From a virus (Duplodnaviria > Caudoviricetes): a DNA stretch of 40,302 nt. Where the stretch lies: positions 1 to 40,302 of IMG/VR virus record IMGVR_UViG_3300030104_002640; one strand, 5' to 3'. The notes under the pieces were generated by a model. That model was not told the origin of the DNA. It saw nothing but the letters and a program-made list of their open reading frames with translations, and did no database searches. Position numbers and translations under genes: made by a program. Shown here one piece after another: positions 1 to 40,302 of this stretch (positions are counted from its first letter, which is position 1; every line of letters begins with the position of its first letter).

Positions 1-150
1 AAAAATTGTAATGGAATTTTAGATTTATCTGCTGCTGCTGAGGTAGAAGTTTATGCTTATTATCAACATACAGGAGGTACAGCTGGTACAATAACTGGAG
101 TTACATCTGAAATAGATACATTCTTTTTTGGATTTAAAATAGCGGAGTAA
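1..150 (+). CDS. C-terminal fragment of C1q-like tail fibre/receptor-binding protein (5' truncated)
   Basis: Frame 1 reads KNCNGILDLSAAAEVEVYAY...TFFFGFKIAE*; resembles the C-terminus of 37736..38635 (CSTVIDLAASDYIEGYGY...TYIEGFKLL). Confidence 0.8.
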   Translation, partial: KNCNGILDLSAAAEVEVYAYYQHTGGTAGTITGVTSEIDTFFFGFKIAE

Positions 151-153
151 TGA

Positions 154-501
154 ATGAGTTTATATAATAAAATATTAGCATATTTAGGTAGAACACCAGA
201 CTTTATATCAGAAGTAAAATTACAAGATGATATGATAGATGGAGTTAGTAATCCATACATTAAAGAATGGAATGCAAAAGATAAAGTTAAACCAACTGAT
301 TCACAATTAAATGCTCTTGAAAGTGAAGCTACCAAAATAGGAAACAACAATACTATTCGTGCAACTAGAAGAAATGCTTATGGTGGAATTGGAGATCAGC
401 TAGATTTATTATACAAAGATATGGTCGCTGGAAAATTAGATTCTACTGGCGAATGGTTTAAAAAAATTAAAGCAGTAAAAGATGGAAACCCAAAGGAGTA
501 A
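154..501 (+). CDS. Tail fibre assembly/chaperone-like protein (XkdW-like)
   Basis: EVKLQDD...YIKEWN...KPTDSQL; paralogue of 38632..38952; directly follows a fibre gene. Confidence 0.7.
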   Translation: MSLYNKILAYLGRTPDFISEVKLQDDMIDGVSNPYIKEWNAKDKVKPTDSQLNALESEATKIGNNNTIRATRRNAYGGIGDQLDLLYKDMVAGKLDSTGEWFKKIKAVKDGNPKE

Positions 502-504
502 TGA

Positions 505-1071
505 ATGGCACTAACAAAACTTAATGTAGCAAGAGCTTTAACTGGAGCAACTCCAGTAGCTAATGGTGGAACAAATTTAACTTCTGGATTTGTCAATGGT
601 GGTGCATTAACTGAATTTGATTCATGGCGAAAAACATCTGCTATGTCAGCTACATCAAGTGGAGATTTTTTAACTAATAATTTAGAAAGATGTGATACTG
701 CTAATTTTGAAAAAATTGGAACAGGAATGTCAGAATCTTCTGGTGTTTTTACTTTTCCTTCTACTGGCAAATGGCTTATTAGATTTCAAGCTTCTTATTA
801 TTCTAATAGTCAAGGAGATCGTCTTTGGGGGAAAGCAGAAATACATACTACTACAGATGATGGTACTTATACTCAAGCTTCACAATCAATAGTAAACTGT
901 AGTCAAAATAATGATTCTTGTTCTTCTCCAACTTCATTTCTTTTTGATGTAACTGATGTATCAACACATAAAGTTAAGTTAAGAGTAAGAGCAAATAACA
1001 CTTGGTATGTTAGTGGGAGTACAGATGTAAATGATACTCACGCAGAATTTATGAAAGTAGGAGATACATAA
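505..1071 (+). CDS. Short tail fibre/spike-like protein
   Basis: MALTKLN...PVANGGT fibre motif followed by a beta-rich domain (GMSESSGVFTFPSTGKW). Confidence 0.7.
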   Translation: MALTKLNVARALTGATPVANGGTNLTSGFVNGGALTEFDSWRKTSAMSATSSGDFLTNNLERCDTANFEKIGTGMSESSGVFTFPSTGKWLIRFQASYYSNSQGDRLWGKAEIHTTTDDGTYTQASQSIVNCSQNNDSCSSPTSFLFDVTDVSTHKVKLRVRANNTWYVSGSTDVNDTHAEFMKVGDT

Positions 1072-1072
1072 A

Positions 1073-1279
1073 ATGGATTGGGAAAATAAAGGCAGACCAA
1101 ATATGATTGAAGATTGGATTGTTACCTTACGAGGTGGCGATTTTATTCGTTGGAAAGATAGTAAAAATAAAATTTATTCTAATTTAGAAATTACAGATGG
1201 TGGATATAAACCAACAGAAAAAGAATGTAATGATGGATTAAAAGCTATGCAAGATCAATGGGATAAGGATAACACATGA
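1073..1279 (+). CDS. Small fibre-associated chaperone-like protein
   Basis: YSNLEITDGGYKPTEKE; sits after a fibre gene like the other small cassette partners. Confidence 0.6.
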   Translation: MDWENKGRPNMIEDWIVTLRGGDFIRWKDSKNKIYSNLEITDGGYKPTEKECNDGLKAMQDQWDKDNT

Positions 1280-1359
1280 TTAATCCTTGTTGTGAAGTTT
1301 GTGGTTGCGATAAAGACAAGTGTACTTGTGATGACTTTTGTGAATCATGCGGAGCTTAA
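1276..1359 (+). CDS. 27-aa Cys-rich micro-protein (metallothionein-like), absent from the ORF track
   Basis: MINPCCEVCGCDKDKCTCDDFCESCGA*; AAGGA RBS; ATGA overlap with the upstream stop; its TAA abuts the next ATG at 1360. Confidence 0.7.
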   Translation: MINPCCEVCGCDKDKCTCDDFCESCGA

Positions 1360-1590
1360 ATGAAGATCGAATTGTCAATAACGAATATTTTAATATTCTG
1401 TGGAATTGTTGCAGCTATTAGTGGAAATGTTTTTATTGTAGGAAAACTCTTTGCTGACTTTGAATTATTAAAAACAAATATAGAGGATGTTCAAGCTAAT
1501 CAAAATGTGCTTGAATTAAAGAATGAGATTTTAGAAAACTCTTATAAGATTAAATCATTAAGATTGGAATTAGATGGCGAATATAAATGA
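1360..1590 (+). CDS. Membrane-anchored coiled-coil protein
   Basis: N-terminal hydrophobic helix then heptad-like L/I pattern. Confidence 0.65.
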   Translation: MKIELSITNILIFCGIVAAISGNVFIVGKLFADFELLKTNIEDVQANQNVLELKNEILENSYKIKSLRLELDGEYK

Positions 1591-2240
1591 AACTTTTAAC
1601 AACCTGGACATTTCTTTTTCTTATTATTTTTTTTTCGTTTAGTTTATTAGCTGACGATACTAACTCACAAACAAATACATCTGGCAGCAATACGAATATA
1701 ACTGGTGGATATACCACAACAAATAATAATACTTATCAATCTGGATCTTCTAACGACACAACAAACACAACAAATAATGATACTACTAATACCACAAACA
1801 ATAAGTCTACTATTCCTGTCAATTCTGCCAACGCACCAAGTTTCAGTTCAATGTCGCAAGATGTTTGTAGTATGGCTGTGTCTGGTTCTGTTTCCTCTAC
1901 TCTGGTGGGTGTATCTGGCGGTCGCCACTATTCTGATTTAAACTGTGAGAGAATAAAACTTGCTAAAGTATTAAAAGACTTTGGTATGTCCGTAGCTTCA
2001 GTTTCAATTCTCTGCCAGGATGCAAGAGTATTTTCTGCAATGGAAAGTGCTGGTACTCCATGTCCATTTCAAGGCAAGATTGGTAATGACGCAAAAAATC
2101 TTTGGAAAAAATATCCAGAATTAAGACCAGATTATGAACAATACATTAAAAGAGAAGAATACATGGCATCAATTCGCATTGAAACAATGTGCGAGGATTG
2201 TGATGCTAATGTGTTTGATCGCAACATCCACAACGAATAG
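1587..2240 (+). CDS. Secreted Cys-containing phage protein
   Basis: Signal peptide (MKLLTTWTFLFLIIFFSFSLLA-DD), T/N-rich linker, then CERIKLAK...LCQDARVF...AGTPCP. Confidence 0.8.
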   Translation: MKLLTTWTFLFLIIFFSFSLLADDTNSQTNTSGSNTNITGGYTTTNNNTYQSGSSNDTTNTTNNDTTNTTNNKSTIPVNSANAPSFSSMSQDVCSMAVSGSVSSTLVGVSGGRHYSDLNCERIKLAKVLKDFGMSVASVSILCQDARVFSAMESAGTPCPFQGKIGNDAKNLWKKYPELRPDYEQYIKREEYMASIRIETMCEDCDANVFDRNIHNE

Positions 2241-3783
2241 TGAAATTGTAACTACTGGTAATTTATTACCTAATGCCAATGATGGTGTTGATTGGGGATC
2301 ATCTCAAACTGACATGATTAATGATGGTGGTAGTGGGTATGTTTCTAATGGATCTACTGTCAATGGATTTACCATTACTTGTCCAACCTCCCAAGCAAAT
2401 TGTGGTTATAAATATAATGTTGGTGGAGATTTTGAAGTAACTGGTACAGCTACTGTAAGTGTCGATGATATTTCTTTGACCAGCAATTCTATTACTCAAT
2501 CAATGTTGGATAATGGAATTACTTTAAATAGTTATATTGATGTTGCTAATTGTGAAAGTGTCCAGGGTAATTGTGAAGCTAAATCTGGCAGCAACGATAG
2601 TCATACAACAACAGTAAAATTAAAAGATAGTAATGGAAATACTTTAAGTACAGTTTCACAAACTAGAACAGACCAAGTTGGTTTCCAAGGTAATTGCAAT
2701 GGTTATCCAGGAGTTAGTGGCGATGGTAGATCAGATGCTTGTGGTCAATATACTGATACAATTATTTATAATGATATAGGCAGTAATAAAGTTGATTGGT
2801 CTTGGAGTGGTACTGATACTAATTATACAAATCAATCTATTCAAGGTGTTAATTTATTAGGTGCATCTTTAAAGATGACATATGTTGATAGTAATTACAT
2901 TCCTGTTGATACTGATACACAAGAAACAATAGATGATATTGAAGAAAATATCCCAGACATTGAAGATGAATTTACTTTTGAAAATTATTTTATTTTTGAA
3001 GAAGAATTTTCCTGGGAAGATGACTTTACTTTTGAAGAAGAATTTTTTGAAGAAGAATTTGAAACAATATTTTTAGAAGAGTTTGAAGAGTTTGAAGAAT
3101 TTGAAGAAGCAACCTTTGAAGAATTAGAAATACCAGAAGAGTTTGAAAGTTTTGTTGAATCTTTTACCAATGATTTTTCCGAAGAAGAAATGGAAATATT
3201 GGAAGAAGAATTTGCAGAAGAATTTGAAGAATTTGTTGAAGAAATAATTGAAGAAGAACCAGAAGAAACAGAAGTAGTTGAAGCTGAAACAGAGGATGAA
3301 ATAATTGAAGAAGAACCTACTGAAGAAACAGAGGTAGCTTCTAATGAAGAAGAAGAAACAACAGAAATTGAAGAGGAAGAAAATGAACCCATTGCAGAAG
3401 AAGAAACCGAAACCGAAATATTAGAAGAAGAGTCTGATGTTGAGGTCGTTGATAATAAAGTTAATGATAAAATTAATATTAAAATTAATGATAAGATATC
3501 AGTTAATGTAAAAGAAATTAGTTTATTTGATGATGGTAATAAACTTGAAGTTTATAATGAAACAGATTTTTACCAACCAGAAACTATTTATACTAATGTT
3601 GATAATAGTTTTTTTGTCCAGGCAGATCTCTCATTATACAACAAGGGAATTTATATAAATATAGGTTTGGATAATTATATTAATACAGATCCTATTGGAG
3701 ATAGAGATAGAAAATTATACGAATTAAAGGTGGAAAAAATACAATTAATGATTCAACTACGAAAATTAAAGGAAATGTTATGA
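2203..3783 (+). CDS. Probably exported protein with Cys-containing beta domain and a very long acidic tract
   Basis: ORF track 2134..3783; GAGGA RBS favours ATG 2203; about 190 residues without Lys/Arg. Confidence 0.8.
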   Translation: MLMCLIATSTTNSEIVTTGNLLPNANDGVDWGSSQTDMINDGGSGYVSNGSTVNGFTITCPTSQANCGYKYNVGGDFEVTGTATVSVDDISLTSNSITQSMLDNGITLNSYIDVANCESVQGNCEAKSGSNDSHTTTVKLKDSNGNTLSTVSQTRTDQVGFQGNCNGYPGVSGDGRSDACGQYTDTIIYNDIGSNKVDWSWSGTDTNYTNQSIQGVNLLGASLKMTYVDSNYIPVDTDTQETIDDIEENIPDIEDEFTFENYFIFEEEFSWEDDFTFEEEFFEEEFETIFLEEFEEFEEFEEATFEELEIPEEFESFVESFTNDFSEEEMEILEEEFAEEFEEFVEEIIEEEPEETEVVEAETEDEIIEEEPTEETEVASNEEEETTEIEEEENEPIAEEETETEILEEESDVEVVDNKVNDKINIKINDKISVNVKEISLFDDGNKLEVYNETDFYQPETIYTNVDNSFFVQADLSLYNKGIYINIGLDNYINTDPIGDRDRKLYELKVEKIQLMIQLRKLKEML

Positions 3784-4277
3784 TACAAAAATTAACAAGT
3801 TATGCTTCTCTGTTAGGTGTGGTTGCTGCTATTGGTGGTGGCTTCATGGCTTGGGGAGAATTTAATAATAGAATTGCACAACTAGAAAATAAAGAATTTG
3901 TTATCAATGAAACTGTGGATCTTGCTCCTATTAATGACAAAATATCTACACTTGAAGTAGAAATATTAGATCGTATGTCTGCACTAGAAGATGAATGGAT
4001 GGCTAGAGATAATGATAGCCTGGATGATATTAGTACAGATATTTTAACTGCTAAATCAGACTCCATAAATAGGGATGAAAAACTTGCAGCTGCTGATAAA
4101 GAAATGATGAAAAAAATGTCAGAATTTTCATCAGAGGTTTTTAAAGAATTTGGAAAAATTAGAGATCTTATTAATGACTTAAATAAAAAGATAGCTGTTG
4201 CAGAAAAACAATCAGAATTAAATGGAATATTAATCGAGGAAATAAAAGAACAAGCTAGTAATCCTTTGGGGGGATAA
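3780..4277 (+). CDS. Membrane-anchored coiled-coil protein (spanin-like topology)
   Basis: N-terminal TM (YASLLGVVAAIGGGFMAW), long coiled coil, C-terminal NPLGG. Confidence 0.7.
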   Translation: MIQKLTSYASLLGVVAAIGGGFMAWGEFNNRIAQLENKEFVINETVDLAPINDKISTLEVEILDRMSALEDEWMARDNDSLDDISTDILTAKSDSINRDEKLAAADKEMMKKMSEFSSEVFKEFGKIRDLINDLNKKIAVAEKQSELNGILIEEIKEQASNPLGG

Positions 4278-4504
4278 TGTTTTATATCCAGGCAATGTTG
4301 TGTTTGCTGCACATACAAAATATGCCAGTACCAGTTTGTTTTACAGATGCAACTATCCCATATTCATTTGAAACTAAAGAGGAATGTATTTTAAAGAGAG
4401 ATGAACTCGTTTTAATAATTAATGATGATTTAAAAAAAAGAAAAATTTCAATGATTTTATTTTGTAATGAATATGAACAACTTGGGGATATAACAAATGT
4501 CTGA
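4277..4504 (+). CDS. Hypothetical Cys-containing protein
   Basis: TAATG coupling; F-x-T-x-E-E-C motif. Confidence 0.6.
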   Translation: MFYIQAMLCLLHIQNMPVPVCFTDATIPYSFETKEECILKRDELVLIINDDLKKRKISMILFCNEYEQLGDITNV

Positions 4505-4691
4505 TTGGGAAAAACAAATTTCTTTATTACATCAAGATGTAAAATATCTTATACAAAGACAAGAGATTATGTCTAAAGAAATTAAAGAACTTCAACGATT
4601 TTCTGCTATGGGTGCTGGTGGATTAAAAGTATTAGCAGCTGTAGGAATTGTTTTAGGTTTTGTCTATTCCTGGGTTAAGCTAATTGATTAA
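4497..4691 (+). CDS. Small coiled-coil protein with C-terminal TM (holin/XhlA-like topology)
   Basis: Coiled coil followed by GAGGLKVLAAVGIVLGFVYSW. Confidence 0.6.
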   Translation: MSDWEKQISLLHQDVKYLIQRQEIMSKEIKELQRFSAMGAGGLKVLAAVGIVLGFVYSWVKLID

Positions 4692-4693
4692 TA

Positions 4694-4987
4694 CTGTCGT
4701 ATCACAAAATAATAAAAGGACTGCAATCCGAGTTCATTGCAGCTGCCTGGCTATCTAAAAAAAATTATACAGTTTATTGGAAAACACAAGACAATGATGT
4801 CATAGATTTAGTTGCTGTTCATAGAGTTACTGGAAGAGTAATTAAAATCGATGTTAAGACTGCATCGTATCGTAAGACCTGGAAGCCAGGTACTATGATT
4901 AATCGTAAAGAGTCTAATTACCAAAAACAATTAGGAGTTAAAATCCTATATGTTTTAAGAGATGGAGAATGTAAATGGAAAAAATAA
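4694..4987 (+). CDS. PD-(D/E)XK endonuclease (Hjc/YraN-like) with non-canonical start
   Basis: KGLQSEFIAAAWLSKKNYTVY...DVIDLVAV...IKIDVKT; in-frame TGA at 4685-4687, only ATA (4691) or CTG (4694) available as start. Confidence 0.65.
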   Translation: MSYHKIIKGLQSEFIAAAWLSKKNYTVYWKTQDNDVIDLVAVHRVTGRVIKIDVKTASYRKTWKPGTMINRKESNYQKQLGVKILYVLRDGECKWKK

Positions 4988-4992
4988 TAAGT

Positions 4993-5085
4993 ATGTGGAG
5001 TGGATTAAAAAAATCAGTAAAAATTTTTATAGTTATTGCTGTTGCTATTTTAATTTATGCTCTCATCAATAACATTTTTAATTAA
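4993..5085 (+). CDS. 30-aa single-TM micro-protein
   Basis: MWSGLKKSVKIFIVIAVAILIYALINNIFN*; TAATG overlap with the next gene. Confidence 0.55.
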   Translation: MWSGLKKSVKIFIVIAVAILIYALINNIFN

Positions 5086-5480
5086 TGTTTAATTTATTAC
5101 TAGGACCTTTGACCGATATAGTTGGAACTTCGGTCAAGGGTTTTATTGCAAACAAAAAAGAAAAAAATAATTTAAAACTTACAGAAATAAAAGCAGCCGC
5201 TAAACTTAAACAAGATCAAATAGACGGAAAAGTAGCCTGGGAAACATCTGCTGTTGATCAAATGAAAGGCAGCATTAAAGACGAAGTTGCATTATTTGTT
5301 TTACTTGCTCCAGCAGTTTTAAGTTTTATTCCTGGTATGACAGAATATGTAAAGCAAGGTTTTATCGCTTTACAAGAAACACCAGTCTACTATCAACATT
5401 TATTATACATTGCAATTTCAGCGAGTTTTGGAATTAAAGGTGCATCTGGCGCGATGAAGTTATTTGGCAAGAAGAAGTAA
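5085..5480 (+). CDS. Holin-like membrane protein
   Basis: Amphipathic N-terminus, coiled coil, two hydrophobic helices (SIKDEVALFVLLAPAVLSFIP...ASFGIK), basic C-tail. Confidence 0.65.
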   Translation: MFNLLLGPLTDIVGTSVKGFIANKKEKNNLKLTEIKAAAKLKQDQIDGKVAWETSAVDQMKGSIKDEVALFVLLAPAVLSFIPGMTEYVKQGFIALQETPVYYQHLLYIAISASFGIKGASGAMKLFGKKK

Positions 5481-5682
5481 AAAACAAAAAATTATAATTC
5501 CTGGTTTGTGGTTTTTTGAAAAGGACCGAACCCAACAAGAAGAATATAAAAAAAATAATAGACCAGGTGGATGTGAAAATTGCACCGATGCGCCAATACA
5601 CTCAAATGACCGATTTTTGACCTGGATGTGTGGAAATTGCAAATTTAACGAGTTTTCAACAAAAAAAAACCTCCATATTTGA
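5464..5682 (+). CDS. Small Zn-ribbon protein
   Basis: CENC...WMCGNC; TTG start. Confidence 0.55.
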   Translation: MARRSKKQKIIIPGLWFFEKDRTQQEEYKKNNRPGGCENCTDAPIHSNDRFLTWMCGNCKFNEFSTKKNLHI

Positions 5683-5728
5683 TCGTACAGAGGTTTTTTA
5701 GAGGAGGGTGGTATGTTTGTACCCCCCT
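5664..5728. terminator. Paired hairpins where the late operon and integrase converge
   Basis: AAAAAACCTC-N16-GAGGTTTTTT (5664-5699) and AGGGTGGTA-N6-TACCCCCCT (5705-5728). Confidence 0.5.
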
Positions 5729-5731
5729 AAT

Positions 5732-7012
5732 TTATTGATGAATCAGAGATGCAACTGTATTAGCTTCTTTCCTTTTTTTATCAATGTTTGGCAATTTAAA
5801 GTTATAAATATCATTAACTGCTTGGGTTGTGTGTCCAACATCTTGTTTAGTATCCTGTCCAATAGATTCTCTGATAGTAATAACCATTTTTCTTAAACTA
5901 TGAGGATTAATATTTCCATCAATCCCAACTTTATTTCCAAATCTATTTAAAATTCTTTTTTGAAAATTACGACTATTAATAGGAGTACAACCACTTTGAC
6001 TTGGAAACAATAACCATCCCCATTTAAAATCTTCCTTATATCCATTACGAGAGTTTAATTCATCTAAATGAATATTTAAAATTTTTCTACATTCATCAGA
6101 TAATACCAAAGTTCTTTTCCCAGCTCTAGTTTTTGGAGTCATTTTTAATTCTCCAGTATTTGTATTAAGAGTTTTTGTAATTCTAAAAATACCTTTTTCT
6201 CTGTCATATTGATCTTGGGTTGCAGAAAAAATTTCCCCTGGTCTATTTCCTATTTCTGACCATAAGCTGGTCATTGCAAAATGTTGGTAATTATAATTTT
6301 TAATAGCCAGTAATAATTTACCAATTCTTTCCAGCATATCACTAAAACCACCTTGAACCATAACTGGATCTGGTTTTGTTTCTTTAAAATCAGCTTTTAT
6401 ACTATGATAATCTGAACGAACAACATTTTCAAAAGGATTATTAAGTAAATTTAATTCTTCCTTTCCTAATGCCCATTTAAACATTCTATTCATTAAATTA
6501 AATGAGTTACCATTATTTCTTACACCAATTTTACCATCTGGAGTTTTTGTTGATCCATCGTAGTGTGTAATTTTATTTAATTTATCACTTAACTCTGTAG
6601 CAAGGGGGGTTGTCATTTCGTTTATTTTATAGTTACGAAAATATTGTCCTTTAATTTTTATTCCATTCTCACGATCTCCAGAAGTTTTATTATCATCTCT
6701 AAAGTCATAAGAACCTAAAACAATATTAGCACAATATTGATAATCTATTTCACAAGATTTACTAATTGGTTTTGTTCTATTTAAACAATGTTCAAGATAA
6801 AGATCAAAAAGTTTATTAACTGTAATGTACTCTAAATTGTAAGTGCCATTATCAATTTGTTTTTTTATTTTTATTCTTTCTTCAATACATAAATCATAAT
6901 CAGAATTTGAAAATCTTTTAACATTTTTATTCTCATTATCATGTACTTGGAAAAACCATTTTGATCTTACTTTCCATTCTCTTATTTCAGTAATTTTATA
7001 TCGATTCTTCAT
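5732..7012 (-). CDS. int: Tyrosine recombinase/integrase
   Basis: Catalytic set: G-N-R-P-G-E (R), TPKT (K), PHSLRK (HxxR), VGHT (H), DIY (Y). Confidence 0.93.
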   Translation of the reverse strand: MKNRYKITEIREWKVRSKWFFQVHDNENKNVKRFSNSDYDLCIEERIKIKKQIDNGTYNLEYITVNKLFDLYLEHCLNRTKPISKSCEIDYQYCANIVLGSYDFRDDNKTSGDRENGIKIKGQYFRNYKINEMTTPLATELSDKLNKITHYDGSTKTPDGKIGVRNNGNSFNLMNRMFKWALGKEELNLLNNPFENVVRSDYHSIKADFKETKPDPVMVQGGFSDMLERIGKLLLAIKNYNYQHFAMTSLWSEIGNRPGEIFSATQDQYDREKGIFRITKTLNTNTGELKMTPKTRAGKRTLVLSDECRKILNIHLDELNSRNGYKEDFKWGWLLFPSQSGCTPINSRNFQKRILNRFGNKVGIDGNINPHSLRKMVITIRESIGQDTKQDVGHTTQAVNDIYNFKLPNIDKKRKEANTVASLIHQ

Positions 7013-7044
7013 ATCTATAATATATAGATTTTTATTCTATATAC

Positions 7045-7256
7045 AAGTGACACTTTGCACTTTGTCACTTTTATATATAGTGACAACTGTCACAGCTTAT
7101 ATAAAAAACCTATGTATTTAGCCAGATTATACAAGATTATATAAGATAATTTATTTTAAAAAATGGCGGAATACTTAAACGACCTATTGATTAACAGACA
7201 ATATATAAATGGCAGAAAACAAGTATTTTTACATTATCAAAAGTGACAGCTGTCAT
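7045..7256. promoter_or_regulatory. attP arm region with inverted GTGACA/TGTCAC pairs and phased 10-bp direct repeats
   Basis: AAGTGACA..TGTCACTT (7045-7070), GTGACAACTGTCAC (7080-7093), TGACAGCTGTCA (7244-7255), AGATTATACA-AGATTATATA-AGATAAT (7124-7150). Confidence 0.55.
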
Positions 7257-7344
7257 TAAAAAAAAAATAATTTTTTAAAAAAATATTAATTTACCGAATA
7301 GTCGCTTGATTATAGATTTACTTTCTATTAAACAATTTTGGTAT

Positions 7345-7419
7345 TCCCAGGTAGCACAATGGTAGTGCATCTGACTGTTAATCAGAGGGTTACTGGTTCG
7401 AGTCCAGTCCTGGGAGCCA
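7345..7419 (+). tRNA. trnN: tRNA-Asn (GTT), complete with encoded CCA; probable attP core
   Basis: TCCCAGG/CCTGGGA acceptor stem, GCAC/GTGC D-stem, TCTGA-CT-GTT-AA-TCAGA anticodon arm, ACTGG-TTCGAGT-CCAGT T-arm, G discriminator, CCA. Confidence 0.96.
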
Positions 7420-7591
7420 ATTTTTTAGTTCTTGGATCTATCTTATTTGGTCTAACTTTACCTACCAGTTTATAAACATAAACATAGTTTTCACATCTCA
7501 CTCCCTCAAATTGAAAATGTAATTTTTTAGGAGGATCATCATACATCCTCTCCAGGCACATTGGATCAAAATTACTATTTGTTACTGGCAC
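7382..7591 (-). CDS. Hypothetical protein whose C-terminus runs antisense through the tRNA 3' half
   Basis: Last gene of the leftward operon; overlaps the upstream ORF. Confidence 0.6.
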   Translation of the reverse strand: MPVTNSNFDPMCLERMYDDPPKKLHFQFEGVRCENYVYVYKLVGKVRPNKIDPRTKKLAPRTGLEPVTL

Positions 7592-7808
7592 TTTTTTTTT
7601 GAAATTCTAACGCATGAATATGACAAAAAGTAAATCGGTTCACGATTGTTAATTTTTTAGGATCATCTTCTGTGCAACTTTCTTTATAGCAGATAGTTTT
7701 TTGTGGTTTTAAAATTGATAAAACATTAACCATTTCTTGTTTATCTCCAACTCTAATAGTATCAGCTGGTTTGTCGTTACTTGGCAACCACTTTCCTTTT
7801 AATTTCAT
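7575..7808 (-). CDS. Hypothetical protein with possible Zn site
   Basis: CYKESC...FCHIH. Confidence 0.6.
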   Translation of the reverse strand: MKLKGKWLPSNDKPADTIRVGDKQEMVNVLSILKPQKTICYKESCTEDDPKKLTIVNRFTFCHIHALEFQKKSASNK

Positions 7809-8028
7809 ATGCTTCTTTCTCTAGTTCAGTTAAAATATGTTTCTTATCGTTTTTAATAAACCATCCTCTCATGACAGTATTTCTATTGGCATAATCTTCT
7901 AATCTTTCTGTACTTACTTCGTTTTGATCTTTTCTAGCAAATTCTGATTTATCTAAATCTTCTTTCAGCTGCTTATTTTCTTTTCGTATAGAAGTTAGCT
8001 TACTCTTTAATTCTTCTTCTAATGTCAT
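7777..8028 (-). CDS. Coiled-coil hypothetical protein
   Basis: Heptad pattern; in operon. Confidence 0.6.
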   Translation of the reverse strand: MTLEEELKSKLTSIRKENKQLKEDLDKSEFARKDQNEVSTERLEDYANRNTVMRGWFIKNDKKHILTELEKEAYEIKRKVVAK

Positions 8029-8269
8029 CTATTTTTCTTTTTAATTTTTGTTTGGCTTTAGTTGCATAAACAACAGCATCCAATGACTCTTCAATAATAT
8101 CATCTAATAATGCTCCTATTGGCTTATCCATTTCTGCCATTGTGTTTCCAAACTTTAAAATTCCCATGTTAGATCTATTAATTAAACTTTCGCATATACC
8201 TCTTACTAAAGGATCTGGAACTAACTCTGGATCTAACTTAACTAAATTTTCTGGATCAAGCTCTGTCAT
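8000..8269 (-). CDS. All-alpha NTP-pyrophosphatase (MazG-like) type small protein
   Basis: RSNMGILKFGNTM...IIEESLDAVVY (EExxD motif). Confidence 0.5.
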   Translation of the reverse strand: MTELDPENLVKLDPELVPDPLVRGICESLINRSNMGILKFGNTMAEMDKPIGALLDDIIEESLDAVVYATKAKQKLKRKIDDIRRRIKE

Positions 8270-8472
8270 AATCCTTTGCTCTCAACCCATTCATTTAATT
8301 TACGAAGCGATATTAAATATCTTCCACCAATTTTTTTTAAAGGTAAATTTTCTTTATCTCTTAACCAATAAACTTTTTGTCTTAATCCATGTTCGGTAAG
8401 TTGCGGCTGATTTTTAAATAATATTTTACCAGCCGCAGCTGCATCCAATAATTGTAAAGATGGTAGGTTCAT
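8266..8472 (-). CDS. xis: Excisionase-like winged-HTH protein
   Basis: KVYWLRDKENLPLKKIGGRYLISLRKLNEWV; in the leftward operon near int. Confidence 0.7.
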   Translation of the reverse strand: MNLPSLQLLDAAAAGKILFKNQPQLTEHGLRQKVYWLRDKENLPLKKIGGRYLISLRKLNEWVESKGL

Positions 8473-8820
8473 CTAGCTCCAATCAATATCATCATCTTGT
8501 GATGCACTTGGTTTAAATGATTGTTTATTGGAATTTTTAAATTTGGCATTATTTTCTTGTTTTTTTTGCCAAGCTTCTTCAAAAGGCGATATAGTTATGG
8601 TGGGTTTGGCTTTACCATTTTTTGTTTCTCCTAACCAAAGAGTTATATCAATCTGATCTCCCTTTTTAAAAGTTATATCTTCTTTAAATGTATAACCGCT
8701 TGATACTTTATCTTCATCAAACATATACGATTGACCTAAAAATTTTTGTCCAAGCTTTTGTAAAGTATCTAAAAAATCTTGAAATTTAGGCGAAGCTTTT
8801 AAATTAAAATATAATTTCAT
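8473..8820 (-). CDS. Putative ssDNA-binding protein
   Basis: Beta-rich core and acidic aromatic tail QDDDIDWS; follows the annealing-like gene. Confidence 0.5.
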   Translation of the reverse strand: MKLYFNLKASPKFQDFLDTLQKLGQKFLGQSYMFDEDKVSSGYTFKEDITFKKGDQIDITLWLGETKNGKAKPTITISPFEEAWQKKQENNAKFKNSNKQSFKPSASQDDDIDWS

Positions 8821-8828
8821 TTTTTCTC

Positions 8829-9557
8829 CTAACTTGAATGAGGACTTATTTTTCTTTTTTGGATTTCAATTATCAAATTTACCTCATGCAAATCACTTGA
8901 TTTTAATTGTGAAAACCATTTATTGTAACAACTCTTTATTTCAATTATCTGATCCAAGCTGGTCGTTTTTTCTATTAAGGAGGAAAAAGATGCTACTTGA
9001 AAAGGAACATTTTTACTTAACCAGCTTGAATCTGGAGGCTCGATGGTTGCTTCATTAGTAGTAGACTCATTTCCACTACTACTGTTATCAGCCTCATCTC
9101 CTGGAATTTTCATTCCAGAAGAATTCTTTGCTTCTTCTTCTTTGATTGCATCTTTCATTTGCTCTTGTTTGGTTCTTAAATCAACTTCATCTTCTGAATA
9201 AAAATCTCCATGCAAAGATGATAATTTTAGAACAGCTCTATCAAAAGCTCTTTTTTCTGACATGGCAACTGGAAATTTATTTGGTGTATTTTTTGGAGAA
9301 GCTTCTCCATAAGTAATAACTTTTAATTTTCCTTTTTCAGCCACACACTTGTGAACACAAGCACCAACATTTAAATCAACATAAGCAATATCATTTGAAA
9401 TAATATTAATGTTTTCTTTTACACGAATACTCTCCATAGTTTTGTGATCAAACACCCAAGTACCATGACAATCCCAAACATTGTCTTTTCCTAATCCATG
9501 TTTTTTTAATAATTCTAAAGTTTTATCATCAATTTTTTTCCCTTTTATTCTTCTCAT
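8829..9557 (-). CDS. Putative single-strand annealing protein (Rad52/Erf/Sak-like)
   Basis: YGEASPKN...AMSEKRAFDRAVLKL...YSEDE; GGAG RBS favours ATG 9557; downstream of the exonuclease. Confidence 0.55.
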   Translation of the reverse strand: MRRIKGKKIDDKTLELLKKHGLGKDNVWDCHGTWVFDHKTMESIRVKENINIISNDIAYVDLNVGACVHKCVAEKGKLKVITYGEASPKNTPNKFPVAMSEKRAFDRAVLKLSSLHGDFYSEDEVDLRTKQEQMKDAIKEEEAKNSSGMKIPGDEADNSSSGNESTTNEATIEPPDSSWLSKNVPFQVASFSSLIEKTTSLDQIIEIKSCYNKWFSQLKSSDLHEVNLIIEIQKRKISPHSS

Positions 9558-9696
9558 GTTTGACTCCAATGGTTTTGTTTTCTTTTAAATTGTCCTTTAT
9601 TTTTTCTATGTTTAGTAAAACGAGGATCATGTTTATTTTTATCTTTTCGTAAAACTTTTTTTAAAATAGTTCCCCAATCACTACCAAGTAAACTCA

Positions 9697-9891
9697 TTAA
9701 CTTCTCCCAGTCATTTGTTTAATATGATTCCAAATATGTTCGTGGTGTCTTGGTTTTAATCCATTCGCATCTCGTATTTTATTCTTTGTACATTCCTCTT
9801 TAGTTTTCTTTTCTCTTATTTTTAACTCCTGGAGCTGCTCTTCTGTAAGCTCTGGTTCTTTAAAAGGAATAATTTTTAAATGTTCTTCCAT
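9697..9891 (-). CDS. Hypothetical protein
   Basis: Overlaps the exonuclease stop; in operon. Confidence 0.5.
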   Translation of the reverse strand: MEEHLKIIPFKEPELTEEQLQELKIREKKTKEECTKNKIRDANGLKPRHHEHIWNHIKQMTGRS

Positions 9892-10799
9892 AACCCCACA
9901 GCTTCCGTAAATTCTTCTTCATCCAAATCGTTCCAATAAAAACTAGAAAAGTCTGGTGTAATTATTTTTGCTAATTGATAAGGATTAGTAGACATCTGTA
10001 ACCAATTTTGTCTTACTTGTTGAATAATTTGAAATTGTTTTATAAATAAATCTACCTTAACTGGACTTAAACTTTCGCAATGATCTAGGTTTTGTTTATC
10101 GTCTGGTAAGTAACGAAATATTCTGCATTGCTGATCATTAGCACATAAAATAATAGGTAATTTGTTGGTAGCTTTAGAATAAAAAGATACTTGTCGCAGC
10201 CAATCATTTGAAAGTTTTATTGATCCAACAGAACCTGGTTTTGGTTTTCCAATCATGTCTGTTTTTCCTTTAGGATTTTTTTTATAAACTTCTGGCTTAC
10301 CATCTTTTGTTGGTGGTTCTCCTCGCCATTTTGTTTTTATTTCAATGACATATTTTTCATTAATTAAATCAGAATATCCAGTTGTTGGAGCTTTTACTCC
10401 AGGTAGTTGTAGTTCACAATCCTCTTGGGTGTTTGCTTCTGTATCAAAAAAATTAATTCTTTTTAAACCAGAAATACCTTGTAAAACAACAAGGGGTATT
10501 TCATCTATCATTCTTTCATAAGAGTCTTTCCAAGTACCACTTGAATAATGTATTTTTGCTTTTCTAAATTCTTTTAAAGCAACTTGAATAGCAGCTGCTT
10601 CATCTTGTTCGTTGGTTGCATAATGAACAAGTCCAATTTCAACAGATTTACCTCCCTCAACTCTTGGATGAAGTATTCTTTGGGATCGCCAATCTTTATC
10701 TCTAAAGATATAATTGTGCATCCAAACATCATTTGGTAAATTTGTTTGATAAGGGGAGAAATGAAAGCCAATTTTTTCAAAATAATGTGGTATTTCCAT
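9876..10799 (-). CDS. PD-(D/E)XK exonuclease (recombination)
   Basis: GYSDLINEKYVIEIKTKW...RQVSFY; AGAGGGGG RBS. Confidence 0.8.
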   Translation of the reverse strand: MEIPHYFEKIGFHFSPYQTNLPNDVWMHNYIFRDKDWRSQRILHPRVEGGKSVEIGLVHYATNEQDEAAAIQVALKEFRKAKIHYSSGTWKDSYERMIDEIPLVVLQGISGLKRINFFDTEANTQEDCELQLPGVKAPTTGYSDLINEKYVIEIKTKWRGEPPTKDGKPEVYKKNPKGKTDMIGKPKPGSVGSIKLSNDWLRQVSFYSKATNKLPIILCANDQQCRIFRYLPDDKQNLDHCESLSPVKVDLFIKQFQIIQQVRQNWLQMSTNPYQLAKIITPDFSSFYWNDLDEEEFTEAVGLWKNI

Positions 10800-10846
10800 A
10801 ACCCCCCTCTGTATGATAGCTCTCTATAGGTTTCAAGCTAGGTTCG

Positions 10847-10889
10847 GTTATAGTATTAAATGCTAGATTTAGTCAAGAATACTAGAATA
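10847..10889 (-). promoter_or_regulatory. PL-like promoter overlapped by an operator (OL)
   Basis: TTGACT (10876-10871), TATAAC 18 nt downstream; 20-mer TAGTCAAGAATACTAGAATA at 10870-10889. Confidence 0.6.
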
Positions 10890-10919
10890 GTTATCTGTTG
10901 ATAGACTGTGGCTAAATAT

Positions 10920-11678
10920 TTAGATATATTCTCTTTTTATTTCTTCTCCTATAGGAACAAGACCTTCTATGACTAATTGATATATTTTCCTATATGTGCA
11001 ACTTCTTACTTCATAATCTTCAACAATAGCACCATCTTTACTAAAAGAATAATCCTTGATCCATTGAAATTTGCATTCTTTTTTATCAAAATTTGTAATT
11101 TCAAGAACTCTTCCATAATAAGTTTTAAAGTCTGTGCATTGTAATAAAACTCTTTTGTATAAAATATGGCTTATTGTTTCTTTGTTTTTACAAAGTTCCC
11201 CAGACCTTGTATCAAATAAATTATAATTTGTTACATTGCATGAATCTGGCATTTTTTTATTAACTTTTTGAAAAGCATTATAAAGTGAATTATCAGACTT
11301 AGGATGAATACAAGCTCTCATGGCTGGGTGCATTTCTTTTACATCAGTAAAATACAAAGCTTCTGGAGGTTGTTCATAATTTCTTGGTTGGTAGCCATTA
11401 AATCTAGTGTCCCAATACAAAACAATTTCAGCTCTTGGTATTTGAGTCGATAAAACATTTTTCATAGGAAGATTTATAATACGACAAATTTCTTGTATTT
11501 GATTCCATCTAGGATCTAATCTTCCATTTAAAATATCATAACAAGTTTGTGGAGATAGAGATGTATGGGTTTGTTTAGCTTCTCTATTTGCAGCAGCTAA
11601 ACTTTTTCCATTAAACCCAGCATCCTTAATTGCTTTTTTTAAAATTTCTAATCCAAAATCGTTGTCTAATGCTTCCAT
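10920..11678 (-). CDS. CI-like XRE-family repressor
   Basis: N-terminal HTH (LKKAIKDAGFNGKSLA...LSPQTCYDILNGRLDPRWNQIQEICRII); divergent from Cro; flanked by matching operators. Confidence 0.75.
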   Translation of the reverse strand: MEALDNDFGLEILKKAIKDAGFNGKSLAAANREAKQTHTSLSPQTCYDILNGRLDPRWNQIQEICRIINLPMKNVLSTQIPRAEIVLYWDTRFNGYQPRNYEQPPEALYFTDVKEMHPAMRACIHPKSDNSLYNAFQKVNKKMPDSCNVTNYNLFDTRSGELCKNKETISHILYKRVLLQCTDFKTYYGRVLEITNFDKKECKFQWIKDYSFSKDGAIVEDYEVRSCTYRKIYQLVIEGLVPIGEEIKREYI

Positions 11679-11769
11679 TATGTAAAACCACTATCATATA
11701 GAATTTTTTTCTACAAATAAGTTTTAAACAGATAATTAAAGAATCTATGGATAAGTTTTTACATAAATA

Positions 11770-11798
11770 TTGAATAGTCTAGAATCCTAGAATAAGTA
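11770..11798 (+). promoter_or_regulatory. PR-like promoter with operator (OR)
   Basis: TTGAAT-N17-TAAGTA; spacer holds TAGTCTAGAATCCTAGAATA (11775-11794), 18/20 identical to OL. Confidence 0.6.
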
Positions 11799-11812
11799 TC
11801 TATTCCAATAAT

Positions 11813-12025
11813 ATGTTTTTATCTGAATGGAAAACTCTGGAAAATATTAAAACTTTACCAGAATTGGCAAGGCGATTAGGGGTAGATAATACAACAAATC
11901 CAGCAAAACTTGTCCATAATTGGTTGAATGGCAAAGCAAAACCCAGCGGTAAAAACATGGAAAAAATTATTAGAGCCACACATGGCAAGGTTCAACCAAA
12001 TGATTTCTATTCCCAACAAAATTAA
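11813..12025 (+). CDS. cro: Cro-like repressor
   Basis: ELARRLGV...VHNWLNGKAKPS...IIRATHGKVQPNDFY. Confidence 0.82.
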   Translation: MFLSEWKTLENIKTLPELARRLGVDNTTNPAKLVHNWLNGKAKPSGKNMEKIIRATHGKVQPNDFYSQQN

Positions 12026-12326
12026 AATTGGAGCTTGGGATGTAAAAATCCAGCTTCAAGATAATTTATCAGATAAATCTGGAGATGAGGGTTGTTATTA
12101 TGAAGGCGATAAACTCATTGTTTTAGATAAAAAAGTTATTGATTGTACTGATAGATATGCAGTTACTTTAGTTTGGCACGAAATTTGTCATGCAATTCAC
12201 AGTCAATATCAAATTGATAGTGAAAGTGGAGAAGAAAAAACTGTTGGAGCATACAGCCAGGGCATTGTTCAAGTGTCTGGAGATAATCCGCAATTAACAA
12301 AATGGATGGTTCAATGCCTCAAATAG
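12000..12326 (+). CDS. HEXXH zinc metallopeptidase (ImmA/IrrE-like)
   Basis: TLVWHEICHAIH...GEEKTV; in-frame ATG at 12000. Confidence 0.72.
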   Translation: MISIPNKIKIGAWDVKIQLQDNLSDKSGDEGCYYEGDKLIVLDKKVIDCTDRYAVTLVWHEICHAIHSQYQIDSESGEEKTVGAYSQGIVQVSGDNPQLTKWMVQCLK

Positions 12327-12526
12327 AAAATATCACAGATGAAACTATTACTCATGAAGTTAATAAACAAAAACAAAAAATAAAAATCTATCCGCATACT
12401 ACAGCTGTAGTTTCCATAGCTCATAGATGGAAGCTAATATGTTTAGAAAATAAATATAGCTGGAAAACCATAGATGAAGATATTTTGGCAGAAGCGACAA
12501 GGTTCATGGATGAGCCTTCTAAATAA
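12302..12526 (+). CDS. Hypothetical protein
   Basis: In operon, overlaps neighbours. Confidence 0.55.
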   Translation: MDGSMPQIENITDETITHEVNKQKQKIKIYPHTTAVVSIAHRWKLICLENKYSWKTIDEDILAEATRFMDEPSK

Positions 12527-12821
12527 ATGGAAACTTGTTAAGTGTGCTAATGCTGATACTAAACTTAATAGCTCCGCTAGGCGAATAATAGTGTTTCTTT
12601 TGGATAGAGAGAACTCCAGAACAAAAAAACTCTTCCCCAGCCACCTAACTCTAGCCAATGATAGTAATCTTTCTGTACGACAAGTTATTAGAGCTTTAAA
12701 AAGTTTAATTGATAATGGATATTTAAAAATAATTTTAAAAGGTAGTCCAGGGCGATCTACTTCTTATAAAGTTATTCACAAAATCCACACTACTCACACT
12801 AAACCTAAATCTAACACATGA
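12510..12821 (+). CDS. Winged-HTH replication initiator (lambda O N-terminal/HTH_36-like)
   Basis: LNSSARRIIVFLL...FPSHLTLANDSNLSVRQVIRALKSLIDNGYL...GRSTSY; directly followed by iterons. Confidence 0.75.
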   Translation: MSLLNKWKLVKCANADTKLNSSARRIIVFLLDRENSRTKKLFPSHLTLANDSNLSVRQVIRALKSLIDNGYLKIILKGSPGRSTSYKVIHKIHTTHTKPKSNT

Positions 12822-12910
12822 CACTTTTGGTCATAACACATGACACTTTTGGTAAAAATATAGTGTCAATATTGACACACTAATCCTCTTATAATCCATG
12901 AATGAATCCT
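12772..12910. repeat. Putative replication origin: DnaA box, iterons and palindrome
   Basis: TTATTCACA (12772-12780); TAACACATGACACTTTTGGT twice (12812-12831, 12834-12853); perfect palindrome GTGTCAATATTGACAC (12863-12878); AATCC repeats. Confidence 0.72.
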
Positions 12911-13143
12911 TACGACATTTAATAAAAAAGATGGCGAAACACTCAAATGCTAATTATAAAGCAGTAGTTCAAGGTAAAAGAAAAAAATATCAATCTGATG
13001 AAATGATTTATCAGAGAATATTAAATAAAACCCAAGATCCAGAATATGCAGAAAGATGGTTGCAAATGAAGAAAAGTCCTCTTTGGCGAGATAAAGTTAA
13101 AGCAGAACAAATCGCAGCACATCTTCAATGTCTAAAATATTAG
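12898..13143 (+). CDS. Hypothetical protein after the origin (replication-associated?)
   Basis: Basic helical ORF in operon. Confidence 0.6.
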   Translation: MNESLRHLIKKMAKHSNANYKAVVQGKRKKYQSDEMIYQRILNKTQDPEYAERWLQMKKSPLWRDKVKAEQIAAHLQCLKY

Positions 13144-13562
13144 CACAAGATATTATTAATCTTTTTGAAGAAGCTGCTAGAACTGATCGCAGACTTCCAC
13201 CAGCATTTACAAAGCAAAAAACCACCGCTTGGCTAGATTATTCACAAGAAAAAATGTATCAAAGTTCATGGCATAAAACAGAATTTAAAATTATGCCTAA
13301 TCAAAAGCAAGTTTCTAGGTGGTGGATAGCATCTGAATTACTCCGCTTGGTCATTGAGGATATAGACAATCGGAAGTTAATTTGGGCGAGAGCAAAAAAA
13401 ATACCTTTTACCCAGCTTGGTCGGATGTTTGGTTGTTCACGACATAAAATTAAAAATAAATATTTAGAGGAGATCGCCTATCTTCGCTTATGGTTGGAAC
13501 TTCATAAAAATAATAAAAAAATTAATGACATTATTGACAAAATAATAGATAAGAAAAGATAG
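13128..13562 (+). CDS. Late-gene regulator/antiterminator Q-like (DUF6362-type)
   Basis: LFEEAARTDRRLP...RKLIWARAKKIPFTQLGRMFGCSR C-terminal HTH; last early gene before the late region. Confidence 0.6.
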   Translation: MSKILAQDIINLFEEAARTDRRLPPAFTKQKTTAWLDYSQEKMYQSSWHKTEFKIMPNQKQVSRWWIASELLRLVIEDIDNRKLIWARAKKIPFTQLGRMFGCSRHKIKNKYLEEIAYLRLWLELHKNNKKINDIIDKIIDKKR

Positions 13563-13582
13563 AATAAAATAATTGTGTATTT

Positions 13583-13617
13583 AAAAAAAGCCAGAAATTA
13601 ATCTGGCTCTTTTTTTT
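13583..13617. terminator. Bidirectional intrinsic terminator
   Basis: A-run, AGCCAGA-AATTAA-TCTGGCT, T-run, between convergent genes. Confidence 0.8.
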
Positions 13618-13634
13618 GGATAGCACCGCTTGGT

Positions 13635-13805
13635 TTAGTCTTGATCTTTAAAATTTATTTCAAAGTGATTTTCTGCTTTTTGTTTATTATCAAATACATG
13701 ACAATAATCGGTATCAATTTTGCCTTTATTAAATTTTTTAATAAAATTTTCTAAAGAAATATGCTCGATGGCATCTTTTCTACAATCAATTAAATATAAT
13801 GTCAT
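13635..13805 (-). CDS. 56-aa hypothetical protein
   Basis: MTLYLIDCRKDAIEHISLENFIKKFNKG...; ATGA overlap with the upstream HTH gene, GGAG RBS. Confidence 0.55.
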   Translation of the reverse strand: MTLYLIDCRKDAIEHISLENFIKKFNKGKIDTDYCHVFDNKQKAENHFEINFKDQD

Positions 13806-13990
13806 TGTTTAGACTCCTTGTAATAGTTTAATAGTTGAGGAAGCCAACGAGGAATTGGCTTTGCACCGCTTAACCATCTGGACACGATAACTCTATCAGA
13901 TTGTTCGACTTGGTTAAAACAGATACGAGATAAATCAGCTTGAGAAATATCAAGCTGACTCATTAATTTTTTAAGTTGATTTTTATTCAT
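13802..13990 (-). CDS. Small XRE/Cro HTH protein
   Basis: LKKLMSQLDISQADLSR...VSRWLSGAKPIP. Confidence 0.8.
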   Translation of the reverse strand: MNKNQLKKLMSQLDISQADLSRICFNQVEQSDRVIVSRWLSGAKPIPRWLPQLLNYYKESKQ

Positions 13991-14433
13991 GCTGATTTTT
14001 GTAACATTTTTAGGTGTTCTTGATAAATAAAATCTAATCTTTGGTTCATGTGGCTTAACGATTTTGGATCAAGTTTTACTCTACAAATAGTTTTCCAGCC
14101 AACAGCTGGATTAGTATCATATTTTCTTTCTCTTATTTCAAATTTGATAAAAATATCATTTTTTGTATAAAATGTAGGAAAATTAATTTTATAAAGCCAC
14201 TCAATATCGCCATGAATTTCAGAAGTAAGTTCATATTGATATGATCCAGACCTAGTGAAAGAGATATCTTCTTTTTTATTAAGAAGTTCTCTAACAAATA
14301 ATTTTGGATTAGGATAGTGCATTAAGGTAGAGGCTATATCGTAGCCTGTAACCGATAAGTAGCCATCCCAATGACGATAAATAATAGTTTTACTATCGCC
14401 ATAAGTAACGACAATATTTGATCTAGTTGCCAT
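13987..14433 (-). CDS. Conserved phage hypothetical protein (MATRS...IYRHWDGY family)
   Basis: MATRSNI...IYRHWDGY...HGDIEWLY; AAGGAG RBS. Confidence 0.75.
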   Translation of the reverse strand: MATRSNIVVTYGDSKTIIYRHWDGYLSVTGYDIASTLMHYPNPKLFVRELLNKKEDISFTRSGSYQYELTSEIHGDIEWLYKINFPTFYTKNDIFIKFEIRERKYDTNPAVGWKTICRVKLDPKSLSHMNQRLDFIYQEHLKMLQKSA

Positions 14434-14436
14434 TAT

Positions 14437-14721
14437 TTAAGCTCCTTTTTTGATTTGTCTTAATTTTCCAAGCCAAACTAATATTGGAATGAAAACAAGA
14501 CCAATTAAACATCCTAGGCAAGTTCCTATTGCCAAGGAATAAGATAAGGTGGACATTCCACCTAAAAAGTCAGAACAAGCATTGCCAAGACCAGCTCCTA
14601 TGACAGCTCCCAAACCTTTTTGAAGTTTTTTGGGTAGATATTTTTCTAATGACAATCCAGTCATAGCTCCTAGGATCATGATACCATTATCAACAATGCC
14701 ATAAATTATGTATTCGTTCAT
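14437..14721 (-). CDS. TMEM65-like small multi-pass membrane protein
   Basis: YGIVDNGIMILG...GAGLGNACSDFLGG...GTCLGCLIGLVFIP; GAAAGGA RBS before ATG 14721; upstream TTGACT-N17-TACAAG. Confidence 0.65.
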   Translation of the reverse strand: MNEYIIYGIVDNGIMILGAMTGLSLEKYLPKKLQKGLGAVIGAGLGNACSDFLGGMSTLSYSLAIGTCLGCLIGLVFIPILVWLGKLRQIKKGA

Positions 14722-14800
14722 AAATATCCTTTCAATTACTCTTGTAAACATAGGGTTTATATTAGTCAAGGGTTAATATACAAATAATTAAAAAAAAATC

Positions 14801-15055
14801 ATGGTAGGTAGACCAAGTAAAAAAATACAATGTGAAGCTAAAAGAAAATATGATGGGCAACAATGCGAGGCCAAAGGTATTTTAAAAAAGAATGGTCGGT
14901 ATATTTGCCGAATGCATGGCGGTTTATCATTTGGGCCAAAGTCTATTGAAGGCAAGATAAGATCAAGAATGAATTTAAAACAAAATAAAAATAAAAGTTA
15001 TGAAGAAATCAAATCAATTATTACAGACAATCATAGATCAATTACAGCTGGGTAA
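14801..15055 (+). CDS. HGGxSTG-domain protein
   Basis: CEAKRKYDGQQC...NGRYICRMHGGLSFGPKSIEGK. Confidence 0.8.
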   Translation: MVGRPSKKIQCEAKRKYDGQQCEAKGILKKNGRYICRMHGGLSFGPKSIEGKIRSRMNLKQNKNKSYEEIKSIITDNHRSITAG

Positions 15056-15452
15056 CAGCTTAACATCTATTTGTCGTTCAAAAGAAATGCCAAACTTAGC
15101 AACCATTTATAAATGGATGAATGCTGAAAAAGATTTAAAAGAAAAAATATTGGATGCTAGAAGAATTGGAGCAATGACTTGGCTTGATAGAATGCAAGAT
15201 TTATTAGATCAAGAGATTGAGCCGACAGCTGTAGCCTGGGCGAGAGAGAAGTTGCATCATGCTAGATGGATGGCAAGTAAGTTGGTTAGTGTATTCAATG
15301 ATAAGGTTATCAATGAGAATGTTGGAGATCCTATAATAAAAATAGTGTGGGATGATGGCAGTCTAGTAGACAAAGGCAAAGCTTCCGCGCCCACGACAAG
15401 GGGATCGGAAGAGAATAGTGACACAAGTCACACAATTAAAAGGATTAATTAA
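15000..15452 (+). CDS. terS: Terminase small subunit (Sf6-like)
   Basis: GNSLTSICRSKEMPNLATIYKWM...AREKLHHARWMASKL. Confidence 0.8.
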   Translation: MKKSNQLLQTIIDQLQLGNSLTSICRSKEMPNLATIYKWMNAEKDLKEKILDARRIGAMTWLDRMQDLLDQEIEPTAVAWAREKLHHARWMASKLVSVFNDKVINENVGDPIIKIVWDDGSLVDKGKASAPTTRGSEENSDTSHTIKRIN

Positions 15453-15600
15453 GGATTTAAGCCAATGATCAATCGGTACAATGACAATCAATCATAAAAA
15501 TACTGTCAAAAAAAAAGAAAAATGGCAGATTTCCGCCACTCGATCCATCCCAGAAGATCGTGCCGCTTTTTTTTATGTATGATGGGAGAAAAAGATACTC

Positions 15601-15771
15601 ATGGATGAACACATACAAGCTGCAGTATTTTTAAACGAAACTACTAATACTGTGAATATAGAATTATCAAATTTTGAAAACTCAACAGTTGCTATGGAAG
15701 CTGCTAATCTAATTATAGCAGCACTAGGAATTAAGGTTGTAGAGAACACTAATAAGGAAACAGTACATTGA
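15601..15771 (+). CDS. 56-aa hypothetical protein
   Basis: MDEHIQAAVFLNE...KETVH*; TTGA overlap with the methylase start. Confidence 0.6.
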   Translation: MDEHIQAAVFLNETTNTVNIELSNFENSTVAMEAANLIIAALGIKVVENTNKETVH

Positions 15772-16301
15772 TACCTTTTCCAGACAAAAAATATAACATT
15801 ATTTATGCTGATCCAGCTTGGCATTTTAAACATTGGAACGATGATACAGTTACAAGAAAAGCACCTTATGAATTAATGTCAAAAGAAGATATTAAAAATC
15901 TTCCAATTCAAGATATAGCAGAAAAAGATTGTATTTTGTTTATTTGGGTTACTTTTCCAAAATTATTAGATGGATTAGAAACAATTAAATCATGGGGTTT
16001 TGAATATAAAACTTTAGGTTTTAACTGGGTTAAAAAAAATAAAAAAGCAGATTCTTTCTTTTGGGGTTTAGGATATTGGACAAGATCAAATAGTGAATTG
16101 TGTTTAATTGCTACAAAAGGAAAACCTAAACGAGTATCCATGGGAGTTCATCAAATTGTGTATGAGCCAATTAGAGAACACTCACGAAAACCAGATTGTG
16201 TAAGAGATCGCATAGTAGGACTATGTGGCGATCTTCCACGAATAGAAATGTTTGCAAGACAAAAAACACCTGGCTGGGATTGTTGGGGGAATGAAATATG
16301 A
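15768..16301 (+). CDS. MT-A70 family adenine methyltransferase (orphan)
   Basis: YNIIYADPAW, LFIWVT, SWGFEY, GYWTRSNSELC, HSRKP, RIEMFAR, GWDCWGNE. Confidence 0.9.
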   Translation: MIPFPDKKYNIIYADPAWHFKHWNDDTVTRKAPYELMSKEDIKNLPIQDIAEKDCILFIWVTFPKLLDGLETIKSWGFEYKTLGFNWVKKNKKADSFFWGLGYWTRSNSELCLIATKGKPKRVSMGVHQIVYEPIREHSRKPDCVRDRIVGLCGDLPRIEMFARQKTPGWDCWGNEI

Positions 16302-17587
16302 AAGTTATAAAAATACCTTACACTCCTAGACCTCAACAGCTAGAGTTACATAACAAGTTAAAACAATATCGTTTTGCGGTGTGCGTCATGCATCGTAGGG
16401 GAGGTAAAACTGTCTGGGCGGTAAATCATTTAATTAAGGAAGCTTTAACTTCCGAGAAAAAGAATTTTAGAGGTGCAATTTTTGCACCAACCAGGGTGCA
16501 AGTAAAACTTTTGGCTTGGGATTATTTAAAAGAATTTACCAGGCAAATACCTGGAATGAAATATAACGAAACAGAACTACGAGCTGATTTTCCAAATCGT
16601 TCACGAATAACATTATTCGGAGCAGAAAATCCAGATAGTGCCAGGGGACAATATTTTGATTTTGTTGTCTGTGATGAATATGCACAAATGGATAGTAGAA
16701 TGTTTCCAGAAATTATCCGACCAGCGGTTGCGGATCGATTAGGTAAAGTTTGTTTTATTGGGACTCCCCAGGGAATGAATTTATTTTACGATTTATACGA
16801 AGAGGCTAAAGGAAATAAAGAATGGTACACTTGTATGTTTAAAGCAAGTGAAACAGATCTAGTACCAAAGTCCGAGTTAGAGTCTGCACGAAAACTGATG
16901 ACAGAAGATCAGTATATGCAAGAATTTGAATGCTCCTGGACTGCGAATATATCTGGATCGGTATACGGAAAAATTATTCAGAAAATGGAAGAAGAAAAAA
17001 AGATTTCTCAATTTCCTTATGATCCTGGATATGAAACAACTGTCTTTTTTGATTTAGGATTAAGTGATCAGACTTGTTTGTTATTTACCCAACAAATAGG
17101 AAGAGCTTTAATTGTTTTTGATTGTTACAACAATAGTAATCAATCTTTAGATCATTATGCCGATTATATAAAAAAAACTGGCTACAACATTAAAAATTAT
17201 GTGTTTCCACACGATATTGAACAACGAGAACTCTCAACTGGACACTCCAGAAAAGAGTATGCGTATTCAATGGGAATGCGACCACTACGAGTATGTCCAA
17301 AACTATCGATAGAGGACGGTATTCATGCTGGGCAAATACTCCTGGCTAAAAGTTATATTGATAGAGCTAACTGTAAAAAATTTCTGGATGCGATGAAATG
17401 GTATCACAGAAAGTGGTTAGACAAACAACGAGTTTTTTCAAAACCAGTTCATGATCATTCCTCGCATTATGCGGATGCGTGGAGAGTCTGTGCTGTTGCG
17501 TATCAAGAATTGGATTTGAATGAAAATAGACGACTAGAAAAATTTGCAACTGGCACAAACTATAACCCACTAGAAGTAAGGATGTAA
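16298..17587 (+). CDS. terL: Terminase large subunit
   Basis: Walker A HRRGGKT, Walker B FVVCDEY, IGTPQG, nuclease FDLG...SHYADA. Confidence 0.95.
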   Translation: MKVIKIPYTPRPQQLELHNKLKQYRFAVCVMHRRGGKTVWAVNHLIKEALTSEKKNFRGAIFAPTRVQVKLLAWDYLKEFTRQIPGMKYNETELRADFPNRSRITLFGAENPDSARGQYFDFVVCDEYAQMDSRMFPEIIRPAVADRLGKVCFIGTPQGMNLFYDLYEEAKGNKEWYTCMFKASETDLVPKSELESARKLMTEDQYMQEFECSWTANISGSVYGKIIQKMEEEKKISQFPYDPGYETTVFFDLGLSDQTCLLFTQQIGRALIVFDCYNNSNQSLDHYADYIKKTGYNIKNYVFPHDIEQRELSTGHSRKEYAYSMGMRPLRVCPKLSIEDGIHAGQILLAKSYIDRANCKKFLDAMKWYHRKWLDKQRVFSKPVHDHSSHYADAWRVCAVAYQELDLNENRRLEKFATGTNYNPLEVRM

Positions 17588-17588
17588 C

Positions 17589-17810
17589 ATGGGATTTTTA
17601 CGACCAAAGATGCCGCCTCCACCTCCACCGCCTCCAGCAATGCCTACTTTGCCTCCAGCAACACCAGATGATTTTACTGAAGAGCAAAGAAAAAAGGTTA
17701 ATGCAGCAGTAGAGAGTAAGAAGAAAGGCTATACCGACACAATACTCACAACTACCCAAGGCGATACGAGTGAACCAGATATTTATAAAAAGACTTTATT
17801 AGGAGCATAA
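17589..17810 (+). CDS. Small Pro-rich virion protein (T7 gp7.3-like position)
   Basis: PKMPPPPPPPP...TILT...KKTLLGA, just before the portal. Confidence 0.7.
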   Translation: MGFLRPKMPPPPPPPPAMPTLPPATPDDFTEEQRKKVNAAVESKKKGYTDTILTTTQGDTSEPDIYKKTLLGA

Positions 17811-18502
17811 TGGCTGAAGAAGATAATAGAAGCAGACATTTAAAAACAAAATTTGGATCATCTGTTACAAAACATAGAGCTGATGTTAAAAAAGGCAAAG
17901 CTACATTAAGTAGATCAAAATCTGATATTAAAAAATCTGTTAAAGCAGAAGTTTCAAAAAAATTAGGATTAACAGCTGTAGGTGGTTTAGGGGGAAATAG
18001 TGAAGGTTATATTGCTAGTAATTTAAAAGGAAAAGATAAATTCTTTTATGGCAAAGAAGCATCTAAATATACAAACGAAGCTCTTAAAAAATATTCTGGA
18101 ATGCACCTAGGTGGAAATGTTTATAGCAAAGATGCAATGAATATTAAGTATGGCAGCTCTGGAGGAGCTATGGGAAGTGGCGATCCAAGTGGAATTATGT
18201 CGAGTATTCCTATTTCAAAAAAAATGCAACAATCCCAAAACAAATTTTTAGGTTTAACATTAGCAGTTCTTGGTGGTGCTACTCCAGGATTAGGTGGAAC
18301 TGTTATGAGAGCAGTTGGTGCAAAAAATTTATCAGATGCAACATTAACATCTGGATCAGCTTATAATGAATACACACAAAAGTTTCAAACATTACAAAAG
18401 GGAAAAAAATTTACCAGCACTCGAAATCTATTTGGTTTATTAGGTTTTGATCAACATGGAAAGAAAACCAAAAAAGATACACTAGGTGGAGATCTCGAAT
18501 GA
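17810..18502 (+). CDS. Gly/Lys-rich putative virion protein
   Basis: Ends KKDTLGG like its upstream neighbour; coupled to the portal gene. Confidence 0.65.
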   Translation: MAEEDNRSRHLKTKFGSSVTKHRADVKKGKATLSRSKSDIKKSVKAEVSKKLGLTAVGGLGGNSEGYIASNLKGKDKFFYGKEASKYTNEALKKYSGMHLGGNVYSKDAMNIKYGSSGGAMGSGDPSGIMSSIPISKKMQQSQNKFLGLTLAVLGGATPGLGGTVMRAVGAKNLSDATLTSGSAYNEYTQKFQTLQKGKKFTSTRNLFGLLGFDQHGKKTKKDTLGGDLE

Positions 18503-20103
18503 AAACAGCAAAAGAATTATCAAATCAATTTAGTAAATTAAAAGGCAAACGACAAAACTGGGAAAGCCATTGGCAAGAAATTGCCGATTATGTTTTACCT
18601 AGAAGAGCTGATGTTAATAAATCTCGTTCATCTGGCGATAAGAGAACAGAATTTATTTATGATGGTACAGCTCTACACGCATCAGAGTTACTTTCCTCCT
18701 CTTTGCACGGGATGCTGACGAATGCAGCAACACCTTGGTTTAGTATGCGGTTCAAGAATGAATCATTGGCGATGGAAGAAGAAAGCAGAGAATGGCTCGA
18801 AGCCTGTACGCAAACTATGTACATTGCTTTAGATCGTTCCAATTTCCAACAAGAAATTCATGAATTGTATACTGACCTAGTTGTTTTTGGCACATCTGCC
18901 ATGATGATAGAAGAGGATGATGAAAAGTTTTTACGATTTTCCACCAGACACATAAAAGAATTTTTTATTGAAGAAAACGATAAAGGTTTTGTTGATACAA
19001 TACACAGAGAAATAAAAATGACTGCTAGAGCTGCTTATATGCGGTTTGGCGATGATTTATCAAAACGAGTAAAAGATCTAGCACAAAAAAAACCTTATGA
19101 CGAAATAACATTACATCATTGTGTAAAACCAAATGATGAAATGAACCCCTATAAAATTGATAATAAATCAATGGCATTTTCTTCCATTTATTATGATCAA
19201 GAAGATGCAAAAATAATTTCTGTTTCTGGATTTAATGAATTTCCTTTTGTTATTCCAAGATGGTTAAAATCATCATCTGAAATCTATGGAAGATCTCCAT
19301 CCATGACAGCTTTAGCCGATATTAAAATGATTAACAAAATGTCGGAAACAACAATTAAGGCTGCACAAAAAATGGTTGATCCACCTTTATTAGTTCCAGA
19401 TGATAGTTTTGTTTTACCAGTTAGAACACAACCAGGAGGATTAAATTATTTTCGTTCTGGTACAAGAGATAGAATAGAACCATTACAAATTGGAGCGAAT
19501 ACTCCAGTTGGATTAAACCTGGAGGATCAACGAAGAGAAGCAATACGACAAGCTTACTTTGTAGACCAATTACTCATGTCGCAAGATGTACGAATGACAG
19601 CGACTGAAGTTATGCAACGAAACGAAGAAAAAATGCGATTACTCGCACCAGTATTAGGTAGACTCCAAGCAGAAATGTTACAACCCCTTATTACTCGTAG
19701 TTTCAATATTATGTTGCGAAAAGGTTTATTACCAACACCGCCAACTGCATTACAAGGTACAACTGTTGATATTGAGTATGTATCTCCACTTGCAAGATCT
19801 CAACGAACTGGCGATGTACAAGCGATACTACGATCACTAGAAATTATAACTCCATTAGCACAACTAATGCCAGTTATGGATTATTTGGACTCTGATAAAC
19901 TTGTTAAACATATTACGGATGTATTAGGAGTTCCAAGAAAAGTTTTACGATCTGATCAAGAGGTTGCCGAGATTAGACAACAACAGCAAGAAGCTGCTGC
20001 ACAGCAACAACAACTTGATCAAACATCACAGATGGCTGAAGCTGGAGGTAGGGCAGCTCCTTTCTTGAAAGAGGTAAATAATGCCGAAGAGCAAACAACC
20101 TGA
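18499..20103 (+). CDS. Portal (head-tail connector) protein
   Basis: WQEIADYVLP...YGRSPSMTALADIK...MTATEVMQR..E...IEYVSPLA. Confidence 0.93.
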   Translation: MKTAKELSNQFSKLKGKRQNWESHWQEIADYVLPRRADVNKSRSSGDKRTEFIYDGTALHASELLSSSLHGMLTNAATPWFSMRFKNESLAMEEESREWLEACTQTMYIALDRSNFQQEIHELYTDLVVFGTSAMMIEEDDEKFLRFSTRHIKEFFIEENDKGFVDTIHREIKMTARAAYMRFGDDLSKRVKDLAQKKPYDEITLHHCVKPNDEMNPYKIDNKSMAFSSIYYDQEDAKIISVSGFNEFPFVIPRWLKSSSEIYGRSPSMTALADIKMINKMSETTIKAAQKMVDPPLLVPDDSFVLPVRTQPGGLNYFRSGTRDRIEPLQIGANTPVGLNLEDQRREAIRQAYFVDQLLMSQDVRMTATEVMQRNEEKMRLLAPVLGRLQAEMLQPLITRSFNIMLRKGLLPTPPTALQGTTVDIEYVSPLARSQRTGDVQAILRSLEIITPLAQLMPVMDYLDSDKLVKHITDVLGVPRKVLRSDQEVAEIRQQQQEAAAQQQQLDQTSQMAEAGGRAAPFLKEVNNAEEQTT

Positions 20104-20326
20104 ACAAGTTTTAAATGAGTTAAAACGATGTTACCAAATAGCTTTTGGAACGAAAGAGGGTACAATCGTATTGGAGGATTTAAAAAAGAAATGTGGATTT
20201 TATAATTCTACATTTGATAAAGATCCTTACATTACAGCAAATCTGGAAGGACAAAGGCAAGTCGTATTACATATTCAGAATATGACAAAAACACAACCCA
20301 ATTTAGGAGAATTACAAAATGGCTGA
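20081..20326 (+). CDS. Bbp19-like small protein
   Basis: FGTKEGTIVLEDL...ANLEGQRQVVLHI between portal and scaffold. Confidence 0.7.
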   Translation: MPKSKQPEQVLNELKRCYQIAFGTKEGTIVLEDLKKKCGFYNSTFDKDPYITANLEGQRQVVLHIQNMTKTQPNLGELQNG

Positions 20327-21146
20327 AGAACAGACAACTGCACCAGAGGTGCAATCTGAACCAACTACAAATACAATACAAGAAGAACCAAAATCTTTTA
20401 TTAGTTCATTACCAGAAGATTTACGAACAGAACCATCCCTACAAAATATCCAGGATGTTAATCAACTAGCAAAAGGTTATGTTTCCGCCCAACGAATGGT
20501 GGGAGCTGATAAAATGGCTATTCCAACAAAGAACTCTACTCCAGATGACTGGAAAGAAGTTTATACAAAGTTAGGACTGCCAGAAACTCCAGATAATTAT
20601 GGAGTTAATTTTAATTTAGCCGAGGGAGCAAGTCCAGAACCAGTTAATGGGTTTTTAAAAGTTGCACATGAGAATGGTGTTTTACCACACCAGGCACAAG
20701 CAATTTTAGATTATTATACTGGTCTTGAAACAACTAATACTGAAAGTGCAAATGCAGCTGTTGAATTAGCAAAAACAAATAACGAAGCAGAGTTGCGAAA
20801 AGAATTTGGTTTAGCTTATCAAGAAAAAGTTAATGCAGCCAATGAAGTTTTTAAATCTTTTTTTTCAACGGATATGGCAAATTTAAAACTTGAAGATGGT
20901 ACACCAATCGGTAATCATCCAGGCTTTATTAAATCATTAGCTGAAATGTCAAAAAATTTTAGTGAAGATACAATTAAAGCTGGACAAGAAACAACTGGTA
21001 ATTTAACACCAAATGAAGCGACAACAGAAATAAATAAAATTATGGGCGATAAAAATCATCCATATCATCTCAAAGAGCATCCAGGACACGATGCAGCTGT
21101 TAAAGAGATGAGTGATTTATTTGCCGCAAAAGTTTCAATGGGGTAG
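20319..21146 (+). CDS. Capsid scaffolding protein
   Basis: Acidic; LGLPETPDNY, GNHPGFIK, HPYH...HPGHDAAV; upstream of capsid. Confidence 0.82.
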   Translation: MAEEQTTAPEVQSEPTTNTIQEEPKSFISSLPEDLRTEPSLQNIQDVNQLAKGYVSAQRMVGADKMAIPTKNSTPDDWKEVYTKLGLPETPDNYGVNFNLAEGASPEPVNGFLKVAHENGVLPHQAQAILDYYTGLETTNTESANAAVELAKTNNEAELRKEFGLAYQEKVNAANEVFKSFFSTDMANLKLEDGTPIGNHPGFIKSLAEMSKNFSEDTIKAGQETTGNLTPNEATTEINKIMGDKNHPYHLKEHPGHDAAVKEMSDLFAAKVSMG

Positions 21147-21268
21147 TGCGTAAGCATCCTATTTGACAATCTGAACAGAAGATCAACTAACAGTTGTAAA
21201 ATGCAGAAGAACCTACTTTGTAGACAATTCATCGAAATTTAACCTTAATTTGAAAATGGAGGACAATT

Positions 21269-22144
21269 ATGTCTAATCAAATTACTACAGCTTTTGTACA
21301 GCAGTATAGTTCTAATGTACAAATGTTGGCTCAACAAATGGGTAGCCGTTTGCGTGAGGCTGTAGATGTGGAAAGCATTACTGGAAAGAATGCTTATTTT
21401 GATCAAGTTGGTGTAACAGCTGCTCAAATAAGAACTTCTAGACACGCAAATACTCCACAAATTGATACTCCTCATTCAAGAAGAAGAGTTAGTCTAGCAG
21501 ACTACGAGTGGGCGGATCTTATTGATGATGCCGACAAAGTAAGAATGTTAGCTGATCCTACTTCAAGCTACGCAAAAGCAGCAGCGGCTGCAATGGGTAG
21601 ATCGATGGATGATGTTATCATTACAGCTATGAATGGTACGGCTTATTCTGGCGAAACTGGAGGCACATCTGTGGCTCTACCTAGCACTCAAAAGTTTGCA
21701 ACTTCAAACCAATCTGATGGTTTAACTGTTGCTAAACTACTTGATGCTAAAAAGAAACTGGATCTAAAAGATGTAGATCCGAGCATACCAAGATTTGTGG
21801 TATGCGGAGCAACTCAAATAAGTGACTTGCTCAATACAACTGAAGTAAAATCTTCTGATTATAATACTGTTAAAGCTCTTGCAGCTGGACAGTTGGATTC
21901 ATTTTTAGGATTCAAATTTATTATGTCAAATAGATTAAACTTTGATGCAAGTAATACTGACGACAGATTAGTTTTTGCTTTCACAAAAGATGCTATCAAA
22001 CTTGCTATTGGCAAGGATATTACAGCTCGTATTTCAGAGAGAGATGATAAATCATACTCTACTCAAGTTTACTACTGTATGGCTATTGGTGCAACTCGAA
22101 TGGAAGAAGAAAAAGTTGTTCAGATTCCTTGTCATGAAGCATAG
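21269..22144 (+). CDS. Major capsid protein
   Basis: MSNQITTAFVQQY...AMGRSMDDVII...FLGFKFI...GATRMEEEKVV; GGAGG RBS. Confidence 0.93.
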   Translation: MSNQITTAFVQQYSSNVQMLAQQMGSRLREAVDVESITGKNAYFDQVGVTAAQIRTSRHANTPQIDTPHSRRRVSLADYEWADLIDDADKVRMLADPTSSYAKAAAAAMGRSMDDVIITAMNGTAYSGETGGTSVALPSTQKFATSNQSDGLTVAKLLDAKKKLDLKDVDPSIPRFVVCGATQISDLLNTTEVKSSDYNTVKALAAGQLDSFLGFKFIMSNRLNFDASNTDDRLVFAFTKDAIKLAIGKDITARISERDDKSYSTQVYYCMAIGATRMEEEKVVQIPCHEA

Positions 22145-22156
22145 GAGGGTTAAGAT

Positions 22157-22594
22157 ATGGCTAGTGTTAAAGGTGTAGCAATAACAAATCTTGATGCTGT
22201 TCCAGCAGTTAATTCTGATGGCGGTAATTTATCTCCAATGATGGTTTGGCATGATACTTACGAAGCATCCTCTCTTGGTAGTGGTTCTGATATTACTATC
22301 GCAAGAATACCAGCTGGTTCAACTATTCACGATGTTGTAATCAAAGCTGATGCTCTTGGCGGATCATCAACTTTAAAAGTTGGCGATTCTGGAGATGACG
22401 ATAGATACCTAGCAGCTGTCGGTACTTGGAATGCGGCTGGACAATGCCAATCAATGTTGGCTGGTTCAACTGCTGCAAATACTGCGGTAGCTGGTTTAGG
22501 ATATAAAGTGTCTGAAGCTACAGATCTAAAAATTACTACTGGTGGTGCAACCATTAGTGGAACGATTTATTTCTGGGTTTATTACACTCAATAA
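22157..22594 (+). CDS. Capsid cement/decoration protein
   Basis: Beta-rich, directly after the capsid gene, GGAGG RBS, followed by a terminator. Confidence 0.65.
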   Translation: MASVKGVAITNLDAVPAVNSDGGNLSPMMVWHDTYEASSLGSGSDITIARIPAGSTIHDVVIKADALGGSSTLKVGDSGDDDRYLAAVGTWNAAGQCQSMLAGSTAANTAVAGLGYKVSEATDLKITTGGATISGTIYFWVYYTQ

Positions 22595-22602
22595 TCTTAT
22601 TG

Positions 22603-22630
22603 AAAGAGGGGATTTATTCCCCTCTTTTTT
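22603..22630 (+). terminator. Intrinsic terminator
   Basis: AAAGAGGGGA-TTTAT-TCCCCTCTTT plus T-run. Confidence 0.85.
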
Positions 22631-22651
22631 CATTTTTTAAAAAGGACAATA

Positions 22652-23239
22652 ATGGCATCACAAGTTGAAATATGTAACTCGGCATTAAATATGTTGGGAG
22701 CAAATAATATTACATCCTTAACCGAGGATAGTAAAAACGCAAGGTTGCTAAACCAGAGGTATGAGCCAGTTAGAGATGCAGTCTTTCGTTCTCATTCCTG
22801 GAACTGTTTAATTAAACGAGTAGAATTAGCACAAGATACAGACACTCCTTCACACGAATATTCAAAACAATATACTTTACCATCGGACTGTTTAAGAGTT
22901 TTAAAAGTAGGAGGACATCACGACAGTTCTTCTTCTGATTTAGATGATGGACAAAAATTTAAAATAGAGGGAAGAAAATTATTAACTGATGAAGCAACAA
23001 TTTATTTAATTTATGTTGCTTTAATAACTGATGTAAATGAATACGATACATTACTTCGAGAAACACTTGCGGCTCGATTAGCAGCGGAACTAGCTTATGC
23101 AATAACTTCGTCTACAACTTTAGCAAACTCATTAAAAGAAACATATTTAGAAAAATTACGAGAAGCTCGATTTACCGATGCAACCGAGGGAACTGCGGAT
23201 AATATAGATTCAAGTACATTTATTAATGCGAGGTATTAA
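22652..23239 (+). CDS. Tail tubular protein A/adaptor
   Basis: MASQVEICNSALNMLG...HSWNC...YTLPSDCLRV. Confidence 0.85.
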   Translation: MASQVEICNSALNMLGANNITSLTEDSKNARLLNQRYEPVRDAVFRSHSWNCLIKRVELAQDTDTPSHEYSKQYTLPSDCLRVLKVGGHHDSSSSDLDDGQKFKIEGRKLLTDEATIYLIYVALITDVNEYDTLLRETLAARLAAELAYAITSSTTLANSLKETYLEKLREARFTDATEGTADNIDSSTFINARY

Positions 23240-25236
23240 TGGCAAGAAGTACAGTTGCATTTACCAACTTTACAGCTGGAGAATTATCTCCTAGACTTGA
23301 TGGTCGTACTGACCTTGGTAAATATTTTAATGGATCAAAAACTTTAGAGAATATGGTTGTGCATCCACATGGTGCAGCAACAAGACGACCTGGCACAAAA
23401 TTTATTCACGAAGTAAAAACCAGTTCTGCACAAACACGATTAATACCTTTTGAGTTTTCGACTACACAAACTTACATTATGGAGTTTGGTCATCAGTATA
23501 TTCGTTTTTTTAAAGACAATGGAATTATTACCGAAAGTAATAAAACTATAAGCGGTGCAACACAAGCTAACCCAATAGTAATAACATCAAATAGTCATGG
23601 GTATTCTAATGGCGATTATGTTATTATTTCTGGTGTAGTAGGAATGACAGAATTAAATGGTAAAACATTTAAGGTTGCCGATAAAACAACAAATACTTTT
23701 GAATTACAAACTGTTGATGGCACAGACATTAATTCATCAGCATACACAGCTTATGGTTCTGGCGGAGTTGCAAATAAAATTTATGAAATTGCATCGCCAT
23801 ATTCCACAGCAGATTTACCAACAATAAAATTTGCACAAAGTGCAGATCTTATGTACCTGGTTCATCCAAGTTATGCGATTAGAAAATTAACAAGATCTGG
23901 ACATACTAACTGGACTTTATCGACACCATCATTATCTGGATCTCCTAGTCCAACGATTAATAATGCAACAGATAAATATCCAAGTTCAGTTTCTTTTTTT
24001 GAACAACGACTCGTTTTTGCTGGATCAAATGATAATCCACAAACAATGTGGTTTTCTAAAAGTGCGGATTTAGAAAATTTTACAACTGGAACGAATGATA
24101 CTGATGCAATGGTTTATACGATTGCATCGAATAAGGTTAATGCGATACGATATATTTCAGCACAACGATCTTTAATTGTAGGAACTGTTGGAGGAGAATT
24201 TGTTGTAAGTGCTTCTGGCACAACACAACCAATAACACCAACAAATGTGCAAATACAAAGACAATCAAGTTATGGTGCAGCAAATATTGATGCAGTTCAA
24301 ATTGAAAATGTAACCATGTTTGTTCAACGAGCAAAAAGAAAATTACGAGAACTGTCTTACAATTTAAACATTGACCAGTATCAAGCACAAGACATGACAT
24401 TACTAGCTGAACATATAACCGAGGGTGGTGTTCTTGAAATGGCATATCAACAAGAACCAGATAGTATTTTGTGGTGTGTAAGAAATGATGGAACTCTTTT
24501 AGGTTTTACTTATGCTAGAGCAGAGGAAGTTGTTGGTTGGCATCGTCATATACTTGGTGGTGCTTTTGGTTCTGGACAAGCAGTTGTAGAAAGTGTTGCA
24601 TCTATTCCTACTGATGCAAATGAAGATGAATTATATCTTATAGTTAAAAGAACTATTAACGGAACTACAAGACGATATGTCGAATATTTAACTTTATTTG
24701 ATTATGGTACAGATCAAACAGATGCTTTTTATGTTGATAGTGGCTTAACTTATTCTGGAAGTGCAGCAACAGTTATTACTGGATTAGATCATTTAGAAGG
24801 ACAATCAGTTACAATTTTAGCTGATGGATCTACACATCCAAACAAAACTGTATCTAGTGGTTCAATCACTTTAGATCGTTCTGCAACAAAAGCTCATATT
24901 GGTTTAGGATATACATCGACACTACAAACAATGCGAGTAGAAGCTCCTGGAAATGAATCAACATCCCAGGCAAAAACAAAACGCATTAACGAAGTAACTT
25001 TACGATTACATGAAACAGTTGGTGCAGAAGTAGGATCAAGTTTAAGTGATATGGAACGAATACCATTTCGTTCTAGTGCAGCAGCAATGGACACAGCTGT
25101 GCCATTATTTACTGGCGATAAACAAATAGAGTTTCGAGATGATTTTAATACAGATGGTTGGATTTATGTACGACAAAACCAACCACTCCCATTAACATTA
25201 ATTTCAATTTATCCGCAGATTACAATTAATGATTAA
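23239..25236 (+). CDS. Tail tubular protein B/nozzle (with FCCH-like insert)
   Basis: NFTAGELSPRL.GR.D...RRPGT...FFEQRLVFAG...GWHRH...QPLPLT. Confidence 0.88.
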   Translation: MARSTVAFTNFTAGELSPRLDGRTDLGKYFNGSKTLENMVVHPHGAATRRPGTKFIHEVKTSSAQTRLIPFEFSTTQTYIMEFGHQYIRFFKDNGIITESNKTISGATQANPIVITSNSHGYSNGDYVIISGVVGMTELNGKTFKVADKTTNTFELQTVDGTDINSSAYTAYGSGGVANKIYEIASPYSTADLPTIKFAQSADLMYLVHPSYAIRKLTRSGHTNWTLSTPSLSGSPSPTINNATDKYPSSVSFFEQRLVFAGSNDNPQTMWFSKSADLENFTTGTNDTDAMVYTIASNKVNAIRYISAQRSLIVGTVGGEFVVSASGTTQPITPTNVQIQRQSSYGAANIDAVQIENVTMFVQRAKRKLRELSYNLNIDQYQAQDMTLLAEHITEGGVLEMAYQQEPDSILWCVRNDGTLLGFTYARAEEVVGWHRHILGGAFGSGQAVVESVASIPTDANEDELYLIVKRTINGTTRRYVEYLTLFDYGTDQTDAFYVDSGLTYSGSAATVITGLDHLEGQSVTILADGSTHPNKTVSSGSITLDRSATKAHIGLGYTSTLQTMRVEAPGNESTSQAKTKRINEVTLRLHETVGAEVGSSLSDMERIPFRSSAAAMDTAVPLFTGDKQIEFRDDFNTDGWIYVRQNQPLPLTLISIYPQITIND

Positions 25237-25666
25237 GTTAATTGATTTTAAAAGTGATCATGCACAACGAATGGTTTGGTCTTTAAATAGTTCAGAGGTA
25301 GAGATTGATGAAAAGTATCATAAGCTTCTTGATACACTAGAAGTACCAGATATGTCTTTTACTGCAACACATGATAATAAAATTATTTGTGCTGGAGGTA
25401 TTATTCCTATTTGGGATAATGTTTATGAGGGATGGATGATGGGTTCAAGTTTAATTTGGAACTTTAGAATTGTATCTGCAAAAATTATAAAAAAAGAAAT
25501 GGAAGGTTTAATATTAAAAAATAATGTTAAACGATTACAAACAGCAGTCAAAAAAGATTTTTTACTTGGTCATCGATTTGCGAAATGGCTAGGTATGGAA
25601 GAAGAGGGATTAATGAGAAAGTATCAAAACAATGAAGATTATATTCGATTTGCGAGGGTAATGTAA
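25229..25666 (+). CDS. GNAT-fold virion assembly protein (T7 gp13-like)
   Basis: ICAGGIIPIW..VYEGW...HRFAKWLGMEEEGLM; position after the nozzle. Confidence 0.7.
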   Translation: MIKLIDFKSDHAQRMVWSLNSSEVEIDEKYHKLLDTLEVPDMSFTATHDNKIICAGGIIPIWDNVYEGWMMGSSLIWNFRIVSAKIIKKEMEGLILKNNVKRLQTAVKKDFLLGHRFAKWLGMEEEGLMRKYQNNEDYIRFARVM

Positions 25667-26388
25667 TGGCAGCTCTAACAGCTATAGGTGGATCTAAAAT
25701 GTTAATGGCTGGTGCTGGTGTTAGTGCTTTTGGCTCTATCATGGGCGGACAAGCAGCAATGGAAGCTGGTAAATATCAAAAAAATGTTGCTGATCAAAAT
25801 GCAACTATTTTAGATAATAAAGCAGAACAAGCACTTAATCTTGGTTATGACAATGTTAGAAAATTTGGCAGAGGTTTTGAAACAGCACAAGCATCTACAG
25901 AAGCAGCATTTATTTCAGCTGGTGTTAAAATGGAGGGAACTCCAATGGAAGTTTTAGAGCATAATATTTACGAGGGCGAAATTGAAAAAATGAATATTAT
26001 GTACGATGCTAGAATGCAAAGTTATGATTTTAAACAAGCAGCAGTATCATCCAGGATGGAAGGACAATATGCAATGTATCAAGCAAGAGCAGCTCGTTCA
26101 TCAGCCATTATAGGTGCAGTTGGTACAATGGTCGGAGCAGCTGGAAGTTATATGTTAGTTGGAGAACAAGCAGCACAAGCAAAAGCTCTTATGACTCAAA
26201 ATGCTGCGTATGCCACAGATATTTTAACTGCTCAAGCAAAGAATAATAAAATATTAACGGAAATGAAAGCTATGAATGCGAAAAACTTTACTCTTAAAAT
26301 TAATGAAAATGCACGAAATATAAATGACACAGCTATTAATAATGCAATTAAATTACAAAAATACCCAATGGGACAAAAATCACATTAA
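25666..26388 (+). CDS. Internal virion/ejection protein (gp14-like)
   Basis: Ala/Gly-rich helical protein; SAGVKMEGTP. Confidence 0.72.
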   Translation: MAALTAIGGSKMLMAGAGVSAFGSIMGGQAAMEAGKYQKNVADQNATILDNKAEQALNLGYDNVRKFGRGFETAQASTEAAFISAGVKMEGTPMEVLEHNIYEGEIEKMNIMYDARMQSYDFKQAAVSSRMEGQYAMYQARAARSSAIIGAVGTMVGAAGSYMLVGEQAAQAKALMTQNAAYATDILTAQAKNNKILTEMKAMNAKNFTLKINENARNINDTAINNAIKLQKYPMGQKSH

Positions 26389-26397
26389 GGAGCTTAA

Positions 26398-29007
26398 ATG
26401 GTACAAATTCCAGTCTTTACATCTCAATCTTCTCCTAAACTAACAGCACCAGTTACAAGGGGAGTGCCTAATCTTGTTGGAGCAGCAATCCTGCCTTATG
26501 AACAAATATCTCGTTTAGGTAATACAATTTTAGATGTTGGACAAAAAAAATATCAACAAGAATTAAATTTTGAAAATCAAAAATATGAAGCAAAACTGGA
26601 TCATGATTTAAACTTAAAAAAATTAGCTTTAGATTTTGAATCAGAAGAATATGCAATTCAAAAGCAACATGAGATTGATTTATTTAAAGAAAATGAATCG
26701 TATAAAACTAATCTTTTAAAATTATCAAATGAATTAAAAGGCGAGTTTGAAATTAATAAAATAAAGATCCAACGAGAAAATAAAGTTAAACAAACAATCG
26801 CTGACTCCTGGGAACAAATTTATACACTCTCTGATATTGCTACTCGAGATCCAGATACAGAAAATGCTTTAAGTAATTGGGATAATGGAATTAAAAATTT
26901 AAGAAATGAATTAACCAGAGGAATTAAAGATCTTTATACTAAACAATTAATTGAACAAGAATTAGATGAAAATATTGCATTAGAGAGAGCAAAAGTTTCT
27001 TCTAACATTAATAAAAATGTTTTAGATCAATCAGAAATTATTTTTCAAAATGAAGTTGAAACTTTAAAAAATAATATTATTCGTAACCACTCACACTTTG
27101 ATATTATTAGTTTAGAAAAATTAATTGGCGAAAACTCTATTATTCATCAAAGAGCTGCTAAAGGAGAATTAAAATTAAAAGGAGTACCAGTAACTTCAGA
27201 TATTTATATTGAAGCTATTAAAAAAGATATTTTTACTGTCATGGGCGAAAACATGGCAAAAGACCAACCAGAGAGATTTAAGTTTTATAATCGACAAGGA
27301 TTTTGGGATGATAAATTAACACCAGAACTTATACAATCTTATGAAGATAAAGCTGATACAGCCATTGCATCAAAACTATCTAATCAAATTTCTAATCTTA
27401 AAGCTTCTGCTACCATACTAACAACATCGATTGATAATTTTATAAATCCATCTAAACCAGAATTTTTTGGCGATACTAATCAATACTTTACTTACAAATT
27501 ACAAGCTGAAGATATGATTAATGATTTAGTGTCTGTTGGAGAAAATGAAAAAGCTCAAAAACTTGCAATTAAACTTGATGCTTTAAATAGTGCTTTTATT
27601 AATCATAATGAAATTAAAAGATTGCAAGGATTACCTTTGGATGAAGTACAAGATATTTGGAGTTCTTTTAATCAAGAAGTTAAAAACAAATCTGGAACTG
27701 CTACAGTTAATTATTTTGGTAAAGAATTACCATATAATATTGGAACAGATCTTCTTGGTCATATTGAAAAAACCATGAACTATATGGAAACAGAGATTGG
27801 TGCTGGTCGTGTCATTGAAATGGCAGAAAGTTTTGGCATGAATATTCCAACTATAAATTGGATGGAATCTGATGCAAATAAGTTTGCACAAGAAGTTGAA
27901 ATATATCAAGCTTCTATGGGTTTTTTAATGAATAAATATGGTTTACCAGAAATGCCATTTTTTAGAGAATCAGATTTAGCACAAATTAATGAAGTTTTTA
28001 AAAATGGAAGCAAACAAGATATTTTACAACTAGCAAGTAATGTTTCAAAAATGTCTGGTATTTATGCAAATGATGCCTTTACTGATTTATCGAATAACTC
28101 CCCAGCTATGGCACACCTAGGTAAATTAATGAATATGAACAAAGGTGGTATGACACAGGCTACCGAGCATATTGTTGATGGTTGGATTGCAATGCGAAAT
28201 GATGAAACTGCATCATTAGTTGGTAAAGTTGGATTAAATGAAATAGGTAATCCTTATCTGGAAATATCTGAAACTATGCTGGGCGATATTTTAACAAATA
28301 CACCAGAAACTTTTACGCAAATAACAGATTCTTCTAAATTGATATTTGCTAATATGATTGCAGAAAATTCTGAATTACGACAACTAATTATTGATGATAA
28401 TGCAAATAATAAAAAACTACAAGAAGCCTGGAGAATGTCTATTCAATATGCAGCTGGAATGGTTGTTGATGGATCTGGAGCAAAAGGTGGAATAGAAAAA
28501 TTTAATGGCAAACCAATTATTATTCCACAAGAAAAACCAAATGGAACTTTAGATCAATTTAATTTAGCTGGTCAATTTAAAAGTAATGATGCTCCATCAT
28601 TAGAATTATTATTAGAAAATCATTTAACTGATGAATTATTATATGATGCAACAGCAACATTAAGTGTTGATGCAAGTGGAAGATCTGAAGATGTATTTCT
28701 TAATGGAATGCCATCTGACTTTGATGCAGATGGAAAATTTGTTCATTATATAGATGCAAAAGAATTATTTGATAATTATGAAAAAATTTATTTAGAAACA
28801 AATGAGTATGGCGAATACTTTATAACTTTTGGCGATCCTGGAGATCCAGCACATGAATATTATAAAACAAAAGATGGTAAAAAAGTTACTTTAAATATTA
28901 ACCGCATTTTACCAGCATTAATTAAATCTTATAAAGCAAATCCATCTGACTCAATAGATCCAAGAGATACTAAATTAAATATACCAACATATACAATGAT
29001 AAAATGA
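26398..29007 (+). CDS. Internal virion/ejection protein (gp15-like)
   Basis: Large helical protein starting MVQIPVF; position in the ejection block. Confidence 0.68.
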   Translation: MVQIPVFTSQSSPKLTAPVTRGVPNLVGAAILPYEQISRLGNTILDVGQKKYQQELNFENQKYEAKLDHDLNLKKLALDFESEEYAIQKQHEIDLFKENESYKTNLLKLSNELKGEFEINKIKIQRENKVKQTIADSWEQIYTLSDIATRDPDTENALSNWDNGIKNLRNELTRGIKDLYTKQLIEQELDENIALERAKVSSNINKNVLDQSEIIFQNEVETLKNNIIRNHSHFDIISLEKLIGENSIIHQRAAKGELKLKGVPVTSDIYIEAIKKDIFTVMGENMAKDQPERFKFYNRQGFWDDKLTPELIQSYEDKADTAIASKLSNQISNLKASATILTTSIDNFINPSKPEFFGDTNQYFTYKLQAEDMINDLVSVGENEKAQKLAIKLDALNSAFINHNEIKRLQGLPLDEVQDIWSSFNQEVKNKSGTATVNYFGKELPYNIGTDLLGHIEKTMNYMETEIGAGRVIEMAESFGMNIPTINWMESDANKFAQEVEIYQASMGFLMNKYGLPEMPFFRESDLAQINEVFKNGSKQDILQLASNVSKMSGIYANDAFTDLSNNSPAMAHLGKLMNMNKGGMTQATEHIVDGWIAMRNDETASLVGKVGLNEIGNPYLEISETMLGDILTNTPETFTQITDSSKLIFANMIAENSELRQLIIDDNANNKKLQEAWRMSIQYAAGMVVDGSGAKGGIEKFNGKPIIIPQEKPNGTLDQFNLAGQFKSNDAPSLELLLENHLTDELLYDATATLSVDASGRSEDVFLNGMPSDFDADGKFVHYIDAKELFDNYEKIYLETNEYGEYFITFGDPGDPAHEYYKTKDGKKVTLNINRILPALIKSYKANPSDSIDPRDTKLNIPTYTMIK

Positions 29008-29531
29008 ACAAAATAGATTGGAATTTTATATCCGAATTAGAGGGTAAGGGAGCAAATACTGGTTATGTGCCAACAAAAAATTCTGGTGTTACAGTTGCAA
29101 CTGGATTTGATCTAAAAGAAAAAGATGAAGAATTTTTATTAAAAATTGGCATCTCCGAGCCAACTGTTGCAAAGCTTCAAAACTTTTGTGGACTCTCTGG
29201 AGCTGAAGCTTCAGCTGTCGCAAAAGATTTAGTATTAAGTGATAAGGAAGTTTTGGAAATAGATCTGTGTAGTAAAAAATATTATGCTACAAGAATAATG
29301 AACCAATATAATAGCAGAGATCCAAAAGAAACTTTTACAAATTTAACTAAAGGACAACAAACAGTTATTGCTTCTGTTGGTTTTCAGTATGGTAGTTTTT
29401 CACGAACTCCATCATTTATTAAACACGCAGTTAATTCTGATTGGGATTTAGTGGATCGAGAGCTGCGAAATTTTGGCGATGACTTTGGTACTCGAAGAAA
29501 TAGAGAGGCAGAATACTTATGGGTAGTGTAG
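29004..29531 (+). CDS. Pesticin C-terminal-like muramidase (lysozyme fold)
   Basis: IDWNFISELEG...GYVP..NSGVTVATGFDL...QTVIASVGFQYG...ELRNFGD.F.TRRNREA. Confidence 0.8.
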   Translation: MNKIDWNFISELEGKGANTGYVPTKNSGVTVATGFDLKEKDEEFLLKIGISEPTVAKLQNFCGLSGAEASAVAKDLVLSDKEVLEIDLCSKKYYATRIMNQYNSRDPKETFTNLTKGQQTVIASVGFQYGSFSRTPSFIKHAVNSDWDLVDRELRNFGDDFGTRRNREAEYLWVV

Positions 29532-32500
29532 ATATTCCTAAAGATAAAGGTTTAGAACTTCATATTACAAAAACCATTTATCCAGATTCAAAACGAGTAG
29601 GTACAACTCCTACAAAAACTCCTTCTGGTTTTTTTTCAGATCCAACAAATAGAAATTATGGAGGTGCTACAGCTCTTACTTCGCCTAAAACATTAGGAGA
29701 TAATTTTGAATCTTCTTTTAGAGATTTAATAGATTTTGGAAGATCAGTATCTTCATACCAGGGAAAAGTAGAAGATTGGGAATTAGTCCAAAATGAATTA
29801 GAAACAAAATTTGGAATAGAGATTCCTCATTGGGAAGATTACATTCCAGAAATTGATGATCAATACAGATGGTCAAGACCATTTTCTAATTTTGGTGTTG
29901 ATGGAGCTGGTGGAAATATGATGCCAGAAGCTCCATTTGAAGTTAAAAAAAAATATTTAGAAAATTTAATTTCAATAGAATTAGACAAACTTGGGCCAGA
30001 AGCTAAAAAAAATTTTAAGGGATATGATCATTATTTTGATTTAAGAAAAAAACAAGCAGCTGATACACAAGAACAAATGGCTCTTAATATGCAGTATGCT
30101 GATAGTGGCTGGGATAAATGGGGAGGAATGTTATCTGGTACAGCTGTTGCTTCATTTCATGATCCACTTATTCTTGGCACTCTTCCTTTATCCATGGTGT
30201 ATGGGTGGCAAGGAGGAATTGTTTATGCCACAATGCGAACAGCTGCAATCGAAGCAATTATTGCTGGTGGTGCAGAAACTATTATACAATCACAAGTAGT
30301 ACCTTACAGACAATCACTAGGACAAGATTATGACTGGTCGGATGCAGCAAAAATAATTGGAACTGTATCTGCAACAAGTGGTGTATTTGCTGGAACTCTT
30401 ACAGCTAGTGTTAAAGGTTCAGCACAATTATATAAAAATGCACAAATGGCTTTAGCCAAAACAAATCCAGACATACGCAATAAAATTATTGGTAAAGAAT
30501 TTTGGAAAGCAGTTAATGAAAGAGGTTTTATAGAATTAACTGATATTGATAAAGCTACTGGAAATATAAAATTATTAGATAAAGTTCCTCCAGATGTTGC
30601 TTGGGAAATAATAAATAAAAATATTTCTGCTTTAGGTAAAAAGGAAATGCTTTTATTATTTAGAACATTACCAGATTCAATACAATTACACGCACCTTAT
30701 CAAAGTGCTGCTAGAGAATTAGAAGAAAAAATTTTAGAAGATGTTGATAATCCATTATCCAAAAACATAGAGGGTAATGTTGAACACATGGAGAGAACTA
30801 ACTCAACTTTGGAAAGTGTATTAAAAAACGAAGAACCTAAAATTCCAGAACAACCTAACTCTCAAATAGTCCTGGATGAAAAAAGACCAGTAATGAATCA
30901 TGTTAAAATGAATCCAGATGATATTGAAGTAGATGCAAAAACTTTTCAATTTAAAACTGGAGGCGATAGTAAAGGAGTTTTAACAACATTAAAAGGTATT
31001 GATAAATGGGATCATAATGCAGCTGGTACTGTTATGGTATGGGAAAGAGCTGATGGAAAATTTTTTATTGCTGATGGTCATCAACGATTAGGACTAGCAA
31101 AAAGAATTAAATCAAAAGATCCAAAACAAGATGTTTATTTAATGACAGTTGTTAGACGAGAAGCTGATGGCTGGAATGCAGAAGATGTTATGGTTGAGGC
31201 TATGACAGTTAATATTGTTGCTGCAACTGCAAAAGCAGAAGATGTGGCAAGAGTATTTTTACGAATGGGAGAAACTCACACAGCTAATATACTTGCTGGA
31301 AGAATTAAACCACAACAAGCTCTTTATCAAAATTCTCTTGGTTTATATAGATTAGGAGATGAAGCATTTAGATATTGGCTTAAAGGCGGAATAAAAGATA
31401 ATATTGCAGCACAAGTTGGACATATTGTTGATGATCCAGAATTAGCAATAAATGCTTTAAAACTTTTAGAAAAAGCAAAACCAGCTAATATTAATGAAGC
31501 AAGATCAATAATTAGATCTTTTTTAGATGCTGGAATAATAGAAACCACACAAACCGATATGTTTGGTGCTAGAATCATGAAACAGTCATTGATTGTAGAA
31601 AGATCCAAAGTTTATAGTAGTGCTTTACGAGAGCTAAAAAAAGATAAAACAATCTTTAAAGCTCTTGTGGAAAACGATGAAGCTATTATAAAAAGTGGTA
31701 GAAATAAATTAGATACAAACTATAATGTAGAAAAGGCAGAACAATATGGCATCATCATACACAAAATCGAAAAACTCGCAAATCGCAAAGGGCGACTCTC
31801 AGACGAGCTTACTGCAGCAGCAAAACTCTGGAAGTCTGGAAGTAAGCGAAAAGCAGTTGAGTCTTTTAAAAAAGCTGTCTACGAGTCGATTGAACGAGGC
31901 GATCACGAGGGGATTACTCCAAGCGGAAGTGAACGCAGTATCTTTGCTTCGCAATCGGAAAGTCCAGCTCGACAAAAACCAAAAGAAAACATAATCACAG
32001 AAAAGTTAAAGGTACATGACGATCCTCATGATACCAATGTAGCTGTTAAAGAAGCTGATGATCAGTTAGATATACTTAAAGAGGAGATCAAATCTGGAGT
32101 TGCTTCTGGAGAACGCAAAACATCTGATACAACAAAACCTTTAGAAAGTACCCAGGATGAATTTTTCCAAACAACAACTGCCTCTCCACCATCAACTGTA
32201 TTAGCTAAAGCTAAAGGTACTCCATCAGCATCTCGAATACTTGATGATAATTCAATCGGAGAATTTAAAACTGTTTTAGGCATAAATTATAAAATACTAC
32301 AAATATCTGATAGTGTCGATAATTTATATAAATTAGCAAACAAAAGTATCAAAGATATTGAAGCCTCTATTACTAATATAGCGATAAAATTTAAAAATGC
32401 AAAAGTTATTACAGATATTAAGAAAAAATCAGAATTAAAGAGAAAACTAAAAAATAGGCAAAATGACTTTGGAAAAGACTATGATATACGATTTATTGGC

Positions 32501-33085
32501 GATATTGCTAGAGGTCGTATCGTTCTTGAAAATTTAGATGAAGTTGTTGATGGTTTAAATATCGAAGGATGGCTGCGACAAAATTATAAAATAATTTCAA
32601 AAAAAGATTATTTTACAACACCAAAAGAGAGTGGATATAGAGCTACTCATTATCAGCTTGTAACAGAAGATGGATTGGCATTTGAGTTACAAGTACATCA
32701 TAAAGATTTATTAAATATTTATGATAAATTAAGAGATCTTCCAAGCTCTGCATATAATAAATTTAAAAATAGAAAATTATCAAAAAAAGAAAAAGCTGAA
32801 AGAATTAAATTAGTTGCAAAAGAAAAGAAAATTTTTGATGATACTTGGAGTAAAATTCAAGTTGAACAAAAAGGGTTACCAGAACAACGAGCAGTCGATA
32901 TTGGTTTATTTGATGCAACTGCAAGAAACCAATTAGATTTAACCGATGAAGTTGTAATGGATATTAAAACTGGAGCTGATGGAGAATTAGTACCAGACAC
33001 AAAAACATTAAAACAAGTTCTTGATGATGTTGAAGAAGATGACAAGATCATTAATTTCTTAAAAGACTGTCCAGGAATATCATGA
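29519..33085 (+). CDS. Polyvalent internal virion protein with ParB-like and RelA/SpoT synthetase-like domains
   Basis: VWERADGKFFIADGHQR (ParB/Srx-like); IKKKSELKRKL, IGDIARGRIV, KDYFTTPKESGYRATH, FELQVH (RelA_SpoT-like). Confidence 0.8.
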   Translation: MGSVDIPKDKGLELHITKTIYPDSKRVGTTPTKTPSGFFSDPTNRNYGGATALTSPKTLGDNFESSFRDLIDFGRSVSSYQGKVEDWELVQNELETKFGIEIPHWEDYIPEIDDQYRWSRPFSNFGVDGAGGNMMPEAPFEVKKKYLENLISIELDKLGPEAKKNFKGYDHYFDLRKKQAADTQEQMALNMQYADSGWDKWGGMLSGTAVASFHDPLILGTLPLSMVYGWQGGIVYATMRTAAIEAIIAGGAETIIQSQVVPYRQSLGQDYDWSDAAKIIGTVSATSGVFAGTLTASVKGSAQLYKNAQMALAKTNPDIRNKIIGKEFWKAVNERGFIELTDIDKATGNIKLLDKVPPDVAWEIINKNISALGKKEMLLLFRTLPDSIQLHAPYQSAARELEEKILEDVDNPLSKNIEGNVEHMERTNSTLESVLKNEEPKIPEQPNSQIVLDEKRPVMNHVKMNPDDIEVDAKTFQFKTGGDSKGVLTTLKGIDKWDHNAAGTVMVWERADGKFFIADGHQRLGLAKRIKSKDPKQDVYLMTVVRREADGWNAEDVMVEAMTVNIVAATAKAEDVARVFLRMGETHTANILAGRIKPQQALYQNSLGLYRLGDEAFRYWLKGGIKDNIAAQVGHIVDDPELAINALKLLEKAKPANINEARSIIRSFLDAGIIETTQTDMFGARIMKQSLIVERSKVYSSALRELKKDKTIFKALVENDEAIIKSGRNKLDTNYNVEKAEQYGIIIHKIEKLANRKGRLSDELTAAAKLWKSGSKRKAVESFKKAVYESIERGDHEGITPSGSERSIFASQSESPARQKPKENIITEKLKVHDDPHDTNVAVKEADDQLDILKEEIKSGVASGERKTSDTTKPLESTQDEFFQTTTASPPSTVLAKAKGTPSASRILDDNSIGEFKTVLGINYKILQISDSVDNLYKLANKSIKDIEASITNIAIKFKNAKVITDIKKKSELKRKLKNRQNDFGKDYDIRFIGDIARGRIVLENLDEVVDGLNIEGWLRQNYKIISKKDYFTTPKESGYRATHYQLVTEDGLAFELQVHHKDLLNIYDKLRDLPSSAYNKFKNRKLSKKEKAERIKLVAKEKKIFDDTWSKIQVEQKGLPEQRAVDIGLFDATARNQLDLTDEVVMDIKTGADGELVPDTKTLKQVLDDVEEDDKIINFLKDCPGIS
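31746..31994 (+). CDS. Nested +1-frame 82-aa ORF inside the polyvalent protein
   Basis: Host-frame GC3 rises to about 30/82 codons versus about 5/80 at 31322-31561; no TTA codons; TATAAT at 31721-31726 and AAGG upstream of the ATG. Confidence 0.6.
   Translation: MASSYTKSKNSQIAKGDSQTSLLQQQNSGSLEVSEKQLSLLKKLSTSRLNEAITRGLLQAEVNAVSLLRNRKVQLDKNQKKT
32062..32283 (-). CDS. Nested antisense 73-aa ORF, candidate antitoxin/immunity protein
   Basis: Globular-looking IRDADGVPLALANTVDGGEAVVVWKNSSW; the host frame here is an S/T/P-rich linker; TCGACA-N17-TATTTT lies 7 nt before the ATG. Confidence 0.55.
   Translation of the reverse strand: MPKTVLNSPIELSSSIRDADGVPLALANTVDGGEAVVVWKNSSWVLSKGFVVSDVLRSPEATPDLISSLSISN
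32291..32319 (-). promoter_or_regulatory. Sigma70-like promoter for a leaderless antisense transcript
   Basis: -35 TCGACA (32319-32314), 17-nt spacer, -10 TATTTT (32296-32291); TATAAT also at 32291-32286. Confidence 0.5.
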
Positions 33086-35595
33086 GTTTATTAGATTGTA
33101 TTATTAAAGGTGTAGATCAAGGCATTATTCCAGCTCGAAAGCAAACAGATATGTTTGATAATTTTGATGCACGAAAAAAAGAATATATGAAAAAAGGAAT
33201 GTCGGAAGCTGCTGCGGAAAAACAAGCTGGATTAGATACTTTTGATAAAATTAAATTTGATAAAGCAAGAAAAATTACTATTGCAAATATACAAGCAAAA
33301 AAACAAGCAGAGTTTAATTATTTATTAGAAAATTCTGGGATGAATCCTGGCGAAATTATGGAAAGAATTGTTGCCAAAATGAATGTTAAAGAGGGTTTAT
33401 CAGAAATACGAAGTGCAGAATCAACAATAGAATTTTTTAGAGCTTTAGCACAAAGAGAATTTGGAAAAATATTACTTGAATATAATCAAACTATATCTGG
33501 TGGTGTAAAAAAGAAAGCTGGTCAAATTAATTTAATAAAAGAAATTTTCCAACCAGGTTCAACAAAAAATAAAGCTACACAAGAATTGGCATTAGCTTGG
33601 ATAAGAACATCTGAATTATTACGAAAATTATTTAATCAAAGAGGTGGTGCTATTTCTAAAATGGAGGGAAATTATTTACCACAATTCCATGATCAAACTG
33701 CTGTAGCAGCTGTACCTTTTGAAACTTGGAAAAAATTTTTATTAGAAAATGATTTACTCGATTTAGAAAGAATGGTTGATTATAGAACTGGAAAACCATT
33801 TACTAAAGAAACTTTAGAATTTGCTTTATTAGATGTTTATGAAACAATAACACAACAAGGTGCAAACAAACATACTCATCACATGGGGTATGGAAAAGCT
33901 CTTTATAATAAACGAATGGATCATCGTTTTATGCACTTTGCAAATGCTGATGCTTGGTTAGCCTATAACTCAAAGTTTGGTGGCGATAGTTCTCCTTTTG
34001 ATATTATGGTTGGTCATTTTGAAACAATGACAAGGGATATTGGATTAATGGATCGTTTAGGTGCAAATCCAGAAGCTCATTTATTATTTATGAAAAGCCA
34101 AGTTAATAAATGGGTACAACAACAATCAACAAAATTACCAGCAAAAGATTTTCAAAAACTTCAATCTAAAATGAATACTCATGTTTATGATGCAGAAGCT
34201 TCTTATATGTATTTAAAAGGACAACTTCATGCACCAGTTAATCAACGAATGGCTATATCAATGGCTGGATTAAGAGGTTTTCAAACAATGGGTAAATTAG
34301 GATCAGCTTCAGTTCTTGCTTTAGGCGATGCTAACTTTACAAGACACGCAGCTGCCTTTGCTGGTCTACCACAATTTCGTTTTATGCGAAAATGGTTAGG
34401 GGGAATATTAACTTTACCAGAAAGTGAAAGACGAAGAATTGCAGCAACTAGTTCTGTTATTGCAGAAAGTTATATGAATGTATCTTCTTCATCAGCAAGA
34501 TTTACAGCGGATATGACAGAACAACCAGAAATTATGAGAAGAATAACTGACTTTTCACTAAAAATATCTGGTCTTAACTGGATGACACAAGGAGGCAAAA
34601 ATGCAGCTGGTTTAGAATTTATGGCACAGCTTCACACTTTGCCTAGCAAATGGGATAAATTACCAAAAAAGTTTCAAGAATATTTATCTTTATACAATAT
34701 TAACAAAGAGTCCTGGGAAATTATAAAAAAAACAAAACCAAGAGAACCACAACCAAATGCAAAATTTTTAGATCCAACTGATATTTTAGATCGTCAAGAT
34801 TTAACAAAAGAAATGGCTTTAGAATTATCACAAAATTTAACAATGGCTTTACATCGGTTTGTTGATTTTGCTGTACCAAGTGTTAATGCAAAAGCAGCTA
34901 CATCTGGATTACTTTTTTTAGGTTTAGGTAAAACACGATCTGGTACTCCACAAGGAGAATTGATGCGAATGATTTTACAATTCAAACAATTTCCAATGAC
35001 ATTTCATCATACACATATCATGAGAGGATTATTAAGAAAAAATTTATCTGGTAAAGCAAAATATCTAGTACCTTTGGTTGTTTCAACAACATTAATGGGA
35101 GCTTTATCATACGAATTAAAACAAATTTTATTTGGTAAAGATATTAGCAATCCAGAAAAATTTAAAGATATTCGTTATTGGATGAATGCTATGATCCATG
35201 GTGGTGGTCTTGGTTACTTTGGCGATTTATTATTTGGTACTCGTTATAGTGTAGGCTCTGCTGCAGCTGGTGTATTAGGTGCAACTCCAGGAATGTTAAT
35301 TGATACAGCAGAATTAACTATTGATAATTTATATGAGGGATTATCATCTGATATGGAAATGAATTTAGGTGGAGATCTTGCTAAATATTTAAGACGACAT
35401 ACTCCAGGGGGTTCACATTGGTATTTACGATTAGCTTTGGAAAGATTAATTTTTGATACCTTACAATCAATGATCGATCCTAAATGGAACTCAAAGAAAA
35501 GAAGAAAAATTAAAAAAACAAGAAAAGTACAAAAAACAGATTTTTGGTGGCGACCAGGGGATGTTTCTCCCAACCGACCTCCAAGTTTTTTTTAA
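33082..35595 (+). CDS. Internal virion/ejection protein (gp16-like)
   Basis: YLPQFHD...GELMRMILQFKQFP...HGGGLGYFGD...FWWRPG. Confidence 0.78.
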   Translation: MSLLDCIIKGVDQGIIPARKQTDMFDNFDARKKEYMKKGMSEAAAEKQAGLDTFDKIKFDKARKITIANIQAKKQAEFNYLLENSGMNPGEIMERIVAKMNVKEGLSEIRSAESTIEFFRALAQREFGKILLEYNQTISGGVKKKAGQINLIKEIFQPGSTKNKATQELALAWIRTSELLRKLFNQRGGAISKMEGNYLPQFHDQTAVAAVPFETWKKFLLENDLLDLERMVDYRTGKPFTKETLEFALLDVYETITQQGANKHTHHMGYGKALYNKRMDHRFMHFANADAWLAYNSKFGGDSSPFDIMVGHFETMTRDIGLMDRLGANPEAHLLFMKSQVNKWVQQQSTKLPAKDFQKLQSKMNTHVYDAEASYMYLKGQLHAPVNQRMAISMAGLRGFQTMGKLGSASVLALGDANFTRHAAAFAGLPQFRFMRKWLGGILTLPESERRRIAATSSVIAESYMNVSSSSARFTADMTEQPEIMRRITDFSLKISGLNWMTQGGKNAAGLEFMAQLHTLPSKWDKLPKKFQEYLSLYNINKESWEIIKKTKPREPQPNAKFLDPTDILDRQDLTKEMALELSQNLTMALHRFVDFAVPSVNAKAATSGLLFLGLGKTRSGTPQGELMRMILQFKQFPMTFHHTHIMRGLLRKNLSGKAKYLVPLVVSTTLMGALSYELKQILFGKDISNPEKFKDIRYWMNAMIHGGGLGYFGDLLFGTRYSVGSAAAGVLGATPGMLIDTAELTIDNLYEGLSSDMEMNLGGDLAKYLRRHTPGGSHWYLRLALERLIFDTLQSMIDPKWNSKKRRKIKKTRKVQKTDFWWRPGDVSPNRPPSFF

Positions 35596-35638
35596 AAATA
35601 GTTGAACACTATTGACAATTAATATATGAAATAAACAT

Positions 35639-35670
35639 AAACTAACCAAATTATGTCGGTTAGTTTTTTT
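35639..35670 (+). terminator. Terminator-like hairpin before the tail fibre genes
   Basis: AAACTAACC-N10-GGTTAGTTT plus T-run. Confidence 0.55.
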
Positions 35671-35695
35671 TATTTCCCCAACATTAAAGGACTAC

Positions 35696-37351
35696 ATGAC
35701 TATATCGTCTACTACGACTAAAAATTCGTATAGTGGAAATGGATCTACTACAGTTTTTGCTTATGGTTTTTACATTCCAGCATCGACAGACATACAAGTA
35801 ATTGTAAGATCTTCGACAGGAACTGAAACTGTAAAAGCTGAAGGTACAGGATCAACAAATTACAGCATCACAGGTGTTGGCTCTGGATCTGGTGGCAATG
35901 TTACTTTTGTAACTGCACCAGCATCAGGGGAAACTGTTGTACTTCGAAGAAATACAGCAAAGACACAAGCTACTGATTATGTTGCTAATGATCCTTTCCC
36001 AGCAGAAACGCATGAAGATGCTCTCGATAAGCTCACGATTATAGGTCAAGATTTACAAGAACAAGTTGATCGTTCATTAAAACTATCAAGAACAAATACA
36101 ATGACCTCAACAGAATTTACTGTTGGCTCTACTGATCGTGCTTCTAAAATTCTAGCTTTTGATAGTTCTGGAGAATTATCAGTTACACAAGAATTAGGTA
36201 CAGTAAAAGGCAACTGGGCTGCATCCACAGCTTATGTTGTAAGAGATATAATTAAAGACACAAATAATAATAATATTTATATTTGTTTAACAGCTCATAC
36301 TTCTTCTGGAGCAGTTCCAATTTCAACAAACACAGATGCTGCTAAATGGAGTTTATTAGTAGATGCTGCTTCGGCAACCACAAGTCAAACTGCTGCGGCT
36401 TCAAGTGCTACTGCTGCTGCAAATTCTGCTACCGCTGCTGCATCGAGTGCTTCGACAGCTTCTGGTCATAAAGACACAGCAACAACAAAAGCTTCAGAAG
36501 CCGCTTCATCGGCAACAGCTGCGGCATCATCAGCCACTTCTGCTGCCGCAAGTTATGATAATTTTGATGATAGATATTTAGGAGCAAAATCTTCTGATCC
36601 ATCTAATGATAATGATGGAGATAGTTTAGTAACTGGTGCTTTATATTTTAATACATCTAATAATGTCATGATGGTTTACACAGGTTCTGCCTGGGTAAGA
36701 ACAACACCAACATCTTCGGATCAAACAAACATTAATGCTCTATCAGCTAGTGCAGTAATAACTGACATGGATTTATTGGCAACGAGTGCAGTAATCGAAG
36801 ATATGGGATTACTCGGAACTTCAGCTAATGTAACCGCTATGGGATTACTAGGTGTATCTGGTGTTATAACTGACATGGGATTACTAGGTACAAGTGCAGT
36901 TGTAACTGATATGGATTTATTAGGAACGAGTGCCAATGTAACAAACATGGCAACTCTTGGAGCTAGTGGGGTTGTATCAAATATTGCAACTGTCGCTGGA
37001 TCAATAGCCAATGTTAATACTACTGCGACTAATATTGCTGGAGTAAATAGTTTTGCTGAAAGATATAGAGTAGGTTCAAGCGATCCTAGTTCTAGTCTTG
37101 ATGAGGGAGATCTATTTTATAACTCATCAGATAATGCTTTAAAATATTACAATGGTAGTGCCTGGGCATCTATCGTTGCTGATACTGATGTTAAAGTTCT
37201 TGTAAGTTCAAATGATTCAACTGCTGGTTATTTGAATGGTAAATTAGTTGCTGGTACAGCAATTACTTTTGCAGAAAATAATGATGGCAGTAACGAAACA
37301 CTAACAATTAACGCAACTGATCCTACAGCTCTTGCGATTGCGTTAGGATAG
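35696..37351 (+). CDS. Main tail fibre (T7 gp17 N-terminal anchor-like)
   Basis: MTISSTTTKNSYSGNGSTTVFAYGF...FPAETHEDALDKLT; Ala/Ser coiled coil; FDDRYLGAK; GALYFN. Confidence 0.88.
   Translation: MTISSTTTKNSYSGNGSTTVFAYGFYIPASTDIQVIVRSSTGTETVKAEGTGSTNYSITGVGSGSGGNVTFVTAPASGETVVLRRNTAKTQATDYVANDPFPAETHEDALDKLTIIGQDLQEQVDRSLKLSRTNTMTSTEFTVGSTDRASKILAFDSSGELSVTQELGTVKGNWAASTAYVVRDIIKDTNNNNIYICLTAHTSSGAVPISTNTDAAKWSLLVDAASATTSQTAAASSATAAANSATAAASSASTASGHKDTATTKASEAASSATAAASSATSAAASYDNFDDRYLGAKSSDPSNDNDGDSLVTGALYFNTSNNVMMVYTGSAWVRTTPTSSDQTNINALSASAVITDMDLLATSAVIEDMGLLGTSANVTAMGLLGVSGVITDMGLLGTSAVVTDMDLLGTSANVTNMATLGASGVVSNIATVAGSIANVNTTATNIAGVNSFAERYRVGSSDPSSSLDEGDLFYNSSDNALKYYNGSAWASIVADTDVKVLVSSNDSTAGYLNGKLVAGTAITFAENNDGSNETLTINATDPTALAIALG
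36755..36970 (+). repeat. Six 36-nt (12-aa) tandem coding repeats in the fibre shaft
   Basis: VITDMDLLATSA/VIEDMGLLGTSA/NVTAMGLLGVSG/VITDMGLLGTSA/VVTDMDLLGTSA/NVTNMATLGASG. Confidence 0.85.
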
Positions 37352-37361
37352 AAAGGAGAAT

Positions 37362-37727
37362 ATGGCTAACACATTTAAAACTGTAACTTTTGCAGCTGAA
37401 CCAGCTTCGGCTGGAACTCCATATGTAATGTACACAGTTGCTGGAAGCACCACTACTGTTGTTCTCGGTTTGCGATTAACTAATATTCATACTACTTCTG
37501 TTTCTGTTGAAGTAGAACTTGTTAGTGATACAGCAAATCGTAATGGAGCAAACAATGTTGCTAATGGTACTGCATTTCTTGCAAAGGATGTTGTTATTCC
37601 AGCAAAATCTTCACTTGAAATTTTGGCTGGGAGCAAGATCGTTATGGAAACTACAGATGTATTAAAAATTGATTGTTCAGTAGCAGATAAAGTTTCTGGT
37701 GCATTATCAATCATGGAAATAACTTAG
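37362..37727 (+). CDS. Tail fibre connector/hinge-like protein
   Basis: MANTFK...KIVMETTDVLKI...LSIMEIT; AAAGGAG RBS. Confidence 0.7.
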   Translation: MANTFKTVTFAAEPASAGTPYVMYTVAGSTTTVVLGLRLTNIHTTSVSVEVELVSDTANRNGANNVANGTAFLAKDVVIPAKSSLEILAGSKIVMETTDVLKIDCSVADKVSGALSIMEIT

Positions 37728-37735
37728 AGGTTAAA

Positions 37736-38635
37736 TTGACTTATATTGGACAACAGCCTAGCACTACTTTTGATTCTGGCATCCAGGATAGATTTACTGG
37801 TCTAACGACTAATACAGTAACTCTTAACCATGACATATCTGCTGAAGAAGATATACTTGTTGTATGGAATAATATTGTACAAGATAAGAATACTTATTCG
37901 GTTGGAGGTACTGGAAATAAAACTGTTACATTGGGTGGCACATTATCCTCATCGGATGTCGTAACTGTGTATTACTTAAATAAAGTAATGCAATCAGTTA
38001 ATCCTACTGCTGGTAGTGTTAGTTCTACTATTTTAGGTAGTGATATTTTATCTGGTCAAACTGATATTGGAGCAGATATTGCTGATGCAGATTTATTTTT
38101 AGTAGATGATGGAGCTGGTGGTACTGTTAGAAAAAGTGCTGCTTCAAGATTAAAAACTTATATTGGAAGTAACACTCCAGTTTTTGCAGCTTACTTATCT
38201 AATGACTCAGACCAATCTATTTCTGATTCTACTACAACTAAAATACAATTTGATGCAGAAAGAATTGATACTGCTGGTGCTTTTGATACATCAAATTATA
38301 AATTTACTGTTCCGTCTGGAGGAGCTGGAAAATATTTTATTGTATGTAAAGTTAAATGTGGTTCTTCTCAACAAAATGATATTGTTGGAGCATATGTTCA
38401 TATTTACAAAAACGGAAGTACATATCATAGTGTCGGATATACAGGAGCTGGTTTTATTTCTGGAACTAAATATCCTATATTAGGAATGGGTTTACTTTGT
38501 TCTACAGTTATAGATTTAGCAGCATCTGATTACATAGAGGGTTATGGATATATTAAAACAAATGGTGCTGGTACACCTAAATTCCAAGAAGGAAATGATC
38601 AATCAACATATATAGAAGGATTTAAGTTATTATGA
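37736..38635 (+). CDS. Secondary tail fibre with C1q-like C-terminal domain
   Basis: TYIGQQP anchor; PVFAAY...TKIQFDAE.ID...FDTSNYKFTVP...GKY...IYKNGS. Confidence 0.8.
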   Translation: MTYIGQQPSTTFDSGIQDRFTGLTTNTVTLNHDISAEEDILVVWNNIVQDKNTYSVGGTGNKTVTLGGTLSSSDVVTVYYLNKVMQSVNPTAGSVSSTILGSDILSGQTDIGADIADADLFLVDDGAGGTVRKSAASRLKTYIGSNTPVFAAYLSNDSDQSISDSTTTKIQFDAERIDTAGAFDTSNYKFTVPSGGAGKYFIVCKVKCGSSQQNDIVGAYVHIYKNGSTYHSVGYTGAGFISGTKYPILGMGLLCSTVIDLAASDYIEGYGYIKTNGAGTPKFQEGNDQSTYIEGFKLL

Positions 38636-38952
38636 GTTCATTAGCTAGTAAAATAAAAATATACTTAGGTAGAGAACCAGATTTTACATCAGAAGTAAAA
38701 CTACAAAATGATGGTAGTGGAGATTACATTAAAGAATGGAATATATCTTCTGAAAAATCTAAACCAACAGATTCACAACTAAATGCTGCTGATAGCGAAG
38801 CTACTAAATTAGAAAATAATAATAAAATTCGTGCAACTAGAAGAAATTTATATGGAGATATTGGCGATCAACTTGATGAAATATTTAAAGATATAGATGC
38901 TTGGAAAACAAGAATACAAAAAATTAAAACGGATAACCCAAAGGAAGAATAA
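38632..38952 (+). CDS. Tail fibre chaperone-like protein (paralogue of 154..501)
   Basis: YLGREPDFTSEVKLQND...IRATRRNLYGDIGDQLD. Confidence 0.72.
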   Translation: MSSLASKIKIYLGREPDFTSEVKLQNDGSGDYIKEWNISSEKSKPTDSQLNAADSEATKLENNNKIRATRRNLYGDIGDQLDEIFKDIDAWKTRIQKIKTDNPKEE

Positions 38953-38955
38953 AAT

Positions 38956-39528
38956 ATGGCTTTTAGTAAAATAGCAGCAGAAAATTTAGGTGGCTCAGCA
39001 CTTCCAGCAATAAGTGGAGCAAGTTTAACTAATGTTGATATTGGTAATTATTCTGTTCATGCTATTGCTGAATATGGAGAAACAACACAATATGATTTTA
39101 CTTCTTCAGCACACCCAGTTCAAATATCTAATGAATCTTGTAATTTAACAGCAACATCTACAAGTGATATTTTTATAGCAACTATTTCATGTAGTGCTTA
39201 CACAAATGTTGCTGGTAATGGTTTTGGACTTATGCTTGTAAAAGATACAGCTTCAGATTTTTCTAATTCAAATGGTGATACAACTGGAAATTATTGGCTT
39301 CATCAAACTGGAAGATATACTGAAATGGCAGAATCTACAAATTTTTATGCTAATCTTTCTTACACTTGTAAATTTACTTTACCAAACACAACTCAAACTT
39401 ATTTTAGATTAAATGGAATGATACAAAGACCATCAAGTGGCACAGTTACATTTAATGTAGATAGTTATGCAACAACTGAATTTACTAGACATGGTGTTCA
39501 AATAGTTCAATACAAATATAACGGATAA
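38956..39528 (+). CDS. Short fibre/spike-like protein
   Basis: MAFSKIAAENL...LPAISGASLT fibre motif plus beta-rich head. Confidence 0.7.
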   Translation: MAFSKIAAENLGGSALPAISGASLTNVDIGNYSVHAIAEYGETTQYDFTSSAHPVQISNESCNLTATSTSDIFIATISCSAYTNVAGNGFGLMLVKDTASDFSNSNGDTTGNYWLHQTGRYTEMAESTNFYANLSYTCKFTLPNTTQTYFRLNGMIQRPSSGTVTFNVDSYATTEFTRHGVQIVQYKYNG

Positions 39529-39531
39529 GAT

Positions 39532-39729
39532 ATGGCAATTTCAATAGCAGAAGCAATTTTACAAATTAATCCTAAAGCAGATGTTAGAGTAGCTAACAAT
39601 GATATTGATAGAATAGATTGGTATAATGGTACAGCAATCATTTCTAAAACTGATATACAAACTAAAATAACTGAAATGGAATCTGATCCTAAACCAGAAT
39701 GGATTCATCCAACAATAAAATATGATTAA
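39532..39729 (+). CDS. Small fibre chaperone-like protein
   Basis: AILQINPKADV...IDWYNGT..ISKTDIQTKI. Confidence 0.65.
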   Translation: MAISIAEAILQINPKADVRVANNDIDRIDWYNGTAIISKTDIQTKITEMESDPKPEWIHPTIKYD

Positions 39730-39747
39730 AAAAAATAAGGATAACAC

Positions 39748-40302
39748 ATGACTCAAGCCTATGTAGGTGCAGTACCGACAACTGGAGATTTTAAAAAGCT
39801 GGACTCAATTACAACCTCGAGTTCAACCACATTCAACCTTCGACAAAATAGTGTTGCTGTATATCCTCAATCAGCTAATCATTGTATTGTTTCGTTGAAT
39901 GGAGTTATTCAAGCTCCAGGCGATGCATTCAACATTGTCAATGATACTGTGGTGTTTTCAAGCAGCCTTGCTAGTTCGGATGTAATAAATTTTTTTCTTG
40001 TTCTTGGAAATGTAAACGATATTGGTACAGTATCAGATGACACAGTATCTACTGCAAAGCTACAAGCAAATTCTGTAACTGCTGCTAAATTTAATGCTGA
40101 TGTAATTAGTGGTCAAACTGCTCTTGGAGCAACACCAGCCGATACTGATGAGTTATTAGTATCTGATGCTGGAGTTATAAAAAGAGTAGATTATAGTTAT
40201 TTAAAAGGTTCAAATAATACTCCTTGTTTTGGAGCTAAAGCTACTTCAAATCAAACTGGTTTATCAAGTGGTGGTTGGACAAAAATACAATTTGATACTG
40301 CA
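39748..40302 (+). CDS. Secondary tail fibre, 3' truncated at the start of a C1q-like domain
   Basis: MTQAYVGAVP...VSLNGVIQAP...VISGQT...NTPCFGAKATSNQ...WTKIQFDTA; open to the window end. Confidence 0.82.
   Translation, partial: MTQAYVGAVPTTGDFKKLDSITTSSSTTFNLRQNSVAVYPQSANHCIVSLNGVIQAPGDAFNIVNDTVVFSSSLASSDVINFFLVLGNVNDIGTVSDDTVSTAKLQANSVTAAKFNADVISGQTALGATPADTDELLVSDAGVIKRVDYSYLKGSNNTPCFGAKATSNQTGLSSGGWTKIQFDTA

What the first reader, a model, noticed from the sequence alone, without database searches (positions are those of the whole stretch)
29519..33085. Candidate injected effector with built-in antidotes: ParB-like + RelA/SpoT ejection protein whose inter-domain linker hides two convergent nested genes
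Seen: the gene lies in the ejection-protein block. It has a ParB/Srx-like motif (FIADGHQR, about 31064-31087) and a RelA/SpoT-like domain (about 32330-32860). Between them sit a +1-frame ORF (31746-31994) and an antisense ORF (32283-32062) pointing at each other, each with its own promoter-like element. Established: podoviral ejection proteins enter the cell with the DNA; phage polyvalent proteins carry ParB and RelA/SpoT modules; toxic small alarmone synthetases are neutralised by adjacent small antitoxins. Inference: the virion delivers enzymatic domains that reprogramme the host at entry. The separately transcribed overprinted genes would protect the lysogen or producing cell, or give kin immunity, and would travel inseparably with each swappable domain.
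Basis: partly seen in the sequence, partly recalled or inferred. Interest (0 to 1): 0.92.

Follow-up and report, generated by a model that had tools for sequence, protein, structure and literature searches.

The report
Antidote genes hidden inside phage effector
A marine phage gene for a likely injected enzyme-carrying protein hides two small, conserved protein genes inside itself, each tied to one enzyme domain and likely acting as its antidote, and at least one bacterial chromosome carries a free-standing copy beside defence genes.

Summary
Observation confirmed; both nested ORFs are real genes by sequence evidence. The 1188-aa gene lies among a temperate podophage's internal-virion genes, with a ParB/Noc fold and a RelA/SpoT domain. 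ORF-A (+1 frame) is open in 123 of 125 relatives versus 7.5 expected. ORF-B (antisense) accompanies RelA in 53 of 53 and 6 of 6 hosts, on either side of the domain, and moves with it. Both show purifying selection in their own frame. Zeta-kinase variants carry a third nested gene (47 of 48). Free-standing ORF-B homologues exist, often fused in frame to ORF-A; one sits in a tRNA-linked bacterial defence island. Best reading: a virion-delivered polymorphic effector with one nested antidote per enzyme. Not shown: packaging, toxicity, binding, stranded expression; co-folding was unavailable. Corrections: ORF-A overlaps the ParB module, not just a linker; it is missing from 31 of 44 distant carriers; its promoter is not conserved. 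Polyvalent proteins and MuF toxin-immunity pairs are known; nested antidotes were not found in eight literature searches.

The parts
29519..33085 (+). 1188-aa polyvalent carrier gene in the internal-virion (ejection) block
   Evidence: ORF; neighbours phrog_308, phrog_418 internal virion, phrog_684 structural; 566 homologues with swapped C-terminal domains
29519..30898 (+). N-terminal region with a Gly/Ala-rich hydrophobic stretch (about aa 200-305), inferred packaging/translocation part
   Evidence: No family hit itself; 2 of 8 homologues tested match phrog_342 internal virion protein weakly (E 0.0017 and 9e-5)
30887..31918 (+). ParB/Noc-fold module with DGHQR (GxxR) motif at 31064-31087 and helical extension
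   Evidence: AlphaFold pLDDT 86.5; Foldseek best hits Noc 7nfu E 3e-5 and ParB 6t1f; D, G, H, Q, R invariant in 41 sequences
31699..31726 (+). Promoter-like site before ORF-A (weak; not conserved outside the AT-rich clade)
   Evidence: 10/12, region not above chance; TAnnnT in 15 of 83 upstream regions
31746..31994 (+). ORF-A, nested +1-frame gene, 82 aa; conserved C-terminal helical core; candidate inhibitor of the ParB module
   Evidence: Open 123/125 vs 7.5 expected; ATG at the same place in 111 of 125; host-silent/ORF-A-changing substitutions 0.033 vs 0.173 control, stop-creating 0/371 vs 92/1799
32062..32283 (-). ORF-B, nested antisense gene, 73 aa; predicted four-strand sheet plus two helices; candidate antitoxin of the RelA/SpoT domain
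   Evidence: With RelA in 23/23, 30/30, 6/6 hosts; ORF-B-changing 0.016 vs silent 0.118; model pLDDT 75.7; free-standing homologues
32291..32319 (-). Sigma70-like promoter 7 nt before the ORF-B ATG (would give a leaderless mRNA)
   Evidence: similar site in 17 of 25 related loci vs 6.3 expected under synonymous recoding
32288..32860 (+). RelA/SpoT-type small alarmone synthetase domain, catalytic D, GYxxxH and ExQ kept
   Evidence: PF04607 aa 967-1061; invariant K45 D72 G116 Y117 H121 E133 Q135 in 20 sequences; best solved relatives RelP/RelQ-type GTP pyrophosphokinases, E 8.6e-12
29004..29531 (+). Pesticin-type lysozyme gene, fused to the carrier's N-terminus in close relatives
   Evidence: PF16754; fused forms L002 and P0009-P0018 type

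Best explanation
The gene encodes a likely virion-packaged, injected protein carrying a ParB-fold module and a RelA/SpoT-type synthetase, and the two conserved genes nested inside it likely encode the cognate protein antidotes: antisense ORF-B for the synthetase, +1-frame ORF-A for the ParB module. Shown: the nested frames are under protein-level selection and each follows its own domain. Inferred: ORF-B is transcribed from its own host-type promoter, so it would be on in the lysogen and during late expression; ORF-A is most likely made by internal initiation on the late mRNA. They would protect the cell that builds the virions and a lysogen hit by kin virions, while a freshly infected cell receives the enzymes as protein before any antidote is made. 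Nesting makes domain plus antidote one recombination unit. Bacteria appear to capture the antidotes as free-standing genes, often as B-A fusions.
For: ORF-A open 123/125 vs 7.5, 5-fold suppression of host-silent changes. ORF-B present in all RelA hosts: 23/23 upstream, 30/30 downstream of a second RelA clade (the clade-2 profile ranks clade-1 ORF-B next among 6102 segments at E 0.013-0.7, hhalign E 8.6e-4), 6/6 in an independent 44-locus set; 1 of 72 non-RelA hosts has it, as a truncated remnant (L090). It shifts with RelA when another domain is inserted (L008, L084, L087). Over ORF-B the host frame is almost free (0.081 vs 0.118 silent) while ORF-B is constrained (0.016). All 23 clade-2 upstream regions printed carry a GGAG/GAGG-type Shine-Dalgarno. 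Zeta-like payloads have their own +1 gene 47/48, also selected (0.032 vs 0.153). ORF-A core is fused in frame behind ORF-B in 12 of 64 and 31 of 109 separate proteins; in 8 of 12 tested both halves match the same phage subclade. One free ORF-B lies between tRNA-Ser and PDC-M33 plus type II R-M genes in genome G417, whose only RelA match is on another contig. Precedent: Apk2/IapK of temperate phages (PMC12226406), virion-associated DdrB-ParB and RelA/SpoT polyvalent proteins (PMC5512222).
Against: No direct evidence of packaging, toxicity, binding or translation. ORF-A profile hits only 13 of 44 distant carriers that keep DGHQR, so the ParB module can exist without it. In that set 1 of 4 P-loop hosts had the Zeta-linked ORF (the other three may be other domains). 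The first synthetase motif has D/N instead of R in the window's subclade, so activity may differ. ORF-B resembles no known antitoxin in sequence. Related phages are not independent samples. Only one free-standing copy could be placed in a chromosome; 4 of 12 fusions were not concordant.
Confidence: 0.62

Rival explanations
1. The nested proteins are domain-specific chaperones or packaging aids that keep each domain unfolded or inactive for loading into the capsid; the domains are non-lethal host modulators, not toxins.
For: Same co-occurrence and selection pattern; ORF-A lacks a conserved promoter and would be co-translated with the carrier; ORF-A is dispensable in 31 of 44 distant carriers.
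Against: A chaperone gains little from an antisense promoter of its own, and free-standing B and B-A copies without a carrier, one in a defence island, fit an inhibitor better.
Confidence: 0.2
2. The module is a prophage-borne toxin-antitoxin defence (as for toxSAS pairs) expressed in the lysogen, and its place in a virion gene is incidental; nothing is injected.
For: The phage has an integrase; the synthetase matches PADLOC candidate PDC-S33 at E 2e-10; carriers occur in prophages of cultured alphaproteobacteria.
Against: The domains are fused to an N-terminal region in the internal-virion block, often with a lysozyme, in late-gene orientation with no sign of separate expression.
Confidence: 0.08
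3. The nested proteins are independent counter-defence or host-takeover factors that merely hitch-hike in tolerant stretches of the carrier.
For: Both are real genes and homologues exist free of the carrier.
Against: ORF-B sits on either side of RelA and never away from it in phages; payload swaps swap the nested gene.
Confidence: 0.07
4. The ORFs are shadows of the host frame or the antisense region works only as RNA.
For: The ORF-B frame shares wobble positions with the host and is often open by chance (6-36% of 58-codon windows); no stranded RNA or peptide data.
Against: Frame-specific purifying selection, fixed starts and ribosome-binding sites, free-standing protein homologues.
Confidence: 0.03

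Closest known systems
Phage polyvalent proteins with DdrB-like ParB and RelA/SpoT domains (Iyer et al. 2017, PMC5512222; passages read)
   Same: Late-gene, virion-associated multidomain protein; ParB-superfamily domain, RelA/SpoT, lysozyme fusion, domain swapping among relatives.
   Different: The passages read name no nested or antisense genes ('overlap' 0, 'antisense' 0 occurrences in the main text); the ParB module here gave no Pfam hit at E<=1 and folds like Noc/ParB with its helical part.
MuF polymorphic toxins Apk2 with IapK/Aph1 immunity of temperate phages (PMC12226406; first quarter of the text read)
   Same: Virion-associated carrier, C-terminal alarmone-synthetase domain, small cognate protein immunity, temperate phage.
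   Different: Carrier is a podoviral ejection-block protein, not MuF; the candidate immunity genes are inside the carrier gene (antisense or +1), not downstream; no hydrolase gene seen; several payloads each with a partner.
toxSAS toxin-antitoxin pairs FaRel2/ATfaRel2, FaRel/AT2faRel, Tas1/Tis1 (PMC11782079; passages read)
   Same: Small synthetase domain with a 70-75-aa alpha/beta partner of similar size to ATfaRel2.
   Different: ORF-B has no YXXY motif and no structural match above Z 3.7 in 48161 chains; it is not in an operon with the toxin.
Epsilon/Zeta toxin-antitoxin (recalled, for the Zeta variants in relatives)
   Same: Zeta-like P-loop kinase PF06414 with a small helical partner gene.
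   Different: Partner is a +1-frame gene overlapping the kinase's end inside a virion gene; no test against epsilon was run.

Membership tests
Phage polyvalent protein (Iyer 2017) | Two or more effector-type domains in one polypeptide | tested here: met
   ParB fold plus RelA/SpoT; Zeta, lysozyme variants
Phage polyvalent protein (Iyer 2017) | Encoded among late virion genes | tested here: met
Phage polyvalent protein (Iyer 2017) | Packaged and delivered with the DNA | not testable with these tools
   Position and weak phrog_342 hits in homologues only
ParB/Srx superfamily | ParB fold with GxxR arginine | tested here: met
   Foldseek Noc/ParB E 3e-5; DGHQR invariant
DdrB-like ParB subfamily | Match to the family profile | tested here: inconclusive
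   No Pfam hit at E<=1 for the module in 3 sequences; remote membership not excluded
RelA/SpoT small alarmone synthetase | Synthetase motifs (D, GYxxxH, ExQ; basic first motif) | tested here: met
   Invariant D72, G116, Y117, H121, E133, Q135, K45; the arginine of the first motif is D/N in the window's subclade, R in L009/L016-type
toxSAS toxin-antitoxin | Toxic synthetase activity ((p)ppApp, (p)ppGpp or tRNA pyrophosphorylation) | not testable with these tools
   needs assay
toxSAS toxin-antitoxin | Cognate small antitoxin genetically linked | tested here: met
   ORF-B linked in 53/53 and 6/6 RelA hosts; neutralisation untested
toxSAS toxin-antitoxin | Antitoxin of pZFD/ATfaRel2 or Tis1 fold | tested here: inconclusive
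   Best Z 3.7, neither family listed; no viral match at E<=0.001
MuF polymorphic toxin (Apk2) | N-terminal MuF domain | tested here: not met
   No MuF hit in Pfam or PHROGs for the protein
MuF polymorphic toxin (Apk2) | Immunity genes directly downstream | tested here: not met
   The next gene is phrog_684 structural protein, overlapping the stop; candidates are nested instead

The most novel reading that the evidence does not exclude
Podoviral ejection proteins of marine alphaproteobacterial phages are a polymorphic toxin system whose immunity genes are written inside the carrier gene, one per enzyme domain, so the apparent 'linkers' of polyvalent proteins are unannotated antidote genes; and hosts such as SAR11 repeatedly steal these antidotes, invert and fuse them into poly-immunity genes in defence islands, a form of acquired immunity against injected phage enzymes.
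Probability: 0.4. Interest if true: 0.95.

Novelty: new variant of a known kind. Interest (0 to 1): 0.86.

Why it matters
It would explain how a cell can build virions loaded with growth-arresting enzymes and how such domains can be swapped freely: the antidote cannot be separated from its domain. It gives named partner proteins for domains whose role in polyvalent proteins has been speculative since 2017, three new small-protein families missed by annotation (not called in the Ruegeria phage 45A6 or SI2 records), and a way to read function from gene overlap. The free-standing fused copies point to a host defence that neutralises injected phage enzymes. Carriers in an isolated phage and in cultured lysogens make it directly testable.

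Tried and rejected
Co-folding of the synthetase with ORF-B was not available, so there is no binding prediction. Promoter scan alone: not above chance. Pfam, PHROGs, PADLOC, NCBIfam: no hit for ORF-A, ORF-B or the fusions. ESM Atlas for ORF-B: no usable hit; for the N-terminal region the service did not answer. ORF-B fold searches: best Z 3.7, no viral hit; this does not show a new fold. RNA: only unstranded contigs; 4 runs laid, scattered cover; one 273-nt contig in X3 spans 31747-32019, almost exactly ORF-A, but the runs were chosen with this region, so it is a weak hint at most. Locating B-A fusions: viral scans returned only nested copies, GTDB pattern scan none, annotated phages none, genome samples 0 of 401, 1 of 42 (searched twice), 0 of 1, 0 of 12, 0 of 25; no Pelagibacterales set could be selected. 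Host search with the tRNA-Asn: 0 of 251. ORF-A search among longer proteins: 1 hit, an apparent frameshifted carrier. First profile comparison of the two ORF-B clades failed (E 0.35) because of untrimmed ends and a wrong row; the trimmed one gave E 8.6e-4. The 58-aa antisense ORF 31799-31975 and the 64-aa ORF 32857-33051 are treated as shadows (variable starts and ends); not tested further. Coiled-coil inserts (L008, L084, L087, L090-L092) carry no conserved nested ORF, and the antisense frame over a second small ParB-like insert is broken in L065 and L067. Amplification chimeras as source of the fusions were considered; a large family with one junction and 77-99% identity argues against. Earlier scan notes: nothing found.
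Full report
Setting. The window is a 40.3-kb AT-rich virus record with integrase, terminase, T7-like head-tail connector, tail tubes and internal-virion genes. The 1188-aa gene 29519-33085 follows a pesticin-type lysozyme and precedes phrog_684. Its middle (aa 457-800) was modelled at pLDDT 86.5 and matches Noc and ParB; DGHQR is invariant in 41 sequences. The C-terminal domain is a RelA/SpoT synthetase with D, GYxxxH and ExQ kept. Among 566 homologues the C-terminus is RelA, Zeta-like kinase or absent, and the lysozyme is sometimes fused. Packaging is inferred from position and from weak phrog_342 hits in 2 of 8 homologues. The host is unknown; an alphaproteobacterium such as SAR11 is an inference from GC content and from one named homologue.

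ORF-A. Of 167 sequences, 128 were distinct and 125 long enough to score. The +1 frame is open over a 56-codon core in 123 of 125, against 7.5 expected from synonymous recoding; the +2 frame is open in none; the two misses have an ORF starting a few codons later. An ATG lies at the same position in 111 of 125, and a Shine-Dalgarno-like word in 34 of 125 against 12.4 expected. In 24 non-overlapping pairs drawn from 70 of the 125 hosts, changes silent for the host but not for ORF-A occur at 0.033 per opportunity against 0.173 in the neighbouring control, and stop-creating changes at 0 of 371 against 92 of 1799. ORF-A is therefore a selected protein gene. Its limits: in 44 more distant carriers (42 from bacterial genomes, 2 from phage records) the profile hits only 13, and its upstream -10 box is seen in 15 of 83 distinct regions. 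It overlaps the end of the ParB module rather than a pure linker.

ORF-B. Homologues occur in 23 of 23 hosts with the window's RelA clade, upstream of the domain, and shift with it when another domain is inserted. A second RelA clade has an antisense ORF downstream of the domain in 29 of 29 hosts plus L158; its profile ranks the window-type ORF-Bs next among 6102 alternative-frame segments (E 0.013-0.7; profile-profile E 8.6e-4), so the two are probably one family, though the link is weak. Of the 72 remaining hosts one has a truncated remnant (L090). In the distant set all 6 RelA hosts have it and none of the other 38 (L172 is nearly identical to L146). A search started from ORF-B-type proteins gave 13 viral loci; 12 are nested just before RelA and the 13th is cut by a contig end. 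Over ORF-B, changes that alter only ORF-B run at 0.016, doubly silent ones at 0.118, and changes that alter only the host at 0.081 (11 pairs; clade 2: 0.054, 0.134, 0.083): the 'linker' is the antisense gene read backwards. A sigma70-like site lies 5-12 nt before the start in 17 of 25 loci against 6.3 expected (loci are related), and clade 2 has clear Shine-Dalgarno words in all 23 regions printed. The model is a four-strand sheet with two helices, pLDDT 75.7, with no clear structural match.

A general rule, with exceptions. In 47 of 48 Zeta-payload hosts a different +1 ATG ORF overlaps the end of the kinase (142-145 codons after the P-loop in the 46 where the motif was located); the miss is truncated. 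It too is under selection (0.032 against 0.153). Coiled-coil inserts have no nested gene, and 3 of 4 P-loop hosts in the distant set had no Zeta-ORF hit.

Free-standing copies. A profile search found 59 ORF-B hits, of which 2 are repeat artefacts and several are nested ORFs called as genes. ORF-A's helical core is fused in frame behind ORF-B in 12 of 64 proteins (E 3.5e-12 to 3.8e-4) and in 31 of 109 further ones, although the two lie on opposite strands in the phage. In 8 of 12 fusions both halves match the same phage subclade, across three subclades; 4 do not. One homologue is annotated in a Pelagibacteraceae assembly (P0301; context not seen). One was placed: in genome G417 a 73-aa ORF-B (E 6.6e-10) lies between tRNA-Ser and a PDC-M33 cluster plus type II R-M, among housekeeping genes; the only RelA match of that genome is on another contig. 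The fusions themselves could not be placed, so host capture rests on one located case and one label.

Mechanism. Shown: reality, selection and domain linkage of the nested genes. Inferred: the carrier is packaged and injected; the synthetase is a toxin or growth brake; ORF-B blocks it and ORF-A blocks the ParB module; ORF-B is made from its own promoter, ORF-A from the late mRNA. I put the nested genes being real at about 0.97, ORF-B as synthetase inhibitor at about 0.75, ORF-A as ParB inhibitor at about 0.55, and the whole at 0.62. No complex prediction was available, and RNA data were unstranded and sparse.

Known systems. Iyer 2017 (PMC5512222, passages) describes virion-linked polyvalent proteins with DdrB-ParB, RelA/SpoT and lysozyme; its main text has no occurrence of 'overlap' or 'antisense'; its external supplements were not seen and may bear on family assignment. 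Apk2/IapK (PMC12226406, part 1 of 4) is the closest functional precedent, with downstream immunity genes. toxSAS antitoxins (PMC11782079, passages) differ in motif and arrangement. Eight searches (listings only for the other papers) found no report of nested antidote genes in phage virion proteins; the library lacks most subscription papers. The records of Ruegeria phage 45A6 and SI2 do not annotate the nested ORF-A-like frames.

Verdict. It works like a phage polymorphic toxin with cognate immunity, is a member of the polyvalent proteins, is not a MuF toxin, and differs from all in its nested, per-domain partner genes and their free-standing fused copies. New variant of a known kind; interest 0.86.

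Noticed in passing
L030:6078-6278 and 46 other Zeta-payload loci: Third nested gene family (+1 frame, 49-76 aa, often F/YDYEEAExRA-like core) overlapping the end of the Zeta-like kinase domain.
   Followed up: partly
L239:10242-10463 (G417:C1): Free-standing ORF-B homologue between tRNA-Ser and a PDC-M33 plus type II R-M island in a small low-GC alphaproteobacterial genome.
   Followed up: yes
P0237-type 106-aa family; P0126, P0128, P0135: Abundant marine B-A fusion proteins, some with C-terminal hydrophobic, possibly membrane, extensions; genomic context not found.
   Followed up: partly
P0176, P0184, P0151, P0173: ORF-B homologues with tandem B domains or a following EEAEDR motif resembling the Zeta-linked ORF; the Zeta-ORF profile did not confirm it.
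   Followed up: partly
L026, L053, L065, L067, L107, L110 (after the ParB module): A second small insert with a DGNSTY motif that looks ParB/Srx-like (recalled resemblance); no conserved nested gene established.
   Followed up: partly
L213 (Ruegeria phage 45A6) and L214 (SI2 record): Isolated-phage records whose carriers hold unannotated ORF-A-like +1 frames (E 0.0099 and 1.2e-6).
   Followed up: partly
window 31798-31780, - strand: Terminator-like hairpin about 260 nt past the end of ORF-B; 2 found against 1.6 expected, so weak.
   Followed up: no
window 18499-20103: The head-tail connector gene has an 83-codon window with GC3 0.41 against 0.21 for the gene; could hide another overlap or a recent swap.
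   Followed up: no
window 7345-7419: tRNA-Asn(GTT) just upstream of the integrase, a possible attachment-site region; host not identified.
   Followed up: partly
window 154-501, 38632-38952, 39532-39729: Three phrog_9114/XkdW-like small genes at both ends of the record.
   Followed up: no
L090: Carrier that lost the RelA domain and keeps only a truncated half of ORF-B.
   Followed up: yes

Follow-up and report, generated by a model that had tools for sequence, protein, structure and literature searches.

The window, as we call the whole stretch of 40,302 nucleotides of tailed-phage DNA analysed here, carries a gene for a 1188-residue protein that consists of a scaffold and a variable cargo slot, in which a RelA/SpoT small alarmone synthetase (SAS) domain lies beside a nested antisense open reading frame (Table 1). 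The gene is flanked by genes for phrog_308/phrog_418 internal virion proteins and a lysozyme, and by the phrog_684 virion structural protein gene, and in HTVC203P and Skadi-4 the same slot is taken by genes labelled "putative internal virion protein". Judging from this gene order, the product is likely an internal virion (ejection) protein. The position among internal-virion genes thus agrees with an earlier note made from the sequence alone, which described a virion protein with a SAS domain joined to it; the protein itself matches no virion-protein profile, and the label depends on gene order. Its N-terminal domain has no profile match among the annotated virion proteins of cultured phages, except for a hypothetical ortholog in DVV-SI2; SPN1S_0018, HTVC203P gp46 and Skadi4_11 were tried as counterparts and gave zero hmmsearch matches. 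The pesticin-like lysozyme is joined to the N-terminus of this type of protein in several relatives. By its motif, the middle domain is a candidate ParB/sulfiredoxin-like domain, perhaps of the DdrB-like ParB kind known from polyvalent proteins; no ParB match was found in Pfam or the PDB.

Table 1. Features of the cargo slot and its surroundings (window coordinates)
Feature	Position	Strand	Basis or remark
Pesticin-like lysozyme gene	29004..29531	+	PF16754, E 5.6e-28
1188-aa multidomain protein, scaffold and variable cargo slot	29519..33085	+	ORF call
Conserved middle domain, invariant DGH-R motif	30896..31918	+	phrog_10691, E 6e-34; alignment
Exchanged cassette (antisense ORF and SAS)	32040..32880	.	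DNA identity to close relative L001
Antisense ORF, 73 codons/73 aa, predicted antitoxin/immunity protein, unnamed family	32062..32283	-	
Sigma70-like site TCGACA-N17-TATTTT	32291..32319	-	Ends 7 nt before antisense ATG
SAS domain, aa 925-1113	~32291-32857	+	Pfam, AlphaFold, Foldseek, alignment
Following gene in the block: virion structural protein phrog_684, 837 aa	33082..35595	+	PHROGs; start overlaps 1188-aa stop

The phage is related to HTVC010P. Its capsid protein is 64–67% identical to those of HTVC010P-type pelagiphages, the gene order is the same, and an integrase gene is present as in the temperate members of that group (PMC8477408). In the regions examined of four cultured HTVC010P-type isolates, the scaffold, the SAS domain and the antisense ORF are all missing, and the available text of PMC8477408 makes no mention of SpoT, alarmone or toxin. 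None of 24 GTDB loci is a SAR11 genome carrying a gene of the 1188-residue type, and we can therefore only infer the host.

The four SAS motifs recognized in the earlier note are real and lie in frame within the large gene, and its proposed domain bounds, 32330..32860, are refined to those in Table 1. A search with PF04607 (RelA_SpoT), as the note had proposed, matches residues 967–1061 at 34.5 bits, the gathering cut-off being 27 (E 2.8e-8), and the fold is that of RelA/SpoT enzymes: the AlphaFold model (pLDDT 92) matches RelP by Foldseek with E 1.4e-9 and superimposes on it with Z 15.8 (rmsd 2.7, 163 residues aligned), ahead of SaEAS (Z 14.5), Tas1 (Z 13.6), CapRel (Z 13.5) and FaRel2 (Z 8.5). 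RelP/RelQ are also the closest PDB sequences (profile E 3.5e-12). These housekeeping SASs are thus the best structural and profile match, yet the domain is embedded in a phage protein and scores far under the cut-off of the NCBIfam RelP/RelQ models (25.8 vs 320 bits). No hydrolase family matches the 1188-residue protein or any of the 55 window ORFs scanned, in agreement with the absence of a hydrolase domain reported earlier.

The in-frame residues are K968 (codon at 32420), D995 (32501), R1000, Y1040 (32636), H1044, E1056 (32684), Q1058 and H1060. Those at 968, 995, 1040, 1044, 1056 and 1058, including the catalytic pair D995 and E1056, are invariant in 59 of 59 relatives. The equivalents of RelP K80, K88, D107, R112, Y151, H155, E174 and Q176 are retained, whereas those of R78, S84, R178 and the Syn5 pair differ; the Syn5 E-H pair is not present in the window's SAS subtype. 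Syn1 departs from the canonical R-x-K-x3-S-x3-K at D966, the loss of the leading Arg that had already been noticed, and at E972, which occupies the position of RelP S84, with the Ser one position out of register. In 39 of the 59 relatives the Syn1 Arg is accompanied by a Gly three residues after the catalytic Asp (D+3), and the remaining 20 have an Arg at that site; judged from the alignment, the D+3 Arg may compensate for the missing Syn1 Arg, a swap that may be a single event among these relatives. The Syn4 position, His in the window, varies (H 22, S 20, R 12, Q 4, K 1), and the guanine-associated Y-x-x-x-H of Syn3 is invariant (59/59). The divergent residues, earlier taken as a sign of a non-standard substrate, do not by themselves indicate one, given the D+3 Arg that mirrors the Syn1 loss, the variable Syn4 and the invariant Syn3.

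The antisense ORF, which overlaps sense residues ~848–922, was overlooked in the earlier note; it turns the locus into a candidate toxin-antitoxin cassette. Selection on it was assessed with 27 disjoint pairs from 64 loci, kept from 109 having both parts after duplicates, truncated, frameshifted and N-containing loci were dropped. Relative to doubly silent changes, third-position changes that are silent in sense and not in antisense occur at a ratio of 0.31 inside the ORF (17/946 vs 144/2506) and of 1.01 outside it (226/5035 vs 755/16993; nominal p 1e-7), and changes silent in antisense only are raised about 3-fold within the ORF. Inside the ORF, the codon before a His or Gln codon ends in C, giving an antisense Trp in place of a stop, in 126 of 156 cases; outside it, this holds for 262 of 2727. 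This antisense frame, which has codon positions 1 and 2 in common with the sense frame, is the frame likeliest to stay open by chance; elsewhere, only 8.4% of equal-length windows are stop-free. The antisense ORF is under purifying selection in its own frame. For the antisense ORFs of SAS types C/D, the same test falls short of significance (ratio 0.45 vs 0.69, p 0.29, 7 pairs).

An ATG or GTG start of the antisense ORF is conserved adjacent to the SAS, and a sigma70-like site lies just upstream, from which the antisense transcript would be leaderless. A score of at least 9 is reached at 46 of the 63 homologous loci, compared with 2.8% of the 5405 windows used as controls, a signal that may partly be the shadow of conserved sense codons; in the window alone such sites are not above chance (2 vs 2.5 expected). 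Contigs from four metatranscriptome runs contain scattered low-depth pieces of the region, one at 32130–32301; the data are strandless, their level is unreadable, and the runs were chosen as containing this region, so they provide no evidence.

The antisense ORF and the SAS domain are swapped jointly, as one cassette, among related phages. DNA identity between the window and L001 is 93–100% over the 540 bases preceding the cassette, falls to 40–73% across it, and on its 3′ side runs through bins of 100 and 63% before returning to 97–98%. For this pair the scaffolds are 98% identical, the SAS domains 47% and the antisense proteins 55%; for a second pair, L008 and L080, the values are 100, 44 and 50%. 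Over all pairs, antisense identity goes with scaffold identity (rho 0.83) no less than with SAS identity (rho 0.79), and linkage therefore explains most of the covariation.

Among relatives the slot is occupied by a Zeta kinase, an ADP-ribosyltransferase-like (ART-like) domain, other SAS types or nothing: 74 contigs comprise 25 with Zeta, 31 with SAS, 15 empty, 1 ART-like and 2 truncated, the table omitting L014, which stops before the slot, and L003, a duplicate contig of L001. Scaffolds that are 90–96% identical carry differing cargo. All 31 contigs with SAS cargo have the antisense ORF and none of the 41 non-SAS contigs does, counts in which positives were called by profiles made from the same ORFs and many contigs are near-duplicates. 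A small linked gene, as in type II toxSAS systems, thus accompanies every SAS in this set, its antitoxin role being predicted. It recurs in 96 of 98 further loci, both misses beginning at a contig edge. A type C cassette (L187) belongs to a prophage, perhaps intact, of Bradyrhizobium sp. NAS80.1. Inspection of the Zeta slots by eye and with two antisense profiles revealed no conserved antisense ORF of the antidote kind. A locus search with the SAS as a single sequence gave no match, and tblastn against cultured phages returned only three weak matches for type A SAS and none for type C.

The 73-residue protein is modelled with pLDDT 85. Searches with its sequence and its very small model against Pfam, PHROGs, NCBIfam, PADLOC, PDB sequences, Foldseek and VIA (best Z 3.2) gave no match that would tie it to the Tis1/IapK or pZFD antitoxins or to any other family or fold, which does not prove a new fold. 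The complex model of SAS and the 73-residue protein scores 0.87, against 0.00 for the best control; the scoring used alignments that we made ourselves, for which the calibration is only rough, and the score mark is attained by 116 of 157 solved pairs and 2 of 215 mismatched pairs. At least 95% of contacts agree between runs, with a partner pLDDT of at least 89. The modelled contacts include K976, D995, Y1040, H1044 and the G-loop, a pattern that predicts binding at the acceptor site, as by a cognate antitoxin.

Several known systems resemble parts of this arrangement. RelA/SpoT domains occur in phage polyvalent virion proteins, for which an alarmone response upon injection was proposed (PMC5512222, Iyer et al. 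2017), and MuF-fused Apk2 toxins with IapK/Tis1-like and Aph1 immunity have been published (PMC10083569, PMC12226406); the idea of an injected virion SAS, put forward in the earlier note, is therefore already in print. Like the polyvalent proteins described in PMC5512222, the 1188-residue protein has at least two domains and lies among late virion genes, with a mosaic content of lysozyme, RelA/SpoT, Zeta and ART-like domains, and perhaps a ParB-like one, across its relatives. In contrast to those with RelA/SpoT, which that source places in spirochaete and epsilon-proteobacterial phages, it belongs to a pelagiphage-related lineage and has a nested antidote candidate; the main text of PMC5512222, as available, mentions neither "antisense" nor "overlapping". 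The MuF-Apk2 proteins, as described in those sources, share the combination of SAS and virion protein in temperate phages, a variable slot and a small acceptor-site blocker (predicted here), but their toxin is C-terminal and the antidote follows on the same strand, whereas here the toxin domain is internal and the putative antidote nested antisense. No MuF/head-morphogenesis match to the 1188-residue protein was found in Pfam or PHROGs, and a downstream co-oriented IapK/Tis1-like gene is absent, the next gene being phrog_684; nor was a hydrolase match found in the window. Where Apk2 has the signatures RYT (Syn2), GxN (Syn3) and YH (Syn4) according to PMC12226406, the window has RGR, AxH and VH, i.e., two partial matches and an RSH-type Syn3. 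Tas1/Tis1, of the T6SS, and FaRel/AT2faRel show the acceptor-site neutralization predicted here (PMC11782079, in the part available), and Tas1 has the same fold, but their carriers differ from a phage virion-type protein, and the 73-residue protein gave no Tis1 match in sequence or fold, a result of little weight for so small a model.

We favour, with a probability of about 0.6, a SAS toxin that is ejected and makes an alarmone, (p)ppGpp being the likely product, together with an antitoxin nested antisense in its gene. The 1188-residue protein would be packaged in the virion and ejected into the next host; ejection would unfold it and strip the antidote from the SAS domain, which would then synthesize an alarmone nucleotide, (p)ppGpp being the likeliest. 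The burst would dampen transcription and translation in the host at an early stage of infection until freshly made antidote terminated it. Because the large gene is presumably expressed late, the antidote would need its own sigma70-type promoter, from which it could protect the producing cell or lysogen; a lysogen would also withstand the toxin of kin phages bearing the same cassette. With the toxin in mid-protein and the C-terminal tail conserved, a downstream immunity gene of the usual kind could not travel along, a problem that nesting would solve. For the bias on the lysis/lysogeny decision suggested in the earlier note, the analysis found support in neither direction. In a broader form, for which we put the odds a little better than even, marine and alphaproteobacterial podophages eject SAS toxins from a swappable core-virion slot, each cassette having an antisense protein antidote of unnamed fold under its own promoter, the entanglement having arisen at least twice (5′ of SAS types A/B, 3′ of types C/D) and conferring kin-specific immunity in temperate SAR11-type phages.

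The main alternatives concern the product. Should the enzyme be active, (p)ppGpp is a somewhat better than even guess, (p)ppApp or a mixture a distinctly less likely product, and modified tRNA an improbable one. Swapping motifs did not change Apk2 specificity (PMC12226406, as far as available), and product prediction from motifs is therefore weak. The same cassette might make (p)ppApp or both alarmones and deplete ATP like Apk1/Apk2/FaRel, which we consider unlikely: the D+3 Arg and Syn4 His fit the signatures "RYT" and "YH" of Apk enzymes, immunity by way of the acceptor site is what Tas1/FaRel show, Tas1 and bifunctional SaEAS are close in fold, and the virion-linked SAS toxins characterized so far make (p)ppApp, but neither Apk-like residue is constant in the family, Syn3 is Y-x-x-x-H rather than GxN throughout the 59 relatives, its His being a guanosine-associated signature in PMC12226406, the nearest folds and profiles are RelP/RelQ, and the window has no Aph1-type hydrolase match. 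A SAS of the FaRel2/CapRel/PhRel type, one that pyrophosphorylates the CCA ends of tRNA and halts translation, with the antisense protein as antitoxin, would suit the Lys-rich domain, the CapRel similarity and the missing Syn5; it is quite improbable, however, with FaRel2 the poorer match, a low-complexity overlap stretch where FaRel2 has its N-terminal tRNA-binding helices, and the modelled partner on the acceptor side, since in the available part of PMC11782079 acceptor-site neutralization accompanies nucleotide-making toxSASs and tRNA-targeting ones are neutralized at the donor site.

Two further explanations dispense with delivery or with the antidote. An undelivered prophage toxin-antitoxin or abortive-infection module, acting in the producer and freed when another phage stops antidote synthesis, would accord with the integrase, the promoter-like site of the antidote's own and a match of the SAS domain to the PADLOC candidate PDC-S33 (E 2e-10). 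Placement of the toxin inside a protein of the late structural block, the lack of a Met within residues 925–1113, and a slot shared with other effector-like cargo, as in virion-delivered polyvalent proteins, make this about as improbable as tRNA modification. The least probable reading takes the antisense ORF as the shadow cast by a conserved linker in the sense frame, or the SAS as a relic, and the finding as an ordinary polyvalent-protein domain. Many spurious ORFs do arise in this frame, two of whose codon positions coincide with sense ones, the product lacks a family or fold match, and the RNA data are uninformative, but the third-position test, the Trp-versus-stop bias, the conserved start, the confident fold, the complex score well over controls and the absence of the ORF next to other cargo all argue for a genuine gene.

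In the literature searched, the main text of PMC5512222 included, we found no toxin gene that contains, wholly within itself and antisense, the gene of its protein antidote. A nested antisense antidote is a gene architecture lost by standard annotation, and other "orphan" toxin domains of phage virion proteins may conceal immunity genes likewise. The cassette, found in phages akin to a marine group of very high abundance, offers a simple way to test whether virion-fused alarmone synthetases are injected and how they act, which PMC10083569, in its available text, leaves as a question, and the modelled 73-residue protein is a candidate for a new SAS inhibitor fold. By hhalign, the type A/B and type C/D antisense proteins match with a probability of 15% in shallow alignments and below 4% in deeper ones, so that their homology is not established. 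The type C/D proteins may resemble IapK. Distant homologs of the antisense protein exist as well (P0083–P0142).

The RelA/SpoT small alarmone synthetase (SAS)-like domain that the earlier note had placed in a virion protein was recovered by an HMM search, with Pfam RelA_SpoT scoring above its cut-off at residues 967–1061 of the 1188-residue product. The AlphaFold model of residues 925–1113 (pLDDT 92) adopts a SAS fold, matching RelP/RelQ best (Z 15.8), followed by SaEAS (14.5), Tas1 (13.6), CapRel (13.5) and FaRel2 (8.5). Lys968, Asp995, Tyr1040, His1044, Glu1056 and Gln1058 are invariant across 59 relatives, and the catalytic core is conserved; the Syn4 position is variable. As the note had described, Syn1 lacks its arginine in the window, and the Syn1 serine is also out of register. 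An arginine three residues after the catalytic aspartate accompanies its absence in 20 of 20 sequences, and glycine occupies that position in all 39 with the Syn1 arginine, a pattern that suggests compensation, through a swap that may have been a single event.

The window is a complete virus record of 40,302 bases, whose genes include terminase, portal, capsid, tail tube, tail fibre and a tyrosine integrase (Pfam, PHROGs), by which the phage is likely temperate. Its capsid is 64–67% identical to those of HTVC010P-type pelagiphages and its sequence is present in marine metagenome runs; the host is likely SAR11. A gene at the matching position in HTVC203P and Skadi-4 is annotated as putative internal virion protein, and in SPN1S as hypothetical. 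Since no profile homology to these counterparts was found, the virion location proposed in the note derives from gene order, which points to a probable virion protein. The pesticin-like lysozyme, separate in the window, is fused to the large protein in relatives P0006, P0007, P0009–P0012 and L005. The small-terminase and large-terminase genes flank an MT-A70 family methyltransferase gene, and two small XkdW-like genes lie close to the record ends.

Locations of features in the window and in related contigs (L-numbers)
Feature	Location	Strand	Remark
XkdW-like genes	154-501; 38632-38952		near both record ends
Tyrosine integrase	5732-7012	-	
MT-A70 methyltransferase	15768-16301		
Pesticin-like lysozyme	29004-29531		
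1188-aa protein ORF	29519..33085	+	between internal-virion genes with pesticin-like lysozyme and phrog_684 virion protein
Antisense ORF, 73 codons	32283-32062	-	opposite the linker preceding SAS
Types C/D antisense ORFs	L040:7989-8195; L041:8376-8573; L058:8124-8321; L019:8133-8342; L029:8460-8660	-	
ART-PolyVal-like cargo	L027:7555-8574		in slot
Scaffold with type C SAS	L187:3630-6953		Bradyrhizobium sp. NAS80.1 contig

The linker ahead of the SAS domain is conserved and rich in Ser, Thr and Pro, and its opposite strand carries an antisense ORF. In distinct loci the homologs of this ORF keep position and phase, with an ATG or GTG adjoining the SAS start, as they do in a lineage without the middle domain, whose SAS is only 24–29% identical; its proteins (L104–L142, L157–L174; about 800–870 residues) retain the N-terminal domain, the antisense ORF region and a SAS with the canonical Syn1 arginine. 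Ninety representatives of the product, distant homologs included, were collected at E ≤ 0.001. Among the distant homologs P0083–P0142, P0113 and P0122 form the C-terminal domain of hydrophobic, membrane-like proteins, and P0123 is a tandem.

The slot behind the conserved middle domain holds differing cargo on scaffolds 90–96% identical. Among 74 scaffold contigs we counted Zeta kinase in 25, window-like SAS (types A/B) in 11, divergent SAS in 18 (type C) and 2 (type D), an ART-like domain in 1, empty slots in 15 and cut ones in 2, counts that are not frequencies because the search patterns favoured types A/B. The SAS label of types C/D comes from motifs (DVARGG/GYFDRK/EIQIW in type C) together with weak profile matches (10 of 18 type C contigs, E 1e-4 to 1e-11). 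Their antisense ORFs, of 66–84 residues with a GGAGG site, lie 3' of the SAS and possibly represent a second, independent nested antidote family; a Shine–Dalgarno match of at least 5/6 occurs in 20 of 23, the start being picked among a few candidates. An A/B or C/D antisense profile matches 31/31 SAS contigs and 0/41 Zeta, empty or ART contigs, the positives being partly circular, many contigs near-duplicates, and the negatives informative. Of 98 additional loci, which include re-fetched contigs, the A/B profile matches 96.

The antisense ORF and SAS are exchanged together. DNA identity between the window and its close relative L001 is 93–100% until about 32040 and 40–73% across 32040–32880, a block that takes in both; L008 and L080 are alike in pattern (scaffold 100%, SAS 44%, antisense 50%). 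Overall covariation of the two is no greater than linkage (rho 0.79 vs 0.83).

That the ORF is a shadow of the sense gene is highly improbable. Because the two frames have codon positions 1 and 2 in common, third positions were compared in 27 disjoint pairs drawn from 64 loci, and the antisense frame is under selection: the ratio of changes silent only in the sense frame to doubly silent ones is 0.31 within the ORF, compared with 1.01 outside it and 1.11 across the SAS (nominal p 1e-7), and changes silent only in the antisense frame are raised about three-fold inside. A C-ending codon, which yields antisense Trp instead of a stop, precedes His/Gln codons in 126/156 cases inside the ORF versus 262/2727 outside, and only 8.4% of equal-length windows elsewhere are stop-free. 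Ahead of the antisense start, 46 of 63 loci have a sigma70-like site, compared with 2.8% of control windows. On the shadow side, the test is not significant for types C/D (7 pairs), and the site in the window alone is within chance. A low-depth RNA-library contig, carrying no strand information, spans most of the ORF and its start (window 32130–32301). The product is modelled (pLDDT 85) as a small beta-meander with two helices, and matched nothing in the sequence, profile and fold libraries searched.

We favour, at a probability of roughly 0.6, an ejected toxin making an alarmone, most likely (p)ppGpp, with the nested antisense protein as cognate inhibitor. The large protein would be synthesised late, packaged and ejected, releasing an alarmone burst; a separately transcribed antidote would protect the producer cell or lysogen, and a shared cassette would confer kin-specific immunity. 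Since the toxin is internal to the protein and a conserved tail follows it, the nested arrangement allows the pair to be exchanged by recombination as a single in-frame cassette. The complex model scores 0.87 in three runs (best control 0.00), with at least 95% of contacts agreeing and partner pLDDT at least 89; the score mark is reached by 116/157 solved and 2/215 mismatched pairs, counts that hold roughly since the complex was scored with alignments built for this analysis. The antisense protein is predicted to bind the acceptor site, through modelled contacts with Lys976, Asp995, the G-loop, Tyr1040, His1044 and the C-terminal helices. The predictor may be reproducing the solved Tas1–Tis1 complex, although no match of the antisense protein to Tis1 was found. 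According to PMC11782079, inhibitors of nucleotide-making toxSAS block the acceptor site and those of tRNA-modifying ones the donor site; tRNA modification by this SAS appears very unlikely. Synthesis of (p)ppApp is unlikely. Judged by the signatures in PMC12226406, the domain combines Apk-like residues at Syn2/Syn4 with an RSH-like Syn3, whose histidine is guanosine-associated. There is likewise little probability that the cassette is a prophage defence module, a role that would fit a temperate phage and sits less easily with a gene set among virion genes.

PMC5512222 already lists RelA/SpoT and Zeta domains in phage polyvalent proteins and proposes an alarmone response, the mosaic slot cargo following the same theme, and PMC10083569 and PMC12226406 characterise virion-linked SAS toxins with immunity genes (MuF-Apk2). 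With these precedents, the fusion proposed in the note adds one more case to a known theme. The literature searched, which lay mostly outside subscription journals, yielded no protein antidote nested antisense in its toxin gene, and the PMC5512222 main text has none either; the nested ORF, rather than SAS in a virion protein, is the new element.

Beside the Zeta-toxin-like P-loop kinases (e.g. L013, L025, L030, L053, L066), no antidote-like antisense ORF was seen by eye or with the two antisense profiles. The ART-PolyVal-like match is under the cut-off (E 0.002). By eye, the L026 and L072 slots have an additional domain with a DGNST motif ahead of type C SAS. In the alphaproteobacterial relatives L189, L191, L193 and L194 the scaffold reaches 2,400–3,700 residues, with motifs that look helicase- and methylase-like by eye. 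A weak SAS hit precedes the middle domain in L196. The Bradyrhizobium scaffold, with an open antisense frame behind its SAS, sits in a cultured bacterium and is a possible experimental system.

Follow-up and report, generated by a model that had tools for sequence, protein, structure and literature searches.

Small proteins that act on RelA/SpoT-fold synthetases are known from several systems. According to the accessible text of the relevant papers, IapK and Tis1 target the acceptor site (PMC12226406, PMC11782079), and ATfaRel2 blocks the donor side through a YXXY motif; an acceptor Tyr of FaRel2 is described in the same source (PMC11782079). Apk enzymes carry the signatures RYT (syn2), GxN (syn3) and YH (syn4) in the accessible part of PMC12226406. 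Among phages, polyvalent proteins that contain DdrB-like ParB and RelA/SpoT domains are thought to be delivered at invasion, and an alarmone-like host response has been proposed for them (Iyer 2017; PMC5512222, accessible text). How a phage with a toxin domain in its virion spares the cell that is building or carrying it is a question that the locus described here addresses.

The locus lies in a DNA of 40,302 bases (the window, meaning the whole stretch analysed), a complete-looking virus record with terminase, portal-type connector, capsid and tail genes. Its capsid protein is 64–67% identical to those of HTVC010P-type pelagiphages; judged by its genes the phage is HTVC010P-related, integrase-bearing and marine, and its cellular host is probably a low-GC marine alphaproteobacterium. 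The features that bear on the analysis are as follows.

5732..7012, minus strand: tyrosine integrase, which gives the context of temperate potential
7345–7419: tRNA-Asn
29004..29531, plus strand: pesticin-type lysozyme, a separate gene in the window
29519..33085, plus strand: host gene for a multidomain (polyvalent-type) protein of 1188 aa, in the internal-virion/ejection module
30920..31870, plus strand: ParB-like domain, a DGHQR motif and then helices, with a phrog_10691 match at residues 468–784
31746..31994, plus strand: ORF-B, a second nested gene in the +1 frame, 82 aa, which travels with the ParB-like domain
32062..32283, minus strand: ORF-A, a nested antisense gene of 73 aa with an ATG start, likely an immunity protein
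32288..32872, plus strand: RelA/SpoT (small alarmone synthetase fold) domain, residues about 924–1118, 195 aa
32291..32319, minus strand: putative promoter-like site TCGACA-N17-TATTTT, 7 nt before the ORF-A ATG

A divergent gene pair elsewhere in the window (10920–11678, minus strand, and 11813–12025, plus strand) resembles by eye a repressor and cro switch, consistent with a temperate phage; its larger gene has no family match. A 549-aa protein at 2134–3783 (plus strand) contains a long, Glu-rich, very acidic tract and has no match in Pfam or PHROG.

Upstream of the host gene are an internal-virion gene and the pesticin lysozyme, and a virion structural gene follows it. The lysozyme is fused to the N-terminus of the 1188-aa-type protein in 9 of 27 homologs, for example L001, and from these fusions and the gene's position among virion genes we infer that the protein is packaged and delivered with the DNA. 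At least two conflict domains, ParB-like and RelA, are present in the one chain and vary between orthologs; the ParB label of the region at 30920..31870 is based on its DGHQR motif. No MuF domain was matched in the protein in Pfam or PHROGs. The RelA part is absent from isolated phage records, five of which match over the ParB region only.

Within the RelA/SpoT domain, PF04607 matches residues 967–1061 of the 1188-aa protein above its cut-off. The domain model (pLDDT 93.9) matches small alarmone synthetases (SAS) in Foldseek with an E of 1e-9; the matches include SAS1/RelP, CapRel (7ZTB), an exported SAS and Tas1 (6OX6, E 6e-7), and the top ones are housekeeping SAS enzymes (5DED, 6EWZ). K968, D995, Y1040, H1044, E1056 and Q1058 do not vary across the 37 alignment rows, all of which keep the catalytic Asp (Syn2), Tyr/His (Syn3) and Glu-x-Gln (Syn4). 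In the model the fold is clearly that of a small alarmone synthetase, and the catalytic residues are retained. The canonical consensus has an Arg in Syn1 and Arg-Thr in Syn4, and the window departs from it, reading DIKKKSELKRK and ELQVHH at these places. Asp or Asn occupies the position of the Syn1 Arg and Syn4 is ELQVHH in the near clade; remote clades have RIK in Syn1 and ELQIRL in Syn4. The domain's signatures RGR, ATH and VH have their Arg and His as in Apk and the rest as in RSH, and its Arg in Syn2 and His in Syn3 fit the (p)ppGpp type by the accessible text of PMC12226406. Owing to the non-canonical Syn1 and Syn4 and to this mixture of Apk and (p)ppGpp signatures, the activity, substrate and product of the domain are uncertain; we slightly favor conversion of ATP to (p)ppApp.

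A preliminary description of this DNA had picked out a 73-aa minus-strand frame from 32283 to 32062, and this frame, with the peptides quoted from it, is present exactly as claimed. It covers host residues 848–922 in the wobble-aligned antisense frame of the ORF 29519..33085, and the plus-frame peptide over it is, as had been said, S/T/P-rich and ends in VLGI. ORF-A had been placed immediately beside a RelA/SpoT domain. The two do adjoin, but the domain is part of the 1188-aa protein and not a separate gene, so that ORF-A lies entirely inside that gene and its promoter-like site falls in the first codons of the domain. The site has precisely the layout given for it (TCGACA at 32319–32314, 17 nt, TATTTT at 32296–32291, 7 nt, ATG), and the comparable leaderless layout upstream of the integrase can be read there by eye. 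No Shine-Dalgarno motif was seen upstream of ORF-A in the window. The term leaderless suits the near clade, in which mostly 7 nt separate the -10 element from the start, but not the other clades, where the best-scoring site is 9–12 nt away.

Given the host peptide, the promoter match in the window is not beyond chance (p 0.25 by synonymous resampling), and four promoter-like sites were found against 2.5 ± 1.5 in shuffles. When scored with generally known weights, a sigma-70-like site before the ORF-A start is among the best 5% of antisense positions at 27 of 31 loci (4 of 31 fall short), yet it beats synonymous resampling (p ≤ 0.05) in only 11 of the 31, the window not among them; in remote clades TG-n-TATAAT is frequent before the start. 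We regard the promoter match as weak in the window alone and, in the better form that it takes across homologs, as suggestive. Three metatranscriptomes hold 5–10% of the sequence words as unstranded contigs, none over ORF-A, and are uninformative on expression. Expression from the prophage may be one option, and is based on the integrase, the antisense orientation and the promoter-like motif.

The length of ORF-A is by itself no proof of a gene, and the warning to this effect in the preliminary description was right: 2953 of 24776 70-codon windows (12%) are stop-free in this frame outside ORF-A. The register, however, limits how a stop can arise on the minus strand: it takes a host Tyr codon preceded by T or C, or a host His/Gln codon preceded by T. 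Across 31 dereplicated loci, ORF-A overlaps 69 host His/Gln codons. Of these, 62 have a C before them, which yields the conserved Trp residues, and 0 have a T, which would yield a stop; of the 1592 such codons outside ORF-A, 157 are preceded by C and 519 by T. Host Tyr codons number 2 of 2403 inside and 774 of 29325 outside. Because most of the 31 loci had been found with ORF-A, the count was redone on 10 loci not found through it (the window and 9 found via the host protein), and here C precedes His/Gln inside ORF-A in 21 of 21 cases and the number of Tyr codons is 0. Among 16 near loci, differences that are synonymous in the host and change the antisense protein stand to those of the reverse kind as 0:261 in ORF-A; the upstream region gives 98:17 and the RelA domain 518:108. 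The bias runs the same way in two remote clades (1:10 versus 130:16, and 30:97 versus 238:136), though these polarity counts are not independent, since locus pairs share ancestry.

A start codon is found 5–10 codons before the conserved Pro of ORF-A in 49 of 49 loci (46 ATG, 3 GTG). Minus-frame stops in homologs had been named as the mark of a spurious frame, and there is none in any of the 49. Resampling of codons leaves the frame open in 3% of trials, and open with an ATG and both Trp in 0.04%. A profile made from four ORF-A copies retrieved 41 called proteins, most with the same start residue and a few weak matches being unrelated repeats; some of the gene-called homologs have new N- and C-terminal extensions. 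By these sequence comparisons ORF-A is a conserved protein-coding gene, with purifying selection on the antisense frame beyond that on the host frame. The absence of stop-making codon pairs and the flip of substitution polarity to the minus frame thus give good support to the original claim of a real antisense gene.

ORF-A is present in 10 of 79 loci fetched by the host protein, which are those with this RelA subfamily, and in 0 of the 69 others; a close relative, P0028, has neither the RelA domain nor the linker. In 29 of 30 loci with remote ORF-A homologs, the opposite strand encodes a RelA domain immediately past the ORF-A start (the remaining one is cut by the contig end), and 4 further remote loci agree with this adjacency. 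Nine hosts among the 30 remote loci have no ParB match. Pairwise identities between window and L003 are 98% in ParB, 58% in ORF-A and 44% in RelA, and between L094 and L006 they are 100, 51 and 43; between window and L001 the values are 62%, 84% and 81%. Divergence of ORF-A has a partial r of 0.69 with that of RelA versus 0.32 with that of ParB in 26 loci, one of which (L128) was included by motif and has no ParB profile match. These comparisons demonstrate, at the level of sequence, that ORF-A is linked to a single RelA/SpoT subfamily and that the two are exchanged together, as a cassette. One further locus, L090, was discarded as a chance match. Also rejected was the notion that ORF-A accompanies RelA in all hosts; it is missing from 31 loci with other RelA-like subfamilies and is therefore no general partner of such domains.

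The ORF-A model (pLDDT 87.7) is a beta-meander followed by two short helices. ORF-A belongs to no family in Pfam, PHROGs, NCBIfam or PADLOC and has no match in the ESM Atlas, among PDB sequences (best E 0.07) or among solved folds (best Z 3.3, rmsd 4.7 over 54 residues), the last of which does not in itself make the fold new. The predicted complex of the domain with ORF-A scores 0.83 (runs 0.83, 0.83 and 0.86), and the best of 3 controls 0.01; the runs agree in at least 94% of contacts, with a partner pLDDT of at least 90. In calibration, 116 of 157 solved pairs reach the mark used, as do 2 of the 215 mismatched ones, which is only roughly valid for alignments that, like ours, are self-made. 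The 37 loci and their order are identical in both alignments, which may raise the score, and a pass by memory is possible, although no like complex was found. The predicted interface includes D995, the loop and Tyr1040/His1044 of Syn3, and residues 1078–1092 of the domain, and on ORF-A R17, G33–V36 and V51–S53; by RSH enzymology we take this face of the domain to be the acceptor side. ORF-A is thus predicted to bind the domain over its nucleotide-acceptor side and to cover the active site. The proposal that it is a cognate antitoxin is well supported by its co-occurrence and co-exchange with the domain and by the predicted complex, and it becomes a candidate inhibitor family for RelA/SpoT-fold enzymes that matches none of the solved folds.

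What follows the ParB-like domain varies between loci, making this a polymorphic slot. Sorted by motif, 68 other loci have two other RelA-like subfamilies in 31 (23 match the RelA profile), a zeta-toxin-like kinase (PF06414) in 23, and an ART-like domain, an empty slot or a cut in 14. Loci with the other RelA-like subfamilies have an antisense ORF just downstream of the domain in 30 of 31 cases (one is cut), with a Shine-Dalgarno-like motif before its start in 15 of 15 checked; nested antisense ORFs of this kind lie at L057:5403–5600, L031:5376–5573, L077:5598–5843 and L050:5011–5256, all on the minus strand. A +1-frame ORF is found downstream in 21 of the 23 zeta-like loci (two are cut). In L024, L035, L058, L079 and L080 the cargo is a zeta-toxin-like P-loop kinase; the nested ORF after it, about 62 aa in the +1 frame, is a candidate antitoxin. 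The genomes with other cargoes are GC-richer, so open frames are commoner in them. The ART-like cargo at L019:4618–5574 (a weak PF18760 match) has no obvious nested partner. Homology of ORF-A to the downstream nested ORFs of the other RelA subfamilies was considered and rejected, since profile comparisons are not significant (P 0.03, 0.14 and 0.11; probability below 2%) despite a common DG..W..DVL look.

ORF-B, the other nested gene of the window, has an open frame in each of the 81 distinct ParB-bearing hosts, where the background is 7.8%, and is a candidate immunity protein for the ParB-like domain. It looks helical, its ATG is at a nearly constant place across hosts, and a promoter-like site lies at 31699–31726.

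Copies of ORF-A also occur outside the phage gene. Among 19 metagenome loci 15 are nested and 4 free-standing, the latter all at contig ends; the L108 copy contains a stop, and L110 looks chimeric and is not counted as evidence. L105/L109 and L108 are situated among cellular genes (ABC transporter, methyltransferase, ArsR), and L105 is 93% identical over 178 nt to the phage copy L104. A 25–40 nt repeat (L108:1323–1362, 2313–2352, 3145–3184 and 3763–3802; L105:26–50 and 371–396; also L141–L156) adjoins the L105/L109 and L108 copies and recurs between genes, and it is present in 16 loci of uncultured Alphaproteobacteria. Its placement between unrelated accessory genes of uncultured marine Alphaproteobacteria resembles a gene-cassette array, with the free ORF-A copy as one cassette. 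Eleven proteins join an ORF-A domain to an ORF-B domain (E < 2e-5), two domains which in the phage face each other; several of the fusions P0032, P0034, P0035, P0037, P0039, P0040 and P0079 have membrane segments. ORF-A was not found in GTDB genomes, nor around five repeat-bearing Alphaproteobacteria (0 in 5, 116 and 187 genomes, overlapping sets of which none is 90% complete). These copies hint that immunity genes have been captured by cellular hosts.

ORF-A is a real, conserved nested antisense gene, and we consider it likely that its product, which is predicted to bind the RelA/SpoT domain, serves as the cognate immunity protein of that domain. The domain itself is best read as a putative virion-borne alarmone-synthetase toxin. 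The 1188-aa protein would be packaged and ejected with the DNA, and its RelA/SpoT domain would pyrophosphorylate a nucleotide and so arrest or rewire a naive host. The antidote ORF-A, expressed from an antisense promoter of its own, would disarm the domain wherever the genome is already present, which could be a lysogen hit by a sibling phage, a newly infected cell after DNA entry, or a virion-making cell. The antisense promoter would be free while the late operon is silent, which would fit the lysogen or the first minutes of infection. Nesting in the linker would keep toxin and antidote together when the slot is exchanged and would leave the ejected protein as one chain.

If ORF-A were merely the unexpressed shadow of a conserved linker, its open frame would be one of the 12% that arise by chance, its conservation would be carried over from the host frame by the register, and the unremarkable promoter of the window would need no explanation. 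Stop avoidance, flipped polarity, kept starts, a confident fold, extended called homologs, the predicted complex and the rarity of such frames on resampling argue together against this, and we find it scarcely credible. It is harder to dismiss the idea that ORF-A does bind the domain but that the domain is a mild signaling enzyme, used to tune host metabolism or the choice between lysis and lysogeny through (p)ppGpp, with ORF-A acting as a timing switch or folding partner and not as a life-saving antidote. The housekeeping SAS enzymes among the top fold matches (5DED, 6EWZ) would agree with this, as would the Syn2 Arg and Syn3 His of (p)ppGpp type (PMC12226406, accessible text) and the alarmone-like host response of Iyer 2017 (PMC5512222, accessible text). 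We nevertheless think it unlikely, given that the slot elsewhere holds zeta-toxin-like or ART-like cargoes, most of them with a nested ORF of their own, or nothing, as is typical of polymorphic toxins, and that free-standing ORF-A copies lie among cellular genes.

ORF-A could also be a counter-defense protein directed at a host synthetase or toxSAS, or have some other job, its link to the phage domain being a case of hitch-hiking. Homologs do occur without the domain, some fused to membrane segments, and the test of the complex could be passed by close cousins of the true partner. But no complete host gene was seen to carry ORF-A without this RelA subfamily, and ORF-A diverges and swaps in step with the phage domain, so we rate this explanation as improbable.

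The reading of ORF-A as an immunity protein can be extended to a broader proposal, for and against which we see the case as evenly balanced: that abundant marine podoviruses have a polymorphic toxin slot in an ejected protein, each module of which hides an overlapping immunity gene, in a kin-recognition or addiction system from which hosts have captured antidotes. If this is true, the cargoes of the slot are several alarmone-synthetase subfamilies, zeta-like kinases and ART, and the particle poisons any cell, the antidote coming only from a matching genome that is arriving or resident; kin recognition or addiction would then be encoded by the genome, and host-captured ORF-A and ORF-B domains would have been fused into one chromosomal shield. 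The apparent answer to the question of how the phage spares its own cell would be small partner genes in overlapping frames, which gene callers drop. A simple search rule follows, to read the opposite strand of S/T/P-rich "linkers" beside phage toxin domains. The ORF-A/domain pair is small (73 and 195 aa), and naturally swapped alleles of it exist.

Among described systems, MuF Apk2 with IapK/BcTis1 and Aph1 resembles the window in having a temperate phage, a virion-module carrier and a RelA/SpoT-fold domain (PMC12226406, PMC10083569, accessible text), and its small cognate protein IapK acts at the acceptor site, as is predicted for ORF-A (PMC12226406, accessible text). The window differs in that its carrier is not MuF, its RelA/SpoT domain is internal, with a conserved C-terminal cap after it, it shows the Apk signatures in part only, no hydrolase was found among the 20 window proteins scanned, and ORF-A is nested antisense and upstream of the domain, whereas the Apk2 immunity gene is downstream in the same operon. 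Lacking MuF and a downstream partner, the window system is thus not a member of the Apk2 type. The phage polyvalent proteins of Iyer 2017 have the same combination of lysozyme (here in relatives), ParB-like and RelA/SpoT domains; the main text of that paper (PMC5512222), supplements aside, describes no nested partner genes and does not mention overlap or opposite strands in the part accessible. Among the openly available papers listed in our literature searches, none was seen to describe immunity genes nested within virion or polyvalent proteins of phages.

The toxSAS pair FaRel2/ATfaRel2 and CapRel likewise have a compact alpha/beta partner of a synthetase-fold domain (PMC11782079, accessible text), and CapRel (7ZTB) is a fold match of the window domain. 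Unlike ATfaRel2, ORF-A contains no Tyr and hence no YXXY motif, which sets it apart from the ATfaRel2 type; its strands form a meander without a helix between beta2 and beta3, and it is predicted at the acceptor side and not at the ATP donor side. It is also not in a bicistronic operon, as toxSAS modules are. The pZFD fold is not among the matches listed in the ORF-A fold searches, and its order of elements differs. The type VI secretion effector Tas1 with Tis1 (6OX6) shares the synthetase fold and has its immunity protein at the acceptor site; delivery in our case would be by the phage particle, and no sequence or fold link from Tis1 to ORF-A is among the matches listed in the PDB sequence and fold searches. 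The best reading of these comparisons is that ORF-A works like IapK or Tis1, but as a new family hidden in the toxin's own gene.
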